A DNA stretch of 64,000 nucleotides, taken from contig OZ059899.1 in assembly GCA_964057225.1 (NCBI GenBank), positions 248,001 through 312,000 of the forward strand. The letters run 5' to 3'. Both the position numbers and the translations under genes were made by a program. Position 1 is the first letter of the stretch. Each line of letters begins with the position of its first letter. Source of the stretch: Auanema rhodensis (lineage: Eukaryota > Animalia > Nematoda). Below the pieces are notes generated by a model. That model did not search any database. It saw nothing but the letters and a program-made list of their open reading frames with translations, and was not told the DNA's origin. Below are positions 1 through 64,000 of the stretch, one piece after another.

Positions 1-3000
1 CAATATCAATAAAAATTTGTTTTTAGACTAATATGGACATGGGAAATCTAATTTTAAAAACCGCATCTCTTTATCTTTCACGTGAAGCGAGTTACATACC
101 AAGTGCACATCACGTGTACATTTAATTAGCATAAATTAAAGTTCACGTAAAATTCAAAGTCATGGTTACCATGCACCAATATCAATAAAAATTTGTTTTT
201 AGACTAATATGGACATGGGGAATCTAATTTTGAAAACCGCATCTCTTTATCTTTCATGTGAAGCGAGTTACATACCAAGTGCACATCACGTGTACATTTA
301 ATTAGCATAAATTAAAGTTCACGTAAATTTCAAAGTCATGGTTACCATGCACCAATATCAATAAAAATTTGTTTTTAGACTAATATCGACATGGGGAATC
401 TAATTTTGAAAACCGCATCTCTTTATCTTTCACGTGAAGCGAGTTACATACCAAGTGCACATCACGTGTACATTTAATTAGCATAAACTAAAGTTCACGT
501 AAATTTCAAAGTCATGGTTACCATGAACCAATATCAATAAAAATTTGTTTTTAGACTAATATGGACATGGGGAATCTAATTTTGAAAACCGCATCTCTTT
601 ATCTTTCACGTGAAGCGAGTTACATACCAAGTGCACATCACGTGTACATTTAATTAGCATAAATTAAAGTTCACGTAAAATTCAAAGTCATGGTTACCAT
701 GCACCAATATCAATAAAAATTTGTTTTTAGACTAATATGGACATGGGGAATCTAATTTTGAAAACCGCATCTCTTTATCTTTCATGTGAAGCGAGTTACA
801 TACCAAGTGCACATCACGTGTACATTTAATTAGCATAAATTAAAGTTCACGTAAATTTCAAAGTCATGGTTACCATGCACCAATATCAATAAAAATTTGT
901 TTTCAGACTAATATGGACATGGGGAATCTAATTTTGAAAACCGCATCTCTTTATCTTTCACGTGAAGCGAGTTACATACCAAGTGCACATCACGTGTACA
1001 TTTAATTAGCATAAATTAAAGTTCACGTAAATTTCAAAGTCATGGTTACCATGCACCAATATCAATTAAAATTTGTTTTTAGACTAATATCGACATGGGG
1101 AATCTAATTTTGAAAACCGCATCTCTTTATCTTTCACGTGAAGCGAGTTACATACCAAGTGCACATCACGTGTACATTTAATTAGCATAAACTAAAGTTC
1201 ACGTAAATTTCAAAGTCATGGTTACCATGAACCAATATCAATAAAAATTTGTTTTTAGACTAATATGGACATGGGGAATCTAATTTTGAAAACCGCATCT
1301 CTTTATCTTTCACGTGAAGCGAGTTACATACCAAGTGCACGTCACGTGTACATTTAATTAGCATAAATTAAAGTTCACGTAAATTTCAAAGTCATGGTTA
1401 CCATGAAGCAATATCAATAAAAATTTGTTTTTAGACTAATATGGACATGGGGAATCTAATTTTGAAAACCGCATCTCTTTATCTTTCACGTGAAGCGAGT
1501 TACATACCAAGTGCACATCACGTGTACATTTAATTAGCATAAATTAAAGTTCACGTAAAATTCAAAGTCATGGTTACCATGCACCAATATCAATAAGAAT
1601 TGGTTTTTAGACTAATATGGACATGGGGAATCTAATTTTGAAAACCGCATCTCTTTATCTTTCACGTGAAGCGAGTTACATACCAAGTGCACATCACGTG
1701 TACATTTAATTAGCATAAATTAAAGTTCACGTAAATTTCAAAGTCATGGTTACCATGCACCAATATCAATAAAAATTTGTTTTTAGACTAATATGGACAT
1801 GGGGAATCTAATTTTGAAAACCGCATCTCTTTATCTTTCACGTGAAGCGAGTTACATACCAAGTGCACATCACGTGTACATTTAATTAGCATAAATTAAA
1901 GTTCACGTAAATTTCAAAGTCATGGTTACCATGCACCAATATCAATAAAAATTTGTTTTTAGACTAATATGGACATGGGGAATCTAATTTTGAAAACCGC
2001 ATCTCTTTATCTTTCACGTGAAGCGAGTTACATACCAAGTGCACATCACGTGTACATTTAATTAGCATAAATTAAAGTTCACGTAAATTTCAAAGTCATG
2101 GTTACCATGAACCAATATCAATAAAAATTTGTTTTTAGACTAATATGGACATGGGAAATCTAATTTTAAAAACCGCATCTCTTTATCTTTCACGTGAAGC
2201 GAGTTACATACCAAGTGCACATCACGTGTACATTTAATTAGCATAAATTAAAGTTCACGTAAAATTCAAAGTCATGGTTACCATGCACCAATATCAATAA
2301 AAATTTGTTTTTAGACTAATATGGACATGGGGAATCTAATTTTGAAAACCGCATCTCTTTATCTTTCATGTGAAGCGAGTTACATACCAAGTGCACATCA
2401 CGTGTACATTTAATTAGCATAAATTAAAGTTCACGTAAAATTCAAAGTCATGGTTACCATGCACCAATATCAATAAAAATTTGTTTTTAGACTAATATGG
2501 ACATGGGGAATCTAATTTTGAAAACCGCATCTCTTTATCTTTCACGTGAAGCGAGTTACATACCAAGTGCACATCACGTGTACATTTAATTAGCATAAAC
2601 TAAAGTTCACGTAAATTTCAAAGTCATGGTTACCATGCACCAATATCAATAAAAATTTGTTTTTAGACTAATATGGACATGGGGAATCTAATTTTGAAAA
2701 CCGCATCTCTTTATCTTTCACGTGAAGCGAGTTACATACCAAGTGCACATCACGTGTACATTTAATTAGCATAAATTAAAGTTCACGTAAATTTCAAAGT
2801 CATGGTTACCATGAACCAATATCAATAAAAATTTGTTTTTAGACTAATATGGACATGGGAAATCTAATTTTAAAAACCGCATCTCTTTATCTTTCACGTG
2901 AAGCGAGTTACATACCAAGTGCACATCACGTGTACATTTAATTAGCATAAATTAAAGTTCACGTAAAATTCAAAGTCATGGTTACCATGCACCAATATCA

Positions 3001-4399
3001 ATAAAAATTTGTTTTTAGACTAATATGGACATGGGGAATCTAATTTTGAACCGCATCTCTTTATCTTTCATGTGAAGCGAGTTACATACCAAGTGCACAT
3101 CACGTGTACATTTAATTAGCATAAATTAAAGTTCACGTAAATTTCAAAGTCATGGTTACCATGCACCAATATCAATAAAAATTTGTTTTTAGACTAATAT
3201 GGACATGGGGAATCTAATTTTGAAAACCGCATCTCTTTATCTTTCACGTGAAGCGAGTTACATACCAAGTGCACATCACGTGTACATTTAATTAGCATAA
3301 ATTAAAGTTCACGTAAATTTCAAAGTCATGGTTACCATGAACCAATATCAATAAAAATTTGTTTTTAGACTAATATGGACATGGGAAATCTAATTTTAAA
3401 AACCGCATCTCTTTATCTTTCACGTGAAGCGAGTTACATACCAAGTGCATATCACGTGTACATTTAATTAGCATAAATTAAAGTTCACGTAAAATTCAAA
3501 GTCATGGTTACCATGCACCAATATCAATAAAAATTTGTTTTTAGACTAATATGGACATGGGGAATCTAATTTTGAAAACCGCATCTCTTTATCTTTCATG
3601 TGAAGCGAGTTACATACCAAGTGCACATCACGTGTACATTTAATTAGCATAAATTAAAGTTCACGTAAATTTCAAAGTCATGGTTACCATGCACCAATAT
3701 CAATAAAAATTTGTTTTTAGACTAATATCGACATGGGGAATCTAATTTTGAAAACCGCATCTCTTTATCTTGCACGTGAAGCGAGTTACATACCAAGTGC
3801 ACATCACGTGTACATTTAATTAGCATAAACTAAAGTTCACGTAAATTTCAAAGTCATGGTTACCATGAACCAATATCAATAAAAATTTGTTTTTAGACTA
3901 ATATGGACATGGGGAATCTAATTTTGAAAACCGCATCTCTTTATCTTTCACGTGAAGCGAGTTACATACCAAGTGCACATCACGTGTACATTTAATTAGC
4001 ATAAATTAAAGTTCACGTAAAATTCAAAGTCATGGTTACCATGCACCAATATCAATAAAAATTTGTTTTTAGACTAATATGGACATGGGGAATCTAATTT
4101 TGAAAACCGCATCTCTTTATCTTTCATGTGAAGCGAGTTACATACCAAGTGCACATCACGTGTACATTTAATTAGCATAAATTAAAGTTCACGTAAATTT
4201 CAAAGTCATGGTTACCATGCACCAATATCAATAAAAATTTGTTTTCAGACTAATATGGACATGGGGAATCTAAATTTTGAAAACCGCATCTCTTTATCTT
4301 TCACGTGAAGCGAGTTACATACCAAGTGCACATCACGTGTACATTTAATTAGCATAAATTAAAGTTCACGTAAATTTCAAAGTCATGGTTACCATGCAC
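1..4399 (+). repeat. Local duplication: monomers 1-1056 recur at 3343-4399 (19-monomer offset)
   Basis: Same ordered variants in both: GGGAAATC+TTTTAAAAA, TTCATGTG, ATATCGAC+AAACTAAA, AAAATTCA, TTCATGTG, TTTTCAG. About 3 private differences in the second copy. Confidence 0.85.
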
Positions 4400-7390
4400 C
4401 AATATCAATAAAAATTTGTTTTTAGACTAATATGGACATGGGGAATCTAATTTTGAAAACCGCATCTCTTTATCTTTCACGTGAAGCGAGTTACATACCA
4501 AGTGCACATCACGTGTACATTTAATTAGCATGAATTAAAGTTCACGTAAATTTCAAAGTCATGGTTACCATGCACCAATATCAATAAAAATTTGTTTTTA
4601 GACTAATATGGACATGGGGAATCTAATTTTGAAAACCGCATCTCTTTATCTTTCACGTGAAGCGAGTTACATACCAAGTGCACATCACGTGTACATTTAA
4701 TTAGCATAAATTAAAGTTCACGTAAATTTCAAAGTCATGGTTACCATGCACCAATATCAATAAAAATTTGTTTTTAGACTAATATGGACATGGGGAATCT
4801 AATTTTGAAAACCGCATCTCTTTATCTTTCACGTGAAGCGAGTTACATACCAAGTGCACATCACGTGTACATTTAATTAGCATAAATTAAAGTTCACGTA
4901 AATTTCAAAGTCATGGTTACCATGCACCAATATCAATAAAAATTTGTTTTTAGACTAATATGGACATGGGGAATCTAATTTTGAAAACCGCATCTCTTTA
5001 TCTTTCACGTGAAGCGAGTTACATACCAATTGCACATCACGTGTACATTTAATTAGCATAAATTAAAGTTCACGTAAATTTCAAAGTCATGGTTACCATG
5101 AACCAATATCAATAAAAATTTGTTTTTAGACTAATATGGACATGGGGAATCTAATTTTGAAAACCGCATCTCTTTATCTTTCACGTGAAGCGAGTTACAT
5201 ACCAAGTGCACATCACGTGTACATTTAATTAGCATAAATTAAAGTTCACGTAAATTTCAAAGTCATGGTTACCATGCACCAATATCAATAAAATTTGTTT
5301 TTAGACTAATATGGACATAGGGAATCTAATTTTGAAAACCGCATCTCTTTATCTTTCACGTGAAGCGAGTTACATACCAAGTGCACATCACGTGTACATT
5401 TAATTAGCATAAATTAAAGTTCACGTAAATTTCAAAGTCATGGTTACCATGCACCAATATCAATAAAAATTTGTTTTTAGACTAATATGGACATAGGGAA
5501 TCTAATTTTGAAAACCGCATCTCTTTATCTTTCACGTGAAGCGAGTTACATACCAAGTGCACATCACGTGTACATTTAATTAGCATAAATTAAAGTTCAC
5601 GTAAATTTCAAAGTCATGGTTACCATGCACCAATATCAATAAAATTTGTTTTTAGACTAATATGGACATAGGGAATCTAATTTTGAAAACCTCATCTCTT
5701 CATCTTTCACGTGAAGCGAGTTACATACCAAGTGCACATCACGTGTACATTTAATTAGCATAAATTGAAGTTCACGTAAATTTCAAAGTCATGGTTACCA
5801 TGAACCAATATCAATAAAAATTTGTTTTTAGACTAATACGGACATGGGGAATCTAATTTTGAAAACCGCATCTCTTTATCTTTCACGTGAAGCGAGTTAT
5901 ATACCAAGTGCACATCACGTGTACATTTAATTAGCATAAATTAAAGTTCACGTAAATTTCAAAGTCATGGTTACCATGAACCAATATCAATAAAAATTTG
6001 TTTTTAGACTAATATGGACATGGGAAATTTAATTTTGAAAACCGCATCTCTTTATCTTTCACGTGAAGCGAGTTACATACCAATTGCACATCACGTGTAC
6101 ATTTAATTAGCATAAATTAAAGTTCACGTAAATTTCAAAGTCATGGTTACCATGAACCAATATCAATAAAAATTTGTTTTTAGACTAATATGGACATGGG
6201 GAATCTAATTTTGAAAACCGCATCTCTTTATCTTTCACGTGAAGCGAGTTACATACCAAGTGCACATCACGTGTACATTTAATTAGCATAAATTAAAGTT
6301 CACGTAAATTTCAAAGTCATGGTTACCATGAACCAATATCAATAAAAATTTGTTTTTAGACTAATATGGACATGGGGAATCTAATTTTGAAAACCGCATC
6401 TCTTTATCTTTCACGTGAAGCGAGTTACATACCAAGTGCACATCACGTGTACATTTAATTAGCATAAATTAAAGTTCACGTAAATTTCAAAGTCATGGTT
6501 ACCATGAACCAATATCAATAAAAATTTGTTTTTAGACTAATATGGACATGGGAAATTTAATTTTGAAAACCGCATCTCTTTATCTTTCACGTGAAGCGAG
6601 TTACATACCAAGTGCACATCACGTGTACATTTAATTAGCATAAATTAAAGTTCACGTAAATTTCAAAGTCATGGTTACCATGCACCAATATCAATAAAAA
6701 TTTGTTTTTAGACTAATATGGACATGGGGAATCTAATTTTGAAAACCGCATCTCTTTATCTTTCACGTGAAGCGAGTTACATACCAAGTGCACATCACGT
6801 GTACATTTAATTAGCATAAATTAAAGTTCACGTAAATTTCAAAGTCATGGTTACCATGCACCAATATCAATGAAAAATTGTTTTTAGACTAATATGGACA
6901 TGGGGAATCTAATTTTGAAAACCGCATCTCTTTATCTTTCACGTGAAGCGAGTTACATACCAAGGGCACATCACGTGTACATTTAATTAGCATAAATTAA
7001 AGTTCACGTAAATTTCAAAGTCATGGTTAGCATGCACCAATATCAATAAAAATTTGTTTTTAGACTAATATGGACATAGGGAATCTAATTTTGAAAACCG
7101 CATCTCTTCATCTTTCACGTGAAGCGAGTTACATACCAAGTGCACATCACGTGTACATTTAATTAGCATAAATTGAAGTTCACGTAAATTTCAAAGTCAT
7201 GGTTACCATGAACCAATATCAATAAAAATTTGTTTTTAGACTAATAATGGACATGGGGAATCTAATTTTTAAAACCGCATCTCTTTATCTTTCACGTGAA
7301 GCGAGTTACATACCAAGTGCACATCACGTGTACATTTAATTAGCATAAATTAAAGTTCACGTAAATTTCAAAGTCATGGTTACCATGCAC

Positions 7391-9502
7391 CAATATCAAT
7401 AAAAATTTGTTTTTAGACTAATATGGACATGGGGAATCTAATTTTGAAAACCGCATCTCTTTATCTTTCACGTGAAGCGAGTTACATACCAATTGCACAT
7501 CACGTGTACATTTAATTAGCATAAATTAAAGTTCACGTAAATTTCAAAGTCATGGTTACCATGAACCAATATCAATAAAAATTTGTTTTTAGACTAATAT
7601 GGACATGGGGAATCTAATTTTGAAAACCGCATCTCTTTATCTTTCACGTGAAGCGAGTTACATACCAAGTGCACATCACGTGTACATTTAATTAGCATAA
7701 ATTAAAGTTCACGTAAATTTCAAAGTCATGGTTACCATGAACCAATATCAATAATAATTTGTTTTTAGACTAATATGGACATGGGGAATCTAATTTTGAA
7801 AACCGCATCTCTTTATCTTTCACGTGAAGCGAGTTACATACCAAGTGCACATCACGTGTACATTTAATAAGCATAAATTAAAGTTCACGTAAATTTCAAA
7901 GTCATGGTTACCATGCACCAATATCAATAAAAATTTGTTTTTAGACTAATATGGACATGATGAATCTAATTTTGAAAACCGCATCTCTTTATCTTTCACG
8001 TGAAGCGAGTTACATACCAAGTGCACATCACGTGTACATTTAATTAGCATAAATTAAAGTTCACGTAAATTTCAAAGTCATGGTTACCATGAACCAATAT
8101 CAATGAAAATTTGTTTTTAGACTAATATGGACATGGGGAATCAAATTTTGAAAACCGCATCTCTTTATCTTTCACGTGAAGCGAGTTACATACCAAGTGC
8201 ACATCACGTGTACATTTAATTAGCATGAATTAAAGTTCACGTAAATTTCAAAGTCATGGTTACCATGCACCAATATCAATAAAAAATTGTTTTTAGACTA
8301 ATATGGACATGGGGAATCTAATTTTGAAAACCGCATCTCTTTATCTTTCACGTGAAGCGAGTTACATACCAAGTGCACATCACGTGTACATTTAATTAGC
8401 ATAAATTAAAGTTCACGTAAATTTCAAAGTCATGGTTACCATGCACCAATATCAATAAAAATTTGTTTTTAGACTAATATGGACATGGGGAATCTAATTT
8501 TGAAAACCGCATCTCTTTATCTTTCACGTGAAGCGAGTTACATACCAATTGCACATCACGTGTACATTTAATTAGCATAAATTAAAGTTCACGTAAATTT
8601 CAAAGTCATGGTTACCATGAACCAATATCAATAAAAATTTGTTTTTAGACTAATATGGACATGGGGAATCTAATTTTGAAAACCGCATCTCTTTATCTTT
8701 CACGTGAAGCGAGTTACATACCAAGTGCACATCACGTGTACATTTAATTAGCATAAATTAAAGTTCACGTAAATTTCAAAGTCATGGTTACCATGAACCA
8801 ATATCAATAATAATTTGTTTTTAGACTAATATGGACATGGGGAATCTAATTTTGAAAACCGCATCTCTTTATCTTTCACGTGAAGCGAGTTACATACCAA
8901 GTGCACATCACGTGTACATTTAATAAGCATAAATTAAAGTTCACGTAAATTTCAAAGTCATGGTTACCATGCACCAATATCAATAAAAATTTGTTTTTAG
9001 ACTAATATGGACATGATGAATCTAATTTTGAAAACCGCATCTCTTTATCTTTCACGTGAAGCGAGTTACATACCAAGTGCACATCACGTGTACATTTAAT
9101 TAGCATAAATTAAAGTTCACGTAAATTTCAAAGTCATGGTTACCATGAACCAATATCAATGAAAATTTGTTTTTAGACTAATATGGACATGGGGAATCAA
9201 ATTTTGAAAACCGCATCTCTTTATCTTTCACGTGAAGCGAGTTACATACCAAGTGCACATCACGTGTACATTTAATTAGCATGAATTAAAGTTCACGTAA
9301 ATTTCAAAGTCATGGTTACCATGCACCAATATCAATAAAAAATTGTTTTTAGACTAATATGGACATGGGGAATCTAATTTTGAAAACCGCATCTCTTTAT
9401 CTTTCACGTGAAGCGAGTTACATACCAAGTGCACATCACGTGTACATTTAATTAGCATAAATTAAAGTTCACGTAAATTTCAAAGTCATGGTTACCATGC
9501 AC
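7391..9502 (+). repeat. 6-monomer (1056 bp) tandem duplication
   Basis: Variant series AATTGCAC / GAAC / ATAATAATTT+AATAAGC / GATGAAT / CAATGAAA+TCAAATT+CATGAA / AAAAAATTG at 7391-8446 repeats at 8447-9502. Confidence 0.92.
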
Positions 9503-11438
9503 CAATATCAATAAAAATTTGTTTGTAGACTAATATGGACATGGGGAATCTTAATTTGAAAACCGCATCTCTTTATCTTTCACGTGAAGCGAGTTACATA
9601 CCAAATGCACATCACGTGTACATTTAATTAGCATAAATCAAAGTTCACGTAAATTTCAAAGTCATGGTTACCATGAACCAATATCAATAAAAATTTGTTT
9701 TTAGACTAATATGGACATGAGGAATCTAATTATGAAAACCGCATCTCTTTATCTTTCACGTGAAGCGAGTTACATACCAAGTGCACATCACGTGTACATT
9801 TAATTAGCATAAATTAAAGTTCACGTAAATTTCAAAGTCATGGTTACCATGCACCAATATCAATAAAAATTTGTTTTTAGACTAATATGGACATGGGGAA
9901 TCTAATTTTGAAAACCGCATCTCTTTATCTTTCACGTGAAGCGAGTTACATACCAAGTGCACATCACGTGTACATTTAATTAGCATAAATTAAAGTTCAC
10001 GTAAATTTCAAAGTCATGGTTACCATGCACCAATATCAATAAAAATTTGTTTTTAGACTAATATGGACATGGGGAATCTTATTTTGAAAACCTCATCTCT
10101 TTATCTTTCACGTGAAGCGAGTTACATACCAAGTGCACATCACGTGTACATTTAATTAGCATAAATTAAAGTTCACGTAAATTTCAAAGTCATGGTTACC
10201 ATGAACCAATATCAATAATAATTTGTTTTTAGACTAATATGGACATGGGGAATCTAATTTTGAAAACCGCATCTCTTTATCTTTCACGTGAAGCGAGTTA
10301 CATACCAAGTGCACATCACGTGTACATTTAATAAGCATAAATTAAAGTTCACGTAAATTTCAAAGTCATGGTTACCATGCACCAATATCAATAAAAATTT
10401 GTTTTTAGACTAATATGGACATGATGAATCTAATTTTGAAAACCGCATCTCTTTATCTTTCACGTGAAGCGAGTTACATACCAAGTGCACATCACGTGTA
10501 CATTTAATTAGCATAAATTAAAGTTCACGTAAATTTCAAAGTCATGGTTACCATGAACCAATATCAATGAAAATTTGTTTTTAGACTAATATGGACATGG
10601 GGAATCAAATTTTGAAAACCGCATCTCTTTATCTTTCACGTGAAGCGAGTTACATACCAAGTGCACATCACGTGTACATTTAATTAGCATGAATTAAAGT
10701 TCACGTAAATTTCAAAGTCATGGTTACCATGCACCAATATCAATAAAAAATTGTTTTTAGACTAATATGGACATGGGGAATCTAATTTTGAAAACCGCAT
10801 CTCTTTATCTTTCACGTGAAGCGAGTTACATACCAAGTGCACATCACGTGTACATTTAATTAGCATAAATTAAAGTTCACGTAAATTTCAAAGTCATGGT
10901 TACCATGCACCAATATCAATAAAAATTTGTTTGTAGACTAATATGGACATGGGGAATCTTAATTTGAAAACCGCATCTCTTTATCTTTCACGTGAAGCGA
11001 GTTACATACCAAATGCACATCACGTGTACATTTAATTAGCATAAATCAAAGTTCACGTAAATTTCAAAGTCATGGTTACCATGAACCAATATCAATAAAA
11101 ATTTGTTTTTAGACTAATATGGACATGAGGAATCTAATTATGAAAACCGCATCTCTTTATCTTTCACGTGAAGCGAGTTACATACCAAGTGCACATCACG
11201 TGTACATTTAATTAGCATAAATTAAAGTTCACGTAAATTTCAAAGTCATGGTTACCATGCACCAATATCAATAAAAATTTGTTTTTAGACTAATATGGAC
11301 ATGGGGAATCTAATTTTGAAAACCGCATCTCTTTATCTTTCACGTGAAGCGAGTTACATACCAAGTGCACATCACGTGTACATTTAATTAGCATAAATTA
11401 AAGTTCACGTAAATTTCAAAGTCATGGTTACCATGCAC
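8799..11438 (+). repeat. 8-monomer-offset (1408 bp) duplication
   Basis: The monomer with TTTGTAG+CTTAATTT+AAATGC+ATCAAAG lies at 9503 and 10911, ATTATG at 9679 and 11087, ATAATAA at 8799 and 10207. Confidence 0.9.
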
Positions 11439-14400
11439 CAATATCAATAAAAATTTGTTTTTAGACTAATATGGACATGGGGAATCTAATTTTGAAAACC
11501 GCATCTCTTTATCTTTCACGTGAAGCGAGTTACATACCAAGTGCACATCACGTGTACATTTAATTAGCATGAATTAAAGTTCACGTAAATTTCAAAGTCA
11601 TGGTTACCATGCACCATTATCAATAAAAAATTGTTTTTAGACTAATATGGACATGGGAAATCTAATTTCGAAAACCGCATCTCTTTATCTTTCACGTGAA
11701 GCAAGTTACATACCAAGTGCACATCACGTGTACATTTAATTAGCATAAATTAAAGTTCACGTAAATTTCAAAGTCATGGTTACCATGCACCAATATCAAT
11801 AAAAATTTGTTTTTAGACTAATATGGACATGGGGAATCTTATTTTGAAAACCTCATCTCTTTATCTTTCACGTGAAGCGAGTTACATACCAAGTGCACAT
11901 CACGTGTACATTTAATTAGCATAAATCAAAGTTCACGTAAATTTCAAAGTCATGGTTACCATGCACCAATATCAATAAAAATTTGTTTTTAGACTAATAT
12001 GGACATGGGGAATCTAATTTTGAAAACCGCATCTCTTTATCTTTCACGTGAAGCGAGTTACATACCAAGTGCACATCACGTGTACATTTAATTAGCATAA
12101 ATTAAAGTTCACGTAAATTTCAAAGTCATGGTTACCATGCACCAATATCAATAAAAATTTGTTTTTAGACTAATATGGACATGGGGAATCTAATTTTGAA
12201 AACCGCATCTCTTTATCTTTCACGTGAAGCGAGTTACATACCAAGTGCACATCACGTGTACATTTAATTAGCATAAATTAAAGTTCACGTAAATTTCAAA
12301 GTCATGGTTACCATGCACCAATATCAATAAAAATTTGTTTTTAGACTAATATGGACATGGGGAATCTAATTTTGAAAACCGCATCTCTTTATCTTTCACG
12401 TGAAGCGAGTTACATACCAAGTGCACATCACGTGTACATTTAATTAGCATAAATTAAAGTTCACGTAAATTTCAAAGTCGTGGTTACCATGCTCCAATAT
12501 CAATAAAAATTTGTTTTTAGACTAATATGGACATGAGGAATCTAATTTTGAAAACCGCATCTCTTTATCTTTGACGTGAAGCGAGTTACATACCAAGTGC
12601 ACATCACGTGTACATTTAATTAGCATAAATTAAAGTTCACGTAAATTTCAAAGTCATGGTTACCATGCACCAATATCAATAAAAATTTGTTTTTAGACTA
12701 ATATGGACATGGGGAATCTAATTTTGAAAACCGCATCTCTTTATCTTTCACGTGAAGCGAGTTACATACCAAGTGCACATCACGTGTACATTTAATTAGC
12801 ATAAATTAAAGCTCACGTAAATTTCAAAGTCGTGGTTACCATGCACCAATATCAATAAAAATTCGTTTTTAGACTAATATGGACATGGGGAATCTAACTT
12901 TGAAAACCGCATCTCTTTATCTTTCACGTGAAGCGAGTTACATACCAAGTGCACATCACGTGTACATTTAATTAGCATAAATTAAAGTTCACGTAAATTT
13001 CAAAGTCATGGTTACCATGCACCAATATCAATAAAAATTTGTTTTTAGACTAATATGGACATGGGGAATCTAATTTTGAAAACCGCATCTCTTTATCTTT
13101 CACGTGAAGCGAGTTACATACCAAGTGCACATCACGTGTACATTTAATTAGCATAAATTAAAGTTCACGTAAATTTCAAAGTCATGGTTACCATGCACCA
13201 ATATCAATAAAAATTTGTTTTTAGACTAATATGGACATGGGGAATCTAATTTTGAAAACCGCATCTCTTCATCTTTCACGTGAAGCGAGTTACATACCAA
13301 GTGCACATCACGTGTACATTTAATTAGCATAAATTAAAGTTCACGTAAATTTCAAAGTCATGGTTACCATGCACCAATATCAATAAAAATTTGTTTTTAG
13401 ACTAATATGGACATGGGGAATTTAATTTTGAAAACCGCATCTCTTTATCTTTCACGTGAAGCGAGTTACATACCAAGTGCACATCACGTGTACATTTAAT
13501 TAGCATAAATTAAAGTTCACGTAAATTTCAAAGTCATGGTTACCATGCACCAATATCAATAAAAATTTGTTTTTAGACTAATATGGACATGGGGAATCTA
13601 ATTTTGAAAACCGCATCTCTTTATCTTTCACGTGAAGCGAGTTACATACCAAGTGCACATCACGTGTACATTTAATTAGCATAAATTAAAGTTCACGTAA
13701 ATTTCAAAGTCATGGTTACCATGCACCAATATCAATAAAAATTTGTTTTTAGACTAATATGGACATGGGGAATTTAATTTTGAAAACCGCATCTCTTTAT
13801 CTTTCACGTGAAGCGAGTTACATACCAAGTGCACATCACGTGTACATTTAATTAGCATAAATTAAAGTTCACGTAAATTTCAAAGTCATGGTTACCATGC
13901 ACCAATATCAATAAAAATTTGTTTTTAGACTAATATGGACATGGGGAATCTAATTTTGAAAACCGCATCTCTTTATCTTTCACGTGAAGCGAGTTACATA
14001 CCAAGTGCACATCACGTGTACATTTAATTAGCATGAATTAAAGTTCACGTAAATTTCAAAGTCATGGTTACCATGCACCATTATCAATAAAAAATTGTTT
14101 TTAGACTAATATGGACATGGGAAATCTAATTTCGAAAACCGCATCTCTTTATCTTTCACGTGAAGCAAGTTACATACCAAGTGCACATCACGTGTACATT
14201 TAATTAGCATAAATTAAAGTTCACGTAAATTTCAAAGTCATGGTTACCATGCACCAATATCAATAAAAATTTGTTTTTAGACTAATATGGACATGGGGAA
14301 TCTTATTTTGAAAACCTCATCTCTTTATCTTTCACGTGAAGCGAGTTACATACCAAGTGCACATCACGTGTACATTTAATTAGCATAAATCAAAGTTCAC

Positions 14401-16894
14401 GTAAATTTCAAAGTCATGGTTACCATGCACCAATATCAATAAAAATTTGTTTTTAGACTAATATGGACATGGGGAATCTAATTTTGAAAACCGCATCTCT
14501 TTATCTTTCACGTGAAGCGAGTTACATACCAAGTGCACATCACGTGTACATTTAATTAGCATAAATTAAAGTTCACGTAAATTTCAAAGTCATGGTTACC
14601 ATGCACCAATATCAATAAAAATTTGTTTTTAGACTAATATGGACATGGGGAATCTAATTTTGAAAACCGCATCTCTTTATCTTTCACGTGAAGCGAGTTA
14701 CATACCAAGTGCACATCACGTGTACATTTAATTAGCATAAATTAAAGTTCACGTAAATTTCAAAGTCATGGTTACCATGCACCAATATCAATAAAAATTT
14801 GTTTTTAGACTAATATGGACATGGGGAATCTTATTTTGAAAACCTCATCTCTTTATCTTTCACGTGAAGCGAGTTACATACCAAGTGCACATCACGTGTA
14901 CATTTAATTAGCATAAATCAAAGTTCACGTAAATTTCAAAGTCATGGTTACCATGCACCAATATCAATAAAAATTTGTTTTTAGACTAATATGGACATGG
15001 GGAATCTAATTTTGAAAACCGCATCTCTTTATCTTTCACGTGAAGCGAGTTACATACCAAGTGCACATCACGTGTACATTTAATTAGCATAAATTAAAGT
15101 TCACGTAAATTTCAAAGTCATGGTTACCATGCACCAATATCAATAAAAATTTGTTTTTAGACTAATATGGACATGGGGAATCTAATTTTGAAAACCGCAT
15201 CTCTTTATCTTTCACGTGAAGCGAGTTACATACCAAGTGCACATCACGTGTACATTTAATTAGCATAAATTAAAGTTCACGTAAATTTCAAAGTCATGGT
15301 TACCATGCACCAATATCAATAAAAATTTGTTTTTAGACTAATATGGACATGGGGAATCTAATTTTGAAAACCGCATCTCTTCATCTTTCACGTGAAGCGA
15401 GTTACATACCAAGTGCACATCACGTGTACATTTAATTAGCATAAATTAAAGTTCACGTAAATTTCAAAGTCATGGTTACCATGCACCAATATCAATAAAA
15501 ATTTGTTTTTAGACTAATATGGACATGGGGAATCTAATTTTGAAAACCGCATCTCTTCATCTTTCACGTGAAGCAAGTTACATACCAAGTGCACATCACG
15601 TGTACATTTAATTAGCATAAATTAAAGTTCACGTAAATTTCAAAGTCATGGTTACCATGCACCAATATCAATAAAAATTTGTTTTTAGACTAATATGGAC
15701 ATGGGGAATCTAATTTTGAAAACCGCATCTCTTCATCTTTCACGTGAAGCGAGTTACATACCAAGTGCACATCACGTGTACATTTAATTAGCATAAATTA
15801 AAGTTCACGTAAATTTCAAAGTCATGGTTACCATGCACCAATATCAATAAAAATTTGTTTTTAGACTAATATGGACATGGGGAATTTAATTTTGAAAACC
15901 GCATCTCTTTATCTTTCACGTGAAGCGAGTTACATACCAAGTGCACATCACGTGTACATTTAATTAGCATAAATTAAAGTTCACGTAAATTTCAAAGTCA
16001 TGGTTACCATGCACCAATATCAATAAAAATTTGTTTTTAGACTAATATGGACATGGGGAATCTAATTTTGAAAACCGCATCTCTTTATCTTTCACGTGAA
16101 GCGAGTTACATACCAAGTGCACATCACGTGTACATTTAATTAGCATGAATTAAAGTTCACGTAAATTTCAAAGTCATGGTTACCATGCACCATTATCAAT
16201 AAAAAATTGTTTTTAGACTAATATGGACATGGGAAATCTAATTTCGAAAACCGCATCTCTTTATCTTTCACGTGAAGCAAGTTACATACCAAGTGCACAT
16301 CACGTGTACATTTAATTAGCATAAATTAAAGTTCACGTAAATTTCAAAGTCATGGTTACCATGCACCAATATCAATAAAAATTTGTTTTTAGACTAATAT
16401 GGACATGGGGAATCTTATTTTGAAAACCTCATCTCTTTATCTTTCACGTGAAGCGAGTTACATACCAAGTGCACATCACGTGTACATTTAATTAGCATAA
16501 ATCAAAGTTCACGTAAATTTCAAAGTCATGGTTACCATGCACCAATATCAATAAAAATTTGTTTTTAGACTAATATGGACATGGGGAATCTAATTTTGAA
16601 AACCGCATCTCTTTATCTTTCACGTGAAGCGAGTTACATACCAAGTGCACATCACGTGTACATTTAATTAGCATAAATTAAAGTTCACGTAAATTTCAAA
16701 GTCATGGTTACCATGCACCAATATCAATAAAAATTTGTTTTTAGACTAATATGGACATGGGGAATCTAATTTTGAAAACCGCATCTCTTTATCTTTCACG
16801 TGAAGCGAGTTACATACCAAGTGCACATCACGTGTACATTTAATTAGCATAAATTAAAGTTCACGTAAATTTCAAAGTCATGGTTACCATGCAC

Positions 16895-19800
16895 CAATAT
16901 CAATAAAAATTTGTTTTTAGACTAATATGGACATGGGGAATCTAATTTTGAAAACCACATCTCTTTATCTTTCACGTGAAGCGAGTTACATACCAAGTGC
17001 ACATCACGTGTACATTTAATTAGCATAAATTAAAGTTCACGTAAATTTCAAAGTCGTGGTTACCATGCACCAATATCAATAAAAATTTGTTTTTAGACTA
17101 ATATGGACATGAGGAATCTAATTTTGAAAACCGCATCTCTTTATCTTTCACGTGAAGCGAGTTACATACCAAGTGCACATCACGTGTACATTTAATTAGC
17201 ATAAATTAAAGTTCACGTAAATTTCAAAGTCATGGTTACCATGCACCAATATCAATAAAAATTTGTTTTTAGACTAATATGGACATGGGGAATCTAATTT
17301 TGAAAACCGCATCTCTTTATCTTTCACGTGAAGCGAGTTACATACCAAGTGCACATCACGTGTACATTTAATTAGCATAAATTAAAGCTCACGTAAATTT
17401 CAAAGTCGTGGTTACCATGCACCAATATCAATAAAAATTCGTTTTTAGACTAATATGGACATGGGGAATCTAACTTTGAAAACCGCATCTCTTTATCTTT
17501 CACGTGAAGCGAGTTACATACCAAGTGCACATCACGTGTACATTTAATTAGCATAAATTAAAGTTCACGTAAATTTCAAAGTCATGGTTACCATGCACCA
17601 ATATCAATAAAAATTTGTTTTTAGACTAATATGGACATGGGGAATCTAATTTTGAAAACCGCATCTCTTTATCTTTCACGTGAAGCGAGTTACATACCAA
17701 GTGCACATCACGTGTACATTTAATTAGCATAAATTAAAGTTCACGTAAATTTCAAAGTCATGGTTACCATGCACCAATATCAATAAAAAATTGTTTTTAG
17801 ACTAATATGGACATGGGGAATCTAATTTCGAAAACCGCATCTCTTTATCTTTCACGTGAAGCGAGTTACATACCAAGTGCACATCACGTGTACATTTAAT
17901 TAGCATAAATTAAAGTTCACGTAAATTTCAAAGTCATGGTTACCATGCACCAATATCAATAAAAAATTGTTTTTAGACTAATATGGACATGGGAAATCTA
18001 ATTTCGAAAACCGCATCTCTTTATCTTTCACGTGAAGCAAGTTACATACCAAGTGCACATCACGTGTACATTTAATTAGCATAAATTAAAGTTCACGTAA
18101 ATTTCAAAGTCATGGTTACCATGCACCAATATCAATAAAAATTTGTTTTTAGACTAATATGGACATGGGGAATCTAATTTTGAAAACCGCATCTCTTTAT
18201 CTTTCACGTGAAGCGAGTTACATACCAAGTGCACATCACGTGTACATTTAATTAGCATAAATTAAAGTTCACGTAAATTTCAAAGTCATGGTTACCATGC
18301 ACCAATATCAATAAAAAATTGTTTTTAGACTAATATGGACATGGGGAATCTAATTTTGAAAACCGCATCTCTTTATCTTTCACGTGAAGCGAGTTACATA
18401 CCAAGTGCACATCACGTGTACATTTAATTAGCATAAATTAAAGTTCACGTAAATTTCAAAGTCATGGTTACCATGCACCAATATCAATAAAAATTTGTTT
18501 TTAGACTAATATGGACATGGGGAATCTAATTTTGAAAACCGCATCTCTTTATCTTTCACGTGAAGCGAGTTACATACCAAGTGCACATCACGTGTACATT
18601 TAATTAGCATAAATTAAAGTTCACGTAAATTTCAAAGTCATGGTTACCATGCACCAATATCAATAAAAATTTGTTTTTAGACTAATATGGACATGGGGAA
18701 TCTAATTTTGAAAACCACATCTCTTTATCTTTCACGTGAAGCGAGTTACATACCAAGTGCACATCACGTGTACATTTAATTAGCATAAATTAAAGTTCAC
18801 GTAAATTTCAAAGTCGTGGTTACCATGCACCAATATCAATAAAAATTTGTTTTTAGACTAATATGGACATGAGGAATCTAATTTTGAAAACCGCATCTCT
18901 TTATCTTTCACGTGAAGCGAGTTACATACCAAGTGCACATCACGTGTACATTTAATTAGCATAAATTAAAGTTCACGTAAATTTCAAAGTCATGGTTACC
19001 ATGCACCAATATCAATAAAAATTTGTTTTTAGACTAATATGGACATGGGGAATCTAATTTTGAAAACCGCATCTCTTTATCTTTCACGTGAAGCGAGTTA
19101 CATACCAAGTGCACATCACGTGTACATTTAATTAGCATAAATTAAAGCTCACGTAAATTTCAAAGTCGTGGTTACCATGCACCAATATCAATAAAAATTC
19201 GTTTTTAGACTAATATGGACATGGGGAATCTAACTTTGAAAACCGCATCTCTTTATCTTTCACGTGAAGCGAGTTACATACCAAGTGCACATCACGTGTA
19301 CATTTAATTAGCATAAATTAAAGTTCACGTAAATTTCAAAGTCATGGTTACCATGCACCAATATCAATAAAAATTTGTTTTTAGACTAATATGGACATGG
19401 GGAATCTAATTTTGAAAACCGCATCTCTTTATCTTTCACGTGAAGCGAGTTACATACCAAGTGCACATCACGTGTACATTTAATTAGCATAAATTAAAGT
19501 TCACGTAAATTTCAAAGTCATGGTTACCATGCACCAATATCAATAAAAAATTGTTTTTAGACTAATATGGACATGGGGAATCTAATTTCGAAAACCGCAT
19601 CTCTTTATCTTTCACGTGAAGCGAGTTACATACCAAGTGCACATCACGTGTACATTTAATTAGCATAAATTAAAGTTCACGTAAATTTCAAAGTCATGGT
19701 TACCATGCACCAATATCAATAAAAATTTGTTTTTAGACTAATATGGACATGGGGAATCTAATTTTGAAAACCGCATCTCTTTATCTTTCACGTGAAGCGA

Positions 19801-20766
19801 GTTACATACCAAGTGCACATCACGTGTACATTTAATTAGCATAAATTAAAGTTCACGTAAATTTCAAAGTCATGGTTACCATGCACCAATATCAATAAAA
19901 ATTTGTTTTTAGACTAATATGGACATGGGGAATCTAATTTTGAAAACCACATCTCTTTATCTTTCACGTGAAGCGAGTTACATACCAAGTGCACATCACG
20001 TGTACATTTAATTAGCATAAATTAAAGTTCACGTAAATTTCAAAGTCGTGGTTACCATGCACCAATATCAATAAAAATTTGTTTTTAGACTAATATGGAC
20101 ATGAGGAATCTAATTTTGAAAACCGCATCTCTTTATCTTTCACGTGAAGCGAGTTACATACCAAGTGCACATCACGTGTACATTTAATTAGCATAAATTA
20201 AAGTTCACGTAAATTTCAAAGTCATGGTTACCATGCACCAATATCAATAAAAATTTGTTTTTAGACTAATATGGACATGGGGAATCTAATTTTGAAAACC
20301 GCATCTCTTTATCTTTCACGTGAAGCGAGTTACATACCAAGTGCACATCACGTGTACATTTAATTAGCATAAATTAAAGCTCACGTAAATTTCAAAGTCG
20401 TGGTTACCATGCACCAATATCAATAAAAATTCGTTTTTAGACTAATATGGACATGGGGAATCTAACTTTGAAAACCGCATCTCTTTATCTTTCACGTGAA
20501 GCGAGTTACATACCAAGTGCACATCACGTGTACATTTAATTAGCATAAATTAAAGTTCACGTAAATTTCAAAGTCATGGTTACCATGCACCAATATCAAT
20601 AAAAATTTGTTTTTAGACTAATATGGACATGGGGAATCTAATTTTGAAAACCGCATCTCTTTATCTTTCACGTGAAGCGAGTTACATACCAAGTGCACAT
20701 CACGTGTACATTTAACTAGCATAAATTAAAGTTCACGTAAATTTCAAAGTCATGGTTACCATGCAC
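16895..20766 (+). repeat. Three copies of a variant block at 10- and 7-monomer spacings
   Basis: CCACAT+GTCGTG monomer at 16895, 18655 and 19887, each followed by GAGG, GCTCAC+GTCGTG and ATTCG+AACTTT monomers. Confidence 0.88.
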
Positions 20767-23700
20767 CAATATCAATAAAAAATTGTTTTTAGACTAATAT
20801 GGACATGGGGAATCTAATTTCGAAAACCGCATCTCTTTATCTTTCACGTGAAGCAAGTTACATACCAAGTGCACATCACGTGTACATTTAATTAGCATAA
20901 ATTAAAGTTCACGTAAATTTCAAAGTCATGGTTACCATGCACCAATATCAATAAAAATTTGTTTTTAGACTAATATGGACATGGGGAATCTTATTTTGAA
21001 AACCTCATCTCTTTATCTTTCACGTGAAGCGAGTTACATACCAAGTGCACATCACGTGTACATTTAATTAGCATAAATTAAAGTTCACGTAAATTTCAAA
21101 GTCATGGTTACCATGCACCAATATCAATAAAAATTTGTTTTTAGACTAATATGGACATGAGGAATCTAATTTTGAAAACCGCATCTCTTTATCTTTCACG
21201 TGAAGCGAGTTACATACCAAGTGCACATCACGTGTACATTTAATTAGCATAAATTAAAGTTCACGTAAATTTCAAAGTCGTGGTTACCATGCACCAATAT
21301 CAATAAAAATTTGTTTTTAGACTAATATGGACATGGGGAATCTTATTTTGAAAACCGCATCTCTTTATCTTTCACGTGAAGCGAGTTACATACCAAGTGC
21401 ACATCACGTGTACATTTAATTAGCATAAATTAAAGTTCACGTAAATTTCAAAGTCATGGTTACCATGCACCAATATCAATAAAAATTTGTTTTTAGACTA
21501 ATATGGACATGGGGAATCTAATTTTGAAAACCGCATCTCTTTATCTTTCACGTGAAGCGAGTTACATACCAAGTGCACATCACGTGTACATTTAATTAGC
21601 ATAAATTAAAGTTCACGTAAATTTCAAAGTCGTGGTTACCATGCACCAATATCAATAAAAATTTGTTTTTAGACTAATATGGACATGGGGAATCTTATTT
21701 TGAAAACCTCATCTCTTTATCTTTCACGTGAAGCGAGTTACATACCAAGTGCACATCACGTGTACATTTAATTAGCATAAATCAAAGTTCACGTAAATTT
21801 CAAAGTCATGGTTACCATGCACCAATATCAATAAAAATTTGTTTTTAGACTAATATGGACATGGGGAATTTAATTTTGAAAACCGCATCTCTTTATCTTT
21901 CACGTGAAGCGAGTTACATACCAAGTGCACATCACGTGTACATTTAATTAGCATAAATTAAAGTTCACGTAAATTTCAAAGTCATGGTTACCATGCACCA
22001 ATATCAATAAAAATTTGTTTTTAGACTAATATGGACATGAGGAATCTAATTTTGAAAACCGCATCTCTTTATCTTTCACGTGAAGCGAGTTACATACCAA
22101 GTGCACATCACGTGTACATTTAATTAGCATAAATTAAAGTTCACGTAAATTTCAAAGTCGTGGTTACCATGCACCAATATCAATAAAAATTCGTTTTTAG
22201 ACTAATATGGACATGGGGAATCTAATTTTGAAAACCGCATCTCTTTATCTTTCACGTGAAGCGAGTTACATACCAAGTGCACATCACGTGTACATTTAAT
22301 TAGCATAAATTAAAGTTCACGTAAATTTCAAAGTCATGGTTACCATGCACCAATATCAATAAAAATTTGTTTTTAGACTAATATGGACATGGGGAATCTA
22401 ATTTTGAAAACCGCATCTCTTTATCTTTCACGTGAAGCGAGTTACATACCAAGTGCACATCACGTGTACATTTAATTAGCATAAATTAAAGTTCACGTAA
22501 ATTTCAAAGTCATGGTTACCATGCACCAATATCAATAAAAATTTGTTTTTAGACTAATATGGACATGGGGAATCTAATTTCGAAAACCGCATCTCTTTAT
22601 CTTTCACGTGAAGCAAGTTACATACCAAGTGCACATCACGTGTACATTTAATTAGCATAAATTAAAGTTCACGTAAATTTCAAAGTCATGGTTACCATGC
22701 ACCAATATCAATAAAAATTTGTTTTTAGACTAATATGGACATGGGGAATCTTATTTTGAAAACCTCATCTCTTTATCTTTCACGTGAAGCGAGTTACATA
22801 CCAAGTGCACATCACGTGTACATTTAATTAGCATAAATTAAAGTTCACGTAAATTTCAAAGTCATGGTTACCATGAACCAATATCAATAAAAATTTGTTT
22901 TTAGACTAACATGGACATGGGGAATCTAATTTTGAAAACCGCATCTCTTTATCTTTCACGTGAAGCGAGTTACATACCAAGTGCACATCACGTGTACATT
23001 TAATTAGCATAAATTAAAGTTCACGTAAATTTCAAAGTCATGGTTACCATGAACCAATATCAATAAAAATTTGTTTTTAGACTAATATGGACATGGGGAA
23101 TCTAATTTTGAAAACCGCATCTCTTTATCTTTCACGTGAAGCGAGTTACATACCAAGTGCACATCACGTGTACAATTAATTAGCATAAATTAAAGTTCAC
23201 GTAAATTTCAAAGTCATGGTTACCATGCACCAATATCAATAAAAAATTGTTTTTAGACTAATATGGACATGGGGAATCTAATTTCGAAAACCGCATCTCT
23301 TTATCTTTCACGTGAAGCAAGTTACATACCAAGTGCACATCACGTGTACATTTAATTAGCATAAATTAAAGTTCACGTAAATTTCAAAGTCATGGTTACC
23401 ATGCACCAATATCAATAAAAATTTGTTTTTAGACTAATATGGACATGGGGAATCTTATTTTGAAAACCTCATCTCTTTATCTTTCACGTGAAGCGAGTTA
23501 CATACCAAGTGCACATCACGTGTACATTTAATTAGCATAAATTAAAGTTCACGTAAATTTCAAAGTCATGGTTACCATGCACCAATATCAATAAAAATTT
23601 GTTTTTAGACTAATATGGACATGAGGAATCTAATTTTGAAAACCGCATCTCTTTATCTTTCACGTGAAGCGAGTTACATACCAAGTGCACATCACGTGTA

Positions 23701-25694
23701 CATTTAATTAGCATAAATTAAAGTTCACGTAAATTTCAAAGTCGTGGTTACCATGCACCAATATCAATAAAAATTCGTTTTTAGACTAATATGGACATGG
23801 GGAATCTAATTTTGAAAACCGCATCTCTTTATCTTTCACGTGAAGCGAGTTACATACCAAGTGCACATCACGTGTACATTTAATTAGCATAAATTAAAGT
23901 TCACGTAAATTTCAAAGTCATGGTTACCATGCACCAATATCAATAAAAATTTGTTTTTAGACTAATATGGACATGGGGAATCTAATTTTGAAAACCGCAT
24001 CTCTTTATCTTTCACGTGAAGCGAGTTACATACCAAGTGCACATCACGTGTACATTTAATTAGCATAAATTAAAGTTCACGTAAATTTCAAAGTCGTGGT
24101 TACCATGCACCAATATCAATAAAAATTTGTTTTTAGACTAATATGGACATGGGGAATCTTATTTTGAAAACCTCATCTCTTTATCTTTCACGTGAAGCGA
24201 GTTACATACCAAGTGCACATCACGTGTACATTTAATTAGCATAAATCAAAGTTCACGTAAATTTCAAAGTCATGGTTACCATGCACCAATATCAATAAAA
24301 ATTTGTTTTTAGACTAATATGGACATGGGGAATTTAATTTTGAAAACCGCATCTCTTTATCTTTCACGTGAAGCGAGTTACATACCAAGTGCACATCACG
24401 TGTACATTTAATTAGCATAAATTAAAGTTCACGTAAATTTCAAAGTCATGGTTACCATGCACCAATATCAATAAAAATTTGTTTTTAGACTAATATGGAC
24501 ATGAGGAATCTAATTTTGAAAACCGCATCTCTTTATCTTTCACGTGAAGCGAGTTACATACCAAGTGCACATCACGTGTACATTTAATTAGCATAAATTA
24601 AAGTTCACGTAAATTTCAAAGTCGTGGTTACCATGCACCAATATCAATAAAAATTCGTTTTTAGACTAATATGGACATGGGGAATCTAATTTTGAAAACC
24701 GCATCTCTTTATCTTTCACGTGAAGCGAGTTACATACCAAGTGCACATCACGTGTACATTTAATTAGCATAAATTAAAGTTCACGTAAATTTCAAAGTCA
24801 TGGTTACCATGCACCAATATCAATAAAAATTTGTTTTTAGACTAATATGGACATGGGGAATCTAATTTTGAAAACCGCATCTCTTTATCTTTCACGTGAA
24901 GCGAGTTACATACCAAGTGCACATCACGTGTACATTTAATTAGCATAAATTAAAGTTCACGTAAATTTCAAAGTCATGGTTACCATGCACCAATATCAAT
25001 AAAAATTTGTTTTTAGACTAATATGGACATGGGGAATCTAATTTCGAAAACCGCATCTCTTTATCTTTCACGTGAAGCAAGTTACATACCAAGTGCACAT
25101 CACGTGTACATTTAATTAGCATAAATTAAAGTTCACGTAAATTTCAAAGTCATGGTTACCATGCACCAATATCAATAAAAATTTGTTTTTAGACTAATAT
25201 GGACATGGGGAATCTTATTTTGAAAACCTCATCTCTTTATCTTTCACGTGAAGCGAGTTACATACCAAGTGCACATCACGTGTACATTTAATTAGCATAA
25301 ATTAAAGTTCACGTAAATTTCAAAGTCATGGTTACCATGAACCAATATCAATAAAAATTTGTTTTTAGACTAACATGGACATGGGGAATCTAATTTTGAA
25401 AACCGCATCTCTTTATCTTTCACGTGAAGCGAGTTACATACCAAGTGCACATCACGTGTACATTTAATTAGCATAAATTAAAGTTCACGTAAATTTCAAA
25501 GTCATGGTTACCATGAACCAATATCAATAAAAATTTGTTTTTAGACTAATATGGACATGGGGAATCTAATTTTGAAAACCGCATCTCTTTATCTTTCACG
25601 TGAAGCGAGTTACATACCAAGTGCACATCACGTGTACAATTAATTAGCATAAATTAAAGTTCACGTAAATTTCAAAGTCATGGTTACCATGAAC
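20767..25694 (+). repeat. 14-monomer (2464 bp) tandem duplication
   Basis: TAACATGG at 22910 and 25374 and TACAATT at 23175 and 25639 (both offset 2464). Intervening variants are collinear with about 2-3 differences. Confidence 0.92.
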
Positions 25695-28600
25695 CAATAT
25701 CAATAAAAATTTGTTTTTACACTAATATGGACATGATGAATCTAATTTTGAAAACCGCATCTCTTTATCTTTCACGTGAAGCGAGTTACATACCAAGTGC
25801 ACATCACGTGTACATTTAATTAGCATAAATTAAAGTTCACGTAAATTTCAAAGTCATGGTTACCATGAACCAATATCAATAAAAATTTGTTTTTAGACTA
25901 ATATGGACATGGGGAATCTAATTTTGAAAACCGCATCTCTTTATCTTTCACGTGAAGCGAGTTACATACCAAGTGCACATCACGTGTACAATTAATTAGC
26001 ATAAATTAAAGTTCACGTAAATTTCAAAGTCATGGTTACCATGAACCAATATCAATAAAAATTTGTTTTTAGACTAATATGGACATGATGAATCTAATTT
26101 TGAAAACCGCATCTCTTTATCTTTCACGTGAAGCGAGTTACATACCAAGTGCACATCACGTGTACATTTAATTAGCATAAATTAAAGTTCACGTAAATTT
26201 CAAAGTCATGGTTACCATGAACCAATATCAATGAAAATTTGTTTTCAGACTAATATGGACATGGGGAATCAAATTTTGAAAACCGCATCTCTTTATCTTT
26301 CACGTGAAGCGAGTTACATACCAAGTGCACATCACGTGTACATTTAATTAGCATAAATTAAAGTTCACGTAAATTTCAAAGTCATGGTTACCATGAACCA
26401 ATATCAATAAAAATTTGTTTTTAGACTAATATGGACATGAGGAATCTAATTTTGAAAACCGCATCTCTTTATCTTTCACGTGAAGCGAGTTACATACCAA
26501 GTGCACATCACGTGTACATTTAATTAGCATGAATTAAAGTTCACGTAAATTTCAAAGTCATGGTTACCATGCACCAATATCAATAAAAAATTGTTTTTAG
26601 ACTAATATGGACATGGGGAATCTAATTTCGAAAACCGCATCTCTTTATCTTTCACGTGAAGCAAGTTACATACCAAGTGCACATCACGTGTACATTTAAT
26701 TAGCATAAATTAAAGTTCACGTAAATTTCAAAGTCATGGTTACCATGCACCAATATCAATAAAAATTTGTTTTTAGACTAATATGGACATGGGGAATCTT
26801 ATTTTGAAAACCTCATCTCTTTATCTTTCACGTGAAGCGAGTTACATACCAAGTGCACATCACGTGTACATTTAATTAGCATAAATCAAAGTTCACGTAA
26901 ATTTCAAAGTCATGGTTACCATGAACCAATATCAATGAAAATTTGTTTTTAGACTAATATGGACATGGGGAATCTAATTTTGAAAACCGCATCTCTTTAT
27001 CTTTCACGTGAAGCGAGTTACATACCAAGTGCACATCACGTGTACATTTAATTAGCATGAATTAAAGTTCACGTAAATTTCAAAGTCATGGTTACCATGC
27101 ACCAATATCAATAAAAAATTGTTTTTAGACTAATATGGACATGAGGAATCTAATTTTGAAAACCGCATCTCTTTATCTTTCACGTGAAGCGAGTTATATA
27201 CCAAGTGCACATCACGTGTACATTTAATTAGCATAAATTAAAGTTCACGTAAATTTCAAAGTCATGGTTACCATGCACCAATATCAATAAAAATTTGTTT
27301 TTAGACTAATATGGACATGGGGAATCTAATTTTGAAAACCGTATCTCTTTATCTTTCACGTGAAGCGAGTTACATACCAAGTGCACATCACGTGTACATT
27401 TAATTAGCATAAATTAAAGTTCACGTAAATTTCAAAGTCATGGTTACCATGAACCAATATCAATAAAAATTTGTTTTTAGACTAATATGGACATGAGGAA
27501 TCTAATTTTGAAAACCGCATCTCTTTATCTTTCACGTGAAGCGAGTTACATACCAAGTGCACATCACGTGTACATTTAATTAGCATAAATTAAAGTTCAC
27601 GTAAATTTCAAAGTCATGGTTACCATGAACCAATATCAATAAAAATTTGTTTTTAGACTAATATGGACATGAGGAATCTAATTTTGAAAACCGCATCTCT
27701 TTATCTTTCACGTGAAGCGAGTTACATACCGAGTGCACCTCACGTGTACATTTAATTAGCATAAATTAAAGTTCACGTAAATTTCAAAGTCATGGTTACC
27801 ATGCACCAATATCAATAAAAATTTGTTTTTAGACTAATATGGACATGAGGAATCTAATTTTGAAAACCGCATCTCTTTATCTTTCACGTGAAGCGAGTTA
27901 CATACCAAGTGCACATCACGTGTACATTTAATTAGCATGAATTAAAGTTCACGTAAATTTCAAAGTCATGGTTACCATGCACCAATATCAATAAAAAATT
28001 GTTTTTAGACTAATATGGACATGGGGAATCTAATTTCGAAAACCGCATCTCTTTATCTTTCACGTGAAGCAAGTTACATACCAAGTGCACATCACGTGTA
28101 CATTTAATTAGCATAAATTAAAGTTCACGTAAATTTCAAAGTCATGGTTACCATGCACCAATATCAATAAAAATTTGTTTTTAGACTAATATGGACATGG
28201 GGAATCTTATTTTGAAAACCTCATCTCTTTATCTTTCACGTGAAGCGAGTTACATACCAAGTGCACATCACGTGTACATTTAATTAGCATAAATCAAAGT
28301 TCACGTAAATTTCAAAGTCATGGTTACCATGAACCAATATCAATGAAAATTTGTTTTTAGACTAATATGGACATGGGGAATCTAATTTTGAAAACCGCAT
28401 CTCTTTATCTTTCACGTGAAGCGAGTTACATACCAAGTGCACATCACGTGTACAATTAATTAGCATAAATTAAAGTTCACGTAAATTTCAAAGTCATGGT
28501 TACCATGAACCAATATCAATAAAAATTTGTTTTTAGACTAATATGGACATGATGAATCTAATTTTGAAAACCGCATCTCTTTATCTTTCACGTGAAGCGA

Positions 28601-29038
28601 GTTACATACCAAGTGCACATCACGTGTACATTTAATTAGCATAAATTAAAGTTCACGTAAATTTCAAAGTCATGGTTACCATGCACCAATATCAATGAAA
28701 ATTTGTTTTTAGACTAATATGGACATGGGGAATCTAATTTTGAAAACCGCATCTCTTTATCTTTCACGTGAAGCGAGTTACATACCAAGTGCACATCACG
28801 TGTACATTTAATTAGCATGAATTAAAGTTCACGTAAATTTCAAAGTCATGGTTACCATGCACCAATATCAATAAAAAATTGTTTTTAGACTAATATGGAC
28901 ATGAGGAATCTAATTTTGAAAACCGCATCTCTTTATCTTTCACGTGAAGCGAGTTATATACCAAGTGCACATCACGTGTACATTTAATTAGCATAAATTA
29001 AAGTTCACGTAAATTTCAAAGTCATGGTTACCATGCAC

Positions 29039-30798
29039 CAATATCAATAAAAATTTGTTTTTAGACTAATATGGACATGGGGAATCTAATTTTGAAAACC
29101 GTATCTCTTTATCTTTCACGTGAAGCGAGTTACATACCAAGTGCACATCACGTGTACATTTAATTAGCATAAATTAAAGTTCACGTAAATTTCAAAGTCA
29201 TGGTTACCATGAACCAATATCAATAAAAATTTGTTTTTAGACTAATATGGACATGGGGAATCTAATTTTGAAAACCGCATCTCTTTATCTTTCACGTGAA
29301 GCGAGTTACATACCAAGTGCACATCACGTGTACATTTAATAAGCATAAATTAAAGTTCACGTAAATTTCAAAGTCATGGCTACCATGAACCAATATCAAT
29401 AAAAATTTGTTTTTAGACTAATATGGACATGATGAATCTAATTTTGAAAACCGCATCTCTTTATCTTTCACGTGAAGCGAGTTACATACCAAGTGCACAT
29501 CACGTGTACATTTAATTAGCATAAATTAAAGTTCACGTAAATTTCAAAGTCATGGTTACCATGAACCAATATCAATGAAAATTTGTTTTTAGACTAATAT
29601 GGACATGGGGAATCAAATTTTGAAAACCGCATCTCTTTATCTTTCACGTGAAGCGAGTTACATACCAAGTGCACATCACGTGTACATTTAATTAGCATAA
29701 ATCAAAGTTCACGTAAATTTCAAAGTCATGGTTACCATGAACCAATATCAATAAAAATTTGTTTTTAGACTAATATGGACATGTGGAATCTAATTTTGAA
29801 AACCGCATCTCTTTATCTTTCACGTGAAGCGAGTTACATACCAAGTGCACATCACGTGTACATTTAATTAGCATAAATCAAAGTTCACGTAAATTTCAAA
29901 GTCATGGTTACCATGAACCAATATCAATAAAAATTTGTTTTTAGACTAATATGGACATGGGGAATCTAATTTTGAAAACCGTATCTCTTTATCTTTCACG
30001 TGAAGCGAGTTACATACCAAGTGCACATCACGTGTACATTTAATTAGCATAAATTAAAGTTCACGTAAATTTCAAAGTCATGGTTACCATGAACCAATAT
30101 CAATAAAAATTTGTTTTTAGACTAATATGGACATGGGGAATCTAATTTTGAAAACCGCATCTCTTTATCTTTCACGTGAAGCGAGTTACATACCAAGTGC
30201 ACATCACGTGTACATTTAATAAGCATAAATTAAAGTTCACGTAAATTTCAAAGTCATGGCTACCATGAACCAATATCAATAAAAATTTGTTTTTAGACTA
30301 ATATGGACATGATGAATCTAATTTTGAAAACCGCATCTCTTTATCTTTCACGTGAAGCGAGTTACATACCAAGTGCACATCACGTGTACATTTAATTAGC
30401 ATAAATTAAAGTTCACGTAAATTTCAAAGTCATGGTTACCATGAACCAATATCAATGAAAATTTGTTTTTAGACTAATATGGACATGGGGAATCAAATTT
30501 TGAAAACCGCATCTCTTTATCTTTCACGTGAAGCGAGTTACATACCAAGTGCACATCACGTGTACATTTAATTAGCATAAATCAAAGTTCACGTAAATTT
30601 CAAAGTCATGGTTACCATGAACCAATATCAATAAAAATTTGTTTTTAGACTAATATGGACATGTGGAATCTAATTTTGAAAACCGCATCTCTTTATCTTT
30701 CACGTGAAGCGAGTTACATACCAAGTGCACATCACGTGTACATTTAATTAGCATAAATCAAAGTTCACGTAAATTTCAAAGTCATGGTTACCATGAAC
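29039..30798 (+). repeat. 5-monomer (880 bp) tandem duplication
   Basis: GGCTACC at 29380/30260, ATGTGG at 29784/30664, CGTATC at about 29102/29982. Confidence 0.93.
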
Positions 30799-33700
30799 CA
30801 ATATCAATAAAAATTTGTTTTTAGACTAATATGGACATGAGGAATCTAATTTTGAAAACCGCATCTCTTTATCTTTCACGTGAAGCGAGTTACATACCAA
30901 GTGCACATCACGTGTACATTTAATTAGCATAAATTAAAGTTCACGTAAATTTCAAAGTCATGGTTACCATGCACCAATATCAATAAAAATTTGTTTTTAG
31001 ACTAATATGGACATGGGGAATCTAATTTTGAAAATCGCATCTCTTTATCTTTCACGTGAAGCGAGTTACATACCAAGTGCACATCACGTGTACATTTAAT
31101 TAGCATAAATTAAAGTTCACGTAAATTTCAAAGTCATGGTTACCATGCACCAATATCAATAAAAATTTGTTTTTAGACTAATATGGACATGGGGAATCTA
31201 ATTTTGAAAACCGCATCTCTTTATCTTTCACGTGAAGCGAGTTACATACCAAGTGCACATCACGTGTACATTTAATTAGCATGAATTAAAGTTCACGTAA
31301 ATTTCAAAGTCATGGTTACCATGCACCAATATCAATAAAAATTTGTTTTTAGACTAATATGGACATGGGGAATCTAATTTTGAAAACCGCATCTCTTTAT
31401 CTTTCACGTGAAGCGAGTTACATACCAAGTGCACATCACGTGTACATTTAATTAGCATAAATTAAAGTTCACGTAAATTTCAAAGTCATGGTTACCATGC
31501 ACCAATATCAATAAAAATTTGTTTTTAGACTAATATGGACATGGGGAATCTTATTTTGAAAACCGCATCTCTTTATCTTTCACGTGAAGCGAGTTACATA
31601 CCAAGTGCACATCACGTGTACATTTAATTAGCATAAATTAAAGATCACGTAAATTTCAAAGTCATGGTTACCATGCACCAATATCAATAAAAATTTGTTT
31701 TTAGACTAATATGGACATGAGGAATCTAATTTTGAAAACCGCATCTCTTTATCTTTCACGTGAAGCGAGTTACATACCAAGTGCACATCACGTGTACATT
31801 TAATTAGCATAAATTAAAGTTCACGTAAATTTCAAAGTCATGGTTACCATGCACCAATATCAATAAAAATTTGTTTTTAGACTAATATGGACATGAGGAA
31901 TCTAATTTTGAAAACCGCATCTCTCTATCTTTCACGTGAAGCGAGTTACATACCAAGTGCACATCACGTGTACATTTAGTTAGCATAAATCAAAGTTCAC
32001 GTAAATTTCAAAGTCATGGTTACCATGAACCAATATCAATAAAAATTTGTTTTTAGACTAATATGGACATGGGGAATCTTATTTTGAAAACCGCATCTCT
32101 TTATCTTTCACGTGAAGCGAGTTACATACCAAGTGCACATCACGTGTACATTTAGTTAGCATAAATCAAAGTTCACGTAAATTTCAAAGTCATGGTTACC
32201 ATGAACCAATATCAATAAAAATTTGTTTTTAGACTAATATGGACATGAGGAATCTAATTTTGAAAACCGCATCTCTTTATCTTTCACGTGAAGCGAGTTA
32301 CATACCAAGTGCACATCACGTGTACATTTAATTAGCATAAATTAAAGTTCACGTAAATTTCAAAGTCATGGTTACCATGCACCAATATCAATAAAAATTT
32401 GTTTTTAGACTAATATGGACATGGGGAATCTTATTTTGAAAACCGCATCTCTTTATCTTTCACGTGAAGCGAGTTACATACCAAGTGCACATCACGTGTA
32501 CATTTAATTAGCATAAATTAAAGTTCACGTAAATTTCAAAGTCATGGTTACCATGCACCAATATCAATATAATTTGTTTTTAGACTAATATGGACATGGG
32601 GAATCTAATTTTGAAAACCGCATCTCTTTATCTTTCACGTGAAGCGAGTTACATACCAAGTGCACATCACGTGTACATTTAATTAGCATAAATTAAAGTT
32701 CACGTAAATTTCAAAGTCATGGTTACCATGCACCAATATCAATAAAAATTTGTTTTTAGACTAATATGGACATGAGGAATCTAATTTTGAAAACCGCATC
32801 TCTTTATCTTTCACGTGAAGCGAGTTACATACCAAGTGCACATCACGTGTACATTTAATTAGCATAAATTAAAGTTCACGTAAATTTCAAAGTCATGGTT
32901 ACCATGAACCAATATCAATAAAAATTTGTTTTTTGACTAATATGGACATGGGGAATCTAATTTTGAAAACCGCATCTCTTTATCTTTCACGTGAAGCGAG
33001 TTACATACCAAGTGCACATCACGTGTACATTTAATTAGCATAAATTAAAGTTCACGTAAATTTCAAAGTCATGGTTACCATGCACCAATATCAATATAAT
33101 TTGTTTTTAGACTAATATGGACATGGGGAATCTAATTTTGAAAACCGCATCTCTTTATCTTTCACGTGAAGCGAGTTACATACCAAGTGCACATCACGTG
33201 TACATTTAATTAGCATAAATTAAAGTTCACGTAAATTTCAAAGTCATGGTTACCATGCACCAATATCAATAAAAATTTGTTTTTAGACTAATATGGACAT
33301 GGGGAATCTTATTTTGAAAACCGCATTTCTTTATCTTTCACGTGAAGCGAGTTACATACCAAGTGCACATCACGTGTACATTTAATTAGCATAAATTAAA
33401 GTTCACGTAAATTTCAAAGTCATGGTTACCATGCACCAATATCAATATAATTTGTTTTTAGACTAATATGGACATGAGGAATCTAATTTTGAAAACCGCA
33501 TCTCTTTATCTTTCACGTGAAGCGAGTTACATACCAAGTGCACATCACGTGTACATTTAATTAGCATAAATTAAAGTTCACGTAAATTTCAAAGTCATGG
33601 TTGCCATGCACCAATATCAATAAAAATTTGTTTTTAGACTAATATGGACATGGGGAATCTTATTTTGAAAACCGCATCTCTTTATCTTTCACGTGAAGCG

Positions 33701-36700
33701 AGTTACATACCAAGTGCACATCACGTGTACATTTAATTAGCATAAATTAAAGTTCACGTAAATTTCAAAGTCATGGTTACCATGCACCAATATCAATATA
33801 ATTTGTTTTTAGACTAATATGGACATGGGGAATCTAATTTTGAAAACCGCATCTCTTTATCTTTCACGTGAAGCGAGTTACATACCAAGTGCACATCACG
33901 TGTACATTTAATTAGCATAAATTAAAGTTCACGTAAATTTCAAAGTCATGGTTACCATGCACCAATATCAATATAATTTGTTTTTAGACTAATATGGACA
34001 TGGGGAATCTAATTTTGAAAACCGCATCTCTTTATCTTTCACGTGAAGCGAGTTACATACCAAGTGCACATCACGTGTACATTTAATTAGCATAAATTAA
34101 AGTTCACGTAAATTTCAAAGTCATGGTTACCATGCACCAATATCAATAAATATTTGTTTTTAGACTAATATGGACATGAGGAATCTAATTTTGAAAACCG
34201 CATCTCTTTATCTTTCACGTGAAGCGAGTTACATACCAAGTGCACATCACGTGTACATTTAATTAGCATAAATTAAAGTTCACGTAAATTTCAAAGTCAT
34301 GGTTACCATGCACCAATATCAATATAATTTGTTTTTAGACTAATATGGACATGGGGAATCTAATTTTGAAAACCGCATCTCTTTATCTTTCACGTGAAGC
34401 GAGTTACATACCAAGTGCACATCACGTGTACATTTAATTAGCATAAATTAAAGTTCACGTAAATTTCAAAGTCATGGTTACCATGCACCAATATCAATAT
34501 AATTTGTTTTTAGACTAATATGGACATGGGGAATCTAATTTTGAAAACCGCATCTCTTTATCTTTCACGTGAAGCGAGTTACATACCAAGTGCACATCAC
34601 GTGTACATTTAATTAGCATAAATTAAAGTTCACGTAAATTTCAAAGTCATGGTTACCATGCACCAATATCAATAAATATTCGTTTTTAGACTAATATGGA
34701 CATGAGGAATCTAATTTTGAAAACCGCATCTCTTTATCTTTCACGTGAAGCGAGTTACATACCAAGTGCACATCACGTGTACATTTAATTAGCATAAATT
34801 AAAGTTCACGTAAATTTCAAAGTCGTGGTTACCATGCACCAATATCATTAAAAATTCGTTTTTAGACTAATATGGACATGGGGAATCTAATTTTGAAAAC
34901 CGCATCTCTTTATCTTTCACGTGAAGCGAGTTACATACCAAGTGCACATCACGTGTACGTTCAATTAGCATAAATTAAAGTTCACGTAAATTTCAAAGTC
35001 ATGGTTACCATGCACCAATATCAATAAAAATTTGTTTTTAGACTAATATGGACATGGGGAATCTAATTTTGAAAACTGCATCTCTTTATCTTTCACGTGA
35101 AGCGAGTTACATACCAAGTGCACATCACGTGTACATTTAATTAGCATAAATTAAAGTTCACGTAAATTTCAAAGTCATGGTTACCATGCACCAATATCAA
35201 TAAAAAATTGTTTTCAGACTAATATGGACATGGGGAATCTAATTTTGAAAACCGCATCTCTTTATCTTTCACGTGAAGCGAGTTACATACCAAGTGCACA
35301 TCACGTGTACATTTAATTAGCATAAATTAAAGTTCACGTAAATTTCAAAGTCATGGTTACCATGCACCAATATCAATAAAAAATTGTTTTTAGACTAATA
35401 TGGACATGGGGAATCTAATTTTGAAAACTGCATCTCTTTATCTTTCACGTGAAGCGAGTTACATACCAAGTGCACATCACGTGTACATTTAATTAGCATA
35501 AATTAAAGTTCACGTAAATTTCAAAGTCATGGTTACCATGCACCAATATCAATAAAAATTTGTTTTTAGACTAATATGGACATGGGCAATCTAATTTTGA
35601 GAACCGCATCTCTTTATCTTTCACGTGAAGCGAGTTACATACCAAGTGCACATCACGTGTACATTAAATTAGCATAAATTAAAGTTCACGTAAATTTCAA
35701 AGTCATGGTTACCATGCACCAATATCAATAAAAATTTGTTTTTAGACTAATATGGACATGGGGAATCTAATTTTGAAAACCGCATCTCTTTATCTTTCGC
35801 GTGAAGCGAGTTACATACTAAGTGCACATCACGTGTACATTTAATTAGCATAAATTTAAGTTCACGTAAATTTCAAAGTCATGGTTACCATGCACCAATA
35901 TCAATAAAAATTTGTTTTTAGACTAATATGGACATGGGGAATCTAATTTTGAAAACCGCATCTCTTTATCTTTCACGTGAAGCGAGTTACATACCAAGTG
36001 CACATCACGTGTACATTTAATTAGCATGAATTAAAGTTCACGTAAATTTCAAAGTCATGGTTACCATGCACCAATATCAATAAAAATTTGTTTTTAGACT
36101 AATATGGACATGGGGAATCTAATTTTGAAAACCGCATCTCTTTATCTTTCACGTGAAGCGAGTTACATACCAAGTGCACATCACGTGTACATTTAATTAG
36201 CATAAATTAAAGTTCACGTAAATTTCAAAGTCATGGTTACCATGCACCAATATCAATAAAAATTTGTTTTTAGACTAATATGGACATGGGGAATCTTATT
36301 TTGAAAACCGCATCTCTTTATCTTTCACGTGAAGCGAGTTACATACCAAGTGCACATCACGTGTACATTTAATTAGCATAAATCAAAGTTCACGTAAATT
36401 TCAAAGTCATGGTTACCATGAACCAATATCAATAAAAATTTGTTTTTAGACTAATATGGACATGAGGAATCTAATTTTGAAAACCGCATCTCTTTATCTT
36501 TCACGTGAAGCGAGTTACATACCAAGTGCACATCACGTGTACATTTAATTAGCATAAATTAAAGATCACGTAAATTTCAAAGTCATGGTTACCATGCACC
36601 AATATCAATAAAAATTTGTTTTTAGACTAATATGGACATGAGGAATCTAATTTTGAAAACCGCATCTCTTTATCTTTCACGTGAAGCGAGTTACATACCA

Positions 36701-39234
36701 AGTGCACATCACGTGTACATTTAATTAGCATAAATTAAAGTTCACGTAAATTTCAAAGTCATGGTTACCATGAACCAATATCAATAAAAATTTGTTTTTA
36801 GACTAATATGGACATGAGGAATCTAATTTTGAAAACCGCATCTCTTTATCTTTCACGTGAAGCGAGTTACATACCAAGTGCACATCACGTGTACATTTAA
36901 TTAGCATAAATTAAAGTTCACGTAAATTTCAAAGTCATGGTTACCATGCACCAATATTAATAAAAATTTGTTTTTAGACTAATATGGACATGGGGAATCT
37001 TATTTTGAAAACCGCATCTCTTTATCTTTCACGTGAAGCGAGTTACATACCAAGTGCACATCACGTGTACATTTAATTAGCATAAATTAAAGTTCACGTA
37101 AATTTCAAAGTCATGGTTACCATGCACCAATATCAATATAATTTGTTTTTAGACTAATATGGACATGGGGAATCTAATTTTGAAAACCGCATCTCTTTAT
37201 CTTTCACGTGAAGCGAGTTACATACCAAGTGCACATCACGTGTACATTTAATTAGCATAAATTAAAGTTCACGTAAATTTCAAAGTCATGGTTACCATGC
37301 ACCAATATCAATATAATTTGTTTTTAGACTAATATGGACATGGGGAATCTAATTTTGAAAACCGCATCTCTTTATCTTTCACGTGAAGCGAGTTACATAC
37401 CAAGTGCACATCACGTGTACATTTAATTAGCATAAATTAAAGTTCACGTAAATTTCAAAGTCATGGTTACCATGCACCAATATCAATAAATATTTGTTTT
37501 TAGACTAATATGGACATGAGGAATCTAATTTTGAAAACCGCATCTCTTTATCTTTCACGTGAAGCGAGTTACATACCAAGTGCACATCACGTGTACATTT
37601 AATTAGCATAAATTAAAGTTCACGTAAATTTCAAAGTCATGGTTACCATGCACCAATATCAATATAATTTGTTTTTAGACTAATATGGACATGGGGAATC
37701 TAATTTTGAAAACCGCATCTCTTTATCTTTCACGTGAAGCGAGTTACATACCAAGTGCACATCACGTGTACATTTAATTAGCATAAATTAAAGTTCACGT
37801 AAATTTCAAAGTCATGGTTACCATGCACCAATATCAATAAAAATTTGTTTTTAGACTAATATGGACATGAGGAATCTAATTTTGAAAACCGCATCTCTTT
37901 ATCTTTCACGTGAAGCGAGTTACATACCAAGTGCACATCACGTGTACATTTAATTAGCATAAATTAAAGTTCACGTAAATTTCAAAGTCATGGTTACCAT
38001 GAACCAATATCAATAAAAATTTGTTTTTTGACTAATATGGACATGGGGAATCTAATTTTGAAAACCGCATCTCTTTATCTTTCACGTGAAGCGAGTTACA
38101 TACCAAGTGCACATCACGTGTACATTTAATTAGCATAAATTAAAGTTCACGTAAATTTCAAAGTCATGGTTACCATGCACCAATATCAATATAATTTGTT
38201 TTTAGACTAATATGGACATGGGGAATCTAATTTTGAAAACCGCATCTCTTTATCTTTCACGTGAAGCGAGTTACATACCAAGTGCACATCACGTGTACAT
38301 TTAATTAGCATAAATTAAAGTTCACGTAAATTTCAAAGTCATGGTTACCATGCACCAATATCAATAAAAATTTGTTTTTAGACTAATATGGACATGGGGA
38401 ATCTAATTTTGAAAACCGCATCTCTTTATCTTTCACGTGAAGCGAGTTACATACCAAGTGCACATCACGTGTACATTTAATTAGCATAAATTAAAGTTCA
38501 CGTAAATTTCAAAGTCATGGTTACCATGCACCAATATCAATATATTTTGTTTTTAGACTAATATGGACATGGGGAATCTAATTTTGAAAACCGCATCTCT
38601 TTATCTTTCACGTGAAGCGAGTGACATACCAAGTGCACATCACGTGTACATTTAATTAGCATAAATTAAAGTTCACGTAAATTTCAAAGTCATGGTTACC
38701 ATGCACCAATATCAATAAAAATTTGTTTTTAGACTAATATGGACATGAGGAATCTAATTTTGAAAACCGCATCTCTTTATCTTTCACGTGAAGCGAGTTA
38801 CATACCAAGTGCACATCACGTGTACATTTAATTAGCATAAATTAAAGTTCACGTAAATTTCAAAGTCATGGTTACCATGAACCAATATCAATAAAAATTT
38901 GTTTTTTGACTAATATGGACATGGGGAATCTAATTTTGAAAACCGCATCTCTTTATCTTTCACGTGAAGCGAGTCACATACCAAGTGCACATCACGTGTA
39001 CATTTAATTAGCATAAATTAAAGTTCACGTAAATTTCAAAGTCATGGTTACCATGCACCAATATCAATAAAAATTTGTTTTTAGACTAATATGGACATGA
39101 GGAATCTAATTTTGAAAACCGCATCTCTTTATCTTTCACGTGAAGCGAGTTACATACCAAGTGCACATCACGTGTACATTTAATTAGCATAAATTAAAGT
39201 TCACGTAAATTTCAAAGTCATGGTTACCATGCAC

Positions 39235-42048
39235 CAATATCAATAAAAATTTGTTTTTAGACTAATATGGACATGAGGAATCTAATTTTGAAAACTGCAT
39301 CTCTCTATCTTTCACGTGAAGCGAGTTACATACCAAGGGCACATCACGTGTACATTTAATTAGCATAAATTAAAGTTCACGTAAATTTCAAAGTCATGGT
39401 TACCATGAACCAATATCAATAAAAATTTGTTTTTAGACTAATATGGACATGGGGAATCTAATTTTGAAAACCGCATCTCTTTATCTTTCACGTGAAGCGA
39501 GTTACATACCAAGTGCACATCACGTGTACATTTAATTAGCATAAATTAAAGTTCACGTAAATTTCAAAGTCATGGTTACCATGCACCAATATCAATAAAA
39601 ATTTGTTTTTAGACTAATATGGACATGGGGAATCTAATTTTGAAAACCGCATCTCTTTATCTTTCACGTGAAGCGAGTTACATACCAAATGCACATCAAG
39701 TGTACATTTAATTAGCATAAATTAAAGTTCACGTAAATTTCAAAGTCATGGTTACCATGCACCAATATCAATAAAAATTTTTTTTAGACTAATATGGACA
39801 TGGGGAATCTAATTTTGAAAACCGCATCTCTTTATCTTTCACGTGAAGCGAGTTACATACCAAGTGCACATCACGTGTACATTTAATTAGCATAAATTAA
39901 AGTTCACGTAAATTTCAAAGTCATGGTTACCATGCACCAATATCAATAAAAATTTGTTTTTAGACTAATATGGACATGAGGAATCTAATTTTGAAAACCG
40001 CATCTCTTTATCTTTCACGTGAAGCGAGTTACACACTAAGTGCACATCACGTGTACATTTAATTAGCATAAATTAAAGTTCACGTAAATTTCAAAGTCAT
40101 GGTTACCATGCACCAATATCAATAAAAATTTGTTTTTAGACTAATATGGACATGGGGAATCTAATTTTGAAAACCGCATCTCTTTATCTTTCACGTGAAG
40201 CGAGTTACATACCAAGTGCACATCACGTGTACATTTAATTAGCATAAATTAAAGTTCACGTAAATTTCAAAGTCATGGTTACCATGCACCAATATCAATA
40301 AAAATTTGTTTTTAGACTAATATGGACATGAGGAATCTAATTTTGAAAACCGCATCTCTTTATCTTTCACGTGAAGCGAGTTACATACCAAGTGCACATC
40401 ACGTGTACATTTAATTAGCATAAATTAAAGTTCACGTAAATTTCAAAGTCATGGTTACCATGAACCAATATCAATAAAAATTTGTTTTTTGACTAATATG
40501 GACATGGGGAATCTAATTTTGAAAACCGCATCTCTTTATCTTTCACGTGAAGCGAGTTACATACCAAGTGCACATCACGTGTACATTTAATTAGCATAAA
40601 TTAAAGTTCACGTAAATTTCAAAGTCATGGTTACCATGCACCAATATCAATAAAAATTTGTTTTTAGACTAATATGGACATGAGGAATCTAATTTTGAAA
40701 ACTGCATCTCTCTATCTTTCACGTGAAGCGAGTTACATACCAAGGGCACATCACGTGTACATTTAATTAGCATAAATTAAAGTTCACGTAAATTTCAAAG
40801 TCATGGTTACCATGAACCAATATCAATAAAAATTTGTTTTTAGACTAATATGGACATGGGGAATCTAATTTTGAAAACCGCATCTCTTTATCTTTCACGT
40901 GAAGCGAGTTACATACCAAGTGCACATCACGTGTACATTTAATTAGCATAAATTAAAGTTCACGTAAATTTCAAAGTCATGGTTACCATGCACCAATATC
41001 AATAAAAATTTGTTTTTAGACTAATATGGACATGGGGAATCTAATTTTGAAAACCGCATCTCTTTATCTTTCACGTGAAGCGAGTTACATACCAAATGCA
41101 CATCAAGTGTACATTTAATTAGCATAAATTAAAGTTCACGTAAATTTCAAAGTCATGGTTACCATGCACCAATATCAATAAAAATTTTTTTTAGACTAAT
41201 ATGGACATGGGGAATCTAATTTTGAAAACCGCATCTCTTTATCTTTCACGTGAAGCGAGTTACATACCAAGTGCACATCACGTGTACATTTAATTAGCAT
41301 AAATTAAAGTTCACGTAAATTTCAAAGTCATGGTTACCATGCACCAATATCAATAAAAATTTGTTTTTAGACTAATATGGACATGAGGAATCTAATTTTG
41401 AAAACCGCATCTCTTTATCTTTCACGTGAAGCGAGTTACACACTAAGTGCACATCACGTGTACATTTAATTAGCATAAATTAAAGTTCACGTAAATTTCA
41501 AAGTCATGGTTACCATGCACCAATATCAATAAAAATTTGTTTTTAGACTAATATGGACATGGGGAATCTAATTTTGAAAACCGCATCTCTTTATCTTTCA
41601 CGTGAAGCGAGTTACATACCAAGTGCACATCACGTGTACATTTAATTAGCATAAATTAAAGTTCACGTAAATTTCAAAGTCATGGTTACCATGCACCAAT
41701 ATCAATAAAAATTTGTTTTTAGACTAATATGGACATGAGGAATCTAATTTTGAAAACCGCATCTCTTTATCTTTCACGTGAAGCGAGTTACATACCAAGT
41801 GCACATCACGTGTACATTTAATTAGCATAAATTAAAGTTCACGTAAATTTCAAAGTCATGGTTACCATGAACCAATATCAATAAAAATTTGTTTTTTGAC
41901 TAATATGGACATGGGGAATCTAATTTTGAAAACCGCATCTCTTTATCTTTCACGTGAAGCGAGTTACATACCAAGTGCACATCACGTGTACATTTAATTA
42001 GCATAAATTAAAGTTCACGTAAATTTCAAAGTCATGGTTACCATGCAC
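39235..42048 (+). repeat. 8-monomer (1407 bp) tandem duplication
   Basis: AAACTGC+CTCTCTA+AAGGGC monomer at 39235 and 40642. AAATGC+TCAAGTG, a 1-bp G deletion in TTTGTTTTT, and CACACTAAG all repeat at offset 1407. Confidence 0.93.
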
Positions 42049-43456
42049 CAATATCAATAAAAATGTGTTTTTAGACTAATATGGACATGAGGAATCTAAT
42101 TTTGAAAACCGCATCTCTTTATCTTTCACGTGAAGCGAGTTACATACCAAGTGCACATCACGTGTACATTTAATTAGCATAAATTAAAGTTCACGTAAAT
42201 TTCAAAGTCATGGTTACCATGCACCAATATCAATAAAAATTTGTTTTTAGACTAATATGGACATGAGGAATCTAATTTTGAAAACCGCATCTCTTTATCT
42301 TTCACGTGAAGCGAGTTACATACCAAGTGCACATCACGTGTACATTTAATTAGCATAAATTAAAGTTCACGTAAATTTCAAAGTCATGGTTACCATGCAC
42401 CAATATCAATAAAAATTTGTTTTTAGACTAATATGGACATGAGGAATCTAATTTTGAAAACCGCATCTCTTTATCTTTCACGTGAAGCGATTTACATACC
42501 AAGTGCACATCACGTGTACATCTAATTAGCATAAATTAAAGTTCACGTAAATTTCAAAGTCGTGGTTACCATGCACCAATATCATTAAAAATTCGTTTTT
42601 AGACTAATATGGACATGGGGAATCTAATTTTGAAAACCGCATCTCTTTATCTTTCACGTGAAGCGAGTTACATACCAAGTGCACATCACGTGTACATTTA
42701 ATTAGCATAAATTAAAGTTCACGTAAATTTCAAAGTCATGGTTACCATGCACCAATATCAATAAAAATTTGTTTTTAGACTAATATGGACATGGGGAATC
42801 TAATTTTGAAAACCGCATCTCTTTATCTTTCACGTGAAGCGAGTTACATACCAAGTGCACATCACGTGTACATTTAATTAGCATAAATTAAAGTTCACGT
42901 AAATTTCAAAGTCGTGGTTACCATGCACCAATATCAATAAAAATTCGTTTTTAGACTAATATGGACATGGGGAATCTAACTTTGAAAACCGCATCTCTTT
43001 ATCTTTCACGTGAAGCGAGTTACATACCAAGTGCACATCACGTGTACATTTAATTAGCATAAATTAAAGTTCACTTAAATTTCAAAGTCATGGTTACCAT
43101 GCACCAATATCAATAAAAATTTGTTTTTAGACTAATATGGACATGAGGAATCTAATTTTGAAAACCGCATCTCTTTATCTTTCACGTGAAGCGAGTTACA
43201 TACCAAGTGCACATCACGTGTACATTTAATTAGCATAAATTAAAGTTCACGTAAATTTCAAAGTCATGGTTACCATGCACCAATATCAATAAAAATTTGT
43301 TTTTAGACTAATATGGACATGGGCAATCTAATTTTGAGAACCGCATCTCTTTATCTTTCACGTGAAGCGAGTTACATACCAAGTGCACATCACGTGTACA
43401 TTTAATTAGCATAAATTAAAGTTCACGTAAATTTCAAAGTCATGGTTACCATGCAC

Positions 43457-46400
43457 CAATATCAATAAAAATTTGTTTTTAGACTAATATGGACATGGGG
43501 AATCTAATTTTGAAAACCGCATCTCTTTATCTTTCGCGTGAAGCGAGTTACATACCAGGTGCACATCACGTGTACATTTAATTAGCATAAATTAAAGTTC
43601 ACGTAAATTTCAAAGTCATGGTTACCATGCACCAATATCAATAAAAATTTGTTTTTAGACTAATATGGACATGGGGAATCTAATTTTGAAAACCGCATCA
43701 CTTTATCTTTCACGTGAAGCGAGTTACATACCAAGTGCACATCACGTGTACATTTCATTAGCATAAATTAAAGTTCACGTAAAATTCAAAGTCATGGTTA
43801 CCATGCACCAATATCAATAAAAATTTGTTTTTAGACTAATATGGACATGGGGAATCTAATGTTGAAAACCGCATCTCTTTATCTTTCACGTGAAGCGAGT
43901 TACATACCAAGTGCACATCACGTGTACATTTAATTAGCATAAATTAAAGTTCACGTAAATTTCAAAGTCATGGTTACCATGCACCAATATCAATAAAAAT
44001 TTGTTTTTAGACTAATATGGACATGGGGAATCTAATTTTGAAAACCGCATCACTTTATCTTTCACGTGAAGCGAGTTACATACCAAGTGCACATCACGTG
44101 TACATTTAATTAGCATAAATTAAAGTTCACGTAAATTTCAAAGTCATGGTTACCATGCACCAATATCAATAAAAATTTGTTTTTAGACTAATATGGACAT
44201 GGGCAATCTAATTTTGAGAACCGCATCTCTTTATCTTTCACGTGAAGCGAGTTACATACCAAGTGCACATCACGTGTACATTTAATTAGCATAAATTAAA
44301 GTTCACGTAAATTTCAAAGTCATGGTTACCATGCACCAATATCAATAAAAATTTGTTTTTAGACTAATATGGACATGAGGAATCTAATTTTGAAAACCGC
44401 ATCTCTTTATCTTTCACGTGAAGCGAGTTACATACCAAGTGCACATCACGTGTACATTTAATTAGCATAAATTAAAGTTCACGTAAATTTCAAAGTCATG
44501 GTTACCATGCACCAATATCAATAAAAATTTGTTTTTAGACTAATATGGACATGAGGAATCTAATTTTGAAAACCGCATCTCTTTATCTTTCACGTGAAGC
44601 GAGTTACATACCAAGTGCACATCACGTGTACATTTAATTAGCATAAATTAAAGTTCACGTAAATTTCAAAGTCATGGTTACCATGCACCAATATCAATAA
44701 AAATTTGTTTTTAGACTAATATGGACATGAGGAATCTAATTTTGAAAACCGCATCTCTTTATCTTTCACGTGAAGCGAGTTACATACCAAGTGCACATCA
44801 CGTGTACATTTAATTAGCATAAATTAAAGTTCACGTAAATTTCAAAATCGTGGTTACCATGCACCAATATCATTAAAAATTCGTTTTTAGACTAATATAG
44901 ACATGGGGAATCTAATTTTGAAAACCGCATCTCTTTATCTTTCACGTGAAGCGAGTTACATACCAAGTGCACATCACGTGTACATTTAATTAGCATAAAT
45001 TAAAGTTCACGTAAATTTCAAAGTCATGGTTACCATGCACCAATATCAATAAAAATTTGTTTTTAGACTAATATGGACATGGGGAATCTAATTTTGAAAA
45101 CCGCATATCTTTATCTTTCACGTGAAGCGAGTTACATACCAAGTGCACATCACGTGTACATTTAATTAGCATAAATTAAAGTTCACGTAAATTTCAAAGT
45201 CGTGGTTACCATGCACCAATATCAATAAAAATTCGTTTTTAGACTAATATGGACATGGGGAATCTAACTTTGAAAACCGCATCTCTTTATCTTTCACGTG
45301 AAGCGAGTTACATACCAAGTGCACATCACGTGTACATTTAATTAGCATAAATTAAAGTTCACGTAAATTTCAAAGTCATGGTTACCATGCACCAATATCA
45401 ATAAAAATTTGTTTTTAGACTAATATGGACATGAGGAATCTAATTTTGAAAACCGCATCTCTTTATCTTTCACGTGAAGCGAGTTACATACCAAGTGCAC
45501 ATCACGTGTACATTTAATTAGCATAAACTAAAGTTCACGTAAATTTCAAAGTCATGGTTACCATGCACCAATATCAATAAAAATTTGTTTTTAGACTAAT
45601 ATGGACATGGGCAATCTAATTTTGAGAACCGCATCTCTTTATCTTTCACGTGAAGCGAGTTACATACCAAGTGCTCATCACGTGTACATTTAATTAGCAT
45701 AAATTAAAGTTCACGTAAATTTCAAAGTCATGGTTACCATGCACCAATATCAATAAAAATTTGTTTTTAGACTAATATGGACATGGGGAATCTAATTTTG
45801 AAAACCGCATCTCTTTATCTTTCGCGTGAAGCGAGTTACATACCAGGTGCACATCACGTGTACATTTAATTAGCATAAATTAAAGTTCACGTAAATTTCA
45901 AAGTCATGGTTACCATGCACCAATATCAATAAAAATTTGTTTTTAGACTAATATGGACATGGGGAATCTAATTTTAAAAACCGCATCACTTTATCTTTCA
46001 CGTGAAGCGAGTTACATACCAAGTGCACATCACGTGTACATTTCATTAGCATAAATTAAAGTTCACGTAAAATTCAAAGTCATGGTTACCATGCACCAAT
46101 ATCAATAAAAATTTGTTTTTAGACTAATATGGACATGGGGAATCTAATGTTGAAAACCGCATCTCTTTATCTTTCACGTGAAGCGAGTTACATACCAAGT
46201 GCACATCACGTGTACATTTAATTAGCATAAATTAAAGTTCACGTAAATTTCAAAGTCATGGTTACCATGCACCAATATCAATAAAAATTTGTTTTTAGAC
46301 TAATATGGACATGGGGAATCTAATTTTGAAAACCGCATCTCTTTATCTTTCGCGTGAAGCGAGTTACATACCAGGTGCACATCACGTGTACATTTAATTA

Positions 46401-49088
46401 GCATAAATTAAAGTTCACGTAAATTTCAAAGTCATGGTTACCATGCACCAATATCAATAAAAATTTGTTTTTAGACTAATATGGACATGGGGAATCTAAT
46501 TTTGAAAACCGCATCACTTTATCTTTCACGTGAAGCGAGTTACATACCAAGTGCACATCACGTGTACATTTCATTAGCATAAATTAAAGTTCACGTAAAA
46601 TTCAAAGTCATGGTTACCATGCACCAATATCAATAAAAATTTGTTTTTAGACTAATATGGACATGGGGAATCTAATGTTGAAAACCGCATCTCTTTATCT
46701 TTCACGTGAAGCGAGTTACATACCAAGTGCACATCACGTGTACATTTAATTAGCATAAATTAAAGTTCACGTAAATTTCAAAGTCATGGTTACCATGCAC
46801 CAATATCAATAAAAATTTGTTTTTAGACTAATATGGACATGGGGAATCTAATTTTGAAAACCGCATCACTTTATCTTTCACGTGAAGCGTGTTACATACC
46901 AAGTGCACATCACGTGTACATTTAATTAGCATAAATTAAAGTTCACGTAAATTTCAAAGTCATGGTTACCATGCACCAATATCAATAAAAATTTGTTTTT
47001 AGACTAATATGGACATGGGCAATCTAATTTTGAGAACCGCATCTCTTTATCTTTCACGTGAAGCGAGTTACATACCAAGTGCACATCACGTGTACATTTA
47101 ATTAGCATAAATTAAAGTTCACGTAAATTTCAAAGTCATGGTTACCATGCACCAATATCAATAAAAATTTGTTTTTAGACTAATATGGACATGAGGAATC
47201 TAATTTTGAAAACCGCATCTCTTTATCTTTCACGTGAAGCGAGTTACATACCAAGTGCACATCACGTGTACATTTAATTAGCATAAATTAAAGTTCACGT
47301 AAATTTCAAAGTCATGGTTACCATGCACCAATATCAATAAAAATTTGTTTTTAGACTAATATGGACATGAGGAATCTAATTTTGAAAACCGCATCTCTTT
47401 ATCTTTCACGTGAAGCGAGTTACATACCAAGTGCACATCACGTGTACATTTAATTAGCATAAATTAAAGTTCACGTAAATTTCAAAGTCATGGTTACCAT
47501 GCACCAATATCAATAAAAATTTGTTTTTAGACTAATATGGACATGAGGAATCTAATTTTGAAAACCGCATCTCTTTATCTTTCACGTGAAGCGAGTTACA
47601 TACCAAGTGCACATCACGTGTACATTTAATTAGCATAAATTAAAGTTCACGTAAATTTCAAAATCGTGGTTACCATGCACCAATATCATTAAAAATTCGT
47701 TTTTAGACTAATATAGACATGGGGAATCTAATTTTGAAAACCGCATCTCTTTATCTTTCACGTGAAGCGAGTTACATACCAAGTGCACATCACGTGTACA
47801 TTTAATTAGCATAAATTAAAGTTCACGTAAATTTCAAAGTCATGGTTACCATGCACCAATATCAATAAAAATTTGTTTTTAGACTAATATGGACATGGGG
47901 AATCTAATTTTGAAAACCGCATATCTTTATCTTTCACGTGAAGCGAGTTACATACCAAGTGCACATCACGTGTACATTTAATTAGCATAAATTAAAGTTC
48001 ACGTAAATTTCAAAGTCGTGGTTACCATGCACCAATATCAATAAAAATTCGTTTTTAGACTAATATGGACATGGGGAATCTAACTTTGAAAACCGCATCT
48101 CTTTATCTTTCACGTGAAGCGAGTTACATACCAAGTGCACATCACGTGTACATTTAATTAGCATAAATTAAAGTTCACGTAAATTTCAAAGTCATGGTTA
48201 CCATGCACCAATATCAATAAAAATTTGTTTTTAGACTAATATGGACATGAGGAATCTAATTTTGAAAACCGCATCTCTTTATCTTTCACGTGAAGCGAGT
48301 TACATACCAAGTGCACATCACGTGTACATTTAATTAGCATAAACTAAAGTTCACGTAAATTTCAAAGTCATGGTTACCATGCACCAATATCAATAAAAAT
48401 TTGTTTTTAGACTAATATGGACATGGGCAATCTAATTTTGAGAACCGCATCTCTTTATCTTTCACGTGAAGCGAGTTACATACCAAGTGCTCATCACGTG
48501 TACATTTAATTAGCATAAATTAAAGTTCACGTAAATTTCAAAGTCATGGTTACCATGCACCAATATCAATAAAAATTTGTTTTTAGACTAATATGGACAT
48601 GGGGAATCTAATTTTGAAAACCGCATCTCTTTATCTTTCGCGTGAAGCGAGTTACATACCAGGTGCACATCACGTGTACATTTAATTAGCATAAATTAAA
48701 GTTCACGTAAATTTCAAAGTCATGGTTACCATGCACCAATATCAATAAAAATTTGTTTTTAGACTAATATGGACATGGGGAATCTAATTTTAAAAACCGC
48801 ATCACTTTATCTTTCACGTGAAGCGAGTTACATACCAAGTGCACATCACGTGTACATTTCATTAGCATAAATTAAAGTTCACGTAAAATTCAAAGTCATG
48901 GTTACCATGCACCAATATCAATAAAAATTTGTTTTTAGACTAATATGGACATGGGGAATCTAATGTTGAAAACCGCATCTCTTTATCTTTCACGTGAAGC
49001 GAGTTACATACCAAGTGCACATCACGTGTACATTTAATTAGCATAAATTAAAGTTCACGTAAATTTCAAAGTCATGGTTACCATGCAC
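43457..49088 (+). repeat. 16-monomer (2816 bp) tandem duplication
   Basis: CAAAATCG at 44847/47663. ATATAG, CATATC, AAACTA, GTGCTC, TTCGCG+CAGGT, ATCACT and AATGTT variants repeat at offset 2816. One difference noticed (GCGTG at about 46890). Confidence 0.93.
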
Positions 49089-51904
49089 CAATATCAATAA
49101 AAATTTGTTTTTAGACTAATATGGACATGGGGAATCTAATGTTGAAAACCGCATCTCTTTATCTTTCACGTGAAGCGAGTTACATACCAAGTGCACATCA
49201 CGTGTACATTTAATTAGCATAAATTAAAGTTCACGTAAATTTCAAAGTCATGGTTACCATGAACCAATATCAATAAAAATTTGTTTTTTGACTAATATGG
49301 ACATGGGGAATCTAATTTTGAAAACCGCATCTCTTTATCTTTCACGTGAAGCGAGTTACATACCAAGTGCACATCACGTGTACATTTAATTAGCATAAAT
49401 TAAAGTTCACGTAAATTTCAAAGTCATGGTTACCATGCACCAATATCAATAAAAATTTGTTTTTAGACTAATATGGACATGAGGAATCTAATTTTGAAAA
49501 CCGCATCTCTTTATCTTTCACGTGAAGCGAGTTACATACCAAGTGCACATCACGTGTACATTTAATTAGCATAAATTAAAGTTCACGTAAATTTCAAAGT
49601 CATGGTTACCATGCACCAATATCAATAAAAATTTGTTTTTAGACTAATATGGACATGAGGAATCTAATTTTGAAAACCGCATCTCTTTATCTTTCACGTG
49701 AAGCGAGTTACATACCAAGTGCACATCACGTGTACATTTAATTAGCATAAATTAAAGTTCACGTAAATTTCAAAGTCATGGTTACCATGCACCAATATCA
49801 ATAAAAATTTGTTTTTAGACTAATATGGACATGGGGAATCTAATTTTGAAAACCGCATCTCTTTATCTTTCACGTGAAGCGAGTTACATACCAAGTGCAC
49901 ATCACGTGTACATTTAATTAGCATAAATTAAAGTTCACGTAAATTTCAAAGTCATGGTTACCATGAACCAATATCAATAAAAATTTGTTTTTTGACTAAT
50001 ATGGACATGGGGAATCTAATTTTGAAAACCGCATCTCTTTATCTTTCACGTGAAGCGAGTTACATACCAAGTGCACATCACGTGTACATTTAATTAGCAT
50101 AAATTAAAGTTCACGTAAATTTCAAAGTCATGGTTACCATGCACCAATATCAATAAAAATTTGTTTTTAGACTAATATGGACATGAGGAATCTAATTTTG
50201 AAAACCGCATCTCTTTATCTTTCACGTGAAGCGAGTTACATACCAAGTGCACATCACGTGTACATTTAATTAGCATAAATTAAAGTTCACGTAAATTTCA
50301 AAGTCATGGTTACCATGAACCAATATCAATAAAAATTTGTTTTTTGACTAATATGGACATGGGGAATCTAATTTTGAAAACCTCATCTCTTTATCTTTCA
50401 CGTGAAGCGAGTTACATACCAAGTGCACATCACGTGTACATTTAATTAGCATAAATTAAAGTTCACGTAAATTTCAAAGTCATGGTTACCATGCACCAAT
50501 ATCAATAAAAATTTGTTTTTAGACTAATATGGACATGAGGAATCTAATTTTGAAAACCGCATCTCTTTATCTTTCACGTGAAGCGAGTTACATACCAAGT
50601 GCACATCACGTGTACATTTAATTAGCATAAATTAAAGTTCACGTAAATTTCAAAGTCATGGTTACCATGCACCAATATCAATAAAAATTTGTTTTTAGAC
50701 TAATATGGACATGAGGAATCTAATTTTGAAAACCGCATCTCTTTATCTTTCACGTGAAGCGAGTTACATACCAAGTGCACATCACGTGTACATTTAATTA
50801 GCATAAATTAAAGTTCACGTAAATTTCAAAGTCATGGTTACTATGCACCAATATCAATAAAAATTTGTTTTTAGACTAATATGGACATGAGGAATCTAAT
50901 TTTGAAAACCGCATCTCTTTATCTTTCACGTGCAGCGAGTTACATACCAAGTGCACATCACGTGTACATTTAATTAGCATAAATTAAAGTTCACGTAAAT
51001 TTCAAAGTCATGGTTACCATGCACCAATATCAATAAAAATTTGTTTTTAGACTAATATGGACATGGGGAATCTAATTTTGAAAACCGCATCTCTTTATAT
51101 TTCACGTGAAGCGAGTTACATACCAAGTGCACATCACGTGTACATTTAATTAGCATAAATTAAAGTTCACGTAAATTTCAAAGTCATGGTTACCACGAAC
51201 CAATATCAATAAAAATTTGTTTTTAGACTAATATGGACATGGGGAATCTAATTTTGAAAACCGCATCTCTTTATCTTTCACGTGAAGCGAGTTACATACC
51301 AAGTGCACATCACGTGTACATTTAATTAGCATAAATTAAAGTTCACGTAAATTTCAAAGTCATGGTTACCATGCACCAATATCAATAAAAATTTGTTTTT
51401 AGACTAATATGGACATGGGGAATCTAATTTTGAAAACCGCATCTCTTTATCTTCCACGTGAAGCGAGTTACATACCAAGTGCACATCACGTGTACATTTA
51501 ATTAGCATAAATTAAAGTTCACGTAAATTTCAAAGTCATGGTTACCATGCACCAATATCAATAAAAATTTGTTTTTAGACTAATATGGACATGGGGAATC
51601 TAATTTTGAAAACCGCATCTCTTTATCTTCCACGTGAAGCGAGTTACATACCAAGTGCACATCACGTGTACATTTAATTAGCATAAATTAAAGTTCACGT
51701 AAATTTCAAAGTCATGGTTACCATGCACCAATATCAAAAAAAATCTGTTTTTAGACTAATATGGACATGGGGAATCTAATTTTGAAAACCGCATCTCTTT
51801 ATCTTTCACGTGAAGCGAGTTACATACCAAGTGCACATCACGTGTACATTTAATTAGCATAAATTAAAGTTCACGTAAATTTCAAAGTCATGGTTACCAT
51901 GCAC

Positions 51905-52960
51905 CAATATCAATAAAAATTTGTTTTTAGACTAATATGGACATGGGGAATCTAATTTTGAAAACCGCATCTCTTTATCTTTCACGTGAAGCGAGTTACA
52001 TATCAAGTGCACATCACGTGTACATTTAATTAGCATAAATTAAAGTTCACGTAAATTTCAAAGTCATGGTTACCATTAACCAATATCAATAAAAATTTGT
52101 TTTTAGACTAATATGGACATGGGGAATCTAATTTTGAAAACCGCATCTCTTTATCTTTCACGTGAAGCGAGTTACATACCAAGTGCACATCACGTGTACA
52201 TTTAATTAGCATAAATTAAAGTTCACGTAAATTTCAAAGTCATGGTTACCATGCACCAATATCAATAAAAATTTGTTTTTAGACTAATATGGACATGGGC
52301 AATCTAATTTTGAAAACCGCATCTCTTTATCTTTCAAGTGAAGCGAGTTACATACCAAGTGCACATCACGTGTACATTTAATTAGCATAAATTAAAGTTC
52401 ACGTAAATTTCAAAGTCATGGTTACCATGCACCAATATCAATAAAAATTTGTTTTTAGACTAATATGGACATGGGGAATCTAATTTTGAAAACCGCATCT
52501 CTTTATCTTTCACGTGAAGCGAGTTACATATCAAGTGCACATCACGTGTACATTTAATTAGCATAAATTAAAGTTCACGTAAATTTCAAAGTCATGGTTA
52601 CCATTAACCAATATCAATAAAAATTTGTTTTTAGACTAATATGGACATGGGGAATCTAATTTTGAAAACCGCATCTCTTTATCTTTCACGTGAAGCGAGT
52701 TACATACCAAGTGCACATCACGTGTACATTTAATTAGCATAAATTAAAGTTCACGTAAATTTCAAAGTCATGGTTACCATGCACCAATATCAATAAAAAT
52801 TTGTTTTTAGACTAATATGGACATGGGCAATCTAATTTTGAAAACCGCATCTCTTTATCTTTCAAGTGAAGCGAGTTACATACCAAGTGCACATCACGTG
52901 TACATTTAATTAGCATAAATTAAAGTTCACGTAAATTTCAAAGTCATGGTTACCATGCAC
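51905..52960 (+). repeat. 3-monomer (528 bp) tandem duplication abutting the left junction
   Basis: TATCAAG+CCATTAAC / consensus / GGGC+TTCAAGTG at 51905-52432 repeats at 52433-52960. Confidence 0.92.
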
Positions 52961-52985
52961 CAATATCAAAAATTTACGCGAACTT
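52961..52985. other. Left inversion junction (orientation A to inverted)
   Basis: ...CCATGCAC CAATATCAA|AAATTTACGCGAACTTT...: forward monomer positions 1-9 are joined to the reverse complement from position 154 with no inserted bases. The exact break is ambiguous within the A5 run. Confidence 0.97.
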
Positions 52986-55900
52986 TAATTTATGCTAATT
53001 AAATGTACACGTGATGTGCACTTGGTATGTAACTCGTTTCACGTGAAAGATAAAGAGATGCGGTTTTCAAAATTAGATTCCCCATGTCCATATTAGTCTA
53101 AAAACAAATTTTTATTGATATTGGTTAATGGTAACCATGACTTTGAAATTTACGTGAACTTTAATTTATGCTAATTAAATGTACACGTGATGTGCACTTG
53201 ATATGTAACTCGCTTCACGTGAAAGATAAAGAGATGCGGTTTTCAAAATTAGATTCCCCATGTCCATATTAGTCTAAAAACAAATTTTTATTGATATTGG
53301 TGCATGGTAACCATGACTTTGAAATTTACGTGAACTTTAATTTATGCTAATTAAATGTACACGTGATGTGCACTTGGTATGTAACTCGCTTCACGTGAAA
53401 GATAAAGAGATGCGGTTTTCAAAATTAGATTCCCCATGTCCATATTAGTCTAAAAACAGATTTTTATTGATATTGGTGCATGGTAACCATGACTTTGAAA
53501 TTTACGTGAACTTTAATTTATGCTAATTAAATGTACACGTGATGTGCACTTGGTATGTAACTCGCTTCACGTGAAAGATAAAGAGATGCGGTTCTCAAAA
53601 TTAGATTCCCCATGTCCATATTAGTCTAAAAACAAATTTTTATTGATATTGGTGCATGGTAACCATGACTTTGAAATTTACGTGAACTTTAATTTATGCT
53701 AATTAAATGTACACGTGATGTGCACTTGGTATGTAACTCGCTTCACGTGAAAGATAAAGAGATGCGGTTTTCAAAATTAGATTCCTCATGTACATATTAG
53801 TCTAAAAACAAATTTTTATTGATATTGGTGCATGGTAACCATGACTTTGAAATTTACGTGAACTTTAATTTATGCTAATTAAATGTACACGTGATGTGCA
53901 CTTGGTATGTAACTCGCTTCACGTGAAAGATAAAGAGATGCGGTTTTCAAAGTTAGATTCCCCATGTCCATATTAGTCTAAAAACAAATTTTTATTGATA
54001 TTGGTGCATGGTAACCATGACTTTGAAATTTACGTGAACTTTAATTTATGCTAATTAAATGTACACGTGATGTGCACTTGGTATGTAACTCGCTTCACTT
54101 GAAAGATAAAGAGATGCGGTTTTCAAAATTAGATTGCTCATGTCCATATTAGTCTAAAAACAAATTTTTATTGATATTGGTGCATGGTAACCATGACTTT
54201 GAAATTTACGTGAACTTTAATTTATGCTAATTAAATGTACACGTGATGTGCACTTGGTATGTAACTCGCTTCACGTGAAATATAAAGAGATGCGGTTTTC
54301 AAAATTAGATTCCCCATGTCCATATTAGTCTAAAAACAAATTTTTATTGATATTGGTGCATGGTAACCATGACTTTGAAATTTACGTGAACTTTAATTTA
54401 TGCTAATTAAATGTACACGTGATGTGCACTTGGTATGTAACTCGCTTCACGTGAAAGATAAAGAGATGCGGTTTTCAAAATTAGATTCCTCATGTACATA
54501 TTAGTCTAAAAACAAATTTTTATTGATATTGGTGCATGGTAACCATGACTTTGAAATTTACGTGAACTTTAATTTATGCTAATTAAATGTACACGTGATG
54601 TGCACTTGGTATGTAACTCGCTTCACGTGAAAGATAAAGAGATGCGGTTTTCAAAATTAGATTCCCCATGTCCATATTAGTCTAAAAACAAATTTTTATT
54701 GATATTGGTGCATGGTAACCATGACTTTGAAATTTACGTGAACTTTAATTTATGCTAATTAAATGTACACGTGATGTGCACTTGGTATGTAACTCGCTTC
54801 ACTTGAAAGATAAAGAGATGCGGTTTTCAAAATTAGATTGCCCATGTCCATATTAGTCTAAAAACAAATTTTTATTGATATTGGTGCATGGTAACCATGA
54901 CTTTGAAATTTACGTGAACTTTAATTTATGCTAATTAAATGTACACGTGATGTGCACTTGGTATGTAACTCGCTTCACGTGAAAGATAAAGAGATGCGGT
55001 TTTCAAAATTAGATTCCCCATGTCCATATTAGTCTAAAAACAAATTTTTATTGATATTGGTTAATGGTAACCATGACTTTGAAATTTACGTGAACTTTAA
55101 TTTATGCTAATTAAATGTACACGTGATGTGCACTTGATATGTAACTCGCTTCACGTGAAAGATAAAGAGATGCGGTTTTCAAAATTAGATTCCCCATGTC
55201 CATATTAGTCTAAAAACAAATTTTTATTGATATTGGTGCATGGTAACCATGACTTTGAAATTTACGTGAACTTTAATTTATGCTAATTAAATGTACACGT
55301 GATGTGCACTTGGTATGTAACTCGCTTCACGTGAAAGATAAAGAGATGCGGTTTTCAAAATTAGATTCCCCATGTCCATATTAGTCTAAAAACAGATTTT
55401 TTTTGATATTGGTGCATGGTAACCATGACTTTGAAATTTACGTGAACTTTAATTTATGCTAATTAAATGTACACGTGATGTGCACTTGGTATGTAACTCG
55501 CTTCACGTGGAAGATAAAGAGATGCGGTTTTCAAAATTAGATTCCCCATGTCCATATTAGTCTAAAAACAAATTTTTATTGATATTGGTGCATGGTAACC
55601 ATGACTTTGAAATTTACGTGAACTTTAATTTATGCTAATTAAATGTACACGTGATGTGCACTTGGTATGTAACTCGCTTCACGTGGAAGATAAAGAGATG
55701 CGGTTTTCAAAATTAGATTCCCCATGTCCATATTAGTCTAAAAACAAATTTTTATTGATATTGGTGCATGGTAACCATGACTTTGAAATTTACGTGAACT
55801 TTAATTTATGCTAATTAAATGTACACGTGATGTGCACTTGGTATGTAACTCGCTTCACGTGAAAGATAAAGAGATGCGGTTTTCAAAATTAGATTCCCCA

Positions 55901-58900
55901 TGTCCATATTAGTCTAAAAACAAATTTTTATTGATATTGGTTCGTGGTAACCATGACTTTGAAATTTACGTGAACTTTAATTTATGCTAATTAAATGTAC
56001 ACGTGATGTGCACTTGGTATGTAACTCGCTTCACGTGAAATATAAAGAGATGCGGTTTTCAAAATTAGATTCCCCATGTCCATATTAGTCTAAAAACAAA
56101 TTTTTATTGATATTGGTGCATGGTAACCATGACTTTGAAATTTACGTGAACTTTAATTTATGCTAATTAAATGTACACGTGATGTGCACTTGGTATGTAA
56201 CTCGCTGCACGTGAAAGATAAAGAGATGCGGTTTTCAAAATTAGATTCCTCATGTCCATATTAGTCTAAAAACAAATTTTTATTGATATTGGTGCATAGT
56301 AACCATGACTTTGAAATTTACGTGAACTTCAATTTATGCTAATTAAATGTACACGTGATGTGCACTTGGTATGTAACTCGCTTCACGTGAAAGATAAAGA
56401 GATGCGGTTTTCAAAATTAGATTCCTCATGTCCATATTAGTCTAAAAACAAATTTTTATTGATATTGGTGCATGGTAACCATGACTTTGAAATTTACGTG
56501 AACTTTAATTTATGCTAATTAAATGTACACGTGATGTGCACTTGGTATGTAACTCGCTTCACGTGAAAGATAAAGAGATGCGGTTTTCAAAATTAGATTC
56601 CTCATGTCCATATTAGTCTAAAAACAAATTTTTATTGATATTGGTGCATGGTAACCATGACTTTGAAATTTACGTGAACTTTAATTTATGCTAATTAAAT
56701 GTACACGTGATGTGCACTTGGTATGTAACTCGCTTCACGTGAAAGATAAAGAGATGCGGTTTTCAAAATTAGATTCCCCATGTCCATATTAGTCTAAAAA
56801 CAAATTTTTATTGATATTGGTTCATGGTAACCATGACTTTGAAATTTACGTGAACTTTAATTTATGCTAATTAAATGTACACGTGATGTGCACTTGGTAT
56901 GTAACTCGCTTCACGTGAAAGATAAAGAGATGCGGTTTTCAAAATTAGATTCCCCATGTCCATATTAGTCTAAAAACAAATTTTTATTGATATTGGTTCA
57001 TGGTAACCATGACTTTGAAATTTACGTGAACTTTAATTTATGCTAATTAAATGTACACGTGATGTGCACTTGGATATAACTCGCTTCACGTGAAAGATAA
57101 AGAGATGCGGTTTTCAAAATTAGATTCCCCATGTCCATATTAGTCTAAAAACAAATTTTTATTGATATTGGTTCATGGTAACCATGACTTTGAAATTTAC
57201 GTGAACTTTAATTTATGCTAATTAAATGTACACGTGATGTGCACTTGGTATGTAACTCGCTTCACGTGAAAGATAAAGAGATGCGGTTTTCAAAATTAGA
57301 TTCCCCATGTCCATATTAGTCTAAAAACAAATTTTTATTGATATTGGTTCATGGTAACCATGACTTTGAAATTTACGTGAACTTTAATTTATGCTAATTA
57401 AATGTACACGTGATGTGCACTTGGTATGTAACTCGCTTCACGTGAAATATAAAGAGATGCGGTTTTCAAAATTAGATTCCCCATGTCCATATTAGTCTAA
57501 AAACAGATTTTTATTGATATTGGTGCATGGTAACCATGACTTTGAAATTTACGTGAACTTTAATTTATGCTAATTAAATGTACACGTGATGTGCACTTGG
57601 TATGTAACTCGCTTCACGTGAAAGATAAAGAGATGCGGTTTTCAAAATTAGATTCCCCATGTCCATATTAGTCTAAAAACAAATTTTTATTGATATTGGT
57701 TAATGGTAACCATGACTTTGAAATTTACGTGAACTTTAATTTATGCTAATTAAATGTACACGTGATGTGCACTTGATATGTAACTCGCTTCACGTGAAAG
57801 ATAAAGAGATGCGGTTTTCAAAATTAGATTCCCCATGTCCATATTAGTCTAAAAACAAATTTTTATTGATATTGGTGCATGGTAACCATGACTTTGAAAT
57901 TTACGTGAACTTTAATTTATGCTAATTAAATGTACACGTGATGTGCACTTGGTATGTAACTCGCTTCACGTGAAAGATAAAGAGATGCGGTTTTCAAAAT
58001 TAGATTCCCCATGTCCATATTAGTCTAAAAACAGATTTTTATTGATATTGGTGCATGGTAACCATGACTTTGAAATTTACGTGAACTTTAATTTATGCTA
58101 ATTAAATGTACACGTGATGTGCACTTGGTATGTAACTCGCTTCACGTGAAAGATAAAGAGATGCGGTTTTCAAAATTAGATTCCCCATGTCCATATTGGT
58201 CTAAAAACAAATTTTTATTGATATTGGTGCATGGTAACCATGACTTTGAAATTTACGTGAACTTTAATTTATGCTAATTAAATGTACACGTGATGTGCAC
58301 TTGGTATGTAACTCGTTTCACGTGAAAGATAAAGAGATGCGGTTTTCAAAATTAGATTCCCCATGTCCATATTAGTCTAAAAACAAATTATTATTGATAT
58401 TGGTTAATGGTAACCATGACTTTGAAATTTACGTGAACTTTAATTTATGCTAATTAAATGTACACGTGATGTGCACTTGATATGTAACTCGCTTCACGTG
58501 AAAGATAAAGAGATGCGGTTTTCAAAATTAGATTCCCCATGTCCATATTAGTCTAAAAACAAATTTTTATTGATATTGGTGCATGGTAACCATGACTTTG
58601 AAATTTACGTGAACTTTAATTTATGCTAATTAAATGTACACGTGATGTGCACTTGGTATGTAACTCGCTTCACGTGAAAGATAAAGAGATGCGGTTTTCA
58701 AAATTAGATTCCCCATGTCCATATTAGTCTAAAAACAGATTTTTATTGATATTGGTGCATGGTAACCATGACTTTGAAATTTACGTGAACTTTAATTTAT
58801 GCTAATTAAATGTACACGTGATGTGCACTTGGTATGTAACTCGCTTCACGTGAAAGATAAAGAGATGCGGTTCTCAAAATTAGATTCCCCATGTCCATAT

Positions 58901-61900
58901 TAGTCTAAAAACAAATTTTTATTGATATTGGTGCATGGTAACCATGACTTTGAAATTTACGTGAACTTTAATTTATGCTAATTAAATGTACACGTGATGT
59001 GCACTTGGTATGTAACTCGCTTCACGTGAAAGATAAAGAGATGCGGTTTTCAAAATTAGATTCCTCATGTACATATTAGTCTAAAAACAAATTTTTATTG
59101 ATATTGGTGCATGGTAACCATGACTTTGAAATTTACGTGAACTTTAATTTATGCTAATTAAATGTACACGTGATGTGCACTTGGTATGTAACTCGCTTCA
59201 CGTGAAAGATAAAGAGATGCGGTTTTCAAAGTTAGATTCCCCATGTCCATATTAGTCTAAAAACAAATTTTTATTGATATTGGTGCATGGTAACCATGAC
59301 TTTGAAATTTACGTGAACTTTAATTTATGCTAATTAAATGTACACGTGATGTGCACTTGGTATGTAACTCGCTTCACTTGAAAGATAAAGAGATGCGGTT
59401 TTCAAAATTAGATTGCCCATGTCCATATTAGTCTAAAAACAAATTTTTATTGATATTGGTGCATGGTAACCATGACTTTGAAATTTACGTGAACTTTAAT
59501 TTATGCTAATTAAATGTACACGTGATGTGCACTTGGTATGTAACTCGCTTCACGTGAAATATAAAGAGATGCGGTTTTCAAAATTAGATTCCCCATGTCC
59601 ATATTAGTCTAAAAACAAATTTTTATTGATATTGGTGCATGGTAACCATGACTTTGAAATTTACGTGAACTTTAATTTATGCTAATTAAATGTACACGTG
59701 ATGTGCACTTGGTATGTAACTCGCTTCACGTGAAAGATAAAGAGATGCGGTTTTCAAAATTAGATTCCTCATGTACATATTAGTCTAAAAACAAATTTTT
59801 ATTGATATTGGTGCATGGTAACCATGACTTTGAAATTTACGTGAACTTTAATTTATGCTAATTAAATGTACACGTGATGTGCACTTGGTATGTAACTCGC
59901 TTCACGTGAAAGATAAAGAGATGCGGTTTTCAAAATTAGATTCCCCATGTCCATATTAGTCTAAAAACAAATTTTTATTGATATTGGTGCATGGTAACCA
60001 TGACTTTGAAATTTACGTGAACTTTAATTTATGCTAATTAAATGTACACGTGATGTGCACTTGGTATGTAACTCGCTTCACTTGAAAGATAAAGAGATGC
60101 GGTTTTCAAAATTAGATTGCCCATGTCCATATTAGTCTAAAAACAAATTTTTATTGATATTGGTGCATGGTAACCATGACTTTGAAATTTACGTGAACTT
60201 TAATTTATGCTAATTAAATGTACACGTGATGTGCACTTGGTATGTAACTCGCTTCACGTGAAAGATAAAGAGATGCGGTTTTCAAAATTAGATTCCCCAT
60301 GTCCATATTAGTCTAAAAACAAATTTTTATTGATATTGGTTAATGGTAACCATGACTTTGAAATTTACGTGAACTTTAATTTATGCTAATTAAATGTACA
60401 CGTGATGTGCACTTGATATGTAACTCGCTTCACGTGAAAGATAAAGAGATGCGGTTTTCAAAATTAGATTCCCCATGTCCATATTAGTCTAAAAACAAAT
60501 TTTTATTGATATTGGTGCATGGTAACCATGACTTTGAAATTTACGTGAACTTTAATTTATGCTAATTAAATGTACACGTGATGTGCACTTGGTATGTAAC
60601 TCGCTTCACGTGAAAGATAAAGAGATGCGGTTTTCAAAATTAGATTCCCCATGTCCATATTAGTCTAAAAACAGATTTTTTTTGATATTGGTGCATGGTA
60701 ACCATGACTTTGAAATTTACGTGAACTTTAATTTATGCTAATTAAATGTACACGTGATGTGCACTTGGTATGTAACTCGCTTCACGTGGAAGATAAAGAG
60801 ATGTGGTTTTCAAAATTAGATTCCCCATGTCCATATTAGTCTAAAAACAAATTTTTATTGATATTGGTGCATGGTAACCATGACTTTGAAATTTACGTGA
60901 ACTTTAATTTATGCTAATTAAATGTACACGTGATGTGCACTTGGTATGTAACTCGCTTCACGTGGAAGATAAAGAGATGCGGTTTTCAAAATTAGATTCC
61001 CCATGTCCATATTAGTCTAAAAACAAATTTTTATTGATATTGGTGCATGGTAACCATGACTTTGAAATTTACGTGAACTTTAATTTATGCTAATTAAATG
61101 TACACGTGATGTGCACTTGGTATGTAACTCGCTTCACGTGAAAGATAAAGAGATGCGGTTTTCAAAATTAGATTCCCCATGTCCATATTAGTCTAAAAAC
61201 AAATTTTTATTGATATTGGTTCGTGGTAACCATGACTTTGAAATTTACGTGAACTTTAATTTATGCTAATTAAATGTACACGTGATGTGCACTTGGTATG
61301 TAACTCGCTTCACGTGAAATATAAAGAGATGCGGTTTTTAAAATTAGATTCCCCATGTCCATATTAGTCTAAAAACAAATTTTTATTGATATTGGTGCAT
61401 GGTAACCATGACTTTGAAATTTACGTGAACTTTAATTTATGCTAATTAAATGTACACGTGATGTGCACTTGGTATGTAACTCGCTGCACGTGAAAGATAA
61501 AGAGATGCGGTTTTCAAAATTAGATTCCTCATGTCCATATTAGTCTAAAAACAAATTTTTATTGATATTGGTGCATAGTAACCATGACTTTGAAATTTAC
61601 GTGAACTTTAATTTATGCTAATTAAATGTACACGTGATGTGCACTTGGTATGTAACTCGCTTCACGTGAAAGATAAAGAGATGCGGTTTTCAAAATTAGA
61701 TTCCTCATGTCCATATTAGTCTAAAAACAAATTTTTATTGATATTGGTGCATGGTAACCATGACTTTGAAATTTACGTGAACTTTAATTTATGCTAATTA
61801 AATGTACACGTGATGTGCACTTGGTATGTAACTCGCTTCACGTGAAAGATAAAGAGATGCGGTTTTCAAAATTAGATTCCTCATGTCCATATTAGTCTAA

Positions 61901-63350
61901 AAACAAATTTTTATTGATATTGGTGCATGGTAACCATGACTTTGAAATTTACGTGAACTTTAATTTATGCTAATTAAATGTACACGTGATGTGCACTTGG
62001 TATGTAACTCGCTTCACGTGAAAGATAAAGAGATGCGGTTTTCAAAATTAGATTCCCCATGTCCATATTAGTCTAAAAACAAATTTTTATTGATATTGGT
62101 TCATGGTAACCATGACTTTGAAATTTACGTGAACTTTAATTTATGCTAATTAAATGTACACGTGATGTGCACTTGGTATGTAACTCGCTTCACGTGAAAG
62201 ATAAAGAGATGCGGTTTTCAAAATTAGATTCCCCATGTCCATATTAGTCTAAAAACAAATTTTTATTGATATTGGTTCATGGTAACCATGACTTTGAAAT
62301 TTACGTGAACTTTAATTTATGCTAATTAAATGTACACGTGATGTGCACTTGGATATAACTCGCTTCACGTGAAAGATAAAGAGATGCGGTTTTCAAAATT
62401 AGATTCCCCATGTCCATATTAGTCTAAAAACAAATTTTTATTGATATTGGTTCATGGTAACCATGACTTTGAAATTTACGTGAACTTTAATTTATGCTAA
62501 TTAAATGTACACGTGATGTGCACTTGGTATGTAACTCGCTTCACGTGAAATATAAAGAGATGCGGTTTTCAAAATTAGATTCCCCATGTCCATATTAGTC
62601 TAAAAACAGATTTTTATTGATATTGGTGCATGGTAACCATGACTTTGAAATTTACGTGAACTTTAATTTATGCTAATTAAATGTACACGTGATGTGCACT
62701 TGGTATGTAACTCGCTTCACGTGAAAGATAAAGAGATGCGGTTTTCAAAATTAGATTCCCCATGTCCATATTAGTCTAAAAACAAATTTTTATTGATATT
62801 GGTTAATGGTAACCATGACTTTGAAATTTACGTGAACTTTAATTTATGCTAATTAAATGTACACGTGATGTGCACTTGATATGTAACTCGCTTCACGTGA
62901 AAGATAAAGAGATGCGGTTTTCAAAATTAGATTCCCCATGTCCATATTAGTCTAAAAACAAATTTTTATTGATATTGGTGCATGGTAACCATGACTTTGA
63001 AATTTACGTGAACTTTAATTTATGCTAATTAAATGTACACGTGATGTGCACTTGGTATGTAACTCGCTTCACGTGAAAGATAAAGAGATGCGGTTTTCAA
63101 AATTAGATTCCCCATGTCCATATTAGTCTAAAAACAGATTTTTATTGATATTGGTGCATGGTAACCATGACTTTGAAATTTACGTGAACTTTAATTTATG
63201 CTAATTAAATGTACACGTGATGTGCACTTGGTATGTAACTCGCTTCACGTGAAAGATAAAGAGATGCGGTTTTCAAAATTAGATTCCCCATGTCCATATT
63301 AGTCTAAAAACAAATTTTTATTGATATTGGTGCATGGTAACCATGACTTT
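52970..63350 (-). repeat. 30-monomer (5279 bp) tandem duplication inside the inverted block
   Basis: CTCGTTTC at about 53037/58316, GTGCATAG at 56298/61577, GGATATAAC deletion at about 57074/62353 (offset 5279 = 30x176-1). After about 62450 the offset drops to 5103, so the second copy lacks one monomer. Confidence 0.92.
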
Positions 63351-63925
63351 GAAATTTACGTGAACTTTAATTTATGCTAATTAAATGTACACGTGATGTG
63401 CACTTGGTATATAACTCGCTTCACGTGAAAGATAAAGAGATGCGGTTTTCAAAATTAGATTCCCCATGTCCATATTAGTCTAAAAACAAATTTTTATTGA
63501 TATTGGTGCATGGTAACCATGACTTTGAAATTTACGTGAACTTTAATTTATGCTAATTAAATGTACACGTGATGTGCACTTGGTATGTAACTCGCTTCAC
63601 GTGAAAGATAAAGAGATGCGGTTTTCAAAATTAGATTCCCCATGTCCATATTAGTCTAAAAACAAATTTTTATTGATATTGGTTAATGGTAACCATGACT
63701 TTGAAATTTACGTGAACTTTAATTTATGCTAATTAAATGTACACGTGATGTGCACTTGATATGTAACTCGCTTCACGTGAAAGATAAAGAGATGCGGTTT
63801 TCAAAATTAGATTCCCCATGTCCATATTAGTCTAAAAACAAATTTTTATTGATATTGGTGCATGGTAACCATGACTTTGAAATTTACGTGAACTTTAATT
63901 TATGCTAATTAAATGTACACGTGAT
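52970..63925 (-). repeat. Same 176-bp satellite in inverted orientation (10,956-bp inverted block)
   Basis: From 52970 the + strand reads AAATTTACGCGAACTTTAATTTATGCTAATTAAATGTACACGTGATGTGCAC..., the reverse complement of the consensus (one substitution) starting at monomer position 154. It ends with ...GTACACGTGAT (monomer position 109) at 63925. Length = 62x176 + 46 - 2, with 1-bp deletions near 57074 and 62353. Confidence 0.99.
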
Positions 63926-63935
63926 CAAAGTCATG
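63915..63935. other. Right inversion junction (inverted to orientation A)
   Basis: ...AAATGTACACGTGA(T)CAAAGTCATGG...: the T at 63925 can belong to either side (1-bp overlap). No insertion. Confidence 0.95.
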
Positions 63936-64000
63936 GTTACCATGCACCAATATCAATAAAAATCTGTTTTTAGACTAATATGGACATGGGGAATCTAATT
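63926..64000 (+). repeat. 176-bp satellite resumes in orientation A
   Basis: CAAAGTCATGGTTACCATGCACCAATATCAATAAAAATCTGTTTTTAGACTAATATGGACATGGGGAATCTAATT matches consensus positions 155-176 then 1-53, with one variant (AATCTG). Only 75 bp are visible. Confidence 0.95.

Follow-up and report, generated by a model that had tools for sequence, protein, structure and literature searches.

A base-resolved 11-kb reversed block in a germline-restricted satellite array of Auanema rhodense, probably derived from a single two-break inversion

Reversed blocks within satellite DNA are documented in the human genome assembly T2T-CHM13, where a 1.7-Mb inversion was described in the active alpha-satellite HOR array of chromosome 1, together with smaller ones; diverged arrays contain such blocks more often than homogeneous arrays, where they are rare (bioRxiv 10.1101/2021.07.12.452052). 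In the germline of the nematode C. elegans, error-prone break repair corresponds to polymerase-theta end joining guided by single-nucleotide homology (PMC4032859, PMC4490562). The nematode Auanema rhodense, whose inbred strain APS4 was assembled from PacBio HiFi reads with hifiasm, carries tandem repeats with units of 167-504 bp that form terminal multi-megabase blocks and, being eliminated from the soma, are restricted to the germline (bioRxiv 10.64898/2026.08.27.747507).

Here, we analysed a 64,000-nucleotide stretch of this assembly (C7:248001-312000, hereafter the window), in which part of a 176-bp satellite array stands in the reverse orientation. As in the T2T-CHM13 inversions, the reversed block lies within a unidirectional homogeneous array and its ends carry no transposon. 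Unlike them, it belongs to a satellite that is germline-restricted and non-centromeric, in a holocentric lineage, and it measures only 11 kb; its junctions are moreover resolved to the base, and both monomer phase and paralogy between units inform the reconstruction. The block is a well-resolved instance of an already known rearrangement and calls for no new mechanism or element. We consider that it probably arose by a single two-break inversion repaired by end joining, i.e. balanced, in place and involving about 62 monomers of a locally amplified array. It offers a base-resolved case of how a homogeneous tandem array gains a reversed block, with phase, the order of higher-order units and genome-unique variants as internal evidence for a balanced and recent event.

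Word searches covered the whole genome assembly (180,911,798 bp, i.e. ~181 Mb, in 112 contigs), in which nematode telomere hexamer arrays were also found. A consensus monomer was derived from 270 in-phase copies of the 176-bp satellite. The window was extended by 100 kb on either side (C7:148001-412000, 264 kb), and the 1,471 monomers of this region were aligned to the consensus and typed. Divergence from the consensus averaged 1.1 % per position over the 270 in-phase copies; across the whole 264 kb, the 1,471 monomers averaged 1.86 differences each.

TRF divided the window into two 176-bp arrays, 1-52969 and 52970-63925, each with 98 % matching and with units that are reverse-complementary to each other; GC and AT skew both change sign at the boundary between these arrays. 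Phase tracking through C7:148001-412000 revealed head-to-tail satellite whose sole reversed stretch is 52970-63925 of the window. The left flank (1-52969, plus strand) continues forward for at least a further 100 kb to the left on C7 and ends, on the block side, with a partial monomer comprising positions 1-9 (52961-52969, plus strand). The inverted block (52970-63925, minus strand) spans 10,956 bp, or 62.25 monomers; its first base is the complement of monomer position 154 and its last that of position 109. The right flank (63926-64000 in the window, plus strand) resumes at monomer position 155; a retroelement interrupts it after 44 kb, beyond which it reaches at least C7:412000. This retroelement, a 4.7-kb insertion, is the other interruption of the forward array within C7:148-412 kb. 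No array-wide higher-order repeat was detected in the 264 kb, the mean distance between monomers rising no further than from 3.15 to 3.44 with lag, and duplications were local only.

Comparison with the consensus base by base bore out the original prediction that the block starts at monomer position 154 (52970) and that the forward array restarts at position 155 (63926). At junction 1 (52969-52970), forward position 9 is joined to the complement of 154 with a 0-bp overlap and no filler. At junction 2 (63925-63926), the complement of 109 is joined to forward 155, and the T at 63925 also corresponds to forward position 154, which gives a 1-bp overlap. Transposon, spacer and filler sequences, already reported as missing from the junctions, were found at neither of them, satellite bases standing directly on both sides. 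The 23-mer spanning junction 1 and the 22-mer spanning junction 2 are each unique in the 181-Mb genome, and stay so when two mismatches are permitted; both junctions are as given in the hifiasm assembly.

The plain reading of junction 1 is that position 9 was joined bluntly to the complement of 154. A second reading involves AAATTT, a palindrome that the monomer contains twice (positions 13-18 and 149-154): the forward array would then have reached position 18 and turned through a 6-bp palindrome overlap, with 3 bp deleted. A join of this type exists elsewhere in the same satellite, at C4:4825093 (L023), where the strand switches from forward position 18 to the complement of 148 via a shared AAATTT. 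Junction 1 resembles it as a plus-to-minus join beside AAATTT and differs by a 3-bp gap and one private substitution. The latter (monomer position 145 A>G, 52979, minus strand) lies 9 bp inside junction 1 and 4 bp past AAATTT; it is present in 1 of the 1,471 monomers, and the paralogous position 5,279 bp away carries the consensus base. Palindromic microhomology at the turn fits junction 1 only if a 3-bp deletion is assumed. Forward monomers with this deletion are absent from the whole genome, which rules out an origin of junction 1 from a pre-existing deleted monomer; for the same reason, the palindrome reading requires that the deletion was made during joining. That junction 1 lies 3 bp short of a C4-like AAATTT join hints at a microhomology-mediated or replicative route for this junction. 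Under either reading the block retains positions 149-154 and the right flank begins at 155, so the argument drawn from the register is unaffected.

That argument rests on restoration of the block in silico. After 52970-63925 was reverse-complemented and aligned to the consensus, a check that the original prediction had itself put forward, the region showed a single irregular monomer spacing, of 77 bp at junction 1. Taken modulo 176, this spacing is the offset that had been announced for this end, i.e. a loss of 99 bp or a gain of 77 bp. At restored junction 2, positions 154 and 155 meet in perfect register, with no irregular spacing. The ends are therefore exactly complementary at 154|155 and offset by 99 bp (modulo 176) at the other end. 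The further claim that flipping the block back would rebuild junction 2 without loss or gain stands as regards the register, which is exact, but is proven only modulo 176: both the exact register and the figure of 99 bp hold to within whole monomers, whose loss is possible. The shift in register across the block is +75, i.e. 77 minus two 1-bp deletions within the block.

For two unrelated junctions, an exact register would arise by chance with a probability of ~2/176, or 1.1 %, once the 1-bp ambiguity is allowed for, in line with the 1-2 in 176 first proposed; the value rises to ~3 % if any of three end pairings is counted as notable. A preferred break site at 154|155 was rejected as a source of this match. 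In degenerate-pattern scans of the genome, arrays resuming at 155 after non-consensus sequence were found in 2 other cases, compared with 0 and ~3 at the control positions 101 and 41, i.e. resumption at 155 is as rare as at the controls. Position 155 is not a recurrent break site and a hotspot therefore does not explain the phase match.

Two variants link the block to its surroundings. Marker Y (T10A + T17C) has 3 copies in the 181 Mb, one forward in the left flank (51729-51754, plus strand) and two reversed in the block (55386-55411 and 60665-60690, minus strand). Marker e (C95T plus deletion of position 98) likewise has 3 copies genome-wide, two reversed in the block (57059-57088 and 62338-62367, minus strand) and one forward in the right flank (C7:316078, plus strand). 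Additional forward copies of either marker were found nowhere in the 181-Mb genome. Of the 1,471 monomers typed, those outside the block that share one of its rare types all lie within ~15 kb on either side. When the reverse complement of the block was compared with the 253 kb of flanking sequence by BLAST, the best identity was 98.6 % at every register, which is the background value, and a recent inverted duplication of a neighbouring segment was rejected on this basis. Because Y and e are shared with the flanks only and no match exceeds the background, the block is of local origin and has no assembled forward donor. As expected of a balanced inversion, it is single-copy; as expected of an origin at the same locus, it has genome-unique and locally restricted variants in common with both flanks. 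Once the block is restored, the markers follow the regular order Y e Y e Y e that three tandem units would give, and the monomer types form three tandem units of ~30 monomers each, which begin in the left flank, span the block and continue into the right flank.

These variants and the register also bear on the quality of the assembly. Chimeric or misplaced HiFi reads might have created a false inverted segment of about read length: the block, at 11 kb, is close to the size of a HiFi read, hifiasm and purge_dups were used to build the assembly, and within the array, which is 98-99 % uniform, local stretches of up to 4.7 kb are repeated exactly. However, no overlap is possible between forward reads and a reversed satellite read, which means that reads bearing the junctions are needed at both ends, and a register match is not expected of two random chimeras. 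The genome-unique variants are, in addition, common to the block and both flanks, and a forward version of the block was assembled nowhere. As two chimeric joins would need both a matching register and locus-specific variants, we judge an artefact highly improbable.

The higher-order unit is present within the block as two internal repeat copies (52970-57271 and 58249-62550, both on the minus strand), with a lag of 5,279 bp and 6 mismatches in 4,302 positions. A paralogue of the unit in the left flank (50849-52432, plus strand) forms a perfect 1,584-bp inverted repeat with 54708-56291 of the block (minus strand). On the other side, the last 1,056 bp of the block (62870-63925, minus strand) are an inverted copy, with 1 mismatch, of C7:314344-315399 in the right flank, a segment that begins 2,418 bp past junction 2. 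As tandem duplication cannot yield copies in opposite orientation, amplification preceded inversion. Unit copies opposed across both junctions differ by 0-0.14 %, and the inversion would therefore be evolutionarily young, with at most about 0.1-0.2 % divergence accumulated since the amplification.

Paralogous units also give an indication of what may have been lost at junction 1. Both of the two paralogues have h, f, i and c between the type 'a' monomer and Z, and the unit at junction 1 has 9 bp after 'a', then the junction and a further 67 bp before Z. If this unit resembled its paralogues, the comparison suggests a true loss of 99 + 3 x 176 = 627 bp; the value of three monomers is only suggestive, because unit copies differ by other single-monomer indels. 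The original prediction of one clean cut and one resected end is thus to be qualified: the clean cut stands modulo 176, and the "resected" end is to be read as a loss of 99 + n x 176 bp, for which the paralogues suggest n = 3.

The inverted repeats shared with the flanks can also be viewed as the trace of copying. Under serial template switching (FoSTeS/MMBIR-like), an inverted insertion or duplication would have been produced when synthesis left the forward array at position 9, used the opposite strand as template for ~11 kb and re-entered the forward array 145 bp (modulo 176) downstream in the same monomer, the donor having been lost or residing on a different haplotype. With the block taken out, the flanks indeed join into one coherent unit, a | c h f X i c. 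Z, where the paralogues have a h f i c Z. Because the flanks without the block also give a plausible unit, the unit pattern alone does not exclude insertion of an inverted copy. The perfect inverted left-flank copy that makes up 1.6 kb of the block, the 1-mismatch inverted right-flank copy that makes up its last 1.06 kb and the microhomology-like AAATTT at junction 1 are likewise in keeping with template switching. Near-identity between unit copies 2 and 3 stops within one monomer of restored junction 2, which is a mild coincidence under the inversion model. Against these points, no forward donor was found, Y and e being without extra forward copies in the 181 Mb; variant 87A, looked for in all 1,471 monomers of the 264-kb region, is confined to the block; and about 8 of the 11 kb of the block have no near-identical forward match. 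Template switching does not predict the 154|155 register match either, which would be a coincidence of ~1 %, and switching driven by microhomology would be expected to leave longer overlaps than 0 and 1 bp. On balance, we regard this origin as unlikely and favour the two-break inversion.

Another possibility is that the two junctions arose separately, for instance by an AAATTT fold-back at junction 1 and a later, unrelated event at junction 2, in which case the register would match by chance and the mirror arms would have been erased by subsequent turnover of the array. Such fold-backs do occur in this satellite. The strand switch at C4:4825093, which is of the same join type and served as a positive control, has a 46-bp centre flanked by arms that are mirror-identical over 1,322 bp apart from one mismatch, and AAATTT is also used in recurrent ~40-bp deletions. 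Unlike at the C4 fold-back, the block of the window is single-copy and has no mirror arms, and the orientation reverts after 11 kb in a matching register. No mirror monomer types were found across the junctions of the window. In ungapped scans, junction 1 had no mirror arm, the first kilobase inside it matching the adjoining flank with at best 11 mismatches, and no mirror arm abutted junction 2, for which the sole near-perfect copy (1 mismatch) lies 2.4 kb away. Fold-back at either junction was rejected from these monomer-type comparisons and mirror scans, with C4 as control. As for erasure of the arms, unit copies across the junctions are 99.9-100 % identical, which leaves little time for it. 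The chance of the register match (~1-3 %), the finding that position 155 is not a hotspot and the restriction of the required 3-bp deletion variant to this single place in the genome also speak against two events, and we hold a separate origin of the junctions to be very unlikely.

Other routes to a single inversion were considered. Non-allelic homologous recombination was rejected, as the junctions join unrelated phases (9 with 154 and 109 with 155) and the array was unidirectional beforehand. Transposon-mediated rearrangement was also rejected; the junctions contain no non-satellite bases and the nearest element is 44 kb away. No long homology, filler or mobile element is present at the ends, whose overlaps amount to 0 bp and 1 bp. 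The footprint was then compared with that of polymerase theta: 1 nt at junction 2, 0 nt at junction 1, no inserts and a loss of 99 bp modulo 176. The block resembles two-break inversions repaired by end joining, which in nematode germ cells is mediated by polymerase theta (PMC4032859, PMC4490562), in its lack of breakpoint homology beyond 0-1 nt of overlap, its small one-sided loss and its lack of filler. It departs from the theta pattern in that an overlap of at least 1 nt is typical, whereas junction 1 has 0 nt, in that no templated insertion is present, and in that the loss may reach 627 bp, compared with the 50-200 bp of the usual deletion class. The 1-nt overlap of junction 2 fits theta end joining but is barely informative, terminal homology of at least 1 nt having a chance expectation of 0.47; junction 1 would fit it only under the palindrome reading.

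The single-copy state of the block, its unique markers, the lack of mirror arms and the lack of a hotspot all support the original prediction of one two-break event with end joining. From the geometry of the block, the uniqueness of its junctions and its local origin, we infer breaks and end joining rather than replicative switching; the theta pathway established in a related nematode would be a plausible route. In the sequence of events that we propose, a unit of ~30 monomers would first have been amplified locally. Two double-strand breaks would then have occurred ~11-12 kb apart, and the four ends would have been rejoined crosswise by end joining. Break 2 would have fallen between monomer positions 154 and 155, both ends being retained to the base, and break 1 would have been accompanied by the loss of 99 + n x 176 bp, with n = 3 (~627 bp) as the value to which the paralogous units point.

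The position of the breaks may also have been directed by sequence. On this view, breakage or strand switching in the germline-restricted satellite would favour the two AAATTT palindromes (positions 13-18 and 149-154), and one sequence-directed mechanism, instead of random breaks, would underlie junction 1, the C4 fold-back and break 2, which falls exactly where an AAATTT ends; we consider this reading unlikely. The locus is useful for studying how the multi-megabase satellites that A. rhodense discards from its somatic cells become rearranged, and assembly quality there can be checked on it. Finally, a genome scan for arrays ending at position 154 before non-consensus sequence returned 88 matches in ~12 classes, most of which correspond to locally amplified ~40-bp deletions between the two direct AAATTT words, or to point variants, and not to strand switches.

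On contig C4 of the 181-Mb genome G000 (L023:1-3026, i.e. G000:C4:4823593-4826618), the 176-bp satellite switches strand in a true fold-back, with the junction near L023:1512-1519. The turn is located at the AAATTT palindromes of the monomer, the forward array running up to position 18 and continuing as the complement of position 148, and the arms are mirror-identical over 1,322 bp with a single mismatch and a centre of 46 bp. The sequence word spanning this turn was also matched, with two mismatches, on contig C84 (L024, i.e. G000:C84:277978-281003), but the monomer found there is a forward one carrying GTGTGAAG instead of GTTTTTAG 3' of AAATTT, and the site was rejected as a strand switch.

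The AAATTT words also delimit deletions. Position 154 is directly joined to position 18/19 in many monomers of C1 (282-325 kb), C80, C83, C85 and C88, a jump that corresponds to the loss of about 40 bp between two direct AAATTT words; these deletions have been amplified and occur in local clusters on the five contigs.

The C7 array (C7:148-412 kb) lacks a global higher-order repeat; many near-perfect local duplications are present, at lags of 8 to 104 monomers and in uninterrupted stretches of as many as 27 identical monomers. Inside the inverted block, a unit of some 30 monomers is present twice (window 52970-57271 and 58249-62550, lag 5,279 bp). Larger register shifts are rare in the forward array, the sites observed (G000:C7:193266-193296 and 352528-354273) comprising a single deletion of 37 bp and another of 11 bp that recurs in three monomers lying close together.

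The C7 array is further interrupted by a 4.7-kb non-satellite insertion (L007:4196-8907, i.e. G000:C7:356196-360907). A reverse-transcriptase domain (RVT_1, E 8.6e-34) is encoded in it by an ORF of 770 aa. As it carries this domain and lacks long terminal repeats, the insertion is probably a non-LTR retroelement.

Finally, as regards C1 and other chromosome contigs, the satellite of C1 lies on the plus strand near the contig start and on the minus strand near its end, so that the arrays of the two chromosome ends appear to be mirror-oriented.
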